NCBI GenBank assembly: GCA_963796275.1
Contig: CAWCKY010000004.1
Span: forward strand, 1,120,001 to 1,184,000
Length of the DNA stretch: 64,000 nt
Source of the DNA: an uncultured Acidobacteriota bacterium
GTDB lineage: Bacteria; Acidobacteriota; Blastocatellia; RBC074
Direction: 5' to 3'
In this document: positions 1 through 64,000 of the stretch, piece after piece
Numbering within the stretch: position 1 is the first letter of the stretch
How the letters are laid out: every line of letters begins with the position of its first letter
Notes under the pieces: generated by a model
The model's input: only the letters and a program-made list of their open reading frames with translations
What the model was told of the DNA's origin: nothing
The model's database searches: none
Position numbers and translations under genes: made by a program

Positions 1-2780
1 TCATCGCCGATCTTCAGGTGCAATACATAGGCCAATGAATTGGCATCCGCGATCACGGGCACTATGGATGGCGGATTGATAAGCGGGGATGGAGGATTTG
101 GCGAGGTATCCGCGATCTCCTGTTTGAGCAGAAGCCAGGGGTTGGCCTTCTCTGCCTCCGTTTTCGCGAGCGAACCCTGAAATGAGAAACGCGCTTCGTC
201 GATGAAATCGTCAGCCGGCGCAAGGATGCGCGGGTTGCGCGGCTGGTAGAGATTGAGGCAACTCGCATCATCCCCCGGGCGCAAGCGGAAACGGGAGATA
301 TTCGTGTCGCTCAGAGTTTCATCATTCAAATTCATCTCTTCCCGTTCCTGCTCATTGTTCGGATCTCGGACCAGCGGCAAGAGCGACTCAGCGAGCAGAG
401 CATATCCGCCACTGCCCGATCGCCGGTCGAGCGATGCGGCCTTCCCGTCGCGTCTGAATGCGTCGACCGACACTATGATGAAGGCCGCCGAGGCGATCAA
501 AGCGATGCAGAGCACGCTGCGTCCGGGGCGCGAAGATGCGTTGCGAAAACCGAGCCGCGCCATCGGCCATATGCCGTGCCCGTAAATCGTTTGCTTTTTA
601 ATGCCGCCCAGCCAGACAGACCAGAGGCAGAGAATCGCGATCAGCATCAACGTCCCGCCTCCGAAGAATCCACCGACCTGACCGATCAGTTTCAATGAAG
701 CTGCAATCAACATGATCGCCCCGAGCAACCCGGAGACGATAGCGAGGCGATACGCCGTGAGAAAACCGAACTTCTTTTTGCGCGGCTGATCCGCCGATCC
801 CTCGGCGCCGAAAACCGATCCGGCCAGAAGGCTGCGCGGCGATGCCGGAGTCAGCCGGCGCAGCGTCCACCAGATACAGGCGAGAGCGGCTATAATTCCG
901 GATATCCCTCCGATGAATAATGATTGCGGTGTAACGTGAAGCCTCAACAAAGTCGTGCCGACCGCGCCGGCCCACCAGGTCCTCAATCCCCACATCATCA
1001 ATGCCCCGTATGCGATCGCGCCGAGCAAACCGGCTATGCTGCCGATGGATGCGAGTAGCAGACCCTCGCGCAAAAAAAGCGACCGGATCTGCTTGATCGA
1101 ATATCCGATAGCGCGCAGCAGGCCGATTTCGCGCAAGCGTTGCTCGATGCCCAGCCTGAAGAAGAGCGCCGCCAGCAGGAGCGCGGAAACTACCAGGAAG
1201 AAACTGAAGTAAGTGAAATATTCGCCGAAATCGGTTGCACCCCGCGAAGCTAGCAGGCTCTGATCCTTGACCGGCTGAACCGCCATCCCCGATTGCGCCG
1301 GATCGAGCGCCGCGCGCAGTCTATTTTCAAAGGCTTTCCGCGCCGTTTCCAGATCGCTCCCTTCCGCCGGGACGATTCGGATCGACGTGAGCTTACCGTA
1401 ACGAGACGACCAGAGCTGCTGGCCATTGCCCAGGGGGACGAATGCTTTCGGCGTGGTCCGATATCGCCTCCAATACTCTTCGTCATTGGGGCGCACTCGG
1501 CTGAGATCGATGGGAAACGGCGGATCCCAATCAGCCAGGCTGTCAGTATCGGTGATCCCCGGATAATCGGGCGCAAAGTTACGATCATCGGCGAAGCCTT
1601 CCAGCGGCACAATTCCGGCGAGGCGGAATTGATGCTTACCCGTGGTCAGGCTTCCTTCGCCCGCCCAAAGATAATATGCGAGCTCAACTGTATCGCCCTC
1701 CCGTGCCCCCAGATCGCGCGCGGCCCAATCGTTGAGGATGATCGCGGGCGCCGGATCGTCGTCATCCCGGCGATAATCTTGCAGAACTTCATCATCGATC
1801 GCGGTGACGAGCGAGTATGGTATCGCCCGATCGCCGATGCGAATAGAGTTGGCGAGATAGGTGAGGATCGAAACAGTTCGGAAGCCAGATTTATGAGCCT
1901 CTTCCTTTACCATTTCGGCCGTCGAATCGTTGATCACAGCGCTATCGCTCTCCAGCGACAGCGCCCTCTTTTCCTCGAGTATCCGCAACTTCAAGCCCAG
2001 GTCCGCGAGGGAGAATGTTTCTTTCAATATTGTTTCGGCGGCATCCACCGACTCACCGCCCGCGTCCTTCGCCGAAAGCAAAATGACATTCGCCTTTCCA
2101 TCCTGCTCGAGACTTCTTTGCAGTTTTTGTAATGGGACAAAAATTGCGCGCACCGCGCCCTGTTGCGGGCGCAACGAAAATTCGCCGAGCGAATCGGCAG
2201 CCAGAGATTGGCGCATCGTGAAGCGGACCGTCCGCCCGAGATCGTCTTTACGCCCATGAAGCGATTCGACCGGAATCTCCGATGGTTTCTCGATCCGCAA
2301 TATGATCGTCTCACCCGCTTCGGCTCCCAGTTCCTGCGCCAGAGCCTGGCTCAACAGGACATCGTTGCCAGCAGGCGTCTGGACGCCCACGCCATGAAAA
2401 TTCCAGAAACGATCGTCAACCCCGTAAACCTGTACTCCGCCGGCGCGCTGGTTGCCCCCGTTACCTACGGTGGCTCCGTCGCGCGTCACTACACCCTCGA
2501 GAGCGATCAGAGGGCAAATGGCGTTAAATGCCGTTGTGAACTGATCGTGCGCCTGCAGCTCGCCGGCGAGCCGTTCGCGGAAGAAACCGGGGGCGGTGAG
2601 AACTAGATCCGTCCGGCCCAGACGCGATAGGACGAGGTCGCGCAGGCTGGCGCGCACCGAATCTCCCACGAGCAACGCTCCCGCCAGCACGGAAACGGCA
2701 GTAGCGACGCCCAGGACGACGGCCAGATTCGCGCGCCAGAAATGGGAGAGATTATTTTTGATGAGCGTTGACGTGCGCAT
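1..2780 (-). CDS. Large FtsX/MacB-family ABC transporter permease (partial, runs off window start)
   Basis: Not in the ORF track because no stop lies in the window. Manual translation from ATG at 2780 gives MRTSTLIKNNLSHFWRANLAVVLGVATAVSVLAGALLVGDSVRASLRDL; an internal FtsX-like segment reads FSFFLVVSALLLAALFFRLGIEQRLREIGLLRAIG. Continuity was spot-checked, not verified codon by codon. Confidence 0.85.
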   Translation of the reverse strand, partial: MRTSTLIKNNLSHFWRANLAVVLGVATAVSVLAGALLVGDSVRASLRDLVLSRLGRTDLVLTAPGFFRERLAGELQAHDQFTTAFNAICPLIALEGVVTRDGATVGNGGNQRAGGVQVYGVDDRFWNFHGVGVQTPAGNDVLLSQALAQELGAEAGETIILRIEKPSEIPVESLHGRKDDLGRTVRFTMRQSLAADSLGEFSLRPQQGAVRAIFVPLQKLQRSLEQDGKANVILLSAKDAGGESVDAAETILKETFSLADLGLKLRILEEKRALSLESDSAVINDSTAEMVKEEAHKSGFRTVSILTYLANSIRIGDRAIPYSLVTAIDDEVLQDYRRDDDDPAPAIILNDWAARDLGAREGDTVELAYYLWAGEGSLTTGKHQFRLAGIVPLEGFADDRNFAPDYPGITDTDSLADWDPPFPIDLSRVRPNDEEYWRRYRTTPKAFVPLGNGQQLWSSRYGKLTSIRIVPAEGSDLETARKAFENRLRAALDPAQSGMAVQPVKDQSLLASRGATDFGEYFTYFSFFLVVSALLLAALFFRLGIEQRLREIGLLRAIGYSIKQIRSLFLREGLLLASIGSIAGLLGAIAYGALMMWGLRTWWAGAVGTTLLRLHVTPQSLFIGGISGIIAALACIWWTLRRLTPASPRSLLAGSVFGAEGSADQPRKKKFGFLTAYRLAIVSGLLGAIMLIAASLKLIGQVGGFFGGGTLMLIAILCLWSVWLGGIKKQTIYGHGIWPMARLGFRNASSRPGRSVLCIALIASAAFIIVSVDAFRRDGKAASLDRRSGSGGYALLAESLLPLVRDPNNEQEREEMNLNDETLSDTNISRFRLRPGDDASCLNLYQPRNPRILAPADDFIDEARFSFQGSLAKTEAEKANPWLLLKQEIADTSPNPPSPLINPPSIVPVIADANSLAYVLHLKIGD

Positions 2781-2830
2781 AAAGCTTAAAGCGTCTCAGT
2801 GCGTGTTTAAAGTTGGTTGGCTTAACCTAA

Positions 2831-3008
2831 TGCCCCGGAGGGCCCGGAAAATATTATAACCAGGGTAAAGCGAAGCCACCCGGTCGAGTTCATCAATATA
2901 TGACGAGCCGTGTAAGAAGCAATAATAAACAATTATCACGCCGTCACGAGGCTCGGCCATGCATTTGCTGATACCCGGGAGCTACGATTCGCTCGCCCCC
3001 GGGGTATA
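2831..3008. repeat. Degenerate REP-like palindromic element
   Basis: Hairpin ATACCCGGGAGCTACGATTCGCTCGCCCCCGGGGTAT and a loosely inverse unit AACCAGGGTAAAGCGAAGCCACCCGGT lie in a 434-bp gap inside the operon. Confidence 0.4.
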
Positions 3009-3214
3009 TTGACATTCAGGTTAAACGCTTAACGCCTACTTGCTAATACCTACCCGGCGTTGATGTTCTTTTGAAAAAAATAAGCAACCACGTAGGGCTA
3101 CATTCATAGCGCCGCTATGCGGCGGAAGCGAAGCAAGCAATCTTTGTAAAACCGATTGCCTGAAGCCCAATAACTTGGGCCTTTCCGGGCTTTAAGGAGC
3201 TTTTATACACACCC

Positions 3215-3880
3215 TCAGACTCGCTTGAGCTGCCGATCGATGAGCTCGAACCTGACAGGAAATCTGGCGGCGAGCTCCGCGCTATGTGTGACGACGACGA
3301 GAATCGTCTTCTGCGTCCGATGAAGATCGAGCAACAGAGAGGCGACGTTCTCAGCCGAATGCCGGTCGAGATTGCCCGTCGGTTCATCGCAGAGCACCAG
3401 CAAAGGCTCGCGGATCAGAGCTCTCGCTAGCGAGACGCGTTGTTTCTCCCCGCCCGACAACTCGGCCGGGCGATGGTCGAGTCGTTCCGACAAGCCAACC
3501 TGCGCTAGCAACGATCTCGCGCGTCCGAGATAGTCGCTATTGTTATTTGCAATCAAAGTCGGTGTCAGCACGTTCTCCACCACCGAACATTGCGGAAGCA
3601 AGCAGTGATCCTGAAATACAAAACCGATCTTCTGATTACGGAACGCGGCAAGGGATTTCTCGTCGAGTTGAAAAGGATTCTGCCCATCAAGCGCGATCGT
3701 CCCCGAGGTCGGCGGGTCCAGCGCCCCGAGCGTGTAAAGCAGCGTGCTTTTGCCGCTGCCCGATGGCCCCATAATCGCCGCCGCTTCACCTCGCTGCAGT
3801 GTGAGTGTAATGTCGTTAAGGATCGAAAGCGGGCCTCTCGGCGTGGGGTATTCTTTGGTCAGGTTGACGACTTGGAGCAT
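3215..3880 (-). CDS. ABC transporter ATP-binding protein (LolD/MacB-like)
   Basis: Walker A GPSGSGKS, signature [20 protein letters not shown]. Confidence 0.95.
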   Translation of the reverse strand: MLQVVNLTKEYPTPRGPLSILNDITLTLQRGEAAAIMGPSGSGKSTLLYTLGALDPPTSGTIALDGQNPFQLDEKSLAAFRNQKIGFVFQDHCLLPQCSVVENVLTPTLIANNNSDYLGRARSLLAQVGLSERLDHRPAELSGGEKQRVSLARALIREPLLVLCDEPTGNLDRHSAENVASLLLDLHRTQKTILVVVTHSAELAARFPVRFELIDRQLKRV

Positions 3881-3884
3881 AACT

Positions 3885-3948
3885 GTTTTTAGTTTTCAGT
3901 TTTCAGTTTTCAGTAAGATTTCACCACTGAAACCTGAATACTGAAAAC
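3885..3948. repeat. Heptamer tandem/inverted repeat (TTTTCAG)n...(CTGAAAA)n
   Basis: Seen directly in the spacer. Confidence 0.8.
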
Positions 3949-3965
3949 ACATAAATATCAGTGAA

Positions 3966-5252
3966 TCATCTCAAACTGGCGTACACTTGAAGGGCTCGTT
4001 CGGCCATATTTGCGACGCTGTAATGTTGATGAACGCCCCGCGCGCCCTGGCGGCCAATATCTCGGGCCCGCTCCGGATTCCTCCACAACGAGTAAAGTTC
4101 TTCGGCAAGACTGTCACTGTCTTTCGGCTCAACCAATAGACCGCCCTCGGTATTCTCGACCATCTCGGTGAACGATCCCCAACGCGGTTGAATCACGGGT
4201 ACACCACTCGCCATCGCCTCGAGCACTGAAAGTCCCTTGGGTTCGGGATAGGTGGCCGGCACAGACTGCACATCTATTTGATGAAAGAACCGCAACTTGG
4301 CATCGCGGTCGAGCGCCCCGTGATAATGAAATTCTTGCGCCAGACCGGCATCTTTCATCTGCCGTTCTATTTCGCGCAGATATGGCTTGTGTTCCGGCGC
4401 CAAATAACCTGCGACATCCAGGCGCGCTGGTCCGAATCCATCGCGTTTGCGCAGCTTCCGATATGCTTCGGCCAACACGTGAAGCCCCTTTTCCGGGGCG
4501 ATTCGCGCAAAGTAGCCGATGCGGAATACCTCTTCGTGCGAGTTGTTATCCTTCACTCGATAGTCTGTGAGATTGATTCCCAGCGGAACGACGTGGATTT
4601 TCGCGCGCGGCACGCGGAGAAATCCGGCCATAAAATCCGCATAATATTCGCTCACTGCAATAAATGCGTCGATGTGCCGCGAGTTTTCGCGCATGAGCCC
4701 CAATGCCTCACTTTTGTACGGATCACTCAGATTCTCGATGAAGTGGTCCTCCCCCTGAAGCGTGGAGCAAACGGGGGAGCCCAGGACCTCTTTGATCGGC
4801 GCGGCGAGGCTGCTCAGCATCGAATTTTGCAGATCGACGACATCCGGCCTCGCTTGCGTTTTCAGCCAATCTAGCAGCTTCGCGATCTCCTTCCGCTGAT
4901 TCCCATTTCCGCCTTTAAGCATCGAAATCGTGAGCTCGCCCAGAGAACCGGGGTCTACCGCAATTGAACGCCGGGCGGCAGCCTTGAGAGCGAACTTTGA
5001 ATCCCAGAGTCTATCGATCCAGCGAGGCGTGTGGCGAAAAATGGCAGAGCGTTGCTCGAGATAAACGCTGATGCCGCCGAAAAAAACCTTATCCGTGCTT
5101 ACGTTCGGTTCATCGGTCAGCGTAGGCGTATAGAGCGGCAGTAGAGTTACATCGTGGCCCTGCCTCAGGAGCTCCGTGGCGAGCGCGTTGTCGCGTAAGC
5201 AACTGCCGCAATACATCCCCGCTGCTCCTGCGGTGAGATAAAGTATCCGCAT
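3966..5252 (-). CDS. Glycosyltransferase family 4 (GT-B)
   Basis: ARIAPEKG and EPKGLSVLEAMASGVPV motifs; N-terminal MYCGSCLRD. Confidence 0.9.
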   Translation of the reverse strand: MRILYLTAGAAGMYCGSCLRDNALATELLRQGHDVTLLPLYTPTLTDEPNVSTDKVFFGGISVYLEQRSAIFRHTPRWIDRLWDSKFALKAAARRSIAVDPGSLGELTISMLKGGNGNQRKEIAKLLDWLKTQARPDVVDLQNSMLSSLAAPIKEVLGSPVCSTLQGEDHFIENLSDPYKSEALGLMRENSRHIDAFIAVSEYYADFMAGFLRVPRAKIHVVPLGINLTDYRVKDNNSHEEVFRIGYFARIAPEKGLHVLAEAYRKLRKRDGFGPARLDVAGYLAPEHKPYLREIERQMKDAGLAQEFHYHGALDRDAKLRFFHQIDVQSVPATYPEPKGLSVLEAMASGVPVIQPRWGSFTEMVENTEGGLLVEPKDSDSLAEELYSLWRNPERARDIGRQGARGVHQHYSVANMAERALQVYASLR

Positions 5253-5291
5253 GGAAAAAACCTGAATAATCCGGTAAATCCCGGCGTCAAT

Positions 5292-6347
<1,056 letters not shown>

Positions 6348-6503
6348 TTTTGATCTTTGTGTAATCCGGCGATATATAAAAACCGCATTAACGCCAGATA
6401 ATCTCCCCTGTAAAATAAAGCGATTTCAAGAGTTTTCAGGGTTTACTTCGATCCGGTGAAGGCCAAATTCCCGTCAACCCGTCTCCGGTTAAAACGTAAT
6501 ATC

Positions 6504-7322
6504 TCATTTGCCGGTTTCGAGAGTAAACGGATTGAAATTCGTGTTACGGTCGAAATAGTCCTCTCGCTCCGCTCGCTTCAAGAAATTTACTACCCTGTAG
6601 GTCATGGGCGTCGCCACAACCTCCCACCCCACTTTAAGGAGATAGTTGCTTATCATAACCTGGATGACCAGTATTTTGGTCCAACCCGGGGCGCCGAGAA
6701 ACGCCAACGGATAAAAGATGGCGGAGTCGACGCCTTCTCCGACAATCGTCGATCCAATCGTCCGCGTCCAGAGCCAGCGGCCGTTTGTGAGTATCTTCAT
6801 CTTGGCCATGACGAACGAGTTGGCAAATTCGCCGGCCCAGAAGGCAAATAACGATGCGAAGACGATGCGCGGCGTGTTCCCGAAGATCATCTCGTAAGCA
6901 GCCTGTCCCGTCCACCCCTGAGCCGCCGGCAGCTTTACAACCGCCCAACTCATGAAGGCCGCGAAGATCAACGCCCCAAACCCGGCCCAGATCACACGGC
7001 GCGAACGCGCATAGCCGTATACTTCCGTCAGGATGTCGCCAAAGAAGTAGCTCAGCGGAAAAAAAAGGATCGCCGTGCCAAAGTTGAGCGGCCCTATCTC
7101 CCATGATCCGAAATTGAAGGGCCCGATCGCCGACACCTTCTGCACTCCGATAATACCGGAACACAGAAGAACCGTGACGAATGCGGCCATTACCAGATCA
7201 TAATACTTGTAATCGCGGCGCTTATAAGACGGGGCAGACGGGGCAGATGGGACAGATGAATCAACGGGTGCAGACGGATCGGATTGGGGAGAAGTCGGTG
7301 AGGGTGTGGTTGTACTTTCCAA
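6504..7322 (-). CDS. yhhQ: Queuosine precursor transporter (VUT/YhhQ family)
   Basis: DILTEVYGYARSRRVIWAGF and RTIGSTIVGEGVDS motifs; multiple TM segments. Confidence 0.85.
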   Translation of the reverse strand: MESTTTPSPTSPQSDPSAPVDSSVPSAPSAPSYKRRDYKYYDLVMAAFVTVLLCSGIIGVQKVSAIGPFNFGSWEIGPLNFGTAILFFPLSYFFGDILTEVYGYARSRRVIWAGFGALIFAAFMSWAVVKLPAAQGWTGQAAYEMIFGNTPRIVFASLFAFWAGEFANSFVMAKMKILTNGRWLWTRTIGSTIVGEGVDSAIFYPLAFLGAPGWTKILVIQVMISNYLLKVGWEVVATPMTYRVVNFLKRAEREDYFDRNTNFNPFTLETGK

Positions 7323-7507
7323 TAGAAAATCTCCTTCATTTTTTTGAAAACGCCTACGTGCAAATCATAGTCGTCTGTTTTCAAAAGCTCTGATTGGCTC
7401 CGGAGAAGCCGGAGTGGTCGTTAGAACGGTAAAGCATTAGTCATTGCGCGCCTCCGCCGCCGATAACCGAGTCTGTCGCTCTTGGTCCTTATTCGCACTA
7501 CTTTCAC

Positions 7508-8194
7508 TCAGTTGATCAAGCTGGTCTTCGATGAACGATCCAATTGATTCTTAAGCCATCTCATAATATCGTCAATGCTTTCCGCCGAGATCTCATGCCC
7601 CATATCGTATTCGCGGTAGGTCAAATCGACGGGGAATTCCGATAGACTTGCGCGCGCATCGCGGGCATGTTGGATGGGCAGGACTTCGTCGCGTGTGCCA
7701 TGCGCGACGAAGATCGGTAGACCGATCAACGCATCTTTTTCGGGTATCCCATTGAACGTATGCGACAAAAGCCGCCCACTCATTGAGACGACGGCTGTTG
7801 CAGTCCCGGGATAGGTCAGGGCTATTGCGAGACTCATCATCGCGCCCTGGCTGAACCCCATAAGATATACCGAGTGACGATCGATCTGATATGAATCGAT
7901 CAGCTCACTTATAAATTTATGAAGCGTATTGAGGTTTTGCCTGGCCTCTTCCAGGTCGATGATGACACCTTCAGGTGTGAAATTGAGATTGAACCAGGCG
8001 TAAGAATGCGGTCGAATCGTCACCGGCGCTCGAGCGCTGACGATCATAAATCTCTCATCCAGATATGGGGCAAGAGAAAACAGGTCGTCTTCGTTGGCGC
8101 CAAAACCATGCAGAAGAAGCAGTAACGGAGTCTTTTCCGTATGGTTTCTCGGCATTGCGATTTGGTGAGTTAGGGATAAGCGTTTTTCACTCAT
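7508..8194 (-). CDS. Phospholipase/carboxylesterase (alpha/beta hydrolase)
   Basis: LLHGFGANE, nucleophile GFSQGA, HGTRDEV, MGHEI. Confidence 0.9.
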   Translation of the reverse strand: MSEKRLSLTHQIAMPRNHTEKTPLLLLLHGFGANEDDLFSLAPYLDERFMIVSARAPVTIRPHSYAWFNLNFTPEGVIIDLEEARQNLNTLHKFISELIDSYQIDRHSVYLMGFSQGAMMSLAIALTYPGTATAVVSMSGRLLSHTFNGIPEKDALIGLPIFVAHGTRDEVLPIQHARDARASLSEFPVDLTYREYDMGHEISAESIDDIMRWLKNQLDRSSKTSLIN

Positions 8195-8590
8195 TGTTTT
8201 ATGATCCTGATATTCATCATACTGATGGCCTAGCTTGCTTGATTCGAACTCTGATCGTCAAGTAGCAGCGTCAGGTGCTGGTTTTCGAGCCGAATGTAAC
8301 CACAAATATCGGCTTTATCTGCTTATATCTTTGCGTGCGCTTCGGCGCAGGAAGCTGCGCTTCAGAAACAAATTGATTCCAACGCCTCGATCTCCGGTCC
8401 CCGCGCTCTTGCAAGTTTCACCTGGAAAATTGAAACTACGCGTTTAATGAAGTTGACAGCTGGCAGTTCGCGATTTCAAAAGGTATGCTTGAGTATCGAT
8501 ACTCATAAGGATTTATTGCAGGGCTGAATTTACGAAACTACAACTGCCAACTCCCAACTGCCGACCCTTTTCAAAGGAGTTCTCATTCTT

Positions 8591-9370
8591 ATGAAAATAA
8601 TCGTCTGTCTCAAACAGGTGCCGAAGAACGATTCGGTGCTTCGCATAAACGACAAGGGAAATTGGATTCAGGATCGGGATTTGACATATGAGATTAATGA
8701 ATCCGATGCGTACGGCCTGGAAGCCGCGCTGCAACTCAAAGAGAAGCACGGCGGCGAAGTGGTCGCGCTTTCTCTCGGACCCGCGCGCGTGCAATCGGTC
8801 ATCAAGGAAGCCCTCGCCCGAGGCGCCGATCGCGGCATCCACCTCGATGACGCGGCCTTTGAGGGACTCGATGCATTCGGCATCGCCTCGGTCATCGCCG
8901 CCGCCGCCAGAGCCGAAGGATTCGATCTATTGCTCACCGGTTTGCAGTCGGACGACTACGGCTTCGCGCAAACCGGGGTGATCACAGCCGAACTTTTGGG
9001 TCTGCCGCATGCAACGATCGTTATGGACGTCGAGTTGAAAGACGGGGTTATGCGCGTCAAACGCGAACTAGAGAACGGTTACTTCCAATGGGTCAGTATG
9101 CCAGTGCCCGCGGTCCTGACGATTCAATCGGGCATCAATACGCTGCGTTACGCGACGCTCAAGGGGATCATGGCATCTAAGAAGAAAGAGATAAAGAAGC
9201 TCGATTCCATCGCGATCGGAGTAGATAAATCTGCACTTGCGTCGAAGATGGAATTCCGGCGAGTCTACATCCCCCAGAAGACCAAACAGACGCAGTTCAT
9301 TGAAGGGACGCCCGCCGAGGTCGCCGCAAAACTGATGGATAAGTTGAAAAACGAAGCGAGGATATTTTAA
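8591..9370 (+). CDS. etfB: Electron transfer flavoprotein beta subunit
   Basis: MKIIVCLKQVP, ALARGADRGIHL, GLQSDD, LRYATLKGIM. Confidence 0.95.
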   Translation: MKIIVCLKQVPKNDSVLRINDKGNWIQDRDLTYEINESDAYGLEAALQLKEKHGGEVVALSLGPARVQSVIKEALARGADRGIHLDDAAFEGLDAFGIASVIAAAARAEGFDLLLTGLQSDDYGFAQTGVITAELLGLPHATIVMDVELKDGVMRVKRELENGYFQWVSMPVPAVLTIQSGINTLRYATLKGIMASKKKEIKKLDSIAIGVDKSALASKMEFRRVYIPQKTKQTQFIEGTPAEVAAKLMDKLKNEARIF

Positions 9371-9372
9371 GG

Positions 9373-9470
9373 AGGTTGTCGGTAGGAGGTTGTCGGTTGG
9401 CGGTTTACAGATTTAAAGGTTTCTAGAAATCAACGATGAACCGACAACCGACAACCGGCAACCGGCAACT
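9373..9470. repeat. Heptamer tandem/inverted repeat (GGTTGTC)n...(GACAACC)n
   Basis: Seen directly in the etfB-etfA spacer. Confidence 0.8.
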
Positions 9471-9481
9471 GGAGGGAATAA

Positions 9482-10465
<984 letters not shown>

Positions 10466-10468
10466 GAG

Positions 10469-10605
10469 TAGTTTTCAGTTTTCAGTTTTTAGTTTTCAGT
10501 TTGTGGTTTCCGGTTTGTAGTTTCCGGTTGATAGGTTCCACTCAGGGTTGAAAACTGGAAATTGCAAACTGCAAACTGCAAACTAAAAACTGAAAACTGA
10601 AAACT
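10469..10605. repeat. Heptamer tandem/inverted repeat (GTTTTCA)n...(TGAAAAC)n
   Basis: Long degenerate palindrome in the spacer between etfA and the ETF-QO gene. Confidence 0.85.
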
Positions 10606-10612
10606 ATCAACT

Positions 10613-12316
10613 ATGGAGAACATCGAACGAGAGAGTTTAGAAGTTGACGTCTTATACGTCGGCGCCGGGCCCGCGTCACTCGCAGGCGCGCTGCGTTTGC
10701 GTCAACTGATCAATAAGCACAACCAAGTAGTTGCGAAATACGGCGGCAAGAAGCTGGAAGATATCACGATCGCGATCATCGAAAAGGGGCGTGAGATCGG
10801 ATCGCATATAATCTCCGGGGCTGTCATGGATATTCGCCCTCTGGCCGAGTTGTTGCCCAATTTCCGCCAACTCGGCGCTCCGCTCGATTCCGAGGTGACC
10901 GAGGAGGACGTCTCCTACCTGACCCGGCGGTTCAAGATCAAGTCGCCGATCATTCCGCCACCCCTCAAAAATAGCGGGAAGTATGTCGTTTCACTCAACA
11001 AGGTGATCCGCTGGCTCGGGCCGATCGTCGAAGAAGCCGATTGCATGCTGCTGCCGGAATTTCCGGGGGCTGATCTCCTCTTCGACGGCGACCGTGTGAT
11101 AGGGGTGCGCACCGGTGATAAGGGCATCGGCAAAAACGGCGAACAAAAAGAGACCTTTGCGCCGGGCGCGGACATCTTCGCCAAAGTCACCGTTCTGGGC
11201 GAGGGCTCGCGCGGTTCGCTGACCAAAAAGCTGGTCGCCCAGCTCAAACTTGATGATGACCGCAACCCCCAGGTCTATGCCGCAGGAGTGAAAGAGATAT
11301 GGGAGCTGCCCAGTGGACGTATCAGGCCCGGTTTCGTCATGCACACGCTCGGCTATCCACTCCCGAACGATACGTTCGGCGGGGGGTTCGTTTATGGAAT
11401 GAAGAATGACCTGCTAGACATCGGCCTGGTCGTCGGCCTGGATTATCAGGACCCTTTCACCGACCCACACCAGCTGTTCCAGAAATTCAAGCAGCACCCG
11501 GCGATCGCGAAGATGCTCGATGGCGGAAAAATGCTGTACTACGGCGCAAAGACCATACCGGAAGGCGGATTGATGTCTCAGCCGAAATATTATGGTGACG
11601 GCTTCCTGATCATCGGCGATTCGGCGAGCTTCCTCAATTCGCAAAAACTCAAAGGCATTCACATGGCGATGAAATCCGGGATGTTGGCTGCCGAGGCGAT
11701 TTACGAAGCCCTGCTTGCCGATCGGTTCGACGAGCAGCAATTGAGCCGTTTCGAACATCTCATCAAAAACAGCTACATTTACCAAGAACTATACGAGGTC
11801 CGCAATTTTCACCAGGCATTCAGAAACGGACGCAGACGGGGGCTCATCGAGGCGGGGATACAATATTTCACGGGCGGTCTCGGAATGTTCGGAGATCTCA
11901 CGGCAGAAGCCGGACATGGAATCATGAAGAAACTTCATGTATTCAACCGCATGCCGAAATATCCCGGCGACGTACCGCAACTGGAACTGAACAAATCGGA
12001 CAATAAGCTGACATTCGATAAGGTGACGGACGTTTACCGGTCGGGCACGGAACACAACGAAGATCAACCTTCACATCTCAAAGTTCTCGATTTCAATATC
12101 TGTATCAATCGTTGCACAAACGAGTTTGGGAATCCGTGCCAGTATTTCTGTCCGGCTGCCGTCTATGAGATCGAATCGGCCAATGGTGGCCGGCGCCCGA
12201 AAATAAACTTCTCGAACTGCGTCCATTGCAAGACGTGCGATATCATGGATCCGTACCAGATTATAGATTGGGTGACGCCGGAAGGCGGCGGAGGACCTAA
12301 TTACATAAATCTTTAG
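10613..12316 (+). CDS. ETF-ubiquinone oxidoreductase
   Basis: FAD motif VGAGPA, HIISGAV, KGIHMAMKSGMLAAEA, C-terminal FCPAAVYE and NCVHCKTCDI; follows etfBA. Confidence 0.93.
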   Translation: MENIERESLEVDVLYVGAGPASLAGALRLRQLINKHNQVVAKYGGKKLEDITIAIIEKGREIGSHIISGAVMDIRPLAELLPNFRQLGAPLDSEVTEEDVSYLTRRFKIKSPIIPPPLKNSGKYVVSLNKVIRWLGPIVEEADCMLLPEFPGADLLFDGDRVIGVRTGDKGIGKNGEQKETFAPGADIFAKVTVLGEGSRGSLTKKLVAQLKLDDDRNPQVYAAGVKEIWELPSGRIRPGFVMHTLGYPLPNDTFGGGFVYGMKNDLLDIGLVVGLDYQDPFTDPHQLFQKFKQHPAIAKMLDGGKMLYYGAKTIPEGGLMSQPKYYGDGFLIIGDSASFLNSQKLKGIHMAMKSGMLAAEAIYEALLADRFDEQQLSRFEHLIKNSYIYQELYEVRNFHQAFRNGRRRGLIEAGIQYFTGGLGMFGDLTAEAGHGIMKKLHVFNRMPKYPGDVPQLELNKSDNKLTFDKVTDVYRSGTEHNEDQPSHLKVLDFNICINRCTNEFGNPCQYFCPAAVYEIESANGGRRPKINFSNCVHCKTCDIMDPYQIIDWVTPEGGGGPNYINL

Positions 12317-12449
12317 CAAAATGCATAGACCGTTGATGGAGATTTCACTTGTTTCTGTAGTTTGTGATTTTCACGTGAATATCCATTCCAGCGATGTGCG
12401 AATGATATAAATCATCTTAGGAATAGCATAAAAACAAAGGAGTTTTTCA

Positions 12450-12902
12450 ATGGCAACACCACAAGACGCCGACCTGATAATCAAGCTCTATGACCTGCGC
12501 CGAGACAAGACGATGCGCAAGGCTCGCAATTATATTTTCACGCAATTCTTTCCCAAGAATGCCGACGATGTGAAGGCGCTCTTCGCCGATCGCAATCATC
12601 CGGAATACAACGCATACTTCCGCCAGGTGACGAGCTACTGGGACATGGCTGCAGCGATGGTCAATCACGGCGCGATCGACCGCGATCTATTTTTCGATAC
12701 TAATGGGGAATTCTTCGCCGTCTGGGCAAAATTCAGTGATATCATCGTCGGTCTGCGAGAACTCATGGGCCCGTACTTTCTCCTCAACCTCGAAAAAATG
12801 TTGGAGACCCATCCTCATCGCGAACAGCGGACCCAAATGATGAAGGAGAGGTTCAAAAAAATGGCGATCGATTACGCTGAGAACCAAAACAAAAAGCCCT
12901 GA
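12450..12902 (+). CDS. Conserved hypothetical protein (DUF4760-like)
   Basis: DADLIIKLYDLRR and RQVTSYWDMAAAMVNHGAID pattern; RBS AAGGAG upstream. Confidence 0.65.
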   Translation: MATPQDADLIIKLYDLRRDKTMRKARNYIFTQFFPKNADDVKALFADRNHPEYNAYFRQVTSYWDMAAAMVNHGAIDRDLFFDTNGEFFAVWAKFSDIIVGLRELMGPYFLLNLEKMLETHPHREQRTQMMKERFKKMAIDYAENQNKKP

Positions 12903-13121
12903 AGTCGATTGCCCGCCTCGTACCCCGAAACCGGATAACTAACATCTGTGATTCACCGACAAACATCCTGAAACCGGATAGAATAGCTTGTCCGGTTTCA
13001 GGTGACCGGTGCTCCAGCAGAAAGAATTGGCGTATTTTTATCTCCTGTTCACCTTGTGCCAATATTTATTACTTTGGTTTAGAATCTATGTTTCGATCGT
13101 AAATATATTTCGAGGTCTTGT

Positions 13122-15188
<2,067 letters not shown>

Positions 15189-15261
15189 TATTCCCTTTTT
15201 GCTCATGACGTCGCAAGCTGAGCGACCGATGTCAGGTCTCAGAACGCGAGTCGAGAGCGAA

Positions 15262-15343
15262 GCAAACAGGGCAAAAATTAGCAAAATAGACACAAAATTT
15301 TTCCCTCTTTTGCCATTTTTATGCCTTTTTTGCTTCCCTGTTT
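15262..15343. repeat. A-rich/T-rich ~9-mer inverted repeat
   Basis: GCAAACAGGGCAAAAATTAGCAAAA...TTTTGCCATTTTTATGCCTTTTTTGCTTCCCTGTTTG. Confidence 0.7.
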
Positions 15344-15367
15344 GAATTTCTTAGGAGTCACATCGAT

Positions 15368-17386
15368 ATGCTTCGTTTCTTCGCCAAATTTCAGCGCTCG
15401 CGCACTTTTATCTTGTACGCATTCGCAGGGCTACTTCTCGTCGGTCTCATCACATTCCTCATTCCCAGCGGTCAGCTCGATCCAACTGGCAGATTTGAAA
15501 CTTCGACGGGCGATGATGATACGACCATCGCCACGGTCGGATCGCAGGAAGTTACGCTGAAAGAGTTCCGCAATGGGCTGCTGCGAATGTCTCAACAATT
15601 CAGCCGCGGCGACTCATTCCCTCTCGCAACTCTGAAACAGTTCGGGATGGATAAGCAGGTGCTCGATCAATTGATCAACAGCCGGCTCATCCTGGATCAG
15701 GCAGAAGAACTCGACCTGACGGGCACGGACCGCGAGATATCTGACATAGTTATCGGCCAATTCAAGGATAAAAACGGAAACTTTATCGGAGTGGAAGAAT
15801 ATAAAAATCAGTTGCGCGGCCAGAATGTCGATGTCACTGAATTCGAGAAGGAGTTACGAGAAGGGTTAACCGCCGCCAAGTTCCGCAAATATCTGGATGC
15901 GGATGTACAGGTCTCAGACCGTGATATCGATGAGAAATTCAGAAAAGACAACACCAAGGTCGAAATCGCATACGCCACAGTCGACATCGATAATATACGC
16001 AAGAAATACACACCTTCGGAAGAAGAGCTGAAGTCACACTACGAAGCGAACAAGGGCGAGTTCAAAGCTACCGAGCCCGTGCGCAAGGTCGATTATCTCT
16101 TCATCTCATCTGACGACGTGGCGAAGGTCCTGCCGGTCACCGATGAGGAGCTGCGCAAGGAGTACGAGGCCGGGAAAGAGCAAGAGTATCGCGCCGGCAT
16201 CATTAAACTGAATATACTCGCGCCTCAGGACGAAACGACTGTCAAGAACAAGATCGACGAGCTTGCCGCCAAGGTGCGGGGCCCGCAGGGAGGAAAAGGC
16301 GAAGACTTCGCGACTGTAGCGCGCGGAAATTCACAAGACGCGTCCGCACCGAATGGAGGTGATATCGGATGGATCAGGAAAGACCAGAAAAAGACGACTG
16401 ACTGGCGACAGCGAATCTACACGAGCGGGCTAAAGCCAGGCGATATCGAGGGCCCATTCAAAGACGGCAAGAGTTGGTATTTGATGAAAGTCACGGAAGA
16501 GCGCGCCGTACCTTTCGAGCAGATGGTCGCTGTACTTAAAGCCAGACTGAGCAATAACAAGGCATATGCAGAATCCACGAAACTGGCGAAAAAAGCGCAG
16601 GAGAAGGCGAAAGAGTACAAAGACCTGCGAAAAGCAGCTGAAGAGATCGCCAAAGAGCTGAAAGTTCCGGCCGCGTCGATGGTCAAGTCGACCCCTTACT
16701 TCAAAAACGGGGATTCCTTCGAGCTAGGTAAGGGATCGGGCCGCGCCAGCACCCCCGCTTTTGAAACCGCAGTCAGCACGCTGAAGAAAGGCGACATCGG
16801 CGACAGTGTGAGCATTCCGGGCGGACAAGCTGTTCCGCAAGTGGTCGATCTCATCGAGAACGGGCAGGAGTTGACATTCGATCAGGCGCGTAATCAAGTT
16901 GAAGAAAAAGTCCGCGCCATCAAGGAGCCGGCCCTCGCTCAGGCGAAAGCACAAGAGATCGTCAACCGGTCCAGTAACGCCGACGAATTCCAGAGAGTCG
17001 CCAAGGCTGAGGGACTCGAGGTGAAGACCGATACCAACTTCAATACCTATAGTTTCCCGGGATCGGCTAGGGGCGGCAGCTCGCCTGCCTCGACCCAAGC
17101 CCAAACTGCTCTGAAGACCATCAAAGAGGGCGAGGTCTTCAAAACCCCGATCAAGTCAGGGATTTCTTATGTAATCTTCGCTGCCACCAAGCGAACGGAA
17201 CCCGATCTCACCAAGCTTCCGGCCCAACGCGACAGGATTCGTGAGGACATCGCCTCTCAGCGGCAGATGGAAGCCTTTGACGCTTTCATCAAATCGACAA
17301 GGAAACAGTATGAACAGCAGGGAAAGCTAAAGGTCTATCAAGACAAGATTGATAAATTCTTCGCCTCCCTCGCGCCGCAACAGTAG
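15368..17386 (+). CDS. SurA N-terminal / PpiD-like peptidyl-prolyl isomerase
   Basis: N-terminal TM anchor, SurA-like helical domain, parvulin motif DFATVARGNSQDASAPNGGDIGWI. Confidence 0.85.
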   Translation: MLRFFAKFQRSRTFILYAFAGLLLVGLITFLIPSGQLDPTGRFETSTGDDDTTIATVGSQEVTLKEFRNGLLRMSQQFSRGDSFPLATLKQFGMDKQVLDQLINSRLILDQAEELDLTGTDREISDIVIGQFKDKNGNFIGVEEYKNQLRGQNVDVTEFEKELREGLTAAKFRKYLDADVQVSDRDIDEKFRKDNTKVEIAYATVDIDNIRKKYTPSEEELKSHYEANKGEFKATEPVRKVDYLFISSDDVAKVLPVTDEELRKEYEAGKEQEYRAGIIKLNILAPQDETTVKNKIDELAAKVRGPQGGKGEDFATVARGNSQDASAPNGGDIGWIRKDQKKTTDWRQRIYTSGLKPGDIEGPFKDGKSWYLMKVTEERAVPFEQMVAVLKARLSNNKAYAESTKLAKKAQEKAKEYKDLRKAAEEIAKELKVPAASMVKSTPYFKNGDSFELGKGSGRASTPAFETAVSTLKKGDIGDSVSIPGGQAVPQVVDLIENGQELTFDQARNQVEEKVRAIKEPALAQAKAQEIVNRSSNADEFQRVAKAEGLEVKTDTNFNTYSFPGSARGGSSPASTQAQTALKTIKEGEVFKTPIKSGISYVIFAATKRTEPDLTKLPAQRDRIREDIASQRQMEAFDAFIKSTRKQYEQQGKLKVYQDKIDKFFASLAPQQ

Positions 17387-17496
17387 ATGGCGGATTTCGT
17401 TCGGGTCATCGCAAAAATAAAAAAAGACAGAAAACATAAATGAATGTTTTCTGTCTTTTATCTTTTGAGGGAATCTTTACAGGCGTCGACCTCTTT

Positions 17497-18555
17497 TTAC
17501 TTCTTCTCACCGTTTGCCGACTTCTTAGTCAACTGGTCCACCAACGAACGTGGCATATTCATAGAGAGTGAGACGTCGTTGATCTTCGAAATGATCTTCA
17601 CCTGATCGAGCAATTGACCGTAGACCTCCCATTTCGGATCGCCTCCGCTGAGGAATCCTCTGGCCAGACTGAGCAGCCCTTTTAAACCGCTTTCCAGCTC
17701 TGCCGCCTCCTTCTGCGAGGGTGTTCGCATGACCATATCAAGCGAAAGGCTCAGGTCATTTCCTACATCGAGCGTACCCATGATGACCTTGATTGCGGCT
17801 ACCGATGTAAATAGATCACCCTGATTGAGCGCTTCCTGTCGCAGGTGCTCCGGGAGGTTGAGAGCGAAGCGGGCCAGGGCGGAACTCCTCGTCTCATTCA
17901 AAGCGCCAGACATCTCCTTACTGATACCGCCCTTCGCCGAGCCGGAATGAATATCAATCACGCCTTTCAAAACGGTCAGATCGCCGAAGACAAGTTTCTG
18001 TTGACCGAGCGCCGCTACTGCCATCTCATCAGTCTTGAGCGATAGCGGCCCCGCCGATGGAGAATTTCCACGCCGTACCAGATTAAATATTTGCTTGCCC
18101 TTGTATTCGCTCGCCTTGAATTCAGCGTTATAGGCCTTCATGGCAGCCTCGAGCTTCTTATCGTCCAGATCGAGACCGTGAATTATCATCGCGCCCGTCG
18201 CCTGAGACCCGGGTATCCTGAGCCCCAGCACGGCACTCCGAGCCTTGGCCAGATCGATCCCAGTCCTCAGTATGAAAGCCTGCATCTCCTGCGCCCATTT
18301 GCCTGCCCCGCCCATCCCCATATCGTTCAGCCGCGGTATGAGGTCGTTGACTGCTCGACCGACGTCAATAACGGCGATTAGATCCGATGACGGCAAAAGG
18401 CCGATTAATTCATCTATGGACGCCGCATCCGCTGGTGACGACGCCTTCGAAGGCGGTGTTGCCACCGCAGTCGTTCGTTTCTGCTCGACTGTTTGAGCAT
18501 TCAGTCCGCCCGTTAGCAGGCAAAGAATCAATGCAATCCCCAGATAAATTCGCAT
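17497..18555 (-). CDS. Secreted hypothetical protein
   Basis: 352-aa ORF with signal peptide and RBS (GGGAGA). Confidence 0.75.
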   Translation of the reverse strand: MRIYLGIALILCLLTGGLNAQTVEQKRTTAVATPPSKASSPADAASIDELIGLLPSSDLIAVIDVGRAVNDLIPRLNDMGMGGAGKWAQEMQAFILRTGIDLAKARSAVLGLRIPGSQATGAMIIHGLDLDDKKLEAAMKAYNAEFKASEYKGKQIFNLVRRGNSPSAGPLSLKTDEMAVAALGQQKLVFGDLTVLKGVIDIHSGSAKGGISKEMSGALNETRSSALARFALNLPEHLRQEALNQGDLFTSVAAIKVIMGTLDVGNDLSLSLDMVMRTPSQKEAAELESGLKGLLSLARGFLSGGDPKWEVYGQLLDQVKIISKINDVSLSMNMPRSLVDQLTKKSANGEKK

Positions 18556-18618
18556 AATGTCTCCCTCTATAATTATTGATCTTCGATAGATTCGTTATCT
18601 ATAACCCATTCGCCCCTG

Positions 18619-18647
18619 TTGACAGCCTCCAGCCTTAGCAGTAGCTT
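18619..18647 (+). promoter_or_regulatory. Putative sigma70 promoter
   Basis: TTGACA-N17-TAGCTT upstream of the 18703 ORF. Confidence 0.5.
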
Positions 18648-18702
18648 TCTGACAGATGCAGGACAATTATAACAGACAAAAAATACAAAATAGCCGATTA
18701 AG

Positions 18703-19302
18703 ATGACGGGGCAAATGGGGCAAACGGGTCAAATGGGTCAAATAGGTCAAACTGGTCAGACCGATCAAGTGAGCGGATCGCCGAAAAAAGAGCACATTTG
18801 GCTCGTCGCACTATATGAGCAGGAAGCGCGAGCCGACGAGTTGCTCGATCGTTTGAATGCGATCGGGGTGGACACCAGTGAAGCAACCACCGTCCGCGTC
18901 GAGATAGATGACCATATCCGCGCCGCTCAATATTCCACCTTCCCGAATGGCTCTGCTTTGTCGCCCATGGCACGCAGCGCAGTGACCGGAGCTCTTTTTG
19001 GTGGAGCCTCATTTTTGGTCACCGGCATCGGCGCTTATTCGTCCGGTCTGGTTGCTTTCGAAGCCGTCGAAGGACTGTTCAACCACGCGTTCCTTTCGTT
19101 CGTCGCCGGCGCGCTGATCGGAGCGGCGATCGGCATGATCATCGGATCGGCGCATGATCGGAAGATCGCCCGATCTTATTTTTCAGACATGGATCAGCTG
19201 AAGAGCGAAGGATTTCTCGTCGCCGTCAAGATGCCGCCCGCTCTGGCCGAACGTGCCGAAGAAATCGCTCGTGGGTTAGGTGCAAAAGAAATTCTTTTAT
19301 AA
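18703..19302 (+). CDS. Hypothetical membrane protein (glycine-zipper, general-stress-like)
   Basis: Two Gly/Ala-rich helices and C-terminal AERAEEIARGLGA; N-terminal (xGQ)n repeat. Confidence 0.7.
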   Translation: MTGQMGQTGQMGQIGQTGQTDQVSGSPKKEHIWLVALYEQEARADELLDRLNAIGVDTSEATTVRVEIDDHIRAAQYSTFPNGSALSPMARSAVTGALFGGASFLVTGIGAYSSGLVAFEAVEGLFNHAFLSFVAGALIGAAIGMIIGSAHDRKIARSYFSDMDQLKSEGFLVAVKMPPALAERAEEIARGLGAKEILL

Positions 19303-19368
19303 GAAAGGGAAATCAGCGCGGGCGGCACAGCGTGCCGTGGTTTCAATTATCCTCGCAATCCTGAGGAA

Positions 19369-20631
19369 TCAATGCTCCGTTGACAGCTCGAGTGTGGCCA
19401 CAGCGCGCTTGCTCATATATGCTCTGATTCCATAAAACATCAATAGGCCGATGAGCAGGTAGATGATCGAGTTCGCGCTGAGAGATGCGCCCATTCCATA
19501 AGAACCTGCGGCATATGCGATAGCCGTCGGTGCGATGGCTGCACCCAACCAGCCTATGGAATTCATCAATCCGACCGCCGTCGCACGCCGTTCCGGTTTC
19601 ACCACGTCATAGAGCGAAGCCCAGATGTTCGCATCATATATCCCCTTGAAGAAGCCGAACCCGATCATCCCCCCAATCAATACCGGAATTGAGAGCGTCC
19701 ATCCGGTCAGAAAGATAAATACCGCTCCGCCGAACAAGCCGAGGCACTGTGCCATCATACGGCCGCCCGCACGTCGTCTAGCCAGCCGATCGGCCAGCAC
19801 GCCGCCTACTAAGACGCCGATCATAGAAGCGATCTGCGGATAAGCGGTCGCGCTCAACCCGGCCAGCGCGAGGCTCATATTGAACTTGTCATAAAGGAAC
19901 TTGGGCATCCACGTGAGGAAGACCGAAGCCACGAAATTCGCTCCGACAAAGACCGCGATCAGGATTCTCACCATCGGGGTGCGAAAGATCTCCCGGATGT
20001 CTTCCCAGAGATTCGGCCGCCTGAGATCGATCACGGCATGCGGTTCTAACGAGTCTGATTTCGTGCGCGGCGGCTCCTTGAGCGTCAAGAGCAGAACGGC
20101 TCCCAGAACGATGCCTAGCATTCCGAAAAGATAGAAGCCGGATCGCCATCCGTAGTACTGCCCCATATAACCCGCCACCGCTCCGCCCGCGATCGTTCCC
20201 GCATAAACGCTTGATTGATGAATGCCCATCGCCCGGGACTTCGTCTCGGGGCCATGGTAATCGCTGATGAGCGCCATCGAAGCGGGGAAATAGAATGCCT
20301 CGCCGAATCCTTCGAGCCCGCGGAAGAGGACCAGATGCCAGTATGTCGTCGACAACGACGTCGCCACGGTGATCAAAGACCAGAAAACGAGGCCGGAGAT
20401 AATGAGGAATTTACGGTTGAGCTTATCGCCGATGATCCCCGCGACCGGTCCCACCAACGCGTAGACGTACATAAACGACGAGCCGACGAAGCTGAGCTGC
20501 ACATTACTCAACCCCATCTCCTGCTGGAGCAGGGGGAAAACCGAAAAGATCGCTTGCCGGTCAGCGTAGTTGAAGAAACAGACGAACCAGAGTAGACCTA
20601 CCACTATCCATTTGTAGTTGTTGGTGAACAT
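19369..20631 (-). CDS. MFS transporter
   Basis: NYADRQAIFSVFP and motif A GIIGDKLNRK; start taken at the ATG at 20631. Confidence 0.92.
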   Translation of the reverse strand: MFTNNYKWIVVGLLWFVCFFNYADRQAIFSVFPLLQQEMGLSNVQLSFVGSSFMYVYALVGPVAGIIGDKLNRKFLIISGLVFWSLITVATSLSTTYWHLVLFRGLEGFGEAFYFPASMALISDYHGPETKSRAMGIHQSSVYAGTIAGGAVAGYMGQYYGWRSGFYLFGMLGIVLGAVLLLTLKEPPRTKSDSLEPHAVIDLRRPNLWEDIREIFRTPMVRILIAVFVGANFVASVFLTWMPKFLYDKFNMSLALAGLSATAYPQIASMIGVLVGGVLADRLARRRAGGRMMAQCLGLFGGAVFIFLTGWTLSIPVLIGGMIGFGFFKGIYDANIWASLYDVVKPERRATAVGLMNSIGWLGAAIAPTAIAYAAGSYGMGASLSANSIIYLLIGLLMFYGIRAYMSKRAVATLELSTEH

Positions 20632-20654
20632 TGGATCGGGAAACTGGGACCGCA

Positions 20655-20701
20655 AAATTTAAAATTTTAGATTTTAGATTTTAGATTTTAGATTTTAGAT
20701 T
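20655..20701. repeat. Tandem heptamer (ATTTTAG)n
   Basis: About six copies seen directly. Confidence 0.85.
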
Positions 20702-20702
20702 C

Positions 20703-23252
20703 TTACTGCTGTTCCGGCTTACTCGTCAATAGCGCATTAAACATCAAGGGAAAAGTCGCCAGCGTCTGTCCACGGTATTGAGGTCTGAACCCGAACAGTA
20801 TGACACGCCCCTTCCCCAGCTTGGCGTCGACCATCGCCCCCTTCCCGCGAATCAGCTTATCGCCCAATATCCAACCGCTCAGCAACGGATTAGCCGCACC
20901 CGGATACCGCGCGATGACTCTCGCCTTCGCCGGGTCCGTGACTTCAAACGCCGGCCCACTCTCGAACCACGCGATTGCGTCTTTCTCCAAACCGAAAGTC
21001 AATGCGCTGGTGGAATCGAGCTGCGTACGGAGAATCGAGCCCGGGCAATAAAAATCTTTCACGGATACGCCCTTGAGCACATTGCGCACGGGCAGGGCGA
21101 ATTTTTCGATAGCGAAGTTCGATGCGTTGTTGAAGGTGATCAAGGTGCCCCCGCCTTCGACAAATCCTCGCAAAGCCTTGATTCCAGCTTCGCCCAATCC
21201 GCCGGCGTATTCAGCCGGATACCCCCCACCACTTTCGTCGTCTGGAGAGACCCCATCCAATTTCCCCGGCAGGCCATTGACCAGATCCTCCACCGTTTGA
21301 TCGGGGATGATGATCACGTCGTACTTAGCATTGAGGTTCCCCGAGCGCACCTCGGCATCTAACAGAGAAGTATAAGGAAACCGGTATTGATCGAATATCC
21401 AGCGCGTCCATCCTTCATCCATGGAGGGGCGGTGATTTTTATAGATCGCAGCACGGACCCCGGCGTTTGTCCGAACGCGGGATTGAAGGATGAGCCCGAT
21501 CACTTCGAGTTGAAGATCGGCATCGAACTTCTCTTTGATACTAACCGTGTTGACATTCATCATTTGCGATAAATCGTGTGCGGTCACGTCATATGGACGC
21601 TTGGGCGGGCCGCCGGGATATTCACGCAGATCGGGGTAGATCTGTGGTTCGAGCAGCGCCCGGGCGAATGCGGAATATGGCTGATTCATCAATATGATAT
21701 GCGTGCCCGCCGGATAGGGTTTCCCGTCCGCGATGAAATCTTTATTTGCGCGCGTGATCTCGACTCCACCGCGCTTGAGGATCGAGAGCAAACGATCGAT
21801 GCCTTCGGTCTTGTAATAATAAATGACCTCCTCAGAAGTCGACGGCTCGTTGCTGATCGACCCTAAGAGAGCCTCGCTCTTGTCGTGTTGCTCCTGAGGC
21901 GTTCCGCTGACATTTTTCAAACCGCTGTTGAGCCGCTTAAAAGCATCGCTGAGCGTTTTCGGCACCTCGGGTTCGAGCAGGAGAATGGCGTGAGGCATCC
22001 CATTCGCGGCAACCGCTCTTCTGCTGAGCTGATAAAAATTGCGCAGATAGAGCTCGCGATGCCGGGCGGCGTGATTCAACAACGCCAGCGCCCCGGCGCT
22101 CTGATAATCGACGATGTCACGGAGCGTCCATTTGCCACCAGGCCAGGGTTTGGGAAAATTCCACGACGCTGTCTTCGCATTGTAATTCGGTCCCGCGCCC
22201 AATTGATTGAACTTCACTTCGACAGGTGTCGCCAGCTTCGCGCTGGCCGTCTCGGATAATATCCGCAACCCCCCGTGATAATGCGCGTATGCGCGCGCCG
22301 GCGTCCATGCGTCGAAGATGCCATTGATGACAACTCCGCTCTTGCCCTGCCCGATCATTTCCCACGCCACCGAGGTGCCCAGAGCGGTGACTCCCGCGAT
22401 GATAGCCGGATCAATATTGGGCTCCCAAGGATCGATATAGGGCGGTATGAAATACCGCGCGCCTCCGCTGCGCATCTGATGAATGTCGTGGAGTATCTGC
22501 GGATGCCAGGCATTGAGGATATTGTCTACCGTGAGCTGCGTTTCCAATTGGGTGAACGCGTACCAATCGCGGTTGTTGTCATGCCCCGTGTAGTGATGAT
22601 AAAGCTCCGGCGGCGGCATCCCCTCGGCGCGCGTGCCGAGCGTTTTCTGATACCAATTGGCTACGATATCGGTTCCATCGGGATTGAGCGAAGGCACGAG
22701 AAACAGGACAACATTGTCCAGAATCTGTTTGACATCGGGCGTGTTCTCCGAAGCCAGGCGATAAGCCAGCTCAGTCGCGGTGAAGGTCCCGCCTACTTCA
22801 GTCGAATGAATGCTGCAGGTGATGACGACGATGCTCTTCCCCGCCCGAATCAGCTCGTTGATGTATGTTTCATCCGTTGAAACCAGGAGCCGCGGATCGG
22901 CGAGTTTTCTCTGAATATCTTTGAATTCATCGAGGCGCTTCAGATTTTCCGCGGACGAGATTGTCGCAACCATGAATGGCCGCTTGAGAGTCGTCTTACC
23001 CAGTTCGTTAACTTTGATGCGGTCGCTCGATTCCGCGAGTTTGCGAAAGTAAGCCAGAAATTTATCCCACGTGGCGAGTTTACGCTCCTCGCCGATCTTA
23101 AAGCCCAAGACCGTCTCGGGCGCGGGAATGACATTCGATCCGTTTGGCGTCTGCGCATCCGCGCGAAATCGGCCGGGTATGATGAGGCAAATTAATGCGG
23201 TAGTGAGGGTTAAGAGGCGATACGTTTTTGTTGTCATCACGATCAACTCCAA
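20703..23252 (-). CDS. M14-family zinc carboxypeptidase
   Basis: SIHSTE, LNPDG, DNNRDW, DIHQM; signal peptide; C-terminal glutamine-amidotransferase-like domain. Confidence 0.9.
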   Translation of the reverse strand: MELIVMTTKTYRLLTLTTALICLIIPGRFRADAQTPNGSNVIPAPETVLGFKIGEERKLATWDKFLAYFRKLAESSDRIKVNELGKTTLKRPFMVATISSAENLKRLDEFKDIQRKLADPRLLVSTDETYINELIRAGKSIVVITCSIHSTEVGGTFTATELAYRLASENTPDVKQILDNVVLFLVPSLNPDGTDIVANWYQKTLGTRAEGMPPPELYHHYTGHDNNRDWYAFTQLETQLTVDNILNAWHPQILHDIHQMRSGGARYFIPPYIDPWEPNIDPAIIAGVTALGTSVAWEMIGQGKSGVVINGIFDAWTPARAYAHYHGGLRILSETASAKLATPVEVKFNQLGAGPNYNAKTASWNFPKPWPGGKWTLRDIVDYQSAGALALLNHAARHRELYLRNFYQLSRRAVAANGMPHAILLLEPEVPKTLSDAFKRLNSGLKNVSGTPQEQHDKSEALLGSISNEPSTSEEVIYYYKTEGIDRLLSILKRGGVEITRANKDFIADGKPYPAGTHIILMNQPYSAFARALLEPQIYPDLREYPGGPPKRPYDVTAHDLSQMMNVNTVSIKEKFDADLQLEVIGLILQSRVRTNAGVRAAIYKNHRPSMDEGWTRWIFDQYRFPYTSLLDAEVRSGNLNAKYDVIIIPDQTVEDLVNGLPGKLDGVSPDDESGGGYPAEYAGGLGEAGIKALRGFVEGGGTLITFNNASNFAIEKFALPVRNVLKGVSVKDFYCPGSILRTQLDSTSALTFGLEKDAIAWFESGPAFEVTDPAKARVIARYPGAANPLLSGWILGDKLIRGKGAMVDAKLGKGRVILFGFRPQYRGQTLATFPLMFNALLTSKPEQQ

Positions 23253-23575
23253 AATATTTAGGCGTAGCCTGCAATATCACTTGATTTCAATCTGTAGTAC
23301 CGGTAATTTAACACTGCATTCGAGATAAGTAACCCCGCATTCAACCTGGACACAGGTTTCTCCAAAAATTATTTATTTTCTATTTTCAGACAGGTGTATT
23401 GTATGACTGGCCACAGCGGCACTGGGAGAGTGAAAGACAAGGAGACAAATAGGCGTAAGGACGAAGGAATATCCCGTTCAAGAGCCGGGTTATCTCCGTG
23501 CCTCCCGATTTTTCTGGGCATCTAGGGCCGATCCTCCAGTATCGACCCAACTGCAATCGACCAAACAAAATAGTC

Positions 23576-24808
23576 ATGAAAACATTTCTGGTGCTCCTTG
23601 CGCTTCTGATCATCGGTTGTGCGTCGGTAAAGCTATACGATGCCAAAATGACCCCTGCATTGTCGGAAGGGGAATCGACCGAATCGACGGGTTACCGAAA
23701 TCCGCGCTCCCTCAGCAAGTATGTCGATCGCCTGATGGGCGATGGCCGGAACTGGAGGCAGCATGGCGTATATGTCGAGACCCTTGACGGGTCGGAACCC
23801 GTGGCGAAACTGAACGAGGATGCCGAATTCAATCCCGCCTCGGTCACCAAATTGGCGACCACTCTGGCCGCACTCGATAAGCTCGGACGTAATCATCGTT
23901 TCCGCACCGAATTCCGAACGGACGGCGAAATCGATCGAAAAAGCGGTGAACTGGTTGGCGATCTCCTGCTGCTCAGCGGAGGCGATCCGTCTTTTTCGAC
24001 CGCTGATGCGCAGCGAGTCGGTGATGTTTTGCGAAATATGGGTATTAGGAGCGTGAATGGCTCTCTGAAAGTTATCGGCGCATTCACCTGCAATGAAAAT
24101 TCGAACACCGAAGTATCGGCCGGCGTCTTACAACGGCAGATGAAAATTCCGTTCCGCAAGGCGGCAACATACGAGGGATTCGAGAAATACGTCCCGCGCG
24201 GACGGCTCCTGTTGACCATCGAATCCGATTCGCTGTTGGAGATCGTGAGATATCTGAACGCGCACAGCGTTAATTCCATGGCAGATATGATCGGAATGCA
24301 TATCGGCGGGCCGGGAGGCGTCCAGAAATTCCTGATCAATAGTATCGGGTTGCCGAGCGATGCGGTCTATATATCGCATGCCTCAGGGTTGGAAGTTAAC
24401 CGGATGACCCCGAAGGATACGGTCAACTTGTTACGCGCATTGATGCGATGGCTCTCCAATAATAATCTCGATCCATCGGCAGTTATGGCGGTTGCCGGGA
24501 TTGATGCGGGTACCCTGCGCGGCCGTTTTGGCGGGCAATTCGCCGGCAGCGTGGTGGCGAAAACAGGGACCTTGTTCAGCACTGATCGCGGTGTCGCGGC
24601 GCTCGCGGGTATCCTATACACGCGCGACCGGGGACCGCTGCTGTTCGCCGTATACGATATGGCAGAGGGAAAGCAAGTTCCTCAACTGCGTCGGGTGCAA
24701 GACGAATTTCTCAGGGAGTTGATACTCGAATGTGGCGGCCCGGATCCACAAGCCCGACGCAAAACAGGAAATCACCGACTAGAGAGCAAGTTCACGACTG
24801 CGCTATGA
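23576..24808 (+). CDS. dacB: D-Ala-D-Ala carboxypeptidase/endopeptidase (peptidase S13, PBP4-like), lipoprotein
   Basis: SxxK (ASVTK), SxN (HSVN), KTG (KTGTL), GGDPS; lipobox IIGC after the ATG at 23576. Confidence 0.85.
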   Translation: MKTFLVLLALLIIGCASVKLYDAKMTPALSEGESTESTGYRNPRSLSKYVDRLMGDGRNWRQHGVYVETLDGSEPVAKLNEDAEFNPASVTKLATTLAALDKLGRNHRFRTEFRTDGEIDRKSGELVGDLLLLSGGDPSFSTADAQRVGDVLRNMGIRSVNGSLKVIGAFTCNENSNTEVSAGVLQRQMKIPFRKAATYEGFEKYVPRGRLLLTIESDSLLEIVRYLNAHSVNSMADMIGMHIGGPGGVQKFLINSIGLPSDAVYISHASGLEVNRMTPKDTVNLLRALMRWLSNNNLDPSAVMAVAGIDAGTLRGRFGGQFAGSVVAKTGTLFSTDRGVAALAGILYTRDRGPLLFAVYDMAEGKQVPQLRRVQDEFLRELILECGGPDPQARRKTGNHRLESKFTTAL

Positions 24809-24890
24809 TAATGGATAATGGATAATGGATGAATTCGTATACACCGTGGAACCAGGCTAAACGAATTATCCATTATCCATTATCCATATT
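24806..24890. repeat. Heptamer inverted repeat (GATAATG)n...(CATTATC)n between convergent genes
   Basis: Seen directly. Confidence 0.85.
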
Positions 24891-25716
24891 ATCTACGCTG
24901 ACATCTCGGACAATAATAAGTCGAGCGCGATCCTTGCGTGAGGCGCCGAATAGGCGAACTACATGTAATGCATGGCAGCCCCTCACGCTCATAAACGCGA
25001 GAAATCGATTCATATCTGCCATAGCTGGCGTCGAGGTCTCCCGATTTCATATCGAACGTGCCGTCGTTTGCGATGGCTTCCGCGAGCACTGCCCGAATCT
25101 CACGAAACAACAATTCCGCGCGCGGTTTAGATACCTTGTTCGCCGGCAATCTAGGGTTTATGCGGGCGCGATGTAATGCCTCCGAGGCATAGATATTCCC
25201 GAGCCCGACTACCTTCTCCTGATCGAGCAGGGCTAGCTTGATCTGTTGCGAACTTCGCTTGAGGATCCGGTAGAGATATTCCGTCGAAAATTCATCACTG
25301 AAAGGCTCCGGCGCCAACTTACTGATATTTTTATAGCAATCCAGCTCAGCTGTACGAACGACCGCCATCACACCGAATTGACGCTGATCGTCGAAGAGCA
25401 ATTTCTTCCCGTCGTCCAGCCAAAAGATTGCATGCGTGTGGGCCGTGTTGGCCGCATCGCTATCGAGATAGATGAAACGGCCGGTCATTCGCAGGTGCGT
25501 GAGCAGCGTGCGGCCATTGGAGAGATTGATGAGAATATATTTGCCGCGCCGCCTGACCTCCTCAACCCGCGCCTCCCGCAGCCAGTTTGAGAATTGGCGA
25601 GGCGAACTCTGGGGAGACAATCCAGCTCTGAGAAGCTTTGCCTTGATGAAGGCTTTTCCTTTGATGAGTTGATGCAACCGTCGCGTGACGATTTCGACTT
25701 CGGGCAGTTCAGGCAT
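24889..25716 (-). CDS. mutM: Formamidopyrimidine-DNA glycosylase
   Basis: MPELPEVE, HLRMTG, GLGNIYASE, C-terminal zinc finger CITC...CPRCQ. Confidence 0.97.
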   Translation of the reverse strand: MPELPEVEIVTRRLHQLIKGKAFIKAKLLRAGLSPQSSPRQFSNWLREARVEEVRRRGKYILINLSNGRTLLTHLRMTGRFIYLDSDAANTAHTHAIFWLDDGKKLLFDDQRQFGVMAVVRTAELDCYKNISKLAPEPFSDEFSTEYLYRILKRSSQQIKLALLDQEKVVGLGNIYASEALHRARINPRLPANKVSKPRAELLFREIRAVLAEAIANDGTFDMKSGDLDASYGRYESISRVYEREGLPCITCSSPIRRLTQGSRSTYYCPRCQRR

Positions 25717-25876
25717 GTCGACTGTTTAGCATGAAATGAGGAATTTAAAAACCAGACCGGACACCGCCCAGACATGCCGGGAAACTCGGGGAGGGGAAAA
25801 ATGGATGATAGGAGTCTTTCTTTTTTGTATTTTATTGCCCTCTTTGTGATTTTTGCGCGAAACGCGCGCACTCATA

Positions 25877-25905
25877 TTGACAAACCCCCTGCCGTTAGAT
25901 ATGTT
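25877..25905 (+). promoter_or_regulatory. sigma70 promoter of the tRNA gene
   Basis: TTGACA-N17-TATGTT. Confidence 0.65.
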
Positions 25906-25914
25906 TGGTTTTTC

Positions 25915-25994
<80 letters not shown>

Positions 25995-26004
25995 TCACAT
26001 TCGA

Positions 26005-26044
26005 AAGGGACCGCGTATGCTGCTGCGGTCCCTTCTGTTTTTTT
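26005..26044 (+). terminator. Rho-independent terminator
   Basis: AAGGGACCGC...GCGGTCCCTT followed by a T-run. Confidence 0.8.
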
Positions 26045-26145
26045 GCAGATGACACGGACGACAAAAGACGAAGATAGGGAGACGGAATCGAGTTCTTCTG
26101 ACTTCTGTCTCTTGACTCCGGAAATCCTATCTCCTCTCTCGTTTC

Positions 26146-26174
26146 TTGACACACCCATCATCGCAAAGTATGAT
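26146..26174 (+). promoter_or_regulatory. sigma70 promoter
   Basis: TTGACA-N17-TATGAT upstream of the pgsA-like gene. Confidence 0.7.
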
Positions 26175-26291
26175 GCAATCCTTGAGTTTACATAAACTTA
26201 GAAAATTACTGGGGAACTGGTAATTTGAAATGCCTCCGCAGTTGCAGGAACAATAAAATAATAAGCAGCATAGAAAGAAATACGCGGACAT

Positions 26292-26984
26292 ATGCTCGGC
26301 GGATATATTGGTGATGTTTGCCAGCGCGGGCTTGACAGTCTAGTTCGTCAGATTGCGCGCCTCAATCCGAATCCGAATCTGATCTCGGTAATCGGGCTCG
26401 GTATCAATATATTTGCCGCTCTGCTCTACGGCTATGGAAAGTTCTTTTATGCCGGATTGGTGATGATCTTTGCCAACATCTTCGATATCCTGGATGGGCG
26501 TGTTGCACGTTTGACGGGTCGCGTGACCAAGTTCGGAGCCTTCCTCGATTCAAGTCTGGACAGGCTGTCGGATATGGTCGTCTTTCTGGGCATTATTATC
26601 TTCTATTCCCGCGACACTGAATACCACAGCACGCTTTACGCTGCGCTGACCGGCGCGGCTCTCATCGGATCGGTTATGGTCAGCTACACCAGCGCGCGCG
26701 CAGAATCGCTCATCCCAAAATGCGATGTCGGATTTTTGCGGCGCCCTGAAAGAGTCGTCCTGTTGATCCTCGGATCGCTTACAGTCTGGCCACAATCTTC
26801 GCATCCATTGCTCAACAAGATGCCGGCGACAATCTGGTTGATGGCGGCGCTCTCCTATTGGACTTTTTTACACCGGCTATATCACACCTGGCGACAGTAT
26901 CCGAGATATAGAAAGTCAGGAGACGGCGCATCGAAAGGAAACGGTGAAAGCCAAGGAAAACCAGCATTTGCGTTTGGAACATGA
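26292..26984 (+). CDS. CDP-alcohol phosphatidyltransferase
   Basis: Signature DILDGRVARLTGRVTKFGAFLDSSLDRLSD. Confidence 0.93.
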   Translation: MLGGYIGDVCQRGLDSLVRQIARLNPNPNLISVIGLGINIFAALLYGYGKFFYAGLVMIFANIFDILDGRVARLTGRVTKFGAFLDSSLDRLSDMVVFLGIIIFYSRDTEYHSTLYAALTGAALIGSVMVSYTSARAESLIPKCDVGFLRRPERVVLLILGSLTVWPQSSHPLLNKMPATIWLMAALSYWTFLHRLYHTWRQYPRYRKSGDGASKGNGESQGKPAFAFGT

Positions 26985-27077
26985 TCCTGCTTGAGAGCTT
27001 TCGGTCTTTAGTTTTCAATTTCAATGTAACCGCCCGGAAAACTAATTCTGATATCATCGCCCCTGATATGAACAAAT

Positions 27078-27965
27078 ATGGCAAATAAATCTTCGCAAAG
27101 TTCAATTGTTTGCCCGTGCTGTGGGAATCAGCGGGAAATCGCCTCAACCGAATGCTCTTCATGTGGTGCGCGCCAGGTGGGCGAGCCGCTCGCTCCACCC
27201 GATATACTATTACCGAAGCTCGGCCCTGCCCTCATCGCTTTCGCTTGTGGGCTCGTCGTCATCATCGTCTTTATCTCGGTCTGGATCTTCGGTAATGATA
27301 TGCTGGTAGGGCGGGCTCTTCTAGTGGGCCTGTTGGGCGACGGTACCAAACTGACCGAGAGACTTCTGCGAGTCGATCCGAATCTGCCTTATTATCGCAT
27401 CTTCAGTTACGATGCCTATCGGCTGGCGTCCTTCCTATCGATGGGCCTTGTCCCTCTGTCGCTTGCGGGCGTCTGGCTGGCGCGTCGCGCGATGCGGCTG
27501 AATAGAAACGATCCTTCACGATTCGGTGGGTTTTCATTGGCGAGAATCTCGTTCGCTCTCTCGGCCATCCTCTTACTGACGTTCAGCACAGTGGGGATAT
27601 CCGCAATTCCCGGAGCGATCGAAAAAGGACGGGCCAGACGCCTCGCGGCAACTCACGCTAGAATGTACCAACTGCACAGACAGGCGCTGCAAAAATATTT
27701 CAAAGAATATGGCAGTTATCCGCAGGAACTTACAGACCTCTCGCGCGTCAGCGCAGAATCAGCACCACAATTAGACTATTGGGAGCGAACCTTCAGCTAT
27801 CTGCCCGAAAGCGTCATCGCATCGAAGGGCATGGCCATCAGTTTCAGCAACTACAAACTCATTTCTGCAGGCCCTGACGGAAATTTCGGCACGGAAGACG
27901 ACATCACAATGGTCGATGGTGTAATAATCAGCGGCCAATCCGATACCGACCTGCCGGGGAAATAA
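27078..27965 (+). CDS. Zinc-ribbon + multi-TM + GspG-like C-terminal domain protein
   Basis: CPCC...CSSC at the N-terminus, TM helices, then LQKYFKEYGSYP...DYW...ISAGPDGNFGTEDDI. Confidence 0.65.
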   Translation: MANKSSQSSIVCPCCGNQREIASTECSSCGARQVGEPLAPPDILLPKLGPALIAFACGLVVIIVFISVWIFGNDMLVGRALLVGLLGDGTKLTERLLRVDPNLPYYRIFSYDAYRLASFLSMGLVPLSLAGVWLARRAMRLNRNDPSRFGGFSLARISFALSAILLLTFSTVGISAIPGAIEKGRARRLAATHARMYQLHRQALQKYFKEYGSYPQELTDLSRVSAESAPQLDYWERTFSYLPESVIASKGMAISFSNYKLISAGPDGNFGTEDDITMVDGVIISGQSDTDLPGK

Positions 27966-28053
27966 TTGATAATGGATAATTGATAATTCGTATAGACTGT
28001 GGCAACAATTTATACGAATTATCAATTATCCATTATCAATTATCCATTATTTT
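27960..28053. repeat. Heptamer inverted repeat (GATAATT/G)n...(AATTATC)n
   Basis: Seen directly. Confidence 0.85.
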
Positions 28054-29559
28054 ATGTTTCGCAAAATACTGATAGCCAATCGCGGTGAGATAGCGGTTAG
28101 GTTGATCCGCGCGTGCCGCGACCTTGGCATCTCACCGATAGCTGTTTATTCGGAGGCGGACCGCCAGGCTCTGCACGTTCGTTTGTCCGACGAGGCCTAT
28201 TTCATCGGAGAGTCGCCCGCCTCACAAAGTTATCTCGTCGCCGACAAGATTATCGATGCTGCGCGCCAATCAGGTGCAGATGCGATACATCCGGGTTATG
28301 GCTTTCTATCCGAACGAGGATCGTTTGCGCGCGCAGTCGCAGAGGCTGGAATTACATTCATCGGCCCATCTCCCGAATCGATCGAACTGATGGGCGACAA
28401 GACCAGTGCGCGCATCGCGGCTCGCAAGGCCGGCGCTCCTATCGTTCCCGGGACGACGCAGCCTATAACCAGCGAAGCCGAGGCCCGCAAGCTGGCCTCC
28501 GAAATCGGTTTCCCGGTTTTGCTCAAAGCGTCGGCCGGCGGCGGCGGCAAAGGGATGCGCACGGTTCGTTCGGCTGAGGAGATAAGCGCCGCATTCTCTA
28601 TGGCCGGCGCAGAAGCGCTCTCCGCATTCGGCGATCCATCGGTTTACATCGAGAAGTTGATCGAGCGGCCCCGCCATATCGAGATTCAGATCATTGGCGA
28701 CCAGCACGGTCATATGGTTCATCTGGGTGAGCGCGAATGCTCTCTCCAGCGACGCCATCAGAAAGTGATCGAGGAATGCCCCGCTAGCTTCAATGACCCG
28801 GATCTGCGTGAGCGAATGGGCGCGGCGGCGATTAAGATTGCGCGCGCCGCCGATTATTACAATGCGGGCACGATCGAATTCCTCGTGGATGTGCATAAGA
28901 GTTTCTACTTCCTCGAAATGAATACGCGCCTGCAGGTGGAACATCCTGTCACGGAACTGGTCACCGGGATCGATTTGGTGCGCGACCAGATCAGAATCGC
29001 CGCGGGCGAAAAATTGGCATATCAACAGAAGGACGTGAGGTGGATAGGTTCGGCGATCGAATGCCGGGTTTATGCGGAAGACCCCGATCAAAATTTCCTG
29101 CCCTCGCCAGGTAAGATTTCACAATTGAAGACCCCGGCCGGGCCCGGCGTGCGTGACGACAGCGGCGTTTACGAAGGATGGGAGGTCCCGATATTCTACG
29201 ACCCGATGATTTCGAAATTGGCTACTTGGGGAGCGAGCCGCGACGAAGCGCTATCTCGTATGAAAAGGGCGTTGAGCGAATATCTGGTCGGCGGAATTCG
29301 CACGACAATCCCCTTTTTCGAAGAAGTGCTGGAGGATGATGAATTTCAACGCGGCGAGATCGATACGGGATACATCGGCAGATTTATCGAACGAAAGAAG
29401 CTGAGAAGCGTGGAGACTGACGGAGAGATCATAGATCAGGATATTGTCGCCGCCATCGTCGCCGCTCAAAATTTCATGCAAAAATCGGCCCACGTGGATG
29501 TAACGGTTAAACGTACGAGCAGATGGAAAACAGCCGGCAGGCTGGCTGCGCTGAAATAG
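28054..29559 (+). CDS. accC: Acetyl/propionyl-CoA carboxylase biotin carboxylase subunit
   Basis: ANRGEIA, HPGYGFLSE, GGGGKGMR, ERECSLQRRHQK, EMNTRLQVEH. Confidence 0.95.
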   Translation: MFRKILIANRGEIAVRLIRACRDLGISPIAVYSEADRQALHVRLSDEAYFIGESPASQSYLVADKIIDAARQSGADAIHPGYGFLSERGSFARAVAEAGITFIGPSPESIELMGDKTSARIAARKAGAPIVPGTTQPITSEAEARKLASEIGFPVLLKASAGGGGKGMRTVRSAEEISAAFSMAGAEALSAFGDPSVYIEKLIERPRHIEIQIIGDQHGHMVHLGERECSLQRRHQKVIEECPASFNDPDLRERMGAAAIKIARAADYYNAGTIEFLVDVHKSFYFLEMNTRLQVEHPVTELVTGIDLVRDQIRIAAGEKLAYQQKDVRWIGSAIECRVYAEDPDQNFLPSPGKISQLKTPAGPGVRDDSGVYEGWEVPIFYDPMISKLATWGASRDEALSRMKRALSEYLVGGIRTTIPFFEEVLEDDEFQRGEIDTGYIGRFIERKKLRSVETDGEIIDQDIVAAIVAAQNFMQKSAHVDVTVKRTSRWKTAGRLAALK

Positions 29560-29560
29560 A

Positions 29561-29606
29561 TGCCTGATCGCTGACGCCTGATCCTTGATCGCTGACCCCT
29601 GATCCT
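29561..29606. repeat. Tandem heptamer (CCTGATC-like)
   Basis: TGCCTGATCGCTGACGCCTGATCCTTGATCGCTGACCCCTGATCCT. Confidence 0.7.
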
Positions 29607-30887
29607 ATGGATACAATAAAGGAAAAAAAGAGGAAAAATGGCCAAAAGATTTTTGCCTTTATTGCTCTTTTTTGCCTCTGTTGTTTCTCTTCTCTCACAA
29701 TCGCTGCAGCTCCCATCCCGGTCCCGGATCCGAGCCAAAAAGCTCTTTCCTATTACCACGGAGGCTTGCTGATCAGGTTCTTCAGCACGGCCGGCAGCTG
29801 GCTGATTCTAGGGTTAGTCCTCTTCACCGGGCTCTCGGCGCGCATCCGCGACTTGGCGCGGCGCATAGGTAAAAGATGGTTCTTCACGATCGGCATCTAC
29901 ATCTCGATCCTGATCATTATTTTTTTTGTGATCGATCTACCGCTCAGCTACTACGCCGGATATCTGCGCGAACATAGTTATGGATTATCGAACCAGACAT
30001 TCGGCAAATGGTTCGGCAATTCTCTCAAATGGCTCGTGATCGCTCTGATTGCCGGGTTTCTCTTCGCCTGGATCCCTTACCTGCTGATCGCGCGGAGTCC
30101 GAGACGCTGGTGGCTTTACACAGGATTGCTTTCTGTCCCTTTGATGGTCGCATCGACCCTGATTGCACCCATCTGGATCGACCCTCTCTTCAACGAATTC
30201 GGGCCGATGGAGAACAAAGAGACCGAAGCCAAGATAATCGATATGGCGGAACGCGCAGGCATCGAAGGCGGGCGCGTTTTCGAAGTCAACAAGAGCGCTG
30301 ATACCAAAGCGATTAACGCATATGTCACCGGCTTCGGAAACACCAAACGCATCGTACTCTGGGATACGGCGATCGATAAGCTCGATGAAAACGAACTGCT
30401 TTTCGTCATGGGGCACGAGATGGGCCATTACGTACTCGGCCACATCTGGAAATCGATCATATTCTTCTCGCTGCTCGCTATCGTCACACTCTATGCGATA
30501 GACCGAACAGCCAGATGGTTGATCAACAGGTACCATACCAGCTTCGGATTCAATGAGCTATCAGACGTTGCGTCGTCGCCGTTGCTCGTTCTTTTACTAA
30601 GCCTCTACTGCATCATCATCGTCCCGATCGCATTAACTTATACGCGTCACATCGAACATGAGTCAGACCGTTTCGGTCTGGAGATCACGCAGGACAACCG
30701 AGCTGCCGCGAATGCCTTCGTCAAACTGCAGATGGAAAATCTGGGCGTGCCGCGACCGCATTGGATATTCAAGTTTTTGCGTCATACCCATCCCACTCTT
30801 GGCGAGCGGATCGACTTCTGCAATGAATATCGGCCATGGGAGAGGGGCGAGCAGTTAAAATATGCGCATCTCATCCGAAAACGATAG
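29607..30887 (+). CDS. M48-family (Ste24-like) membrane zinc metalloprotease
   Basis: NAYVTGFGNTKRIVLWDT, HEMGH, EHESD, THPTLGERI. Confidence 0.93.
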   Translation: MDTIKEKKRKNGQKIFAFIALFCLCCFSSLTIAAAPIPVPDPSQKALSYYHGGLLIRFFSTAGSWLILGLVLFTGLSARIRDLARRIGKRWFFTIGIYISILIIIFFVIDLPLSYYAGYLREHSYGLSNQTFGKWFGNSLKWLVIALIAGFLFAWIPYLLIARSPRRWWLYTGLLSVPLMVASTLIAPIWIDPLFNEFGPMENKETEAKIIDMAERAGIEGGRVFEVNKSADTKAINAYVTGFGNTKRIVLWDTAIDKLDENELLFVMGHEMGHYVLGHIWKSIIFFSLLAIVTLYAIDRTARWLINRYHTSFGFNELSDVASSPLLVLLLSLYCIIIVPIALTYTRHIEHESDRFGLEITQDNRAAANAFVKLQMENLGVPRPHWIFKFLRHTHPTLGERIDFCNEYRPWERGEQLKYAHLIRKR

Positions 30888-30901
30888 ACGGTAAAAAGCA
30901 A

Positions 30902-31402
30902 GTGAAACTCGAACTTGAAATTGACGGAAAAATTATGGAAGCGGAGTTCAGCTCATCCGATGGTACGGCTCTGCTCTCGTACGAGGATAAGATATACCGG
31001 GCCACCGTGAGCGAACCGGAGCCCGGAATATTCGTGATCCTCTTCAATAACCGCGTCTACCGCTGCGCCCTGAACAAATGGCCGGGTGGCGGGATGGAGG
31101 TGAACGTCAGCGGCCGACGCATTCCGGTCGCCGCTCGCGACAAGAAGCACCTGCGCGGAAATCCTGGCGCAGCCATTGGCGGCGACGGTCGTGTCACACT
31201 CTCCTCACCCATGCCGGGGAAAGTGGTCCGGATATTGCACGGTGTAGGTGACGAGGTAAACGCGCACCAGGGAGTGCTGATCGTCGAAGCGATGAAGATG
31301 CAGAATGAAGTGCAATCGCCGAAAGCTGGTAAGGTGACCGATTTATTCGTCAGTGAAGGTCAAACGGTTGAGGGCGGTGAGAAACTGGCCGTAATTGAAT
31401 AG
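30902..31402 (+). CDS. Biotin carboxyl carrier protein
   Basis: SPMPGKVV and EAMKMQNEV biotinylation motif; GTG start at 30902. Confidence 0.92.
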   Translation: MKLELEIDGKIMEAEFSSSDGTALLSYEDKIYRATVSEPEPGIFVILFNNRVYRCALNKWPGGGMEVNVSGRRIPVAARDKKHLRGNPGAAIGGDGRVTLSSPMPGKVVRILHGVGDEVNAHQGVLIVEAMKMQNEVQSPKAGKVTDLFVSEGQTVEGGEKLAVIE

Positions 31403-31412
31403 GTGTTTGTAT

Positions 31413-31608
31413 AAAAAACTACCGCAGATTCCGTAAAAGAGCGCACAGTGTTCTCCCCTCCTCTACACTCTTTTATGGTATCTGCGGCGTTCAATGACCC
31501 TTCAACAGGTAGTCCGAATATTTTGCTGCTGAGGAAAGCTTATTCCATCTTATAGCTCATCTAATTGAGCTTAAATGCCCATCTCACTATCATATCTATC
31601 GCTCTGTC
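31413..31608 (-). ncRNA. Candidate small RNA, copy 1
   Basis: Paralogous to 34123-34326; has its own promoter, a covarying internal hairpin, a long terminal hairpin and a U-run; no conserved ORF. Confidence 0.65.
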
Positions 31609-31614
31609 ACGCGT

Positions 31615-31680
31615 AATGTAATCCAATTAATTCTTTACGCATGCGAAGTAGGTCACAGAAGCAATGTGATAATGATCACA
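31615..31680 (-). promoter_or_regulatory. CRP-type class II promoter of sRNA copy 1
   Basis: -10 TACATT (31620-31615); TGCGA-AGTAGG-TCACA at 31642-31657 (centre -41.5); perfect TGTGA-TAATGA-TCACA at 31665-31680 (centre -64.5). Confidence 0.7.
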
Positions 31681-31775
31681 GTTCTGTTACAGGAATCGCG
31701 AATCGCGGCTTATGGAAATAGATACGGAGTTTTTGATAGCCCGCGAAGCGGGCGACAGCATAAAGCTGCTTTATC

Positions 31776-32758
31776 ATAGGGGTAGGAAGAGTCGATGGGT
31801 TCGACTCCCCTCCCTCCGAACCGGACGGGCGATTCTCCCGCATCCGGCTCTCCAGTCGGTGGTTTTACCTCCGAGAGGATTGACACTGTTTCGCATGGGC
31901 AGATGCTAACGAGAACAGCCCTTGCGCTTCAAAGTAGGCGTTTGGCCATCGCTGATGATCGAGACCTCGTACGCGTCCGTGTCTCCCTTGTCGGTGGCGC
32001 AAGAGCTTCTGAGTCTCATCCGAATCCATCTATCTCGATGGTTCGGTGATCTACTCCTGCGCTCCATCATTGGCCTTCACCTTGGCAAAGGCGGCCGACA
32101 GATTGGTCGCTGCGTAGACCTTATCAATCAGACTAAACCATTTGCCGCCCTTGATCCCTTTTTCAAGGGCAGTCAACATCCGTGCCGTCCAGACCGCAGG
32201 TTCCGCCCACGCCCAGCGTCGAACTATTTCGACCTCGGCCTCGGCTTCTCCGACTTGTTTAGTCTTCTCAGACACTCTCGTCGGTTGAGTTCCTTTGGTT
32301 TGCTCGCTCACGTCTCCACCTTCCTGTGCGCCCTTCACTCCGGCCCCATTACGGGCCTTCATCGCTACCTATGGGCACTCTGACTCCTCCGGGGGCGGTT
32401 CTTCGGTGTCGATGCACATGAACTCCGTCTCGTTATCCCCGAAGGTCTCCCTGATTCACGCGTCTGACCTTCCTGATCATTCCGTCTCCACGCACCTGGT
32501 AGGCCCCGGTCGTCGCTTTATCACGCTACCCCTCAGCGCGACCGATTTCCGGTCTTCCCGGTCGAGGCTTCGCCATCGAAAGGCAGGCTCGCCGACCATA
32601 CCCGGCCGAATCGAGTTGGTTATCCTACGGACTGATCGTTCACCTCCTGTTGCTCCCCACCCCGCCTCGTGGCGGCGCAATTACACTCGGTTACAGGCCG
32701 GAGAGCGTATGCCTGGAGAGGACTTTCACCCCTCTGATCAACGCGCTTTCAGGCGCAC
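31776..32758 (-). mobile_element. Group II intron (class C-like), internally deleted, 983 nt
   Basis: 5' end GTGCGCCTGAAAGCGCG; domain V/VI GAGAGCCGGATGCGGGAGAATCGCCCGTCCGGTTCGGAGGGAGGGG...CCTACCCCTAT; inserted 5 nt after a hairpin. Confidence 0.9.
31865..32311 (-). pseudogene. Remnant of intron-encoded reverse transcriptase/maturase
   Basis: N-terminal VWTARMLTALEKGIKGGKWFSLIDKVY...VKANDGA joined near 32035 to C-terminal DRWIRMRLRS...DHQRWPNAYFEAQGLFSL; the RT core including YADD is absent and there are further frameshifts. Confidence 0.85.
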
Positions 32759-32847
32759 CTATCGCCCGCTTCGCGGGCTACAGCAATATATCAAAAATCT
32801 TAATTTACAGAGTACTGATTAGTCTGTAACTTAAGTTGTCTTGTATT

Positions 32848-33560
32848 CTAGATTATCAGCAAAACATGCTGATAATGCTTATGCATCTTGCTTCTGGCAG
32901 TTTCGATGGAGAACTGCCAATTGATTTTGATCTGCTTTTCGCTGCGTTCTTTGACAAGCGCTAAAACTTGTTTCTCTAATTGCTGGATGGTCGGAATCCG
33001 CCGATCCAAACACTGGCGCGCCAGCGCCGAGAATTCACATTCGATCATGTTCAACCAACTAGCTGACTTGGGCGTGTAGTGAAACTCGAAGCGTTGCGAA
33101 AGGGCGAAGGCTTGGGCCACCGGAAAATGTTGGTAAAAAGCACTCGTCGTGTGCGTACTTAAATTGTCCTGCACTAACCGAATCTTGATCGCCTCCGGAT
33201 AGTTGGTGGCCAGTTCTTTGAGAAACAGCGCATACTCTCGCATGGTGCGTCGTGGCTCCACGCGCGCCAGGCGTTGACCTGTTAAAGGCTCAATCGCCGC
33301 AAGCAAACTGCACGATCCCTCTTTTTTATAGGCGTAATGCTCCTTGCGGACTTGACCACTTTGCATCCCAAGCGGCTCAACTACTTCCCCAATCAGGAAA
33401 CACGGCCGTTCATCGAAGCAAATGACTGGGTATTGCGGATCGTAAGGTTGACCATAGAGCCATAAGAGTTTTCCATCCGTGCGATAAACTCGCCATTGAT
33501 TCGGCCAATGCACCAGGGAGGTCTGCTTGAGATGCGGCTTCAACTCGTTTTTTTGAGAAT
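32848..33560 (-). CDS. IS630 transposase, DDE part (OrfB)
   Basis: CFDERP, VQDNLSTH, YTPKSASWLNMIECEF; reached by -1 frameshift at CTCAAAAAAACGAG. Confidence 0.85.
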
Positions 33561-34001
33561 CCGGCCGACGTGGGTATGCGAAATCTCTTCGCAATATTCC
33601 GCCTCGACCACCTTCTCGGCGAGCAAGCGCAGGCTCCACTTGGCGTGTCCTTCTGGCGTCTCGCTACAGGCTAAAGCCGTGATTTTGGCTCGCAGCTTGC
33701 CGTCGATCTCCGGCGGGCGCCCCGACCGCGGGGCATCTTCCAGGCACTTCAAGCCTTGCTTTTTGTAGCCATCGCGCCAGGCCGCGACCGTTACGTAGCT
33801 AACTCCTAAGGTCTCTGCCACGGCGGTTAGCGTTTTGCCGCGATCAAGTTCGAGTAACCCGGTGGCACGCTTGAACGTTTTGGCCGGTAGTTTTCCCTTG
33901 GAGATCAGAGACTCCAAGTAGGCTCGGTCCTTGGCGCTTAATTTAACGTGCCGTTTTTTCATCTCCTCATTATCAGGGAGATGCGTTAGATTATCAAACA
34001 A
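33540..34001 (-). CDS. IS630 transposase, HTH part (OrfA)
   Basis: LEDAPRSGRPP, ALACSETPEGHAKWSLRLLA, ending ILKKTS at the slippery A-run. Confidence 0.88.
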   Translation of the reverse strand: MFDNLTHLPDNEEMKKRHVKLSAKDRAYLESLISKGKLPAKTFKRATGLLELDRGKTLTAVAETLGVSYVTVAAWRDGYKKQGLKCLEDAPRSGRPPEIDGKLRAKITALACSETPEGHAKWSLRLLAEKVVEAEYCEEISHTHVGRILKKTS

Positions 34002-34034
34002 CTTAAGTTACAGAGTACTAGATATGATATCCCA

Positions 34035-34077
34035 ATAAAAAATCGAGCATGGGTATCTGAAATCGATACCCATGCTC
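34035..34077 (-). terminator. Rho-independent terminator
   Basis: 13-bp perfect stem GAGCATGGGTATC/GATACCCATGCTC followed on the minus strand by GATTTTTTATT. Confidence 0.7.
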
Positions 34078-34122
34078 AAAATGTGCAAGTTGTGTGTGTG
34101 TGCTTGAATTGTCGGTCAGTAT

Positions 34123-34326
34123 AAAAAACCAACCGCAGACTCCGTAAAAGATCGTACAGTGTTCTCCCCTCCTCTACGCTCTTTTACGGCATCCGCGGCG
34201 TTCAATAACCCTTAAACAGGTAGTCCGAGTTCTGATGCTGAGGAAAAAAGCTATACAACCAGCGGCTCGCTTGATCGAGCCATGATTGCCCATCTCACTA
34301 TCGTCTATCGTTTCTATCGCTCTGTC
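34123..34326 (-). ncRNA. Candidate small RNA, copy 2
   Basis: Paralogous to 31413-31608 with the same architecture. Confidence 0.65.
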
Positions 34327-34332
34327 ACACGT

Positions 34333-34398
34333 AATATAGACTGAATTATGTTTTGCGCATGCGAAGACGGTCACATGTGATGTGTGTGGTTGGTAACA
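34333..34398 (-). promoter_or_regulatory. CRP-type class II promoter of sRNA copy 2
   Basis: -10 TATATT (34338-34333); TGCGA-AGACGG-TCACA at 34360-34375 (-41.5); degenerate TGTGT-GGTTGG-TAACA at 34383-34398 (-64.5). Confidence 0.65.
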
Positions 34399-34522
34399 GG
34401 AAAGAGATTCTCTGCCAAAATCACCAACAAAAAGATGAAAACACAAAGAACTAAAAACCTGAAGATATCTCTTTTTTGAGTCGTTGGAATTTTTGTGACT
34501 TGGCGGTGCTCTTCTTCCGCCC

Positions 34523-35224
34523 TTAGCACCTTCTGGCGAGAGCCTGCTGATCGTGGATTGTGATGCGGTAATTGCGGTCGATTGAGAGATAACCGCGCTC
34601 TTTATATGAAACTATCACCCTGTTGATATGTTCACGCGACGCACCGATCAAGGCGGCGATGTCGCCTTGCGTCAGGCGGATTCCCACGTACATATCGCCG
34701 TTCTCACATCGCTGCCCGTATTGTTCGGCAAATGCGAGTATCTGGCGAGCGACGCGCCCTTCGACCGATTGGGTAGCCAGTGTCTGGATCTTCTCGTTCG
34801 CGTGGCGCAGGCGAGTTGCCAGGATGCAGGCCAGGTTATATGCCAGCATCGGCATCGCCATCAGACACCGCTGAAAATTCTCCCGATCCATCCACAACAG
34901 GGTTGAACTTTCAATGGTGACCACGCTGGCCGAACGGATGGCCTGGCCGAGAGCGCTCATCTCACCGATGATTTCGCCCGGGCCGAGGATCGCGACTATC
35001 ACGTCCCCTCCGTCCTCCTGTTCGATGTGGACTTTGACTGTCCCGCTGATAATCAAATAAACAACTTCACCCGCCTGCTCGGCGGTCATCAATGTAGTAT
35101 TGGCCGAGAAGGATTTGCGATGAATTAACTGGTTCACCTCACGCAGATGTTCGGCCGGTAGATTCCGGAACAGCGGAATATCGAAATCATCCAAATCAAA
35201 TATTATTGATTCACCGGATTTCAT
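34523..35224 (-). CDS. Crp/Fnr-family transcriptional regulator
   Basis: cNMP pocket IGEMSALGQAIRSASV; HTH TQGDIAALIGASREHINR; no Fnr-type Cys cluster. Confidence 0.95.
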   Translation of the reverse strand: MKSGESIIFDLDDFDIPLFRNLPAEHLREVNQLIHRKSFSANTTLMTAEQAGEVVYLIISGTVKVHIEQEDGGDVIVAILGPGEIIGEMSALGQAIRSASVVTIESSTLLWMDRENFQRCLMAMPMLAYNLACILATRLRHANEKIQTLATQSVEGRVARQILAFAEQYGQRCENGDMYVGIRLTQGDIAALIGASREHINRVIVSYKERGYLSIDRNYRITIHDQQALARRC

Positions 35225-35450
35225 AAGCTTTTACAGGTCCTGTGCCGCGCGCCACATTAGAGCGCTTCTTTATAATAGCGCTTCATTATTATAATTCTAA
35301 CTGTTCCGAAAATCGTTCAGATTGGGAAAGTCCTGTTGAGGCAGATTCGAATGTATCACAGGCCCGTGAGATTTGAAAATTTGAGATCTGATATCTGTCC
35401 CTTTTCCTCCCGACCTCTCTAATCCCTAACGGAGCAAGTCATTTCAAAGC

Positions 35451-35479
35451 TTGAACTTTCACCCCCGCTCTGTTACTTT
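35451..35479 (+). promoter_or_regulatory. Putative sigma70 promoter of rpsO
   Basis: TTGAAC-N17-TACTTT with an extended TG. Confidence 0.5.
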
Positions 35480-35597
35480 ACTATTAAATTTAATCAGGTC
35501 ATAAACACGCATGAGGGAAAATCATGAGTATGAGTCATGAATTTCATGAGACTATGATGGGAATAACTACTAAATCGGAAGGGGAAAAAACTTAGGA

Positions 35598-35867
35598 ATG
35601 TCTTTAGCAAAGGAAGCTAAACTAGATATCATTTCGGCGTACAAGACGCACGACACAGATACCGGTTCACCGGAAGTTCAGGTTGCGCTACTCACGCAGA
35701 GAATCAATGAACTTACCACGCATTTCAGAACTCACGCGAAGGACAATCATTCGCGCCGCGGACTGCTCAAATTGGTGAGTCAACGCCGCAGTCTTCTGGA
35801 TTATCTGAAACGTCGTGACATAAATCGTTACCACGATTTGATCCAGCGTCTAGGTTTAAGAAAATAA
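35598..35867 (+). CDS. rpsO: 30S ribosomal protein S15
   Basis: [31 protein letters not shown]. Confidence 0.98.
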
Positions 35868-36331
35868 CATTGAAAAGAGCGAGCGGCGTCGGGAAATGTG
35901 ACGCCGCCTTCGTTGTGCAGCCGAACGTGACGGCACGAGATTCCCTATCCAACTGCGCGGCAGGCGGGTGGGCCCGCCTAGCAAGCGCGCCGGGAAAACG
36001 ACGATTTCATCCGACCATAGGAAATGAACCCCCGTTCTTCTATTCGGATGCCTCAGCGCCATCATCATTCCAGGCTGCCCGGATAAATTTACCGATGAAA
36101 ATTCAGATAGGATTTGGATTCTTCAAGATTCAACGCAGCCCACAAAATCCTGATAAATCCTGTAAATTCTGTCCATTTTTTGAGGACAGTCGTCCACCAC
36201 GCACGGACGACGCACTGAACAATGAAATTAGTTGCCGGTTTAAAGCTTACGGTTTCCAGTCGTTACTCCGTTTTCTGAATGTCTGAAAACTGAAAACTGG
36301 AACCCGGTCGCTAATTTCTGAGGAGACAAAG

Positions 36332-38444
36332 ATGTTTTTAAAACAAGCTATTAATTTAGGTGGCCGCGAGTTGACGATCGAAACCGGCCGAATTGCCAAA
36401 CAGGCAGATGGCGCGGTGCTCGTCAGACAGGGTGAAACCGTTGTACTGATCACCGCCGTTTCCGAACGCGAGCCCAAGGTGGGCTATAGTTTCTTCCCGC
36501 TGACCGTCGATTACCGGGAATATGGCTACGCCGCGGGACGAATTCCAGGCGGATACTTCAAGCGGGAAGGACGGCCGACCGAAAGAGAGATTTTGACGTC
36601 ACGATTGACCGATCGCCCCATCCGCCCGCTATTTCCCGAAGGGTACCAGCACGAGACGCAGATCATAGCGATGGTCATCTCCGCCGATGACGAAAACGAC
36701 CCGGATGTTCTTGCGATCACCGGGGCGTCGGCCGCTCTCTACCTCTCGGATATTCCCTTCCATAATCCGATCGCCGGCGTACGCGTCGGTCTGGTTGAAG
36801 GCAAATATGTCGTAAATCCGACCTATGAACAGCAACGCAATTCGCTGCTCAATCTTATCGTCGCCGGAAGCGAGGAAGCGATAGTGATGGTAGAGGCGGG
36901 CGCGAAGGAGGTCAGCGAACAGGTCATGCTCGAGGCGTTGATGTTCGCCCACGGCGAGATCAAAAAACTCTGCCAGCTGCAGCGCTCGATGAACGAGGCG
37001 CTCGAAGTCCGGAAGCGCGAGTTTACGCCGAAACAGATCAATGAAGAGCTCTTTAAAGATTTGGAAGAGAGGTTCTCCGCCGAACTGCGTGAGGCCCTCG
37101 ATGTCTCGAACAAGCCGAAGATCGAGAGCTATCAGATGATCGACGACCTCAAGAAACGAGCCGTCGAAACCTACCCCGATGAGGAAGCGGAGAAACGCGC
37201 CGAGGCGGGGGACCTCTTCGACCGGTTGAAAGAGCGCATCTTCCGCGATGATATTTTGAACAATCGCCGGCGCCCCGATGGCCGCAGGTTCTCGGAGATC
37301 CGTCCGATCTCGATCGAGGCCGGCTGGCTGCCGCGTACGCACGGTTCGGCTCTATTCACGCGCGGCGAGACGCAGGCCATGGTCACTGTTACTCTCGGCA
37401 CATCGCAGGACGTCCAGTATATCGACAGTCTGGAGAGCGGCGAATACAAACGCCGGTTCATGCTCGAACTACAATTTTCCGCCCTTCTCCGTCGGCGAAA
37501 CCGGACGGATGGGCAGTCCCGGCCGGCGCGAGATCGGCCACGGTGCGCTCGCGCAGCGCGCGCTCGAGGGCGTGACTCCGCACGAGGACGAATGGCCTTA
37601 TACAGTGCGCATCGTCTCTGACATCACCGAATCGAACGGATCGTCTTCGATGGCGACCGTCTGCGGCGGATCGCTCGCACTGATGGATGCCGGTGTTCCG
37701 ATCAGATCGGCTGTCGCCGGGGTCGCGATGGGCCTGGTTATGGAGGAAAAAAAGTTCGCCGTCCTGACCGACATCGCGGGAGCAGAAGATCACTACGGTG
37801 ACATGGACTTCAAGGTCGCCGGCACGCGCGACGGCATCACCGCCTTGCAGATGGACATCAAGGTCACGGGGTTGAACTCGCAGATTCTCGCCGATGCGCT
37901 GGAACAGGCGCGTAAAGGGCGCATCTACATCCTGGATAAAATGGAAGAGATCATCAGGGAGCCGCGTCCGGAGATCAGCAAATATGCGCCGCGCATCCTG
38001 ACCCTGCAAATCCCGGTCGACAAGATTCGCGACGTCATCGGGCCAGGCGGCAAGGTCATCCGGGGCATACAGGAAAAGACCGGGGCGAAAATCGACGTAT
38101 CTGATGATGGCAAGATCGCGATAGCGACGCCGAGCGGTGAAGCCGCCGACCTCGCGCTGCAGATGATTCGCGACCTGACGGCCGAGGCCGAAATCGGCAA
38201 GTCATATCTCGGTACGGTATCTCGGATCGTCGATTTCGGCGCTTTCGTCGAGATATTCCCGGGCGTCGACGGATTGCTGCATGTCTCCGAGATCGCGGAC
38301 TACCGCGTGCGCGATGTTCGGGACGAATTGAAAGAAGGCCAGCAGATACTCGTCAAATGTATTGGCGTAGAGGGCAACAAAATCCGCCTCAGCCGGAGAG
38401 CCGTGCTGAAAGAGGAAAAGAAGGCCAGGGGCGGCAATCAATGA
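36332..38444 (+). CDS. pnp: Polyribonucleotide nucleotidyltransferase, split by a +1 frameshift near 37467
   Basis: [24 protein letters not shown] in ORF 36332-37621; [30 protein letters not shown] and S1 domains in ORF 37278-38444; follows rpsO. Confidence 0.95.
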
Positions 38445-38446
38445 GA

Positions 38447-38566
38447 TAGTTTTCAGTTTTCAGTTTTCAGTTTTCAGTTTTTGTTGCTGAAAGCTGAAAA
38501 CTGGAGACTGGAGATGGGAGACCCGGAAACTTAAAACTGAAAACTTAAGACTGAAAACTTAAAACT
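38447..38566. repeat. Heptamer inverted repeat (GTTTTCA)n...(TGAAAAC/TAAAAC)n
   Basis: Seen directly. Confidence 0.85.
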
Positions 38567-38569
38567 GTT

Positions 38570-39637
38570 ATGAGAATCAACTTCACCTTGATCGTGATTT
38601 TTTGCCTGTTGTTAACTGGTGCTTTCTATATTGCCAAACCGGCTCAGACGCAAACTCAACCAACCGCTGAACTCAAAGACGAGCACGAGCGCCATCTGAG
38701 CGGGATTAAACAGCTGACTTTCGAAGGTGAAAATGCCGAGGCATATTTTTCCAGCGATGGGAAGAAGCTTATCTTCCAGCGGGCCGCGAAGGCCGACGGA
38801 TGCGATCAAATTTTTTCTATTAATATCGACGGGTCTGATATGAAGATGCTGTCGAATGGCGATGGAAAGACGACCTGTGCCTATTTCACACCGGATAGCC
38901 AGTCCATCGTTTACGCCTCGACCTTCAAAGCTTCTCCGACGTGCCCGCCGAAACCCGACTACTCGCGCGGTTACGTCTGGTCGCTCTTTCCGGGCTTTGA
39001 GATTTATCGCGCGAAGACCGATGGATCGAACATCGAGCCGCTGACTAAAACCGAGCGATACGATGCCGAAGCTACAATCCGCAAAGACGGAACGATCGTA
39101 TTCACCAGCCTGCGCGATGGCGATCTCGATATCTATACGATGGATAAGAACGGAAACAATGTGAAACGGCTGACGAACGAACTCGGTTACGACGGCGGAC
39201 CGTTCTGGAGTTATGACGGTAAACAGATCGTCTATCGCGCGCATCATCCCGAGAGCGAAAAGGAGAAGACCGATTATCTCTCGTTGCTCAAGGAGAATAT
39301 GATCCGCCCGAGCAAACTCGATCTCTGGATAATGAGCGCTGACGGTTCGAATAAACGCCGGATCACAAAAAACGGGAAGGCAAACTTCGCACCGTACTTC
39401 TTCCCCGACGGCAAACGCATTATCTTCTCATCGAATATGGACGATCCGAAGAGCCGGAACTTCGAACTCTATTCGATCAATGTCGATGGGACCGGCCTCG
39501 AACGCCTCACTTTCAACGAAGTTTTTGACGGGTTCCCGATGTTCTCGCCCGACGGCAAGAAACTCGTCTTCTGCTCCAATCGCAATGCCGCGAAGATGGG
39601 CGATACGAATGTGTTTATTGCCGATTGGGTGAACTAA
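38570..39637 (+). CDS. Secreted TolB-like beta-propeller (PD40 repeats)
   Basis: Repeated FSxDGKxIxF motifs; signal peptide. Confidence 0.88.
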   Translation: MRINFTLIVIFCLLLTGAFYIAKPAQTQTQPTAELKDEHERHLSGIKQLTFEGENAEAYFSSDGKKLIFQRAAKADGCDQIFSINIDGSDMKMLSNGDGKTTCAYFTPDSQSIVYASTFKASPTCPPKPDYSRGYVWSLFPGFEIYRAKTDGSNIEPLTKTERYDAEATIRKDGTIVFTSLRDGDLDIYTMDKNGNNVKRLTNELGYDGGPFWSYDGKQIVYRAHHPESEKEKTDYLSLLKENMIRPSKLDLWIMSADGSNKRRITKNGKANFAPYFFPDGKRIIFSSNMDDPKSRNFELYSINVDGTGLERLTFNEVFDGFPMFSPDGKKLVFCSNRNAAKMGDTNVFIADWVN

Positions 39638-39756
39638 CAAAAAGCTCGCAAAAAGCCGCAAAAATAGTTCATAGGCCCAAAAAGAAGAAAGGTGCAAAGT
39701 TTGATTCACTTTGCACCTTTTCCATTTGCGCCCGTGCGGACTCGCGCGTATCCGAA

Positions 39757-42700
39757 TCAGAAGATGAACTTCAGCGCGAGCTGAATATTTCGGTGCTGTT
39801 CGGCATTACTGATATTGTCGAACAATCCGCCTCGCGTCACCTGAACTGCCGTGGTACTTCCGGCAATGTTATTAGTCCCGCCGGCGATGAAGAGGTTCGG
39901 GTGATTGAAGAGATTAAAGAATTCGGCGCGGAATTGCAGCCTCTTTGACTCCGTGACCTTGATATTGCGGAAGAAGCTGACATTCCATGTCTGGAACCCG
40001 GGTGCGCGGAAAGTGTTGCGCCCCAGCGTTCCAATGAAGGGCCCATTGACCGATAGCGACGGCGATAACCCGGTAAAATCGAGGTAATCGAACGTGCCGC
40101 CCTGATCTGCTGATGGGCTCAGCGTTGTCCCGGGAATAGTGCCAGTGGCGAGCGGACGAATCGCCTGCTGGCCATTGTTGTCAGCCTGACCCGTATCGAA
40201 GACCGTGAATGGAACTCCGGTGCGGAAACTGAGCACACCATTCATCGCCCATCCGTCGAAGGCCGTCTTGAGCATCCCATTGTTCAAGTTCTTCGCAAAC
40301 GGAATGTCCCAATTGAAGCTGGTGACGAAACGATGGCGGACGTCGAAATCGGCATCCCCCTTGTCAGCCGCCGGATTGAAGGCATCCTGTGATCCGAACA
40401 CACCCGCTCCGACTCGTGAAATTAAATATGAGTCGCCGAATGTCGACGACTGATTGTCAATCGCGTGTGACCAGGTGTATGACGCGCGGAACTGCAACCC
40501 GGCGCGCCTGATATAGCGGCTGTCAACGCTCGCCTGGAACGAATTGTAATTCGAATGACCATCGTTGGCCCGCAGGTTGAGGCTGCTGATAGTCGGGTTC
40601 AGGCGCTCTCCTTCGCGCCCCAGCAGTATTCCGCTCCCGGCACGATTGACGTTATTGAGCGAATAGAGCTTGATGCCGTTCGATCCGGCATAGGCCAGCG
40701 TGAAAACGAAGTTGTTTCTCAGTTCGTGTTGCACGTTGACATTCCAGACATTGGCATAAGCCGTCCGCATATTCTGATCCAACCCGCGAGCAGACGAAGT
40801 ATAGCTTTGTCCGGAAAGGCCCGCCAGAGCCGCGTATTGATCGACATTGGGCCTAATCAGCGCACCGTTGGCTTCACCGACAACGAGCACCGCATAATTA
40901 GGTGGATTCTGAATAACATTGAAGAGCACATTGCCAAAGTTGCGGTCGTAGAAGATGCCGTATCCGGCACGCAAAACGGTCTTGTTATTGCCGAACAGGT
41001 CATAAGCTACGCCGATCCGGGGAGCGAAGTTGTTGTAATCGGGCCGGTAAAACCGATTCTTCAGGTCGCCCGTCTGATTGATCGTCAGATCAAACCGGCC
41101 ATTCGCAACCTGTTCAATCAGATTGTCGCCCTCGCCGTAATAGAAGTTGGCATCGAGAGGCCGCTCGCTGCCGGGGCTGTAAAGGACGCCGAAGTATTCC
41201 CAACGCAGGCCGGCATTGATCGTCAACCGCGGCGTGATCTTGAATGTGTCTTCGGCGAACAATGCGGCCTCATTGTAATGGAAGTGGCGTGTAAAACTGG
41301 GCGCGGTGAAAGGCGCATTGAGCGCGTCGCCCGGAAACCTGCCACCCGGATCGACCGCGATCTGGTAGTCCTGAATATCTCCATCGATGAAGTCCTGAAC
41401 GGTGCCGAAATCGGCGACCGCATTCTGGAATGCTCCGAATGCCCGGTTATCACGGATGTGGATGTACTGACCGCCGAATTTGAGCGTGTGGTTGTTGACC
41501 TGCCAGGACAACGTCGAGAACCCCTGATAGAGGTTTTGCGGCCCGCCAAAGGGAATTGCGGCGGCGATCGTGCTGGCAGTCGCGAAATAACCCGGTAACA
41601 CGACATCACCATCAGTCTGTGAGGCGATCACCTCGTTGATGAAGAAGGTAGGTGAAACAGGTGCAGCGCCCAGCGGTTGATTTTCGAGCAAACGGTTATA
41701 GACGAACCTCGACTCCGTTACAATGCTGGGCGACCACGTCCGCGTCAATTGCAATGTGAAATTCTGATTACGTTCATTTACCGCCGTCGTGAACCCGCCA
41801 TACGGGCTGAAACTGTTCGTCCCCACCAGTCCATCGGCACGTTCGTAAGCATAGCGGCCGAAGAGCGATGTGCGATCACTGAATGCATGGTCGACGCGGC
41901 CGGTCCAGAGGAGAGTATTCTGCGGCAGGTCAGCACCGGCATCGCGCGGCAATGGCGACGACACGCGGCCGAAGAGCGGAGTATCGGGCGCAATTGCGCT
42001 GCCCGATGCAGACGTTAATCCCGTCAGACCGAGATCGGCGGCCGTAAGCGATCGACCCGTAATCGCCGGTGTCGGGGATTGGGTGAAGATGCTGTTTGTT
42101 TCAGCCGAAGAGGCGGCGAGCAATTGGGGAGTCGGCACGAAAAATCCCGTGTCGACGCTGCTGCGGATCTTCAACCATTCCGCTGAGCCGAAGAAGAATG
42201 TCTTGTTCTTGATCACGGGCCCGCCGCCAGACAATCCGAATTGGTTGCGGTTGAAAAATGCCTTCTCGAAATTATTGGCGTTGTTGAACGAATCGTTGGC
42301 CGCGAGCGCCGAATTGCGGTTGAATTCGTAGACGGTGCCATGAAAATCGTTCGTGCCTGATTTGGTGACGACGTTGGCCACGAAACCCGAACCGCGGCCA
42401 TATTCGGCCGTGTAGTTGTTGGTTTGGATGCGGAATTCCTGGATCGTATCGAGCGGCACCGTCATTCCTGGTCCGGTCGAAAACGTATCATTGTTCTCGC
42501 CGCCGTCGAGAATGAAGTTTCCCGATTGCGAACGCTGACCATTGATTGCAAATCCCTGCCCGCGCATGAAGCCCGTTCCCCGATCCGGCCCATCGGTCGC
42601 CCCGGCCGACAATGCCACCAGGTCGTATGGATTGCGGCTTAGGAGCGGCAAGTCTTTGACCTGGCGTTCAGTAACCACATTCGATAATTGAGCATTCTGT

Positions 42701-43134
42701 GTTTCGACAGCAACGCCTCCCTCGCTGACGGTTATATCCAGAGTTTCAGCCGTACCTCCAACCTTGAGCTGCGTATCGAGTCGCAGTTGCTGCGAAACCG
42801 TCAGCTGCGCGCGGATCTCGCGCGCCGTGAACCCCTCCGCCGAAATGCGCAGAGTGTATGTCCCCGGCGGTAAACTGGTGAATATATATGTACCTTCACT
42901 GTTGGTCGTCGCCGAACGAGCCAACCCAGTCTCGATCGACGTCAAGCCAACCTTCGCGCTGAAGACCAAAGCGCCCGTCTGATCGGTCACAATCCCGGTT
43001 ATCGAACCGGTATATGACTGCGCTTGCGCTGCTATCGATAGCGAAGAACAGAGCACGATAGTGACCAGCGCATTTAGAAAAACATCGGCAATGCGATTGC
43101 GATGCTTATCTCTCAGAAAAAAAATTGTATCCAC
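39757..43134 (-). CDS. TonB-dependent receptor (Oar-like, carboxypeptidase-regulatory N-domain)
   Basis: GSITGIVTDQTGA, TKSGTNDFHG, NNFAPRIGVAYD, C-terminal IQLALKFIF. Confidence 0.93.
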   Translation of the reverse strand: MDTIFFLRDKHRNRIADVFLNALVTIVLCSSLSIAAQAQSYTGSITGIVTDQTGALVFSAKVGLTSIETGLARSATTNSEGTYIFTSLPPGTYTLRISAEGFTAREIRAQLTVSQQLRLDTQLKVGGTAETLDITVSEGGVAVETQNAQLSNVVTERQVKDLPLLSRNPYDLVALSAGATDGPDRGTGFMRGQGFAINGQRSQSGNFILDGGENNDTFSTGPGMTVPLDTIQEFRIQTNNYTAEYGRGSGFVANVVTKSGTNDFHGTVYEFNRNSALAANDSFNNANNFEKAFFNRNQFGLSGGGPVIKNKTFFFGSAEWLKIRSSVDTGFFVPTPQLLAASSAETNSIFTQSPTPAITGRSLTAADLGLTGLTSASGSAIAPDTPLFGRVSSPLPRDAGADLPQNTLLWTGRVDHAFSDRTSLFGRYAYERADGLVGTNSFSPYGGFTTAVNERNQNFTLQLTRTWSPSIVTESRFVYNRLLENQPLGAAPVSPTFFINEVIASQTDGDVVLPGYFATASTIAAAIPFGGPQNLYQGFSTLSWQVNNHTLKFGGQYIHIRDNRAFGAFQNAVADFGTVQDFIDGDIQDYQIAVDPGGRFPGDALNAPFTAPSFTRHFHYNEAALFAEDTFKITPRLTINAGLRWEYFGVLYSPGSERPLDANFYYGEGDNLIEQVANGRFDLTINQTGDLKNRFYRPDYNNFAPRIGVAYDLFGNNKTVLRAGYGIFYDRNFGNVLFNVIQNPPNYAVLVVGEANGALIRPNVDQYAALAGLSGQSYTSSARGLDQNMRTAYANVWNVNVQHELRNNFVFTLAYAGSNGIKLYSLNNVNRAGSGILLGREGERLNPTISSLNLRANDGHSNYNSFQASVDSRYIRRAGLQFRASYTWSHAIDNQSSTFGDSYLISRVGAGVFGSQDAFNPAADKGDADFDVRHRFVTSFNWDIPFAKNLNNGMLKTAFDGWAMNGVLSFRTGVPFTVFDTGQADNNGQQAIRPLATGTIPGTTLSPSADQGGTFDYLDFTGLSPSLSVNGPFIGTLGRNTFRAPGFQTWNVSFFRNIKVTESKRLQFRAEFFNLFNHPNLFIAGGTNNIAGSTTAVQVTRGGLFDNISNAEQHRNIQLALKFIF

Positions 43135-43537
43135 TTATACCTCCTTTAAACCTGCTGAAGATTTGTTTCTCTTACCGTTTTGTCTTTCCATTTCAATGAA
43201 TAGAAAAACAAGCAACAATCTGCGCAAGCCTTGTGCCTTGTTGGTTATATGTCGAGCGCGTTCAGGGTTGAACTGTTACAAGAATTGCGCACTGCTGGGT
43301 TTAAGAGTGGTGATGCCGGAATTGAAAAGCACCGCTGAAGATTTGATGAATATAAATTCGGATTCAAATTTTCGTAAATTTAAAGGATTTTCGGAGGCGG
43401 GGCGCCGCAAAGCGGGAAAAAATTTCCGGAAGCGACTCTATTAATGGATGCCGAGTGATAGGTGGTATCTGGATTTTTTCTATCGATCGATCCCTGAAGG
43501 AGATTAGAAGCAATAGCGGCTACGAATCTCCTAACGA

Positions 43538-45211
43538 TTATCCGATCTTGATGCCGATGCTCTCCAGAAACTTGGTCGGTTTTTCTCCGCCGATCAGGGC
43601 GAAGACGAAGTCGTTCTTGAATCGCTCGGTCTCTTTCGCAGTCTCGGCATCGCGCGAACGTGCGCTCATCAAGACAACTTCGCTGGGAGTGATCTCTTTT
43701 ATCGTTTGGCCGAAGTATGCTTTTATCTTTCCTTCGTCGATGCATTCATAAACCAGCATCTTATTGGCGAGCTTTACGTCGCCCTTGAAATTGCTGCGGA
43801 TGAGAAGGGAAACTATGTTGTCTCGCCAGCCGGCAATTCGCGAACCGTCCTCGGAACGATATGCCGTAAGATCAACCGCCGCCTCGACCGCGGAGTTGCC
43901 GGCTCCGACGACCAGGATGTGTTTGCCCGAAAAATCATTGGGATCGACCAGCTTGTATTTCACTTTCTCTTCATCGTAAGGCGGGCGCGGCCGCGGGATG
44001 TATCGCGATCCGCATTGCTGGCAGAATTTGTCATCTCCCAGGCGGCCGGCGCCGCACATCTCGCAGAAATCGGGAAAGACAAACCCGTGCGTGGTGATCG
44101 TGACCTTGATATTTTCACCGGCGACATTCAAACGCTGCGGGGTTCCGCGGTTGCCGATCGACAGTACAACGCGGCGCACCTTGTACTGCATCTTCAGTTT
44201 CGATTTATACTGCTCGGTCATGACCACAAAGCCATCGCCTTCGCGTTTGACGTCTTTGCAGCTCTCGTTTTCATTGATGACGAGCCCGTTCGATTTCACG
44301 GTCGACATCCACGACCCGATCATTTCTTCTTTGATTCCGCCCGCCCCATCCAGCTGGATCCCGCCATTCACCAGCTGTTCGGCGGGATTGAAGTAGACGA
44401 ATTTACCGGCCTGATAGGTCTGCTGAATTGTGGCGGCGATCTGATCCTGCTCGATGGCGATGTATTTCAGCCCGCGCTGGTTAGCGAGCGCGGTGGCAGA
44501 CAGCCCGGCCGGTCCGATGCCGATAATCGCCACGTCATATTCGCCGTTCCCGTTTTTGCCGGCTTGTTGCAGATCCTGGTAGACATATTCGATCACAGCC
44601 CCACCCTCGTTGATCGCGTTCTTTATCAAAGGCACGCCCGAGACATCGCCGATCAGATAGATTCCCGGAATATTCGTCATGAAACTCTGATCGCGCTTGG
44701 GAACCTTTCGCAGCGGGATATTTTTCGAGGTGTTGACGAGGATACACGACTTCGGGACGGTCGGACATTCGACCTCACAGCCGGTGTCCTCCATACACTG
44801 CTCGACCGCTACCGTGATGGCCTTGCCGTTGACCATTGCGAGTACGTCGTGCGGGCAGGCATCGACGCAGGCGTGACATCCAATGCAGGTTCCGATATTG
44901 ATCACCGGATGAGGATACGACGGCCCCTTGGGGTCGAGCATCGCTCTGGGCAATTCTCCGGAAACGGAACCCGGCTCTTCCTCCGGCACGACCTTCTCTT
45001 CCGCCTCAGCCATCGCCTCGAGCACACGGCTGCGGCGTTTTTTCGTGTCTATCAGGACGAGGGCTATCACGAGGAACATGGTGAGCAGTGTCAGGCTGCC
45101 CCAGCCGACCCACGGTACGGCGCCGTAACTGACCGGAAGTGAAGTGGCGAAAGCAACAACCAGTAAGAGAACGAGGAAAAATAGTGTGATAATCAGGTGT
45201 GATCGCTTCAT
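43538..45211 (-). CDS. Membrane-anchored 4Fe-4S / FAD-NAD(P)H oxidoreductase (TrxB/YpdA-like fold)
   Basis: Two N-terminal hydrophobic helices; CIGCHACVDACP and CMEDTGCEVECP; FAD motif IIGIGPAG; NAD(P) motif VVGAGNSA; inserted CEMC...CQQC. Confidence 0.85.
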   Translation of the reverse strand: MKRSHLIITLFFLVLLLVVAFATSLPVSYGAVPWVGWGSLTLLTMFLVIALVLIDTKKRRSRVLEAMAEAEEKVVPEEEPGSVSGELPRAMLDPKGPSYPHPVINIGTCIGCHACVDACPHDVLAMVNGKAITVAVEQCMEDTGCEVECPTVPKSCILVNTSKNIPLRKVPKRDQSFMTNIPGIYLIGDVSGVPLIKNAINEGGAVIEYVYQDLQQAGKNGNGEYDVAIIGIGPAGLSATALANQRGLKYIAIEQDQIAATIQQTYQAGKFVYFNPAEQLVNGGIQLDGAGGIKEEMIGSWMSTVKSNGLVINENESCKDVKREGDGFVVMTEQYKSKLKMQYKVRRVVLSIGNRGTPQRLNVAGENIKVTITTHGFVFPDFCEMCGAGRLGDDKFCQQCGSRYIPRPRPPYDEEKVKYKLVDPNDFSGKHILVVGAGNSAVEAAVDLTAYRSEDGSRIAGWRDNIVSLLIRSNFKGDVKLANKMLVYECIDEGKIKAYFGQTIKEITPSEVVLMSARSRDAETAKETERFKNDFVFALIGGEKPTKFLESIGIKIG

Positions 45212-45228
45212 ATCGTGCCTTTTCTCGT

Positions 45229-46371
45229 TTACGCCCTCTTGCGAATATCACTCCGCAACCTGCCATTGACCGCATCGATCACTACTTCCGCATTCGTCAC
45301 ACGTTGGAATGTATCGAAAGCGGCGTGCTCGATCGCCGCAATCAATGCTGAATGCAAACCCCGGGCGCCGGTTCCGCGTTTCAAGCTGCGCTCGACGATG
45401 TAGCTAATGGCAGCATCGGTAACGGTCAGATGCAAACCTTCTACTTTGAATTCGCGAACGAACTGCGGCAGGACATTGTCATGCAGTATTCGCCGCAGCG
45501 TCTCAACGGGCAACGGATGGAACCTGACGATGCGCGCGAAGCGGCCCATAAGTTCAGGCAGAAATCCGTATCGTTGAAACATCTCGATCTCTTCCAGGAC
45601 CGGCGACTGGTCGCTTTCCCTGATGCCATCTCGGTCGCGAAAGCCGATCAACTTCGACTCATTCTTGATCAGGTCGTCCATCCCGGAAAATGTCCCGCAA
45701 GCGATGAAGGGAATGTCGCGCGTCGAAAGCGGCGCGCGTTGACTGTAAGCCGAATAGCCGTAATCCATCGGAACCATAATCTCCGTCCCCTCAACGATCT
45801 TGAGCAACTCGCGCTGCACGCCGTATCCCGAAACGTCTTTCGTGGTCCCCTCTCCGGCAAACCGCGAGTTGCTGGTCGACGAGGCAAGCTTGTCGAATTC
45901 GTCGAGGCAGACTATCCCGCACGAGGCTATGAGCAGATTCCCCTCGGCGGCATAAACGAGCCGCGTCAGAATCGTACTGACGTCATCACCGATGTATCCG
46001 CTCTCGGTGAAGCTCGTAATATCTACTATCACCGTGGGCAACTGGAATATCTGCTGGAAAAGCAGTTCGACTAAAAACGTTTTCCCACAACCCGTCGGCC
46101 CGGCCATCAAAGTGTTCTGCTTCGGCGGCAGTTGCCGGCGCGTGTCATTGTTCACATGCAGCCGCTTGAGACGCCGGATGTGCCGATAGGCCATCAACGA
46201 CAAGGCGCGGCGCGGCTCTTCCTGACCTTTGTAGCCCAGTTGCTCCAACCGCTCGGCGATCTCCGGTGGCGCAATTACGGGCAGGACATGGATGAATTCG
46301 CGAAAACTCTCCCGCTCGCGCTCAGAAGTATCGAAAAAGTCCGGATTGTCGTCTTCAGATGAGTAGTTCAT
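45229..46371 (-). CDS. ClpX-like AAA+ ATPase lacking the N-terminal zinc-binding domain
   Basis: GPTGCGKT, pore loop TESGYIG, LDEFDK, DVSGYGVQRELLK, LIGF, PELMGRF, TGARGL. Confidence 0.88.
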   Translation of the reverse strand: MNYSSEDDNPDFFDTSERERESFREFIHVLPVIAPPEIAERLEQLGYKGQEEPRRALSLMAYRHIRRLKRLHVNNDTRRQLPPKQNTLMAGPTGCGKTFLVELLFQQIFQLPTVIVDITSFTESGYIGDDVSTILTRLVYAAEGNLLIASCGIVCLDEFDKLASSTSNSRFAGEGTTKDVSGYGVQRELLKIVEGTEIMVPMDYGYSAYSQRAPLSTRDIPFIACGTFSGMDDLIKNESKLIGFRDRDGIRESDQSPVLEEIEMFQRYGFLPELMGRFARIVRFHPLPVETLRRILHDNVLPQFVREFKVEGLHLTVTDAAISYIVERSLKRGTGARGLHSALIAAIEHAAFDTFQRVTNAEVVIDAVNGRLRSDIRKRA

Positions 46372-46373
46372 CG

Positions 46374-46506
46374 GAATTATGGATAATAATCATAATGGGC
46401 GTAGCGAGTACCCATTATCAGCCATGAATTGAAACTATTCATTATCAATTATCAATTCTCAATTATCCATTATCAACTCTCGATTATCCATTATCAATTC
46501 TCAATT
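46374..46506. repeat. Heptamer tandem repeat (CAATTAT/CCATTAT)n
   Basis: About nine copies at 46436-46506 with a short inverse arm near 46375-46397. Confidence 0.8.
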
Positions 46507-47987
46507 CTTCCCATCCTTCTGATGCTAGCCCGCAAATCTTTCTCCTCGCCGTGTTGTGAATGACAAGAAATGCAGAGTGGGCCGGTGTCCCTGGCGCTCC
46601 CCACAAACCTCAGCGCTCGCTCGGCAAAACCCAGATTAGCATTAAGGGCCTGAGTATCGGCCTGTGTCGCGCGCGTCCCGTGACAGCTGGCGCACGACTC
46701 GCGCACTCCCTGCTTCACGGCATCTCCTTCAAAGCCGGCCGTATGGCAATCGGTGCAAATATTTCGGCCTTGCTGGCGGCCTCCCGTATGGACCAGATGG
46801 AACTGCTCCTTCAGACTGAATTGCGAGGTCGAACCGGGCAAGTCTTTGCGCGACCACTCCGCCTGCGAGATACCGCTCCAGGTCCATTGTCCGTTGTTGA
46901 CCGGATAGCCAAATGTTCCGCCGTGCGGCGTCTTGAGCGGCTTGTTCGTTTCGGGCGATATGAATCCGCTTCCGTCACGATGGCAACCCGTGCATGCGAT
47001 ATTTGCAACGAAGGCCGGCCTGAATTCCTGCCCGTGATGTTCACTATGGCAGTATGTGCAGGTCAATCCAACTTTCAGATGAATGTCGGAAACATCGGAC
47101 TTAAATGCCGTCGTCTGGTGACAGGTAGCGCAATTCTGGTTCAGCGAAGAGGTGAGCCCATGGCATTGCGTACAGGAATTGCCATTTGCTGTCTTCGCTA
47201 TCGCTGGCATCATGGATAGATCGGCGCGCAGATGCGGGTTCGACAGCGTCCCCGGCGAATATACGTTCTTGAAGGCGAATGTCGCGCTCACGGCGAACAC
47301 AGTCACTATCAGCGTCCCCCAGACGAAGAGCGATCCGGGCCAGGGACGCAGCAGATCGAGCGTCGGAAACCAGTTGAATTGGGCTTTGCCCAATCCCGCT
47401 TTCCCCGAAGGTCTGAGAGGCGAATCGCTCGTTAATTTGCCCGCCTCGCGCATACGCTTATCCCAGAAGACCTTGAGAGACTGCGCCTCGCCCGGGTTGA
47501 GCAGGCCCGTGAGCATTCCCGTTCCGGCTAGACGCCGCGTCCCTTTCGGCGTGGTCTTCTCGCGCTGCAATTTCGCAAGCTGGCTGAGGTCGAGCCTGAT
47601 CGTCCGCCTGTCCTCATTCGGAATCTGAAGCTGGCTCAGTGTCGAAGACTCAATGGGCAAAGGTTTGACGCTCATCTCCACGTCGATCTGCAAACCCTCG
47701 CTCGTATATTTCGGGTATAGAAAAAATGGCCCCACCTGAATCAAATCGCCATCCGCCAGCGGCGTCTGTTCTATCAACTCGCCATTGAGCAAAGTGCCGT
47801 TGGCTTCCGACAGATTGAATATCCAATAATCGCCATTTATCTCTTTAACACCCGCATGCGTCCGGGACACGGTCGGATGATTGAGCGCCAAGTCGTTGCC
47901 GGTCAACCGGCCGATAGTTAAGCCCTCGCTCTCGATCTCTACCGGATCTAGGTTGATGTCTTTTCGATTGACGAGAAAATTGCTCAT
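46494..47987 (-). CDS. FHA domain - TM helix - heptaheme cytochrome c
   Basis: FHA motifs IGR, VSRTHA, NGT; one TM helix; seven CxxCH motifs (CTQCH, CATCH, CTYCH, CTGCH, CTDCH, CASCH, CISCH). Confidence 0.9.
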   Translation of the reverse strand: MSNFLVNRKDINLDPVEIESEGLTIGRLTGNDLALNHPTVSRTHAGVKEINGDYWIFNLSEANGTLLNGELIEQTPLADGDLIQVGPFFLYPKYTSEGLQIDVEMSVKPLPIESSTLSQLQIPNEDRRTIRLDLSQLAKLQREKTTPKGTRRLAGTGMLTGLLNPGEAQSLKVFWDKRMREAGKLTSDSPLRPSGKAGLGKAQFNWFPTLDLLRPWPGSLFVWGTLIVTVFAVSATFAFKNVYSPGTLSNPHLRADLSMMPAIAKTANGNSCTQCHGLTSSLNQNCATCHQTTAFKSDVSDIHLKVGLTCTYCHSEHHGQEFRPAFVANIACTGCHRDGSGFISPETNKPLKTPHGGTFGYPVNNGQWTWSGISQAEWSRKDLPGSTSQFSLKEQFHLVHTGGRQQGRNICTDCHTAGFEGDAVKQGVRESCASCHGTRATQADTQALNANLGFAERALRFVGSARDTGPLCISCHSQHGEEKDLRASIRRMGRIEN

Positions 47988-47990
47988 ATA

Positions 47991-50453
47991 TCAATTCGCC
48001 AAGAAATAGATGACCTGTATTAAATGAACGATCATCAAGGCCAGCATTATCGATGTGAAAACTACGTGCGGCGCAAGCCAAAGTTTAAGCGACTGATGCA
48101 GATAGATCAGCGCATCGACGCGCCGCATGGTCGCAGCCTTCTCGATCGCGCTGAAAAGGTTCCCTCGTTCGTAGGGCGAGAGGGTCTCGACTTCCTGCTC
48201 GAACTTCTGATTGGTTTCCAAGATCAATTGGTCGAGCGTCTCACGCTTAAAGTATTGGCGAAAGAGGAAGCCGAACGAGAAGAGACGCGGAAGCACCTGT
48301 TGTTGTATGAATACCCGCGCGTCCGGAGTTGCCGCAGCCATCGCCTCGCCCAGTTCGCTACTCAACTCATCGCGGCGCTTCATCAAATCTTCGATCAGCA
48401 GCGGCTGTCCCTCGATCTTGGTCAGCAACCTCGGAGCGAAATAGTAGAGCAGAATGCCCAGCAGACCGGTCAACACAACCAGATCGAACGAGATCATGAG
48501 CGAAGTCGTCAGTACCCCTCCTGATTCGGTTCCCCCGTGGAGCAGGAGAGTGATGCCTCCGATCACACCCAGGTAGCCGTGCGATAGCAGCCAGTAACGC
48601 AGCGGTCCGGCCCGCCGTTTGTAAATCTGCCTCCGAACCGGATATGCCATGACTCCGGCGACCCCGATTAAACCAACGATACCCGTCAGCCAGCGCATAT
48701 CGAACCACGTGCCGATGAACGGGGACTCGAGACCATAGTTCACCAAACCAAGCGCCGTCAGCGCGGTCATGATCAGCGTCAGCGCGATCCCGACGACGTG
48801 CATAACGCGCTTCCCGAAATCCTTGTGCGAGCTATGCTTGAGGATCGCGTGCGTCGAATCCCTGAAGATTACGCCTTCGATATTTTTTATCTCGGCGAAA
48901 TAGACGCGCGGATCGACGCGGAGCAATGACCCGGTCGGGCAATTTTCCTCACAGCTGTAAGCCTGTCGCTTCGCTCCCAGCGGATTGATCGCCTTGCCCG
49001 CGCAGAGATTGCACTTAACGGCCAGGAGATCTTCGGTCTGCTCTACCGCGGGCGGCACCTTCTCGGGCGCGATCCCAAACCACTTTTGCCAGCGGGTCTT
49101 CCCGTTCACGCCATTGGTGCGCGCCGGAACCATTGAGATGGCATTATACGGACATTGGGTGGCGCAATCGGCACAGCCGATACAGGTGGCCGGATCTATG
49201 TCGACCTGTCCATCGGAGAAACGGCCGATGGAGCCAGTCGGGCAACCGGTCAGACACTCCGGATCTTTGCAATGCAAACAGACGGCGGGTGCCAGGAGGC
49301 TCTGGAACGCGGCCTTCTGCTTGAGCGCGAATGGCCGTGTGATGTGTATCCCCTCACGCAGCAGACGGGATTGCCCATGAATCTCGTGACACGCCAGAGA
49401 ACAATTGCCGCAGCGGATGCACAAATCCATATCCATCACGAGCAGATTGGTGGCATCGACCAATCCCGTCTCGATCAAGTCTTCCTGCGATTTCGCGATC
49501 GGCAGCGGCTGTCTCCTCTGCGAGATGTCGCGCGGTGCGATGTTCGAAAAAGCGAGCAATAAGGTCTCGCGCAGTTCCGGAGACTGCCGCAGCTTCGAGA
49601 TCGAAATCTCCAGGACCTCGGTGCGGCCGAGCAGCGTACAGGTTTGATCCCATTCGCCTGAATGCGTGATCGCTTCGATTCCGAAGCAATGCGACGGCCC
49701 GACGTAAGTTGATCCCGCCTTGACGTTCCAGTTGCGCGTCTCACCATCCGTTATCTCTTCGGATGTCGAGATATTTGTGAGCTGCATCGGCGGCGTGAGG
49801 CGGGCCCATCCGGATTTGATCAGATAGAGCCTTCGAATCGACTCGCCGGCGCGGAAAAGGACGTGATTTTTCGCATAGACGCGGAATTGCGAAATAGCCT
49901 CGAGTTGAGAGATCGCCTCATCGCTCAGTTGCGTGGTGGACTTGATATCCTGCACCGTTGCGGAACGGCCGTTGCGGCGGTAAGCCGAATCGAGGGCTTC
50001 GCCGAACTTTGGGAGCTTGCGGAGCAATCGCAAAGCCGGCCTTTGCAACTCCAACACCTGTACCGGCTGGTCGGCGGGCGCCATCACCGTCGCCGCACGC
50101 GGGACCCCCGCCAGAACCGACATCTCGCCGAACTGCATTCCCACCGGAATCTCCGAGACTTTCGTCATCCTTCCGGCATCGCGGATCATCACATCCGCTT
50201 TGCCCGAGACAACTATGTAAAAACTGTTGCCGCCCCAATCCCCTTCCCGCACTATCTCCTCACCCGGACCGTAGGTCAGCAAACGCACATAGGGACCTAC
50301 TTTCTTCCCATTGTAATTGCGGCCGTATACGATTACCTCCAGATCGAGCTCGTACTCATAATGTCCTTCAAGCTTTGCCGTCAAATCGGCTATTGCTCCT
50401 ACGCTTTCAATCGCTGCTAACACCTCGCGATGCTTGATGGTTTCTTGTGGCAT
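47991..50453 (-). CDS. Two cNMP-binding domains + 4x[4Fe-4S] + four-TM putative di-heme-b domain
   Basis: FGEMSVLAGVPRAATV; CIRCGNCSLAC, CLHCKDPECLTGCP, CIGCADCATQCP, KCNLC...CEENCP; two TM H-x13-H pairs. Confidence 0.88.
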   Translation of the reverse strand: MPQETIKHREVLAAIESVGAIADLTAKLEGHYEYELDLEVIVYGRNYNGKKVGPYVRLLTYGPGEEIVREGDWGGNSFYIVVSGKADVMIRDAGRMTKVSEIPVGMQFGEMSVLAGVPRAATVMAPADQPVQVLELQRPALRLLRKLPKFGEALDSAYRRNGRSATVQDIKSTTQLSDEAISQLEAISQFRVYAKNHVLFRAGESIRRLYLIKSGWARLTPPMQLTNISTSEEITDGETRNWNVKAGSTYVGPSHCFGIEAITHSGEWDQTCTLLGRTEVLEISISKLRQSPELRETLLLAFSNIAPRDISQRRQPLPIAKSQEDLIETGLVDATNLLVMDMDLCIRCGNCSLACHEIHGQSRLLREGIHITRPFALKQKAAFQSLLAPAVCLHCKDPECLTGCPTGSIGRFSDGQVDIDPATCIGCADCATQCPYNAISMVPARTNGVNGKTRWQKWFGIAPEKVPPAVEQTEDLLAVKCNLCAGKAINPLGAKRQAYSCEENCPTGSLLRVDPRVYFAEIKNIEGVIFRDSTHAILKHSSHKDFGKRVMHVVGIALTLIMTALTALGLVNYGLESPFIGTWFDMRWLTGIVGLIGVAGVMAYPVRRQIYKRRAGPLRYWLLSHGYLGVIGGITLLLHGGTESGGVLTTSLMISFDLVVLTGLLGILLYYFAPRLLTKIEGQPLLIEDLMKRRDELSSELGEAMAAATPDARVFIQQQVLPRLFSFGFLFRQYFKRETLDQLILETNQKFEQEVETLSPYERGNLFSAIEKAATMRRVDALIYLHQSLKLWLAPHVVFTSIMLALMIVHLIQVIYFLAN

Positions 50454-50727
50454 AGTATTTTCAGTGTTTCAATATAAAAACAATATTTAATCCGTTTTTT
50501 TAGGATTTCTAAGGGAGAACGACCGATGATGATAGCTCATTTTTAGTGCCTCGAGGGGAGTTAGTCAATGGATATTTCGGGCTTTTTGATTTCCATTAGC
50601 GGATATCATAACCCGAATTTTCATAAACATCCTTTATATAGACTAATCTTATACAAGAGGCGGTGAGGGATTTAATTCAATTGTGTAAATGGGGCTAACA
50701 ACAAAGGGCACACGTGCCAAAGGGGGC

Positions 50728-50833
50728 ATTTATCATTGTTTAGTTGTCATTTTTACATCTTACATTTGTCACTGACTCGCACGATGGGCAACGAAATGAC
50801 AACTGTAAAATGATAAATGTAAAATGATAAATT
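50728..50833. repeat. Heptamer inverted repeat (TCATTTT-like)...(AAATGAT/AAATGTA)n
   Basis: Seen directly. Confidence 0.7.
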
Positions 50834-50884
50834 CCAGAATAACCACTATTCTATATTATTAATCTTTTTGCTTCCCGCCTCTGA

Positions 50885-52249
50885 CTACCTACTCATAAAA
50901 AGTTCCCGATCGAACTGGTTCGGATTTCCGATTGCGGCGAAATGAAAATTCTGGAGGTAGGTACTGCTGACGCGTTGTACATCCTCTGGCTTGACCTTGC
51001 TCAGGTCATCGATCCAGGTCTGCAAGCGTCGCCAGCCGCCTCCCAGAAGTTCGTACTCCGCCAGCCGTGCGGCCTGTGCATCATTTGTCTCAAGTTTGGA
51101 GTAATAAGAAGTCAGCATACCGCCGATCAAAGAGCGCAGTCCATCTTCGCGCAGCACGTTGCGCTGCAGGAAATCGATCTGATCGAACATCACGCGGATC
51201 GTTTCGTTCGGTTTGGGAGTGGTCACAACCAGAAAACCCGAATTGGCTCCGTTCGACAACAACGTCGCGTCCGCCGTGTATGTTAAATTGCGTTTTACTC
51301 TCACCTCCTGAAAGAAGAGCTGCCCGAGAATATTGACTGCGACATAAAAGGCCGGGTAGTCCGGGTGATCGAGCGGAGGAGCCGCAAATGTTCCCCGAAT
51401 GTAATTGGTCGCCACGCCCTTCTCGACCACCTGAAACTCGGAGTTGGCCGCATTTTCGAAACGCGGCGGAGCAACCGGTTCATAATCGCCTTTGCTCAGT
51501 TTGCCGAAAACGGCCTCGACTTTCTGCTTTATTTCTTCGAGCGTGAAATTGCCGACTACTACCACTGTCATCCGGGAAGTCTGCAGCAGCTTGGCGTGAT
51601 GAGCCTTCAGATCCGCGACCCCCAGGCTGCGCACCGACTCGATTGTCCCGTCGGGCGAGTTGATGTAGGGGTGCGATTTGTAGAGCAGATTGGTGCTGAT
51701 CCGCGCGACCTGTGACTCCGGAACATCGTTCTCTTGCCGTAACCCATTGACGATTTGGTCCTTCACCAGCGCGAGCTCTTTCTCCTCGAAGAGCGGGTTG
51801 AGGACAATGTCAGAGAGTATCTGCCAGGATCGGTCGAAATTCTGCCGCACGCATTTCATTGCGACGACACTGTAATCGTAACTGCCGGCCGCATCGACCA
51901 CGGTACCCAGGCGCGCGAGCTCGCGGTTGATCTGGCTCTTCGAAAAGCTCTTCGTCCCCTGCTGAGCTACCTCGAACAACAATGACTCGATGCCCGCATT
52001 CTTTTCGTTAATATTGCGCGATCCCCCACGGAAATAAATTTGTACAGCCACCACCTCGTTTCCCTGGACACGGCGATGGATAATCCTGAGACCGTTGGAT
52101 GTTATGAAATCAGATGTCGAATCGGTCGCACCCGATTGCGCCGTGACCCCGGCGAAGGCGCTTATGCAGCAAAGCACCGCTATTGTAAAAGTCCGGACGA
52201 CCCTGCGCCCTAATAATTTGATTTCTAGGTTTTCGATATTAATCATCAT
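50885..52249 (-). CDS. M16-family peptidase, non-catalytic subunit
   Basis: Pitrilysin fold; HxxEH replaced by SLLFE; EVRVKRNLTY motif. Confidence 0.88.
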   Translation of the reverse strand: MMINIENLEIKLLGRRVVRTFTIAVLCCISAFAGVTAQSGATDSTSDFITSNGLRIIHRRVQGNEVVAVQIYFRGGSRNINEKNAGIESLLFEVAQQGTKSFSKSQINRELARLGTVVDAAGSYDYSVVAMKCVRQNFDRSWQILSDIVLNPLFEEKELALVKDQIVNGLRQENDVPESQVARISTNLLYKSHPYINSPDGTIESVRSLGVADLKAHHAKLLQTSRMTVVVVGNFTLEEIKQKVEAVFGKLSKGDYEPVAPPRFENAANSEFQVVEKGVATNYIRGTFAAPPLDHPDYPAFYVAVNILGQLFFQEVRVKRNLTYTADATLLSNGANSGFLVVTTPKPNETIRVMFDQIDFLQRNVLREDGLRSLIGGMLTSYYSKLETNDAQAARLAEYELLGGGWRRLQTWIDDLSKVKPEDVQRVSSTYLQNFHFAAIGNPNQFDRELFMSR

Positions 52250-53763
52250 TGATTTGTCTTTCTCTTTATCTGCCGGTTTGGCGCCGCTTTCCCGCTCTTC
52301 TCTTTCGTTTCTCTCGCTTCGGACTTACCAGCTTCGACGGTGCTTTCCCCCGCCTTCTTCTCAGAAGCGGGAGACTCTCTCACTATCAGGTCCTGCGTCG
52401 TTAAATTTATCTTCTTCTGGTCAGCCTCCGAGATGAGAACGCCCACGACCCGCGGCTTGTTCTTGATGTATTTATCGACATAGCGCTTGATGTCGGCCCG
52501 CGTCACTTTGCGGAGGTTCTCGACGTAATTCGCGTAGTAACCGAGCCCCGAACTCGCCCACCAGAAGCTGACAGTATGAGCATACTCGGAGGGCTTCTCG
52601 CGACCATAAACCTCGTTTACGTCGAGCAGCGTCTTCGCGCTTTCAAGTTCCTCGTCAGTGAAATAATCGGGCGAGTCGAACTGGGCGATCTGCGCATTGA
52701 CCGCTTTGAGCGCATCTTTGAGCTTTTCGGGGGTCGTCTGCGCCAGCAGCGAAATGGGTCCGACGTTGAGCTGGGTATAGTAGTTGAAAGACGTTCCGGT
52801 TGTCAGCCCCGTATCGATCAGCTCGCGTGAGAATTTTGAATTCGGCTGCCGCAGAATGAACGAGAAAACGTCCGCCGCATAGGTCGCCGGAGCGTCCGTG
52901 TCAGTCGAGGGGCCGTGGTAAGACAGTTGAATGGTCGCCGCATTGACCGCCTGATTGATGATCACAAATTCATCTTTCTGGAGCGCCGGATGTTTGGGAA
53001 CCGGATATTTCACGAATGGGTCGTCGCCCCGCGCCCATTCATTGAATAGCTCAGCGGCGAGTTTGAAGATCTCCTGAGCATTGACATCGCCGGCCACTAC
53101 CAGAGCGGAGTTGTTCGGGATGTAATACTTCTGCTGAATCGTCCGCATCATCTCGGGAGTAGCGGTAGAGACCGTTTCGGGATTCCCCCCCTGATTTTTG
53201 CGCGATGGGTATTTGTACCAGAGCTGTCTATCCACCCCGTTGATCAAATAGAAGAATGGATTGGACCGATGCTGCGCCAGCTCATCGAGGACGACCTGGA
53301 TCTCCTGGTCAAGCTCGCGCTTGTCGAATAGCGGATAGCGGATCGCATCGCGCATGAGGACCATCGCCTCACGGGTTCCGGTTTTGACCGTGGTCGTATA
53401 GTAATTGACCACCTCTTCGCGCGTCGTGGCGTTCTGCAACATGCCGAGCTCCGCCGGCCGGTCGTGATACCCTTCCGCCCGTGAACGCTCATTCGATTTG
53501 AAAAACATGTGCTCATAGAGATGCGAGAGTCCGTTAAATTCCGGCGTCTCAGTATATGCGCCGTTTTTAACGGCGATCTCAACCGTCACGAGCGGTACCG
53601 AGCGGTTTTCGATGACGATCACCTGCAACCCGTTCTTGAGCGTGATCATCTGCCACTGCGGTTTACCATTGACCGTGACGAAGGCGAGCAGCGATAAAAA
53701 TATTGCTGTCGCAAATCCTGCGGCGGCTCGCCGATATTTGATGTTCACGATTAGTATCTCCAA
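52246..53763 (-). CDS. M16-family zinc peptidase, catalytic subunit
   Basis: GLSHLYEHMFF, YYIPNNSALVVAGD; overlaps its partner gene. Confidence 0.92.
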   Translation of the reverse strand: MEILIVNIKYRRAAAGFATAIFLSLLAFVTVNGKPQWQMITLKNGLQVIVIENRSVPLVTVEIAVKNGAYTETPEFNGLSHLYEHMFFKSNERSRAEGYHDRPAELGMLQNATTREEVVNYYTTTVKTGTREAMVLMRDAIRYPLFDKRELDQEIQVVLDELAQHRSNPFFYLINGVDRQLWYKYPSRKNQGGNPETVSTATPEMMRTIQQKYYIPNNSALVVAGDVNAQEIFKLAAELFNEWARGDDPFVKYPVPKHPALQKDEFVIINQAVNAATIQLSYHGPSTDTDAPATYAADVFSFILRQPNSKFSRELIDTGLTTGTSFNYYTQLNVGPISLLAQTTPEKLKDALKAVNAQIAQFDSPDYFTDEELESAKTLLDVNEVYGREKPSEYAHTVSFWWASSGLGYYANYVENLRKVTRADIKRYVDKYIKNKPRVVGVLISEADQKKINLTTQDLIVRESPASEKKAGESTVEAGKSEARETKEKSGKAAPNRQIKRKTNQ

Positions 53764-53764
53764 T

Positions 53765-53849
53765 CAGTTGGGAATTGATTGTTAACAGTTGATAGTTCGT
53801 AAACACTCCGGCAACAACAAAACGAACTACCAACTATCAACTGTTAACT
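53765..53849. repeat. Heptamer inverted repeat (AGTTGAT)n...(ATCAACT)n
   Basis: Seen directly. Confidence 0.75.
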
Positions 53850-53855
53850 CCCGGA

Positions 53856-54644
53856 TTACTTCCAAAATGCAAACCAGCTCTTCTTATTCCTGCGTCCCGC
53901 GAGGGCGTCGAGGTCTGGGTCCGGCTGGAACGGGATCGCGCGATCATTGATCAAAGCCAGCGGATTATCCTCTACCATGGCGCGCGCATAATCCGCGCCT
54001 CCCCAGTTCGCCGCGATCCGGACCGCGGGCGATAGCAGTGGCCTCCGGCGATCTTGGTGATGCGCGTCGGTGGCGATGAAGTGTGCGAGCCCGGCTTCGA
54101 CGATCCGCTTCGCCGTTTGATACGGATCAGGTCCGAAGCTCTTGGTCAAACTCCCTGCATCGAGCTGTGAGAAGGCTCCGCGTTCAACCAGGTCGGCGAT
54201 GATCCGGGGGTCCTCTTGAATGCGTTTGTTTCGCTCCGGGTGCGCGATTACCGGCGTAATTCCGGCACTGAGTATCTGAAAAATCGTCATTTCGATATTG
54301 GGCGGGATAGATTGAAACGGAAATTCGAGCAGCATGTAAGATGTGCCGTTGAGTTTGATGCGGGTTTCCGGATCATCGGTCTCCTGAAAAATTTCGTAAC
54401 TGTATCGAACCTCCGCTCCCGGCACTATCTTGACGCATCCACCGCACGCATTCATCACCGCTTCGATCCTGGCGCGAATCGACTCTTTATCCGGCGTCTG
54501 ATGTACACCGTCAAACATATGAGGCGTCGCGATGATCGTCTCGATTCCGTCCGCCGCCGCGACACGAGCCATCTCCACCGACTCCTCCAGGGAGCCCGCA
54601 CCATCATCGGTTTCAGGTAGGATATGGCAGTGAATATCGACCAT
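53856..54644 (-). CDS. CpsB/CapC-family (PHP) protein-tyrosine phosphatase
   Basis: DIHCHILPETDDG, ATPH, IAHPERN, ATDAH. Confidence 0.92.
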   Translation of the reverse strand: MVDIHCHILPETDDGAGSLEESVEMARVAAADGIETIIATPHMFDGVHQTPDKESIRARIEAVMNACGGCVKIVPGAEVRYSYEIFQETDDPETRIKLNGTSYMLLEFPFQSIPPNIEMTIFQILSAGITPVIAHPERNKRIQEDPRIIADLVERGAFSQLDAGSLTKSFGPDPYQTAKRIVEAGLAHFIATDAHHQDRRRPLLSPAVRIAANWGGADYARAMVEDNPLALINDRAIPFQPDPDLDALAGRRNKKSWFAFWK

Positions 54645-54827
54645 GAATGGCCATTATCGATGATTGCGTATATCCGTTCAAGGCGCTTATCCGCGGAACG
54701 ATCGGGTATACATCAAAAAACCCCATTACGAATCTACAACTTAATACAAAGACAATCCGATCGCTGAATTGGCCACCGATGCGAGATTGATGTGCGGCGG
54801 CTTCGTCCCCCGCCTCATAAGTTTGGT

Positions 54828-55199
54828 TTAGCTCGATCCCGCTCGCTGCGCCGAGGGACTACGCCGGACTGCTTCGATCAGCGCTCCCGATTTAATCGCC
54901 AGGTGCGAATCGGTCCAGATTGCGAGCCCTTCGCTCACGATAATAGCCTGAGGCGATTCGTGCTGAACGCCTGTCACCCTCGCCAGTTCGTCGCTGACAT
55001 CGCGCGAACTCTGGATGACGATCAGGCAATTGCGTACCCCTGCGCCCTCCGGCGCCTGCAGATACTTGCGAAACTCATTGAAAGCGCGCATGCTCACTCC
55101 GCAAGTATTACTGTGTTTGAAAAAAAGAACCGTCTGCCGATCGCTCGCCTGCAAAACCTCCGCCAGCGCATCTAGCGATGTGATCTCCTGATAGTCCAT
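54828..55199 (-). CDS. ytxJ: YtxJ-family monothiol thioredoxin-fold protein
   Basis: FKHSNTCGVS and GVQHESPQAI motifs. Confidence 0.88.
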   Translation of the reverse strand: MDYQEITSLDALAEVLQASDRQTVLFFKHSNTCGVSMRAFNEFRKYLQAPEGAGVRNCLIVIQSSRDVSDELARVTGVQHESPQAIIVSEGLAIWTDSHLAIKSGALIEAVRRSPSAQRAGSS

Positions 55200-55479
55200 C
55201 TTTATTATTGCTGCTCCAATCTTTGATACGGATGCGGGATAGCCTGTGATAACATTAACTCACTGCTGAGCGCAAGCAGCCTCGATCATTGGCCCATCTT
55301 TCGTGTAAGCTAGAGCCGGTAAGCTAACGTTTGCTTCAGTGTTTCCAAAGATATTTAACAATTTTTCACTCTCTTGAAACACGTATGAAAATCTGTTCGT
55401 ATAGGGTGTCGGCTGATTCGTACATCCGAAAATAGCATATAAAATAGAAAGTTATCATCTTCTGGAGGGAATCACACTA

Positions 55480-56973
55480 ATGGTCGTAACTAGGAGAAAG
55501 AAGATCATAATCGCGGCAGCTGCGGTAGTCGTGTTAGGGGGGATAATTGTCGCCGGAGTATTCGCGCGCCGCAATGATCAGGTCGAGGTTCAGACGGCCA
55601 AAATCGAACGCCGCGCCGTTCTCGAATCGAAGGTGACGGCGAATGGCGAGGTTCGGCCGATTGTATACTCCGATCTCACCGCGGAGGTGCCCGGCCGCGT
55701 CACCGACGTCTACGTCAAAGAGGGGGAGAAGGTGAAGAAGGGGTCTCCGCTCCTTCGCGTTGACCCGACGCAGCTGGCGACATCGACATCATTTCAGGAA
55801 GCCGCGCTGCGCGCATCACAGGCTGAAACCCAGACTCAGACGGCGGCGCTGGACGCGGCTGAGAATTCAATCAACACGGCGCGCGCCCAGTTCAACACAT
55901 CGAAGGCGGATTTCGATAAGTCGGCTGTCGAAAAAAACAATGCGGAGATCGAGCTCAAACGCGCCGCTGAACTGCTCGAAGCCGGAATCCAGTCGCGGTC
56001 GTTTTATGATACCGCCAAAATGAGATTTGATGCGGCTTGCGCCTCAGTCGATGCGGCGAAAGCCCGGGTCCAGCAATCGGAGGTCCAGATGCGAGATGCG
56101 GAGATTCGCGTCAAACAGGCAAGCGCGACGCTCAATTCGTCGAAGGCGCGCGTCTCACAGCAGCAGGCGAGCCTCGACCAGGCGGCCGACCAGCTCAGAA
56201 GGACCACGCAGTATGCACCGATCGACGGGATCGTGGCCGGCCCGATCGTCAAGGAAGGCACGTACGCCCTCGCCAACTTTTCATCGACCCCTTTACTGCT
56301 TATCGCCGATATGTCTGTCATCAACATCGAGGTCCGCGTCGATGAGACCGACATCGCGAACGTCGCGCTCGGCCAGAAGGCCAAGGTTAAAGTCGATGCC
56401 CTGGGAGACAGAGAGATCGAAGGCGAGATAGTTGAGCGGGCTGCCTGGGCACAGAATCGTTCGGGACAGACGACGGCTCAGACTGCCGCCGCAGCGAATC
56501 AGGAGGCAAAGGATTTTAAAGTAGTGGTTCGGCTCATTAATCTGACCGACGAAGTGCGTGAGCGCCTGCGCCCGGGCATGTCAGCCACCGCGGTGATTAC
56601 GACCAACCGGCACGAGAATGTCATCGCGGTTCCGCTCCAGTCGCTGGTTGAACGCGACCCGCAGCAGGTCGGACAGGGTGGAACAAACACAGAGGCTCAA
56701 AACCAGGCGAAGAATCCCAACGAGAATCCTAAAGATCCCAAAGATAAGAAGCCGGTCAAGGGCATCTTCGCCATCCAGAATGAGAAGACCGTATTTGTTC
56801 CGGTCGAGACGGGAATCACCGGTGAGAACGACATAGAGATCAAGAGCGGTCTGAAAGAAGGGCAAGAGATAGTCATCGGGCCCTATCGCCAGCTACGCAC
56901 ACTGAAGAACGATCAAAAAATCAAGCGGGAAGACAAGAATAAAAAACCCGCGGGCGAGGAAGGCAAAGCATAG
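55480..56973 (+). CDS. Efflux periplasmic adaptor (MacA/HlyD-like)
   Basis: N-terminal TM, lipoyl halves [10 protein letters not shown] and APIDGIV, coiled coil, LRPGMSATA. Confidence 0.92.
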
Positions 56974-57037
56974 CAACGCAGTAATAAGTAATATATTAAA
57001 GCTGCGCAACATCAGCCATATCAAAGAGGTTTCATTA

Positions 57038-57787
57038 ATGCTGGTAGGCACAATACAAGAGCAGACGGGAATTTCGAGCGAGCTCGTGCGCAATGGTATG
57101 CAGGATGCGATGATTCGCACACAGGAGCTGTGGAAGACATATGTCATGGGAGAGGAGGAGATTCACGCGCTACGCGGAGTGACCTTCGAGATCAAGCGCA
57201 ACGAATATGTCGCTATCATCGGCCCGTCAGGCTCGGGCAAATCGACGCTGATGAACTTGATCGGTTGTCTCGATACGCCGAGCAAAGGAGAATATTGGCT
57301 CAACGGCAAACTGGTCTCGCAGATGGATGACGACGAACTGGCGCACATCCGCAACAAGGAGATCGGGTTCGTCTTCCAGACATTCAATCTGCTGCCGCGC
57401 GCGACCGCATTGCACAACGTCGAATTACCGATGATTTACAATGGCACGCCGGCGGCCAAAAGAATAGAGATGGCTAAGAGGGCGCTCGAATCGGTCGACC
57501 TCGGCCAGCGCATGAACCACAAACCAAACGAACTCTCCGGAGGTCAACGGCAGCGCGTTGCAATCGCGCGAGCGCTCGTCAATAACCCGTCAATCATCCT
57601 GGCCGATGAACCTACGGGAAACCTCGATTCGAAGACATCGGAAGAGATCATGCAGCTCCTCGATGTGCTCCACAAACGCGGAAACACGATCATCCTCGTC
57701 ACACACGAGCACGATATCGCCGCTCATGCTCATCGTGTCATTTCGATCCTCGACGGGCAGATATCAAAAGATGAGCGTATGAGGTAA
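57038..57787 (+). CDS. MacB-type ABC ATP-binding protein
   Basis: [31 protein letters not shown]; the true start may be a downstream Met. Confidence 0.93.
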
Positions 57788-57849
57788 TCGATCCAGTAAA
57801 GATTGGTGCACGAAGCGCGATCTACAGAAGCGCCAGATACCGCTGATCT

Positions 57850-57950
57850 CAACCGAACTCCAAGCGCGCAAGCCATTTGCTTCAGGCGGTTAGAAATCGC
57901 GTGCGGAAAGAAAAGACCGCGTAAACGCGGAACTCCAAGCGCAAGCGCGT
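57850..57950. repeat. REP-like units (CCGCGTAAACGCGGAACTCCAAGCGC)
   Basis: Short hairpin plus GAACTCCAAGCGC present twice. Confidence 0.5.
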
Positions 57951-57963
57951 GATCAACCTGATA

Positions 57964-58326
57964 TCAACTATTTTTTTTCGTTCTGGTGTGTCGCGCGTTA
58001 AATCGCTCGCTGCCTATATCGCGCAGGCGGCGCTGGAATGGTGAATCGGCCTCGCGGATACTGAGCCGGCGGATTTGTTCCCATCGCCTTTCGATCTCAG
58101 CCTGAAATTCGCTGCGGTGGTCCCGGAAGTAATCGAGCGCTGCGCTCACCTGACTATTCGTCAGAGCGGGAAAGCGCGAACATATCTCGTCGAGGCTTCC
58201 GCCGTGGGCAAGTCTATCGATTACGATCTCGATGACTTTTACCTGTTTTCCCCTGATCCAGGCCACACCACAGCTGTCCAGTTCGATTGGCGCCTTCGTA
58301 TTCTTTGATCCACTCGCTTCAGCCAA
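57964..58326 (-). CDS. DUF433-family protein (putative antitoxin)
   Basis: [16 protein letters not shown]...[24 protein letters not shown]. Confidence 0.75.
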
Positions 58327-58591
58327 TTTTTCTCTCTCTGCTGGAAATTTATAAGTATTTTAGTAATTGTTCCGTACACTCGCAAGCGAATAAAAACCCA
58401 GATGAAACGGTTCCTGGTTTGACTATCCACGATCTCGGGTTACTATGTCGAGGAGGAATTTGTCGATGCCGTCAGCGTGGTATCGGGAAACACGGAAATT
58501 TAGGCAGGATTTACAGGATTTTTCAAGATTCAGCGCATTTATGAAATCCTGAAAGATTCTGTAAGTCCTATCTTTTTTAAGGAGATACGAG

Positions 58592-60265
58592 GTGAAAAAC
58601 GGCGGACAGAAAATATTGATTTCGGTCTTTTTCGCTCTGTTGATCAGCGCGGCTCTGACGTTGTCACCATTGGTCAGCGCACAGGATGACGCGAAAAGAC
58701 AGAAACTTACCGATCAATATAAAAGTGCGATCAATATCATCAAGGAGAATTACGTCGTCGAGGTCGACCACGAGATACTGACCAAGGTAGCGATCCATGG
58801 CATGCTCAAATCGCTCGACCCTCACTCCGACTATCTGGACCGGAAAACATTCCAGGAATTCAACGAGAAGCAACACAGCAAGTACTTCGGCATCGGATCG
58901 CACATCCGCTCGGCAAACCGCGCAACATACATCATCGAGCCATTCAGCGACAGTCCGGCAATACGCGCCGGCTTGCGTTATGGCGATCACATCGTGGCGG
59001 TCGACGGCACGGATACATCGAATTGGACTTCCGATCGTGTCCGCAATCTCCTGCTCGGCGCACAGGGGACTCAGGTGGCCGTCAAGGTAAAACGGCTCGG
59101 AGTTGACGAACCGCTAACGGTCAATATCGTCCGCGACGGCATCTACCTGCCATCGATCCCGAACTACTATCTGATCAAACCGAACATCGGATACATCGGT
59201 CTGACGCGCAACTTCCAGACGACCACGGCAAACGAGCTGCGAGATGCGATAGCAGAATTGCGCGAAGCGGGCGCCGAATCTTTCATCCTGGACCTGCGCA
59301 ACAACGGCGGAGGATATCTCGATCAGGCGATTCGCTCGTGCGACCTTTTCTTACAGCGCGGTCAAGCGGTCGTTTCCGTGCGCAGCCGCCCCGGCAGCAG
59401 AAACGAAAAACAGGACTATTTCGCCGAACAGGGGGTTAGCGAAAACTTCCCGCTCGTAGTTCTTATCGACCGCACGTCGGCCTCCGCGTCAGAGATCGTG
59501 GCGGGCGCTATTCAGGATCACGATCGCGGGTTGATAATCGGCGAACCGAGCTTCGGCAAAGGGCTCGTTCAACGCATCTTCCCGCTCCATAACGGCGGAG
59601 CGTTGACCCTCACCATCGCTCATTACTACACGCCCAGCGGCCGATTGATTCAACGCGATTATTCGAACGGGTCGCTCTTCGAGTATTATTCCCGAAGGAA
59701 CGCTGACGGCAATTCTGCACCCAAGCAGAACCCGGCGGACGAGAAAAAGACCGATCTCGGCAGAACGGTATACGGCGGCGGTGGAATAGAGCCCGATATC
59801 AAGGTGGAGCCCAGTTTCCGATACGACCGGCCGGAATTGTTGAATGCGGCGCAGGGCAGCCTGTATTCGAGCATCTGCCTTTTCGTGCGCGAACTGGTCG
59901 GCGGGCAGGTCTCGGGCTTCCCTCAATTCAAACTTAACAACAGCGCGCAGCACAGCGCTCGCCCCAAAATGTCCGAATACACCATCAATGACGATGCGTT
60001 GAAAGCATACCGCGCATTTGCCGTTAAATTTTTCAAGGACAACCCGGAATATCGCGTAACGACGGCGACGATCGATGAGAACCTGGTCTGGGCACGTCTC
60101 CAAATCCGATACGAAGTGCTTCTGGCTGCGTACGGCACCGAGATAGCTCAACAGGTAATGAATGACATGGACGTCCAACTGCAACGCGCCGTCACTGAAA
60201 TGCCGAAAGCCGCAGATCTGTCGAATCGCTCCTGGCGGCGTTCGACAACGAGCGTGATCCGGTAA
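58592..60265 (+). CDS. S41-family C-terminal processing protease
   Basis: LDPHSDY, PDZ domain, [31 protein letters not shown]. Confidence 0.95.
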
Positions 60266-60269
60266 TTCG

Positions 60270-60350
60270 ATAAAGCAGAAAGCAAAAAGGCAAAAAAAAG
60301 CAAGAAAGGCAATATTCGGTATTTTTGCCTTTTTTGCTTTTTTTGTTTCA
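60270..60350. repeat. A-rich/T-rich ~9-mer inverted repeat
   Basis: GCAAAAAGGCAAAAAAAAGCAAGAAAGGCAA...TTTTTGCCTTTTTTGCTTTTTTTGTTTC. Confidence 0.8.
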
Positions 60351-60469
60351 TCCACTCACAAGATCGCCACCATCGGCAACATTTCGCTTCGGGCTTCCCA
60401 AGGGAGTTTATCTCACACCCTTGAGAATCGAGCTGAGCTTGACAACTTTCGACACACTCTCTGAATAAA

Positions 60470-61312
60470 ATGAAAATCATCGACACACATCAGCACCTCT
60501 GGGATCTCGATCATCTGCCATACTCGTGGACTTCTAATCGCCCGAAATTGAAGCGCAATTTCCTTTTAAGGGATTACCTGGATGCTACCCGCGGCTTCGA
60601 GGTGATCAAATCGGTTCATGTCGAGGCCGATGTAGACGAACCGCACATGCTAGCTGAAACTCAGCACATACTGGCTCTGGCGGAGGACGATAGCAACCTG
60701 CTCTCAGGTGTAGTAGCGGCGGCGCGACCCGAATACGATAACTTTCGCGAGTATATTGAACAGATCGCTGGCCGTCCCCATCTGAAAGGGATTCGCCGTT
60801 TATTGCAATCAGAACCCGATGAGCTATCAACGACGGCGACATTTATCGAAAACGTACGTTATCTCGAGGCATATGGGCTTTCGTTCGATATCTGCGTGTT
60901 GGGGCGGCAGCTGCCTCTCGCGATCAATCTCGTGAACAAATGCCCGAAAGTGAATTTCATCCTCGACCATTGCGGCAATCCCGATATAAAGGCGCGGGAC
61001 TATGAAAACTGGCGCAGCGCGATGAGAGAGATCGCAAGCTATCCCAATATCGTATGCAAAGTCTCAGGCATCGTCGTCAATACGGATATCGAAAACTGGA
61101 CGATTGATGACCTGCGGCCGGCGGTCGAGCACGTCATCGATTGTTTCGGATGGGATCGCGTGATGTTCGGTAGCGATTGGCCAGTCTGCACCCTCGCAGC
61201 CAGCTTCAAACAGTGGGTCGATGCGCTGATATTCCTCACCAAAGACGCGGGCGCTAACAATCAACAAAAACTCTTTCAGGATAATGCCCGGAGGGTTTAT
61301 AGGCTTAATTAG
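60470..61312 (+). CDS. Amidohydrolase_2 family protein (L-fuconolactonase-like)
   Basis: IDTHQHLW, LDHCGNP, CKVSG, MFGSDWPVC. Confidence 0.9.
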   Translation: MKIIDTHQHLWDLDHLPYSWTSNRPKLKRNFLLRDYLDATRGFEVIKSVHVEADVDEPHMLAETQHILALAEDDSNLLSGVVAAARPEYDNFREYIEQIAGRPHLKGIRRLLQSEPDELSTTATFIENVRYLEAYGLSFDICVLGRQLPLAINLVNKCPKVNFILDHCGNPDIKARDYENWRSAMREIASYPNIVCKVSGIVVNTDIENWTIDDLRPAVEHVIDCFGWDRVMFGSDWPVCTLAASFKQWVDALIFLTKDAGANNQQKLFQDNARRVYRLN

Positions 61313-61381
61313 TTGATAGTTGATAGTTCGAATAGATTGTGGCCACAAATTATTCGAACTATCAATTATCAACTATCAATT
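61310..61381. repeat. Heptamer inverted repeat (TAGTTGA)n...(TCAACTA)n between convergent genes
   Basis: Seen directly. Confidence 0.85.
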
Positions 61382-62767
61382 ACAATCAAGAACGCCTTCT
61401 TTGAGAAAACTCTGGAACCAGACGCCCGGGTTATAGGTGTTTTCAGTGAGCGCCGGTTGGCGGCCGTCAATATCGGTGCCGGAAATGGAGAGGCGGAACC
61501 TAACTCTCAATTCATTCATCTCTTCGCGCGTCAGTCTCTCGCGAATTCCGGGTTGGCCATAATTTCTCGTCTGCAAACAGAAGGTCTGATTCCGCTCATC
61601 GTATGTGGCATAGTTCGGCACCAAATCGACCGTGAAGTTGTAGATAATTTCGGGCATGAAGACCGCCCGCACACCGATAACCATCTGCCCTTGATTGTTC
61701 GTGATTTGAGGTATCGGATCGACCGTGCCTTTGTGAATGCGCATCGAAAGCAATGCGGTGATCCTGTTTCCGACCCGTTCCGGATAGAGTTGAGGGTAAG
61801 GAGAGTAGGAGCCGTCGAGTGGGAATTGCATCGAATATTTCAGGCGGATTCCTATCGTATTACCCTTCTCCGATACCAGCGGTTCATCAGACCATTTGAC
61901 GATGTGCGCACGGATAATCTTCTGCTCAACTTCGCTCGCCTCCCTGCTTAGGTCCTGTAACATCTGGTTATTGAAGATCGCGGACGGAGGGCTCTCAGAC
62001 GGCGCATTTGATACCTCGGTGGCACTCGGCCGGATCAGCGAGTGAAATACCCGTTGAAATCCTTTGCCGTTCACATCGCGGCCGCGGGCGAGTACTCGAA
62101 ATGGCTGTTCCGGCGTCTCGATCAGCAGCATAAAGGTCGATGGATTGGAATAATCGCTTTGCCGGAATTTGAGCGGTGCGATCGGCTCCCCCGCTTCATT
62201 TATGAGCTTAAACTCCATGGTCTCGAGATTAAACCCTGACGCGAATACCTGAGCCTGCTGCCGCGATCCGCGAGCCGGCTGAAACCTGTCGATCATGTGG
62301 ATGCCTGTCCGGCCGAAGAACTGCAAGCAACAGACGTAGAGCTCGCCCTGCACGGTGATAGAGGCGGAAAACTTGCCTGATCCTGAAACAAGCAGCTTCC
62401 ATTTTCCTGGCCGGGGATCCCACATAGAAATAAGGCGATTCTCATTCGTTTCAGTCACGGAGATGTTCGACTCAGCGACGTCGATGGGCTTCCCTATCGG
62501 CGAGACGACCGTCAGTTTGAGTTGCTCGGAATATTGGACGGAGAACTGCAAGCGCAACACGCCGACCTCGACGGGAACCTCTATCTCGCGCGGCTCGTCT
62601 GAGAGGACGCCCGATACGATCGCGATAAATTGCGCGTTCGGGTCTTCCTGAGCGATCGTACTACTCGTTAGTATAATTATGGGACTGATGAGCGCCCCGA
62701 GCACGATGAGGAATTTACCGATTGATTTCAAAACCGCTTTTGATGCCATAGCACAATTATCAATCAA
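61376..62767 (-). CDS. Secreted hypothetical protein with hemicentin/VWA7-like beta domains
   Basis: Signal peptide; DPRPGKWKLLVSGSGKFSASI and PEQPFRVLARGRDVNGKGFQRV. The domain call is from recalled similarity; the ORF itself is solid. Confidence 0.65.
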   Translation of the reverse strand: MIDNCAMASKAVLKSIGKFLIVLGALISPIIILTSSTIAQEDPNAQFIAIVSGVLSDEPREIEVPVEVGVLRLQFSVQYSEQLKLTVVSPIGKPIDVAESNISVTETNENRLISMWDPRPGKWKLLVSGSGKFSASITVQGELYVCCLQFFGRTGIHMIDRFQPARGSRQQAQVFASGFNLETMEFKLINEAGEPIAPLKFRQSDYSNPSTFMLLIETPEQPFRVLARGRDVNGKGFQRVFHSLIRPSATEVSNAPSESPPSAIFNNQMLQDLSREASEVEQKIIRAHIVKWSDEPLVSEKGNTIGIRLKYSMQFPLDGSYSPYPQLYPERVGNRITALLSMRIHKGTVDPIPQITNNQGQMVIGVRAVFMPEIIYNFTVDLVPNYATYDERNQTFCLQTRNYGQPGIRERLTREEMNELRVRFRLSISGTDIDGRQPALTENTYNPGVWFQSFLKEGVLDCN

Positions 62768-62923
62768 TTTATGGGTGCGCGCAGTGTAGCATCAACCAAT
62801 TCAAATTGCTATCAGCGTCCCTTCTGGGGGCTTTGGTGCCCGCTATCTGGCGTGATAGATTGCCAATGAAAATCGCCAGGTGAATATTCGGGAAAGCTGA
62901 ACAAATATCCACTACCATTACTG

Positions 62924-63397
62924 ATGTACCTGATAGATGGGAACAATGTAATCGGTCAACGCGTCGGTTGGCACCGCGACAAGCCGGGATCGCGCCGCCG
63001 ATTGCTCGAAGAGCTGGCGCGGTTCTTTCGCCTAAAGAAAACGCGTATTGCGGTAGTCTTCGATGGGGCGCCTGATAAAAGTTTTCCCGATGGTTCGAGT
63101 TATTGCGGCGTGCAGATTTTTTACGCGAGGCACAAATCGGATGCTGACAACCGCATCATCGAGATGGTCGAAGCTGAGAAGAATCGCAAGGGCATGATAG
63201 TCGTTACCTCCGATGGAGCGCTGGCGTCTTACGTGCGCCTGTGTGGCGTCGCAGTCATGCGCTCGGGAGAGTTCCGCCGAATGCTCGATGGGGCTTCAAA
63301 AGAACCGAATGATCCTCCCATAGAAGTTGGAGATTTGGACGGCTGGTTCCGCTATTTCGGCGTTGCCGGTGAGGATACTGACGAGACCGATGAATGA
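62924..63397 (+). CDS. NYN/YacP-like PIN-domain protein
   Basis: LIDGNNV, VVFDG, SDADNRI, VVTSD motifs. Confidence 0.85.
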   Translation: MYLIDGNNVIGQRVGWHRDKPGSRRRLLEELARFFRLKKTRIAVVFDGAPDKSFPDGSSYCGVQIFYARHKSDADNRIIEMVEAEKNRKGMIVVTSDGALASYVRLCGVAVMRSGEFRRMLDGASKEPNDPPIEVGDLDGWFRYFGVAGEDTDETDE

Positions 63398-64000
63398 ACA
63401 GATTTCTGTTGTTGACTATTTGCGCCGCAGCGGGCCTGGCAATGGCCTTTTTATTTATTGATAGCTGCCAGCTCGATGGGGGCGTTCATTTCCTCTTTGC
63501 GAAATGGGCCTGGAAACATCCGGAATTGTTCGTCGGAGTCTGGTCACGACCGATCTATACATTTATTTATGCATTTCCCGCGCTCCTCGGCTATCGCGCG
63601 ACCCGCATATTCACCGTCCTCATCTGCCTGGGGATCGCGTGGCAAACCGGGCGTTTAGCCGAAGACCTGAAGATCGGACGCGCACCACTCGCCATCGCGC
63701 TGGTCTGGCTGCAACCATCGTTCTTTCTCTTCTGCGCAGACAATATGACCGAACCCATCTTCGCCCTCATTTTTGTCATCGCGCTGCGCCTGCATCATCG
63801 CGGCCATCATAAAACCGGCATGTTAATCGCTTCCCTATTGATAGGAGCGCGACCCGAAGGATTTTTCCTGGGGATTTTATGGTTGATATGGATCCTCGGT
63901 CACGGACCGCGGATCGCGGTTTGCGATTTTGCCAAATACAAGGAACCTACTGACTTCGCAATCAACAAGACTCTTTTGCCCGCGATCCCCATCCTCGCGA
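63394..64000 (+). CDS. Polytopic membrane protein, GT-C glycosyltransferase-like (partial)
   Basis: Not in the ORF track because it runs off the end. ATGA overlap with the previous stop; translation MNRFLLLTICAAAGLAMAFLF...DNMTEPIF...ARPEGFF. Confidence 0.7.
   Translation, partial: MNRFLLLTICAAAGLAMAFLFIDSCQLDGGVHFLFAKWAWKHPELFVGVWSRPIYTFIYAFPALLGYRATRIFTVLICLGIAWQTGRLAEDLKIGRAPLAIALVWLQPSFFLFCADNMTEPIFALIFVIALRLHHRGHHKTGMLIASLLIGARPEGFFLGILWLIWILGHGPRIAVCDFAKYKEPTDFAINKTLLPAIPILA

Follow-up and report, generated by a model that had tools for sequence, protein, structure and literature searches.

Putative paralogous genes for a ~200-nt non-coding RNA beside a Crp-family regulator gene in an uncultured Acidobacteriota bacterium

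Two diverged direct repeats in the genome of an uncultured soil Acidobacteriota bacterium (Blastocatellia; RBC074) are putative paralogous genes for a ~200-nt non-coding RNA on the minus strand, and they look like a new, predicted sRNA family. The repeats lie in a 64,000-nt stretch (assembly GCA_963796275.1, contig CAWCKY010000004.1, 1,120,001-1,184,000, forward strand), all of which is called the window here. The preferred reading, with a probability of roughly 0.6, is that they are Crp-activated sRNA genes, formerly a tandem pair, each with an activator-type promoter and an intrinsic terminator, and that their RNAs act in trans. A paralogous sRNA pair had been proposed in an earlier note on this DNA, and every in silico test named there that was run supported it. 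The predicted transcripts and their parts are:

31413..31608, minus strand: sRNA copy 1, predicted transcript of ~196 nt (5' end placed 7 nt past the -10 box; 3' end at the U-run after the hairpin)
34123..34326, minus strand: sRNA copy 2, predicted transcript of ~204 nt (sequence, fold and alignment)
31422..31489, minus strand: terminal hairpin of copy 1 (~27 bp stem; loop GAGGAGGGGAGAAC at 31450-31463; then U-run 31413-31418)
34133..34198, minus strand: terminal hairpin of copy 2 (inverted repeat and fold; loop 34161-34174; then U-run 34123-34128)
31490..31517, minus strand: most conserved block of copy 1, UCGGACUACCUGUUGAAGGGUCAUUGAA, near-invariant over two genera
31525..31539, minus strand: CU-rich block of copy 1, GCUUUCCUCAGCAGC, an anti-Shine-Dalgarno-like candidate seed kept in 7 of 8 copies
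31555..31570, minus strand: internal hairpin of copy 1 (GCUCA/UGAGC; compensatory changes in three of five pairs)
34264..34281, minus strand: internal hairpin of copy 2 (GGCUCG/CGAGCC; alignment and fold)

The repeats extend over 31405-31690 and 34119-34400, with no further copy in the genome. Used as a BLASTN query on the 9.46 Mb genome, copy 1 matches only itself and copy 2 (E 6.9e-48, 77% over 249 nt), which rules out chance similarity, and a dispersed repeat or MITE is ruled out by the presence of just two adjacent copies genome-wide (BLASTN and covariance model). A repeat search resolves direct-repeat blocks at 31413-31517/34124-34228 (90%) and 31587-31657/34305-34375 (79%) and an exact 16-mer, TGCCCATCTCACTATC, common to both copies, and their MAFFT pairwise alignment covers 324 columns with a mean column identity of 85%. 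Repeat search, MAFFT and BLASTN thus confirm the diverged direct repeats of the earlier note, and the five exact shared blocks it listed can all be read in the window. The repeat is longer than its transcribed part because the promoter has been duplicated too, and the predicted lengths fit the ~200 nt per copy first suggested. The covariance model built here, R1, scores copy 1 at 212.6 bits (31410-31613) and copy 2 at 186.5 bits (34121-34331).

Both copies fold, on the sense strand, into an intrinsic terminator with a ~27 bp stem and a run of six U, and the minus-strand -10 box, long hairpin and U-run originally described for each copy are seen in the alignment and folds of both. The fold energies have z-scores of -4.14 and -3.10 relative to shuffled sequences. 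In the alignment, 11 pairs are changed on both sides as compared to 3.0 after shuffling (none of 500 shuffles attains the observed figure), counts that are not independent because they come from only eight full copies from five related sources; paired cells amount to 92.8%, against 89.8% in shuffles. The double-sided changes are located in the internal hairpin (three of five pairs) and the terminal hairpin (8 of 26). The difference between GCUCA/UGAGC and GCUCG/CGAGC, which had been taken as compensatory, is real in the alignment, and the wobbles of the terminal stem fit the minus strand as claimed, with 23 G-U cells versus 4 A-C cells in the eight aligned copies. Helices 1, 2, 3 and 5, four of the six predicted, have zero compensatory changes in the aligned copies. 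Pairs of an alternative helix, UCAGC/GUUGA, change on both sides once (M11B) and are broken twice (W2), too little evidence to displace helix 2 of RNAalifold. A possible pseudoknot between the loop and the CU-rich block (UUUCCUC with GAGGAGG) is invariant on both sides by eye.

The copies appear to be non-coding. No ORF of at least 20 codons, on either strand of eight copies, is constant in frame and ends from copy to copy, and a TTG frame of 28 codons that runs through the hairpin is shifted in frame from one copy to another; the contrast drawn earlier between ATG GGC ATT TAA in copy 1 and a 39-codon ORF in copy 2 is correct. A search of the whole window with Rfam 15 (4227 models) at gathering score finds only tRNA and Intron_gpII. 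Over 31000-35000, no family matches the copies at E<=10 either, the overlapping matches being noise of microRNA models on the hairpins (22.4 and 18.1 bits, where gathering scores are 96 and 66). The view that the pair is assignable to no known family therefore stands with this Rfam result.

Each copy is preceded by two boxes resembling TGTGA-N6-TCACA, and a gene for a Crp-family regulator lies beside them:

31615..31620, minus strand: -10 box of copy 1, TACATT (T-A-n-n-n-T is invariant in 8 of 8 aligned copies)
31642..31657, minus strand: Crp-like box 2 of copy 1, TGTGACCTACTTCGCA, with a 21-nt spacer to the -10 box downstream
31665..31680, minus strand: Crp-like box 1 of copy 1, TGTGATCATTATCACA, a perfect palindrome (alignment and genome site scan)
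34333..34338, minus strand: -10 box of copy 2, TATATT (alignment)
34360..34375, minus strand: Crp-like box 2 of copy 2, TGTGACCGTCTTCGCA (alignment)
34383..34398, minus strand: degenerate box 1 of copy 2, TGTTACCAACCACACA, read by eye in the alignment
34523..35224, minus strand: Crp-family regulator gene, 233 aa, directly upstream of copy 2 on the same strand

Box 2 is kept in all eight aligned copies, with a spacer to the -10 box of 21 nt in seven and 22 nt in the other (G001B). Counted from the predicted transcription start, its centre would lie near -41.5, which is class II geometry, and the -35 position of copy 1 reads CATGCG. Perfect TGTGA-N6-TCACA sites are not enriched in the genome (5 found, 7.3 expected), and box 1 of copy 1 is one of them. 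The strict pattern of box 2, 20-22 nt and TAnnnT occurs three times in 9.46 Mb, and two of these are the sRNA promoters.

The regulator has the Pfam domains cNMP_binding (2.6e-20) and HTH_Crp_2 (1.5e-15), and its closest solved relatives are chains annotated as Crp/Fnr-family regulators (3h3u, E 8e-31). The R-E-x-x-x-R pattern is present in its recognition helix, ASREHINR, which is aligned to ASRETVNK of 3h3u. The genome encodes two class III nucleotidyl cyclase domains. It also has further Crp/Fnr-type candidates, and the neighboring gene is for that reason unproven as the cognate regulator. The sequence CCTGTGATACATTCG upstream of crp is common to genomes G000 and G001 and is not seen in G011, which bears on the question of autoregulation.

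A covariance-model search, as suggested in the earlier note, found homologues in related genomes. They occur as one to three tandem copies with the same synteny in 4 of 87 family genomes and in two metagenome contigs. There are nine copies from five sources: two in G000, three in tandem in G001, one each in G002 and G011, and two in metagenome contig L011; G002 looks the same as metagenome contig L012. In all nine the gene order is crp, RNA copy or copies, terminator. Copy 1 runs head-on toward a biotin-carrier gene, as first described, and ends 7-11 nt from the stop codon (31402) of this convergent Biotin_lipoyl gene, which is syntenic in G000, G002/L012, G011 and locus L047 of genus g5. The earlier argument against a leader holds, since in the two carrier genera the element never precedes a gene on the same strand and ends at its own terminator. 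A cis-regulatory leader or riboswitch is thus ruled out: each copy at the g1, g10 and metagenome loci leads to a terminator and then to another copy or a convergent gene.

The spread of the RNA itself is narrow. R1 matches 30 of the 87 genomes at E<=0.01, but the 26 outside genera g1 and g10 all score <=49.8 bits and are read as generic long hairpins, many of them matching both strands at one place. G004, an unpublished genome among the 87, has one such generic match of 36.6 bits and no Crp match at threshold. A search at the level of the order covered the same 87 genomes and gave no additional homologue, a pattern scan of the genome contigs returned only the already known G011 and G001 loci, and the metagenome pattern scan returned two contigs. 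Run with filters off on 21 of the 30 Crp loci, all in other genera (loci of g1 and g10, the short L050 and L057, and L062, L065 and L066 were not included), R1 gave only generic hairpin matches, so homology with the transcripts of g5, g12 and g2 is not established.

The Crp-plus-double-box promoter, as predicted, is far commoner than the sRNA and appears to drive unrelated transcripts in other genera. A regular expression finds the double box, a 21-22-nt spacer and a -10 box downstream of Crp orthologues or paralogues at 20 of 30 loci, and four more (L043, L045, L049 and L070) have such a promoter by eye. In some of these genera, the gene it drives encodes a protein. Other genera have the CTCAGC motif of the CU-rich block in unrelated Crp-linked transcripts; in 20 predicted Crp-linked transcripts, each 330 nt long, it is counted 19 times (~1.6 expected), and it is missing from mRNA-type loci except for one occurrence in L061. 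It is conceivable, if doubtful, that the Crp paralog works with the RNA as a dedicated cassette in which a cyclic-nucleotide signal is passed on mostly via RNA, with the regulator's only strong sites in 9.46 Mb lying before its own sRNA copies. The slot downstream of crp would then be an evolutionarily stable socket whose payload is swapped between genera, those observed to date being at least three mutually unrecognisable non-coding RNAs sharing CUCAGC, or a secreted beta-lactamase-like protein.

The two copies were probably once adjacent in tandem and are now split by two mobile elements, both outside the sRNA:

31776..32758, minus strand: group II intron remnant between the copies (RF00029 domain V/VI, 55 bits at 31776-31852; GUGCG at 32758)
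32820..34017, minus strand: IS630-like insertion sequence between the copies (31-nt terminal inverted repeats; ORFs with HTH_32 and DDE_3)

A search of two intron-remnant ORFs for an RT domain found none. These elements, the adjacent Crp-family gene and the Crp-type boxes are additions to the earlier note.

In the proposed mechanism, the Crp paralog with its cyclic nucleotide would bind the two TGTGA-N6-TC(A/G)CA boxes before each copy, the proximal one near -41.5 at a promoter without a -35 element, and recruit RNA polymerase, and the RNA would end at the long hairpin and U-run. The RNA would act in trans, most likely assisted by Hfq, with an invariant unpaired block that pairs to mRNA targets at their ribosome-binding regions; the CU-rich, anti-Shine-Dalgarno-like CUUUCCUCAGC and/or GGACUACCUGUUGAAGGGU are the candidate blocks. 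An adjacent tandem duplication, as in the relatives, would have come first, and the IS630-like element and the intron remnant would later have moved the copies ~2.3 kb apart. Hfq is encoded in the genome (PF17209, 89.9 bits, C3:803873-804049) and both terminators are U-tailed, so the RNAs are probably Hfq-assisted. Complements of 11 nt to both RNAs number 1947 genome-wide against ~1400 by our own estimate, which is near chance; restricted to start regions, they include many Shine-Dalgarno-like matches, as expected of an anti-Shine-Dalgarno-like seed. Among seed matches the best, of 14 nt, falls at the ribosome-binding site of a dapB-like gene; it is conserved in neither G001 nor G011 and was rejected as evidence.

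The RNA may instead be a decoy that binds a protein or the ribosome through its purine-rich, Shine-Dalgarno-like apical loop, GAGGAGGGGGAGAAC, rather than pairing with mRNAs. All seven copies in genus g1 and the metagenome contigs have the loop unchanged over a covarying stem, and its GGGAGAAC is retained in G011 too. This is nevertheless unlikely, since the neighboring genes suggest no partner protein and each RNA has only one purine-rich loop, where CsrB-type sponges carry many GGA loops. A search with PF02599 found no CsrA gene in the genome, which is 94.7% complete, and did match control genomes. A CsrB/RsmZ-type sponge is accordingly ruled out, the CsrA/RsmA partner not having been found, and the suggestion that the loop titrates an RNA-binding protein gains no support.

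A reading of the element as chiefly a 3' untranslated region belonging to crp mRNA, either processed into an sRNA or acting only as a terminator, and not as a gene in its own right, is quite unlikely. Read-through from crp is possible in G000, G001 and G011, where the first copy follows the crp stop with no terminator in between, and in G001 and G011 box 1 begins 10-17 nt past that stop. In L011 and L012/G002, however, a strong hairpin with a U-run separates crp from the RNA, and every one of the eight copies has its own activator boxes and conserved TAnnnT -10 box in silico, even second and third tandem copies far from crp. Expression data touch on the same point. No sequencing run contained half or more of the query words in the run search, and for X16, X18, X4 and X1 the data were Logan contigs only. 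The X18 RNA contig covers 31523-31681 and continues upstream, spanning the promoter region, and the X16 RNA contig covers 31410-31495 and continues into the end of a relative's biotin-carrier gene; DNA carry-over is possible for both. Both of these short metatranscriptome contigs extend past the predicted sRNA ends, and neither contains a discrete sRNA.

That the repeats are functionless, decaying relics (the duplicated promoter and terminator of a lost gene) or encode a small protein is very unlikely. Their narrow spread, the protein gene behind the same promoter in other genera and the short ORFs in single copies would fit, but blocks of 10-28 nt are invariant over two genera in transcripts otherwise ~65% identical, compensatory changes maintain the stems, and no ORF stays in a constant frame. 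It is highly improbable that the long hairpin is chiefly a terminator or stabiliser of the convergent biotin-carboxylase operon, or that the RNA acts there by convergent transcription: the syntenic Biotin_lipoyl gene, its stop codon so near the U-run of copy 1 and the X16 contig that joins its end to the hairpin would agree, but the plus strand has no T-run after the hairpin, no such gene faces copy 2 or the extra copies in G001 and L011, and the conserved 5' domain and promoter are left unexplained.

Acidobacteriota are among the most abundant soil bacteria, and to our knowledge almost nothing is known of their RNA regulators. A full-text literature search for Blastocatellia and noncoding RNA found no paper, and a table in a 2022 review gives four annotated sRNAs for Acidobacteriota (PMC9029176). 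The locus offers a concrete candidate pair of regulator and sRNA, with predicted start sites, ends, operator boxes and candidate seed, and its conserved promoter slot spans the whole family. If the preferred reading of Crp-activated, trans-acting sRNAs is true, it would tie cyclic-nucleotide sensing to post-transcriptional control in Acidobacteriota and provide a clear example of a promoter that has lasted longer than the transcript it drives.

Acido-1 and Acido-Lenti-1 are acidobacterial RNA motifs in Rfam. The present RNA is likewise a candidate structured RNA of this phylum from comparative genomics, but none of the 4227 Rfam models matches the copies, even at E<=10. CyaR (RF00112) and Spot 42 (RF00021) are CRP-cAMP-controlled, Hfq-dependent sRNAs of E. 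coli with unpaired seeds, Spot 42 being repressed rather than activated by CRP-cAMP. Like them, the present RNA is proposed to carry a cAMP-receptor-type signal into post-transcriptional control; it differs in its phylum and in having no Rfam match, and the E. coli sRNAs do not lie beside crp.

FnrS (RF01796) is an FNR-activated, Hfq-dependent enterobacterial sRNA with a class II site at about -41.5. The present RNA resembles it as a candidate trans-acting sRNA with a Crp/Fnr-family site at the class II position and an intrinsic terminator. It has no match to FnrS in sequence or structure, is about twice as long, occurs in one to three tandem copies and has two boxes per promoter beside the presumed regulator gene, whose sequence, unlike FNR, has no N-terminal Cys cluster. 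OmrA/OmrB, PrrF1/PrrF2 and AbcR1/AbcR2, whose sequences and regulators are unrelated to those of the present pair, are likewise adjacent duplicated genes, each with its own promoter and terminator under the same regulator, as is predicted here. Copy number varies among relatives in such tandem pairs, as it does here (1, 2 or 3), and the present pair differs from them in having an IS element and an intron remnant between its copies.

The two stretches are genuine diverged direct repeats. A repeat search pairs 31413-31517 with 34124-34228 at 90% and 31587-31657 with 34305-34375 at 79%, along with exact common blocks, and a MAFFT alignment of copy 1 and copy 2 gives a mean column identity of 85% over 324 columns. 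With copy 1 as the BLASTN query, only copy 1 and copy 2 are found in the window's own assembly (E 6.9e-48; 9.46 Mb, 7 contigs, completeness 94.7%). The repeats and exact blocks described in the earlier note are therefore borne out, and the internal-hairpin change it reported (GCUCA/UGAGC versus GCUCG/CGAGC) can be read directly in the aligned copies. Its observations that copy 1 reads ATG GGC ATT TAA where copy 2 has a 39-codon frame, and that a biotin-carrier gene lies head-on against copy 1, are likewise confirmed.

Each copy has the same layout on the minus strand, as follows.

Predicted parts of the two copies, in order of transcription
31680 to 31665, minus: box 1 of copy 1, a perfect TGTGA-N6-TCACA-like palindrome
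Upstream of copy 2, minus: box 1 of copy 2, degenerate
Between the boxes: gap of 7 nt
31657 to 31642 (copy 1) and 34375 to 34360 (copy 2), minus: box 2, TGTGACC...TTCGCA
Between box 2 and the -10 box: spacer of 21 nt
31620 to 31615 (copy 1) and 34338 to 34333 (copy 2), minus: -10 box, TAnnnT
After the -10 box, minus: segment of ~130 nt with one short hairpin inside
At the 3' end, minus: terminal hairpin (stem of ~27 bp, purine-rich loop of 13-14 nt) and six U after it

With a start 7 nt past the -10 box, the predicted RNAs, about 196 and 204 nt long, would run from 31608 to 31413 and from 34326 to 34123. This putative start would centre box 2 at -41.5, the class II position of Crp/Fnr activators; the -35 position lacks a TTGACA-like hexamer. 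Both RNAs fold with energies below those of shuffled sequences (z -4.14 and -3.10).

RNAalifold predicts 47 pairs in six helices from eight transcripts, and 92.8% of cells are paired, falling to 30-48% when the 3' partners are slid as a control. Double-sided changes occur in 11 pairs versus 3.0 +/- 1.4 in shuffles, and 0/500 shuffles reach the observed value, although these covariation counts come from eight related sequences and the shuffle figures thus overstate independence. The double-sided support falls in the internal hairpin (3/5 pairs) and the terminal hairpin (8/26). Helices 1 and 2, which are long-range, and the small helices 3 and 5 are almost invariant on both sides and so show no double changes among the eight sequences. 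In the terminal stem 23 cells are G-U and four are A-C, an excess that fixes the sense strand and agrees with the minus-strand assignment made earlier from G-U wobbles. The claim that no ORF is conserved also stands, since no frame of at least 20 codons is kept across the copies on either strand.

Copy 2 has a co-oriented gene directly upstream, whose 233-aa product carries cNMP_binding and HTH_Crp_2 domains. Among solved structures this product is closest to chains that were deposited as Crp/Fnr-family regulators (3h3u and others, E about 8e-31), which we take to be the M. tuberculosis cAMP receptor protein. The regulator helix ASREHINR aligns to ASRETVNK of these relatives, and its R-E-x-x-x-R/K pattern is presumably the one that reads TGTGA in E. 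coli CRP. The genome also encodes Hfq and two class III cyclase domains. The convergent gene downstream of copy 1 has a Biotin_lipoyl domain, and rpsO and pnp are situated past crp. Upstream of crp, CCTGTGATACATTCG at 35348-35362 (minus) is common to the window's genome and its relative G001, with none seen in the relative G011, and is a possible autoregulatory half-site.

By BLASTN, 4/61 related genomes carry the element. Searching relatives with a covariance model, as the earlier note proposed, does yield homologues: R1, built from eight copies, detects the element at E<=1e-12 in 4/87 genomes of the family (G000, the window's own, and G001, G002 and G011), in 2/17 genera. The remaining R1 matches in the 87 genomes all score at most 49.8 bits and many fall on both strands at one spot, so we read them as generic hairpins. 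Pattern scans across the whole collection add one further contig with two tandem copies (metagenomic L011), and L012, apparently identical to the G002 locus. There is one copy in G011 and G002/L012, two in G000 and L011, and three in G001, the third being interrupted by a contig end. The order is always crp followed by the RNA copy or copies, with the convergent biotin-carrier gene next wherever the contig continues. A separate hairpin and U-run lies between crp and the first copy in L011 and L012/G002, and is absent from G000, G001 and G011. The record for L009 is titled an uncultured Heliobacteriaceae MAG, yet its crp-sRNA locus is the same as that of G011; since G011 is placed in the same acidobacterial family as the window, the record may carry a wrong title.

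The DNA between the copies is mobile.

Features between copy 1 and copy 2
About 32758 to 31776, minus: group II intron remnant of ~1 kb, with RF00029 (domain V/VI) at 55 bits at 31776-31852 and GUGCG at 32758, the 5' end
31737-31758 and 32759-32780: 22-nt inverted repeats around the intron remnant, each with a GCCCGC...GCGGGC hairpin
32789-32816: solitary IS-end-like repeat, a 28-nt copy (89%) of the IS630-like right end, directly beside the element
32820-34017: IS630-like element; inverted repeats of 31 nt form its ends, and its transposase is encoded by two ORFs, HTH_32 first and DDE_3 second

The transposase is apparently frameshifted, and two ORFs tested in the intron remnant lack an RT domain. 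With 31737-34019 removed, the two starts would lie about 430 nt apart, near the tandem spacing read from coordinates in the relatives (about 360-445 nt in G001, about 510 nt in L011), which suggests that the twin arrangement is a tandem duplication later split by mobile DNA. A second strong terminator-like hairpin (34043-34079, minus; 15 pairs then TTTTTTATT) lies about 45 nt downstream of the copy 2 terminator and just ahead of the IS element, with a short (GT)n run at 34092-34103 between that terminator and this hairpin.

The promoter appears to predate the RNA. Crp orthologues or paralogues occur in 49/87 genomes (protein search, E<=1e-40), and the 650 nt downstream of crp were surveyed at the 30 loci which that search returned. 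A regex finds the double box, a 21-22-nt spacer and a -10 box in 20 of these; four more (L043, L045, L049, L070) have the promoter by eye, and six lack it within the 650 nt. In the window's genome the strict pattern of box 2, spacer and -10 box occurs three times, at the two predicted sRNA promoters and once within a gene. The sequence behind the double-box promoter varies among genera. In genus g5 (L047, L048, L050-L052), conserved non-coding sequence of about 350 nt extends as far as the same convergent biotin-carrier gene and contains nested hairpins and two CUCAGC motifs; it may represent another, unrelated family of Crp-linked sRNAs. Part of genus g12 (L063, L067, L070, L071, L072) carries sRNA-like units downstream of crp paralogues; these lie behind a promoter of this type and contain one to three CUCAGCC motifs, after which comes a GAGAGCGCAGG...CCTGCGCTCT terminator. 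At other g12 loci (L058 2310-3656; also L059-L062, L064) this promoter is followed by a 5' leader and then by a secreted protein, at least 449 aa long, with tandem aromatic-rich repeats and an S-T-S-K motif in its C-terminal part, which by eye looks beta-lactamase or serine-hydrolase-like. At the 21 loci of other genera searched with it, R1 does not recognize the Crp-linked transcripts.

In the mechanism we propose, cNMP-loaded Crp would activate the sRNA promoters, and the sRNA would act in trans, probably assisted by Hfq, through the invariant CU-rich block CUUUCCUCAGC, the second conserved block GGACUACCUGUUGAAGGGU, or both; Crp binding, Hfq dependence and targets are all predicted here. 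CUUUCCUCAGC is anti-Shine-Dalgarno-like, and its core CUCAGC recurs in 11/20 predicted Crp-linked transcripts elsewhere (10 non-coding-type and one mRNA-type, L061), with 19 occurrences in 6,600 nt versus about 1.6 expected, kin transcripts not being independent. Both points are counted in favour of the CU-rich block as the seed; that target searches found no conserved target counts against it. The purine-rich loop is unlikely to act instead as a decoy, a role left without a partner as CsrA is not detected in the window's genome (94.7% complete).

No Rfam model matches the RNA, in line with the earlier note, which could assign it to no known family, and our literature search found nothing on non-coding RNAs of Blastocatellia, the related work concerning other phyla. 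Together these suggest a new sRNA family of a familiar kind, and we rate the predicted sRNA as such, with two genera so far. The enterobacterial FnrS, CyaR and Spot 42 appear alike in kind, as Crp/Fnr-controlled sRNAs, and the tandem sRNA paralogues OmrA/B, PrrF1/2 and AbcR1/2 appear to resemble the present pair in gene organisation.

Follow-up and report, generated by a model that had tools for sequence, protein, structure and literature searches.

A conserved Acidobacteriota locus predicted to encode an inner-membrane electron-transfer module with cyclic-nucleotide-binding and FHA domains

Among the described relatives of the locus analysed here are the PCC3 and PCC4 porin-cytochrome clusters, which are themselves predictions. 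In the part of their paper that deals with these clusters, He et al. (2017, PMC5566968) predicted two b hemes from the motif set of the inner membrane protein, suggested that it is a quinone-active cytochrome b, and drew both clusters as electron-uptake conduits with a quinone link in iron oxidisers. We have examined a related set of genes in a 64,000-nucleotide stretch of DNA (the window) from an uncultured Blastocatellia member of the Acidobacteriota. The host is a soil bacterium.

The four genes, here called A to D, are co-directional on the minus strand, and the intergenic gaps in the ORF listing are 3, 122 and 17 bp; a first-pass annotation had described this same close spacing, and its coordinates and gaps are identical to ours. 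The domain sets it gave the four genes are also borne out by Pfam, NCBIfam and motif counts, except for the number of membrane helices in A. The features of the locus are as follows.

50454-50884, minus strand: 431-bp AT-rich region ahead of A
50794-50832, minus strand: 14-bp tandem repeat upstream of A (consensus match only)
50539-50568, minus strand: promoter-like site upstream of A (consensus match only)
47991-50453, minus strand: gene A (820 aa), a pair of cNMP-binding domains followed by a four-cluster Fe-S domain and a membrane domain of five helices (ORF, Pfam, NCBIfam)
49974-50327, minus strand: A cNMP-binding domain 1 (about residues 43-160), canonical phosphate-binding cassette FGE...PRAAT
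49554-49901, minus strand: A cNMP-binding-like domain 2 (about residues 185-300), its pocket degenerate and lacking the Arg
48894-49442, minus strand: A cytoplasmic DmsB/NrfC-type domain, 16 Cys in four groups, for four [4Fe-4S] clusters
47994-48818, minus strand: A five-helix membrane domain, predicted to hold two b hemes (hydropathy, AlphaFold2)
46494-47987, minus strand: gene B (497 aa), FHA domain, conserved linker, one membrane helix and periplasmic heptaheme c domain
47703-47987, minus strand: B cytoplasmic FHA domain (Pfam FHA, 55.3 bits)
47268-47342, minus strand: B membrane helix
46497-47255, minus strand: B periplasmic heptaheme c domain (Pfam Cytochrom_c3_2 and Cytochrome_C7)
46441-46506, no strand: three 21-bp tandem units of GATAAT heptamers, running from the end of B into the B-C spacer
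45229-46371, minus strand: gene C (380 aa), ClpX paralogue that lacks the N-terminal zinc-binding domain
43538-45211, minus strand: gene D (557 aa; ORF, Pfam Fer4, Pyr_redox_3 and Pyr_redox_2)
45038-45211, minus strand: D two N-terminal hydrophobic helices
44732-44914, minus strand: D 2x[4Fe-4S] ferredoxin domain
43541-44554, minus strand: D thioredoxin-reductase-like FAD/NAD(P) flavoprotein
44003-44074, minus strand: D zinc-ribbon insert in the flavoprotein

The flanking genes (PNPase, a PD40 protein, a TonB-type barrel, M16 peptidases and CpsB) are unrelated to these four, and the heptamer array of the B-C spacer occurs in 82 clusters genome-wide and is thus a dispersed repeat rather than an operon-specific element. 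Co-occurrence in other genomes had been named as a check, and a neighbourhood survey finds that, of the 81 loci in which at least 1.7 kb of sequence follows A, 80 have B as the next gene downstream. D is present in 43 and missing from 24 of the 67 loci with at least 5.5 kb (two loci duplicate two others); thus a flavoprotein encoded in cis is not obligatory. The A-B-D order is kept across one bacterial class, and also in forms with split genes that are about 30% identical. Twenty more loci, taken from other families of Acidobacteriota solely because the membrane domain matched, all have a gene with at least four CxxCH motifs beside the membrane domain (20/20), and they include a cNMP plus Fe-S gene in 12 cases, a D-like flavoprotein in eight and an FHA domain in seven.

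Three fusions tie the parts together further. The Fe-S and membrane domains joined in the window's A are split into adjacent genes in loci L113-L115, L119, L134-L137 and L140. The FHA-heme c and ferredoxin-flavoprotein parts occupy one ORF in seven Blastocatellia loci and in the distant locus L114, with exactly one helix separating the heme part from the ferredoxin part, which is what the topology calls for. Finally, in four loci a 791-aa ORF beside a free membrane protein joins the flavoprotein to both cNMP domains and the Fe-S domain (Pfam check on L134). Since gene order, three independent fusions and invariant ligands (below) all point the same way, the four cofactor modules belong together, and the locus is a real, coherent system of a predicted, uncharacterised kind. 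The same three lines of evidence bear out the earlier statement that there is no molybdo- or hydrogenase-type catalytic subunit. Could the four genes be mere neighbours with unrelated functions? The unrelated flanks and the absence of C and of D from many loci would fit, but the A-B adjacency, the class-wide A-B-D order with its split forms, and the fusions already contradict this idea, and we give it next to no probability. Contact prediction for A and B scored 0.32 against 0.00 for the best control, which counts as weak support; among solved complexes 58 of 80 reached the mark, and among mismatched pairs 2 of 110, and scores of 0.60 or less at the mark came from only 7 of the 80 solved complexes and from both passing mismatches. 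Across these runs, made with our own alignments, at least 60% of contacts agreed and the partner pLDDT was at least 63.

Gene C is a lineage-restricted accessory. Its product scores 238 and 204 bits against the NCBIfam ClpX models, under their cut-offs of 359 and 371, and in alignment with the genome's canonical ClpX it has no zinc-binding domain, has GYIG for GYVG, has lost the RKH loop and has kept IGF. It was found in 7 of 67 loci, and orthologues occur in 15 of 41 related genomes, 11 of the 15 adjoining an A gene; the ClpX paralogue, which the first-pass annotation had listed among the four genes of the operon, is thus not core. It may be a ClpX-like unfoldase gained in one lineage, possibly for assembly or turnover.

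Protein A has more than 2337 homologues in our search. Pfam cNMP_binding matches it in two stretches (76.9 bits), the first at residues 60-142, and the closest solved structures to domain 1 are the regulatory subunits of PKG and PKA. A canonical first pocket and a second one without the Arg had been noted before, and this is borne out across 97 sequences: G109 is found in 97, E110 in 96, R119 in 89 and T122 in 96, and in pocket 2 the Arg position is D in the window protein and R in only 10, with W268 in 96. All 16 Cys of the Fe-S domain (groups 345-355, 392-404, 424-434 and 481-505) are present in 97/97 sequences. This domain matches Fer4 families including Fer4_11 (31.3 bits, cut-off 26.2); the top NCBIfam rows of A are DsrO, ArrB, TtrB, DmsB and NrfC, each far under its cut-off, the PDB matches are ArrB-like 6cz7_B, HycB 7z0s_B and NrfC 2vpw_B, and no signal peptide precedes the domain in the sequence. 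In protein B, the FHA residues R27, S41 and N68 are conserved in 85, 88 and 89 of 89 sequences, the seven CxxCH motifs in 87-89, and seven further His (252, 303, 317, 355, 397, 400 and 479) in 88-89.

The binding residues of the cNMP pocket and the phospho-Thr contacts are thus conserved, and in one distant locus (L114) the module is followed after 89 nt by a class III cyclase gene; the host genome has two cyclase genes. The canonical pocket at the N-terminus of A and the FHA domain at that of B may gate or assemble the module in response to cNMP and phospho-Thr. The whole might instead be mainly a redox sensor, in which the chain reports the periplasmic or cytoplasmic redox state, the cNMP, FHA and ClpX-like parts transmit or execute the signal, and there is little bulk flow. 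Signalling domains are indeed unusually dense (two cNMP and one FHA in the window), distant loci have extra FHA and DUF4388-FHA proteins besides the cyclase gene, and the ClpX paralogue occurs mostly in this operon. However, domains of the cNMP and FHA types usually serve as inputs or adaptors, and A, B and D have no kinase, DNA-binding or cyclase domain fused to them as an output. In addition, the PCC3-like loci L148-L153 keep the flavoprotein, membrane protein and cytochromes with no cNMP or FHA matches, which argues for the redox chain as the function and for the signalling parts as additions to it. We regard the sensor as very improbable.

The membrane domain of A, to which four helices had been assigned, is predicted by hydropathy and an AlphaFold2 model (pLDDT 90.3; built, like our other models, without cofactors) to have five, at residues 549-575, 588-607, about 618-640, 645-674 and 789-820, with a cytoplasmic helical insert of about 110 residues (48090-48416) between helices 4 and 5. 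Helix 4 carries T662-G-x-x-G666. The two H-x13-H pairs reported earlier are found in helix 3 (W621-x3-H625-x13-H639) and helix 5 (W792-x3-H796-x13-H810), and their four His, whose conservation had been named as a test, are invariant in 49/49 diverse representatives down to about 23% identity. The charge of the loops fits the positive-inside rule, and the two helices that bear the His pairs both cross the membrane from the cytoplasm outward. We predict that His625 and His796 on the cytoplasmic side and His639 and His810 on the periplasmic side would ligate two stacked b hemes. Weak Pfam matches among 41 relatives are to DUF4405 (24; best E 2.8e-6), Ni_hydr_CYTB (14) and Ferric_reduct (8), and a purified DUF4405 protein bound heme b, according to the relevant part of a preprint (bioRxiv 10.1101/2024.03.13.584918). 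For the window's own A, no heme-b family in Pfam gives a match even at E<=5, PF01794 and PF14358 run against the whole genome hit other genes and not A, and profile comparisons with the local MsrQ-type ferric-reductase family and cytochrome b were null (probabilities 0.1% and 1.7%); the earlier assignment of the His pairs to a ferric-reductase/NOX-type domain thus finds no placement by profile comparison or Pfam on this protein. No solved structure matches in Foldseek at E<=0.001, and the VIA-align Z scores all lie below 9, the noise range for helical bundles, so the fold has no clear solved match.

A four-cluster Fe-S protein paired with a di-heme b protein is also the arrangement of NarHI and FdnHI (NarH and FdnH rows, NCBIfam and PDB), and the membrane domain might accordingly be a quinone-reactive cytochrome b like NarI, FdnI or HyaC, the module being linked to the quinone pool as an NAD(P)H:quinone oxidoreductase (D and A) or a quinol:cytochrome c oxidoreductase (A and B). 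The suggestion of He et al. (PMC5566968), the Ni_hydr_CYTB matches and a weak structural row for HyaC (Z 7.0, 135 residues aligned) favour this, but the HyaC match is within noise, the membrane domain always lies beside multiheme c genes (80/81 and 20/20 loci), and in the B-D fusion a single polypeptide holds the two ends of a straight chain. A quinone link seems to us quite unlikely.

Protein D (model pLDDT 71.6) supplies the other end of the chain. Its eight ferredoxin Cys are found in 47-48 of 48 sequences and its zinc-ribbon Cys in only 13. The nearest folds are NADPH flavoenzymes, with Bdr/YpdA 7a76 the best Foldseek match (E 5e-19), followed by TrxR-like ferredoxin-NADP reductases. Enzymes of the latter class work in either direction, and the same complex could run in reverse, from donors such as Fe(II) in the periplasm or outside the cell through B, the b hemes, Fe-S and FAD to NAD(P)+. 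Many paralogous loci adjoin multiheme and outer-membrane gene clusters, as would suit such uptake. On general bioenergetic grounds, however, electrons moved inward oppose the inside-negative membrane potential, and a donor able to reduce the NAD(P)+ couple at -320 mV would have to lie far lower in potential than c hemes or Fe(II) typically do, which is why we favour the outward direction. No proton-coupling subunit is evident among the operon proteins (Pfam, NCBIfam), and Blastocatellia are not known to oxidise iron. Reversed flow, the direction drawn for PCC3/PCC4 (PMC5566968), is in our judgement unlikely.

With moderate confidence we lean towards A, B and D forming one inner-membrane module that carries electrons from NAD(P)H out to the periplasm without going through quinones, under cNMP/FHA gating. 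The N-terminal helices of D would hold its FAD and ferredoxin domains at the cytoplasmic face; NAD(P)H would bind the thioredoxin-reductase-like FAD domain, and electrons would pass to D's own two-cluster ferredoxin domain, then along the four cytoplasmic [4Fe-4S] clusters of A to the five-helix domain. B, anchored by one helix, would receive them on seven bis-His c hemes, and the next carriers would probably be cytochromes, soluble or in the outer membrane, whose genes lie elsewhere in the genome. Among loci closely orthologous to the window operon, with A at least 59% identical, only 1 of 9 has further multiheme genes nearby, and this genome's candidate cytochrome cluster is on another contig. 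The module would most likely be a regulated electron outlet. Of the wire proposed in the first pass, which ran from NAD(P)H to periplasmic heme c by way of FAD, Fe-S and heme b, the association of the modules and the fit of the topology stand; the ferric-reductase/NOX placement found no support for the window protein in profile comparison or Pfam, and the ClpX paralogue is not core.

Our literature search found no biochemical study of an A-type membrane protein and no experiment on any family member, in keeping with the earlier remark that no characterisation was known; relatives have, however, been described bioinformatically. The membrane domain of A is a motif-for-motif match to the "conserved inner membrane protein" of PCC3/PCC4, and the gene set of the window parallels both PCC4, as these are set out in the pertinent section of He et al. 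(PMC5566968), and the ptdC-F genes of the "ptd" cluster in the corresponding part of a 2023 preprint (bioRxiv 10.1101/2023.11.21.568154).

The four minus-strand ORFs that a first-pass annotation had described appear in the ORF listing with exactly the same coordinates and with gaps of 3, 122 and 17 bp between them. We call them A to D in the order of transcription:

47991-50453, minus strand: gene A, 820 aa; a pair of cNMP-binding stretches plus matches to four-cluster ferredoxin families, among which Fer4_11 exceeds its cut-off (Pfam, NCBIfam)
46494-47987, minus strand: gene B, 497 aa; an FHA domain and cytochrome c3/c7 families (Pfam, NCBIfam)
45229-46371, minus strand: gene C, 380 aa; ClpX models at 238 and 204 bits, under their cut-offs
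43538-45211, minus strand: gene D, 557 aa; a ferredoxin domain, Pyr_redox_3 and Pyr_redox_2

The domain make-up that the annotation had given to these proteins agrees with Pfam and NCBIfam scans, and a script reproduced the seven CxxCH motifs of B, the 16 cysteines in four groups of A and both of the H-x13-H strings quoted for A. That the operon holds no molybdoenzyme or hydrogenase gene was likewise borne out by the ORFs and Pfam. It is flanked by functionally unrelated genes; B is the only ORF with at least four CxxCH motifs on its contig, and the neighbouring barrel is a TonB-type OMP_b-brl_4 protein.

The part of A upstream of its membrane domain carries well conserved sites. All 16 cysteines are kept in 97 of 97 sequences, and Fer4_11 (PF13247), which is fused to the membrane domain, scores 31.3 bits against a cut-off of 26.2, in agreement with the DmsB/NrfC type of cysteine grouping that had been claimed. 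The NCBIfam equivalogs for named respiratory subunits (DsrO, ArrB, TtrB, DmsB and NrfC) do not identify this Fe-S domain as one of them, since they give 42-58 bits against cut-offs of 200-450; the top NCBIfam row is DsrO (58.3 bits, cut-off 200), and the DmsB model gives 48.5 against 214. The cNMP-binding family (PF00027) matches at 76.9 bits over two stretches. Across the 97 sequences the first pocket is canonical and conserved and the second degenerate, as had been noted: domain 1 has the phosphate-binding cassette with its Gly-Glu and Arg-(x)-Ala/Thr, R119 being kept in 89 of 97, and is the predicted ligand site, whereas domain 2 lacks the Arg. The window's genome contains two cyclase genes as well as cytochrome c assembly genes, and at one distant locus (L114) a class III cyclase gene lies 89 nt downstream of the module.

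The membrane part of A had been described as four helices with two H-x13-H pairs; the pairs are present, but the script found five hydrophobic segments, all within residues 546-820, with about 110 soluble residues between helices 4 and 5. An AlphaFold2 model of this domain is helical (pLDDT 90.3, pTM 0.82). It contains the motifs of the inner membrane protein of the predicted porin-cytochrome clusters (PCC), namely W621/H625/H639 on helix 3, T662-G663-L-L-G666 on helix 4 and W792/H796/H810 on helix 5. Conservation of the paired histidines had been named as a check on their role, and in an alignment of the window protein with 48 diverse representatives His625, His639, His796 and His810 are each kept in 49 of 49 sequences (W621 in 48/49, R607 in 47/49, W792 in 46/49). 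In our membrane-domain alignment the first Gly of the helix-4 motif is invariant and the second is present in at least 90%, the consensus being SGxxG. A search of 1.84 billion representatives returned 1005 relatives of the domain at E≤0.001, including free-standing proteins of ~275-300 aa, other cNMP and Fe-S fusions, and one protein with cytochrome c domains; over this and a later profile search the free-standing relatives span 275-330 aa.

The likeness to ferric reductases and NOX proteins that the first-pass annotation had drawn holds for the spacing of the His pairs but does not extend to a Pfam match or to profile comparison. The domain has no Pfam family and no PDB sequence match; A itself gave no match to PF01794 at E≤0.01, nor at E≤5, and a genome scan with PF01794 finds another gene (contig C1, position 380624) and not A. 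The corresponding scan with PF14358 (DUF4405) also finds other genes, the window protein being under every threshold. Among 41 relatives, weak Pfam matches at E≤5 were obtained to DUF4405 (24 relatives, best E 2.8e-6), Ni_hydr_CYTB (14) and Ferric_reduct (8, best E 0.0028), the window protein giving none of them. Comparison of our membrane-domain alignment by hhalign with a local MsrQ-type alignment gave a probability of 0.1% (E 0.51), and with a local cytochrome b alignment 1.7%; the latter had been fetched via the DUF4405 model, and by our reading its conserved motifs look bc-type, so it does not represent DUF4405 proper. Foldseek returned nothing from the PDB at E≤0.001. A wide VIA-align search gave only Z values below 9 (best 8.9), with the designed two-heme protein 4D2 (7ah0, Z 8.3), STEAP4 (6hcy_C, Z 7.5, rmsd 4.5, 148 residues aligned, 18% identity), STEAP1 (6y9b_C, Z 7.3) and HyaC (Z 7.0) as heme-related rows; these are leads only, since they are mixed with unrelated helical rows of equal Z. 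Protein-language-model neighbours, at scores of 0.95-0.96, bear the automatic name "ferric reductase like transmembrane component". In both ligand pattern and topology the domain resembles a di-heme cytochrome b and probably works like one; membership of the ferric-reductase family is not shown by these comparisons.

Each of the seven CxxCH motifs of B is kept in 87-89 of 89 sequences, and exactly seven further histidines (252, 303, 317, 355, 397, 400 and 479) are conserved in 88-89 of 89, which is the number required for bis-His ligation. The FHA domain (PF00498, 55.3 bits) keeps G26 in 89, R27 in 85, S41 in 88 and N68 in 89 of the 89 sequences, and we take its conserved Arg, Ser and Asn to be the phospho-Thr contacts. 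Residues ~170-216 (window 47343-47702) form a strongly conserved cytoplasmic segment before the membrane helix that has no family assignment; L171, W175, R178, K184, P193, G200, K201, W206, D211, L212 and W216 are invariant in a 36-sequence alignment of B, and the segment may be a docking site for A or D.

In D, the eight cysteines of the ferredoxin domain are kept in 47-48 of 48 sequences, and the zinc ribbon is a clade-specific insert (13 of 48). The flavoprotein model is nearest to Bdr/YpdA (7a76, E 5e-19, 21% identity), followed by TrxR-like ferredoxin-NADP reductases; the ferredoxin part of the model has a pLDDT of about 30, and no reading was taken from it. Against the YpdA/Bdr family TIGR04018, D scores 117.6 bits where the cut-off is 339.9, and YpdA lacks the ferredoxin domain and the membrane helices, both of which D has. 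D carries no TrxR-type redox CxxC, since its only CxxC pairs sit in the ferredoxin domain and the zinc ribbon. Two cysteines of the flavoprotein part, C318 and C490, are kept in 46 of 48 orthologues and could be a redox pair, an extra ligand, or structural.

The ClpX paralogue C keeps the Walker A and B motifs, the GY(V/I)G pore loop (here GYIG), an IGF-type loop, the sensor-2 GARGL and the C-terminal small domain, but the N-terminal zinc-binding domain and the RKH loop of ClpX are both missing. It falls under the curated ClpX cut-offs, with 238.4 bits against 359 (NF003745) and 204.2 against 370.75 (TIGR00382), and is 35% identical to the canonical ClpX of the genome, whose gene sits on another contig. 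Orthologues of C occur in 15 of 41 related genomes, 11 of them within a few kb of an A gene; three lie away from A (in genomes G003, G027 and G029), and the remaining one is carried by a short fragment from the unpublished genome G004. We therefore regard C as an accessory protein that is specifically tied to the operon.

Several features of the surrounding DNA were also recorded. A dispersed palindromic repeat occurs at window positions 24806-24885, 27967-28045, 46441-46506 and 61358-61378, and consists of an array of (T/G)GATAAT heptamers, a spacer of ~30-40 bp that looks hairpin-forming, and an inverted array. Such arrays give 16 matches in the window where 0.15 are expected; the 9.46-Mb genome has 82 clusters, of which 34 show both orientations, and the element looks like an intergenic repeat of the REP or MITE kind. 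The spacer between B and C is filled by one copy, and GATAAT arrays there might be taken for boxes of the iron regulator Fur, a reading that is ruled out by the dispersal of the array over 82 genome clusters and three further sites in the window. Upstream of A, the AT-rich region has a 14-bp tandem repeat of 2.8 copies (AAATGACAAATGTA, window 50794-50832), which could be an operator or mere low complexity. Elsewhere in the window, polynucleotide phosphorylase is present as two overlapping plus-strand ORFs, 36332-37621 (RNase_PH, RNase_PH_C and PNPase) and 37278-38444 (RNase_PH, KH and S1), which points to a frameshift, or else to misassembly, in a gene of the essential type.

A survey of gene neighbourhoods, which the first-pass annotation had proposed as a check, shows that the genes travel together. 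All 20 loci from 18 related genomes have A and B, 16 have D and 7 have C, and two of the D-less loci end just after B. In a larger set, in which L033 and L034 duplicate L013 and L014, B directly follows A in 80 of the 81 loci with at least 1.7 kb downstream, and D and C are found in 43 and 7, respectively, of the 67 loci with at least 5.5 kb downstream. A paralogous group whose A is ~46-50% identical has A-B without D, and split forms (~30% identical) keep the order cNMP and Fe-S protein, membrane protein, FHA protein, flavoprotein. Twenty further loci from other Acidobacteriota families were chosen by their membrane-domain match alone, with the unpublished genome G086 omitted; a gene with at least four CxxCH motifs adjoins in 20 of 20. 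Twelve have a gene that combines cNMP and Fe-S domains and 2 others have Fe-S without cNMP; a D-like flavoprotein occurs in 8 and FHA in 7. The loci of other Acidobacteriota include genes for 4-, 5-, 8-, 9- and 10-heme proteins.

At the level of predicted proteins, three independent fusions tie the parts of A, B and D into one chain. First, the Fe-S and membrane domains that are joined in the window's A are encoded by adjacent genes elsewhere. Second, seven Blastocatellia loci and the distant L114 have B and D as a single ORF; the 987-aa product of L114 has two FHA domains, cytochrome c, Fer4 and Pyr_redox (Pfam). Most of these B-D fusions have a single hydrophobic helix between the last heme motif and the ferredoxin motifs (none was detected in that of locus L030, and L029 has overlapping segments), which would put the chain back in the cytoplasm. 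Third, a single ORF of ~791-794 aa at four loci combines the flavoprotein with two cNMP domains and the Fe-S domain (Pfam on L134), and it adjoins a free membrane protein and an FHA-decaheme protein. At L134 (5824-6885), and also at L135, L136 and L140, a DUF4388-FHA protein of ~300-350 aa is encoded directly upstream of this third fusion, and the decaheme protein at the same loci has two FHA domains at its C-terminus, not at its N-terminus.

Further multiheme genes are present in 37 of the 61 loci with at least 8 kb downstream; among the 9 loci that have an A with 59% or more identity to that of the window, just 1 has them. Neighbours of the D-less paralogue group encode a 4-heme and two 9-heme cytochromes, a triple HbpS-like protein, a ~690-aa CarboxypepD_reg protein and another 4-heme protein, and homologues of most of them are found in the window's genome on another contig (C3, ~474-488 kb). 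That cluster (~474,800-487,900) has a 9-heme cytochrome, adjacent 2-, 3- and 5-heme ORFs that are possibly one broken gene, and HbpS-like (801 aa), CarboxypepD_reg (684 aa) and 9-heme (1367 aa) proteins; it is homologous to one beside A-B paralogues in Pyrinomonadaceae MAGs.

More than 2337 relatives of A were found among 8000 candidates scored, the best being "cyclic nucleotide-binding domain-containing protein" entries of Blastocatellia or Acidobacteriota. All 41 related genomes, a tally in which the unpublished G004 is counted, contain some match, and the full-length ones lie mainly in the same family and class. In a sample of 201 genomes spread evenly over the phylum, full-length A at E≤1e-60 was found in 11, nearly all of the same class, and the membrane domain, sought with a profile of distant free-standing membrane proteins, was found in 46 from many families (the unpublished G086 included).

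The topology of A bears on how such a module might work. Helix 1 should run outward, since the Fe-S domain follows the cytoplasmic cNMP domains and the protein has no signal peptide, and this orientation leaves on the cytoplasmic side the Arg/Lys-rich loops, one joining helices 2 and 3 and the other following helix 4. Helices 3 and 5 would then run from inside to outside, so that the first His of each pair (His625, His796) would lie close to the cytoplasm and the second (His639, His810) close to the periplasm, a geometry that would fit a two-heme transmembrane relay between the last Fe-S cluster of A and the periplasmic hemes of B. Complex prediction for the A membrane domain with residues 165-497 of B gave a score of 0.32, against 0.00 for the best control, although scores as low as this are those of few of the passing solved complexes and of both passing mismatched pairs; the prediction runs had at least 60% of their contacts in common, with a partner pLDDT of at least 63. 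This modelling lends weak support to a contact between A and B. Electrons would flow outward from NAD(P)H, since on thermodynamic grounds inward flow to NAD(P)+ should have to climb the membrane potential as well as the redox gradient. If the outward path were ungated, reducing power and membrane potential would be lost through it, and this offers a rationale for the regulatory domains. The four-gene set is a real finding, and the wire drawn in the first-pass annotation, from NAD(P)H through FAD, Fe-S clusters and heme b to a periplasmic multiheme cytochrome c, is its best-supported reading.

That an NAD(P)H-type flavoprotein repeatedly accompanies the module speaks against the quinone link that was proposed for such clusters in 2017. 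In the predicted extracellular electron transfer (EET) clusters PCC3, PCC4 and ptd (ptdABCDEFG), the sole candidate for crossing the inner membrane is a "conserved inner membrane protein", which to our knowledge nobody has purified. The window locus and its relatives give this protein a concrete, testable context: a four-cluster Fe-S wire, an NAD(P)H flavoprotein and multiheme cytochromes with a membrane anchor are found time and again either beside it or fused to it. A further-reaching reading, which we consider possible but somewhat unlikely, is that this is the first electron-transport module switched by both a cyclic nucleotide and Ser/Thr phosphorylation, a gated, quinone-free valve from NAD(P)H directly across the inner membrane to multiheme cytochromes, and that the same core, not a quinone-linked cytochrome b, is the long-sought inner-membrane entry or exit of PCC3 and PCC4 in iron-cycling bacteria. 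If the wire model holds, electrons would pass between the pyridine-nucleotide pool and periplasmic cytochromes independently of quinones, the quinone link proposed for the PCC3, PCC4 and ptd clusters would have to be revised, and the module would be one of the rare examples in which a second messenger and phospho-proteins directly control electron flow of the respiratory type. The argument against the quinone link and the possible second-messenger gating are the parts worth following up, and the three-gene form of Blastocatellia, being compact, lends itself to expression and structure determination.

Among characterized systems, the ferric-reductase superfamily (NOX, FRE, STEAP and MsrQ) shares with A the His pairs ~13 residues apart on helices 3 and 5, and has a cytoplasmic NAD(P)H flavoprotein feeding electrons across the membrane, as would be the case here. 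Its members have six helices and a fused FNR-type domain, however, whereas the window system has five helices and a separate TrxR-fold chain, with a six-cluster Fe-S relay in between. In NarGHI/FdnGHI and DmsABC/NrfCD a four-cluster ferredoxin subunit feeds a membrane subunit, which holds di-heme b in Nar and Fdn, and A is similar in this respect; the operon, however, has no molybdopterin or other catalytic subunit, and its Fe-S part is fused to the membrane domain. The His spacing of NarI is also unlike that of A. In Hmc, Tmc and DsrMKJOP of the sulfate reducers, periplasmic multiheme c, membrane cytochrome b and cytoplasmic Fe-S proteins join two redox pools, but their subunits are of the NarI/HdrE and HdrD types, unlike those of the window, and they are without NAD(P)H flavoprotein, cNMP or FHA parts. 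DUF4405, MsrQ, PepSY-like and FezC proteins resemble A in having four central histidines on helices and a proposed role in transmembrane electron transfer, and a purified DUF4405 protein binds heme b (bioRxiv 10.1101/2024.03.13.584918); this group has six helices and flavinylated extracytosolic partners (ApbE), whereas A has five helices, the ~110-residue cytoplasmic insert, and Fe-S and heme c partners.

The closest likeness is to predicted clusters. The first-pass annotation knew of no functional characterization, and the literature searched indeed held no biochemical work on the PCC-type membrane protein, only bioinformatic descriptions; relatives had, however, already been described in this way as PCC3/PCC4 and ptd. 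The same literature held no paper that combines an FHA domain, a c-type cytochrome and extracellular electron transfer. He et al. 2017 (PMC5566968) describe in the predicted PCC3 and PCC4 a conserved five-helix protein of ~300 aa whose third and fifth helices carry W-x3-H-x13-H and whose fourth carries SGxxG, and for which two b hemes were predicted; as described there, its helix number and defining motifs match the A membrane domain exactly. In PCC4 subgroup II an Fe-S (pfam13247) gene lies upstream of the membrane protein gene, the two being one gene as annotated in an Oceanospirillum genome, and PCC4 also has further redox genes, a porin and periplasmic cytochromes of 4, 5 and 10 hemes (PMC5566968). 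The ptdABCDEFG cluster (bioRxiv 10.1101/2023.11.21.568154) reads as the same cluster as PCC4; in it, an FAD/NAD(P) oxidoreductase is named PtdC, an Fe-S protein with two clusters and cNMP binding PtdE, and a membrane protein called "ferric reductase-like" PtdF. Neither source assigns a function in its available text. As described in these sources, PCC4/ptd shares with the window an Fe-S gene beside the membrane protein, cNMP binding on the Fe-S protein, an FAD/NAD(P) oxidoreductase and multiheme c. It differs in having a porin and the 4/5/10-heme trio, where the window has no porin and a single heptaheme protein with an FHA domain and membrane anchor; the flavoprotein of the window has a membrane anchor and a ferredoxin domain of its own, and there is a ClpX paralogue besides. 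The window comes from a soil Acidobacteriota bacterium, whereas the reported PCC4/ptd hosts are marine Proteobacteria or Planctomycetes.

PCC3, of iron oxidisers such as Sideroxydans, has the same set of membrane-protein motifs, always beside multiheme cytochromes, although the PCC3 and PCC4 membrane proteins have no significant overall similarity to each other (PMC5566968). It differs in its giant extracellular and periplasmic cytochromes and large porin, and the available text of that paper mentions no Fe-S, cNMP or FHA parts for it. In a Gallionellaceae pangenome (PMC10734462) the PCC protein is still named conserved inner membrane protein. At loci L148-L153 of our set, the membrane protein stands beside cytochromes of 13-51 heme motifs, with a D-like ferredoxin-flavoprotein in four, one of them truncated. 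The largest of these cytochromes, each a single ORF beside the membrane protein, are at L149 (6035-9793, minus strand, 51 CxxCH), L151 (12493-15258, 37) and L153 (7288-9591, 33), and resemble the giant ones reported for PCC3. Since cluster look-ups and profile searches for distant relatives gave just unnamed or Acidobacteriota records, the tie to the named PCC4 and Ptd proteins rests on motifs and architecture. Judged, as regards the novelty of its FHA and cNMP parts, from the main-text descriptions of these clusters, the window system is a variant of the predicted PCC4/ptd (and PCC3) inner-membrane core that is compact and fused and bears FHA and ClpX additions.
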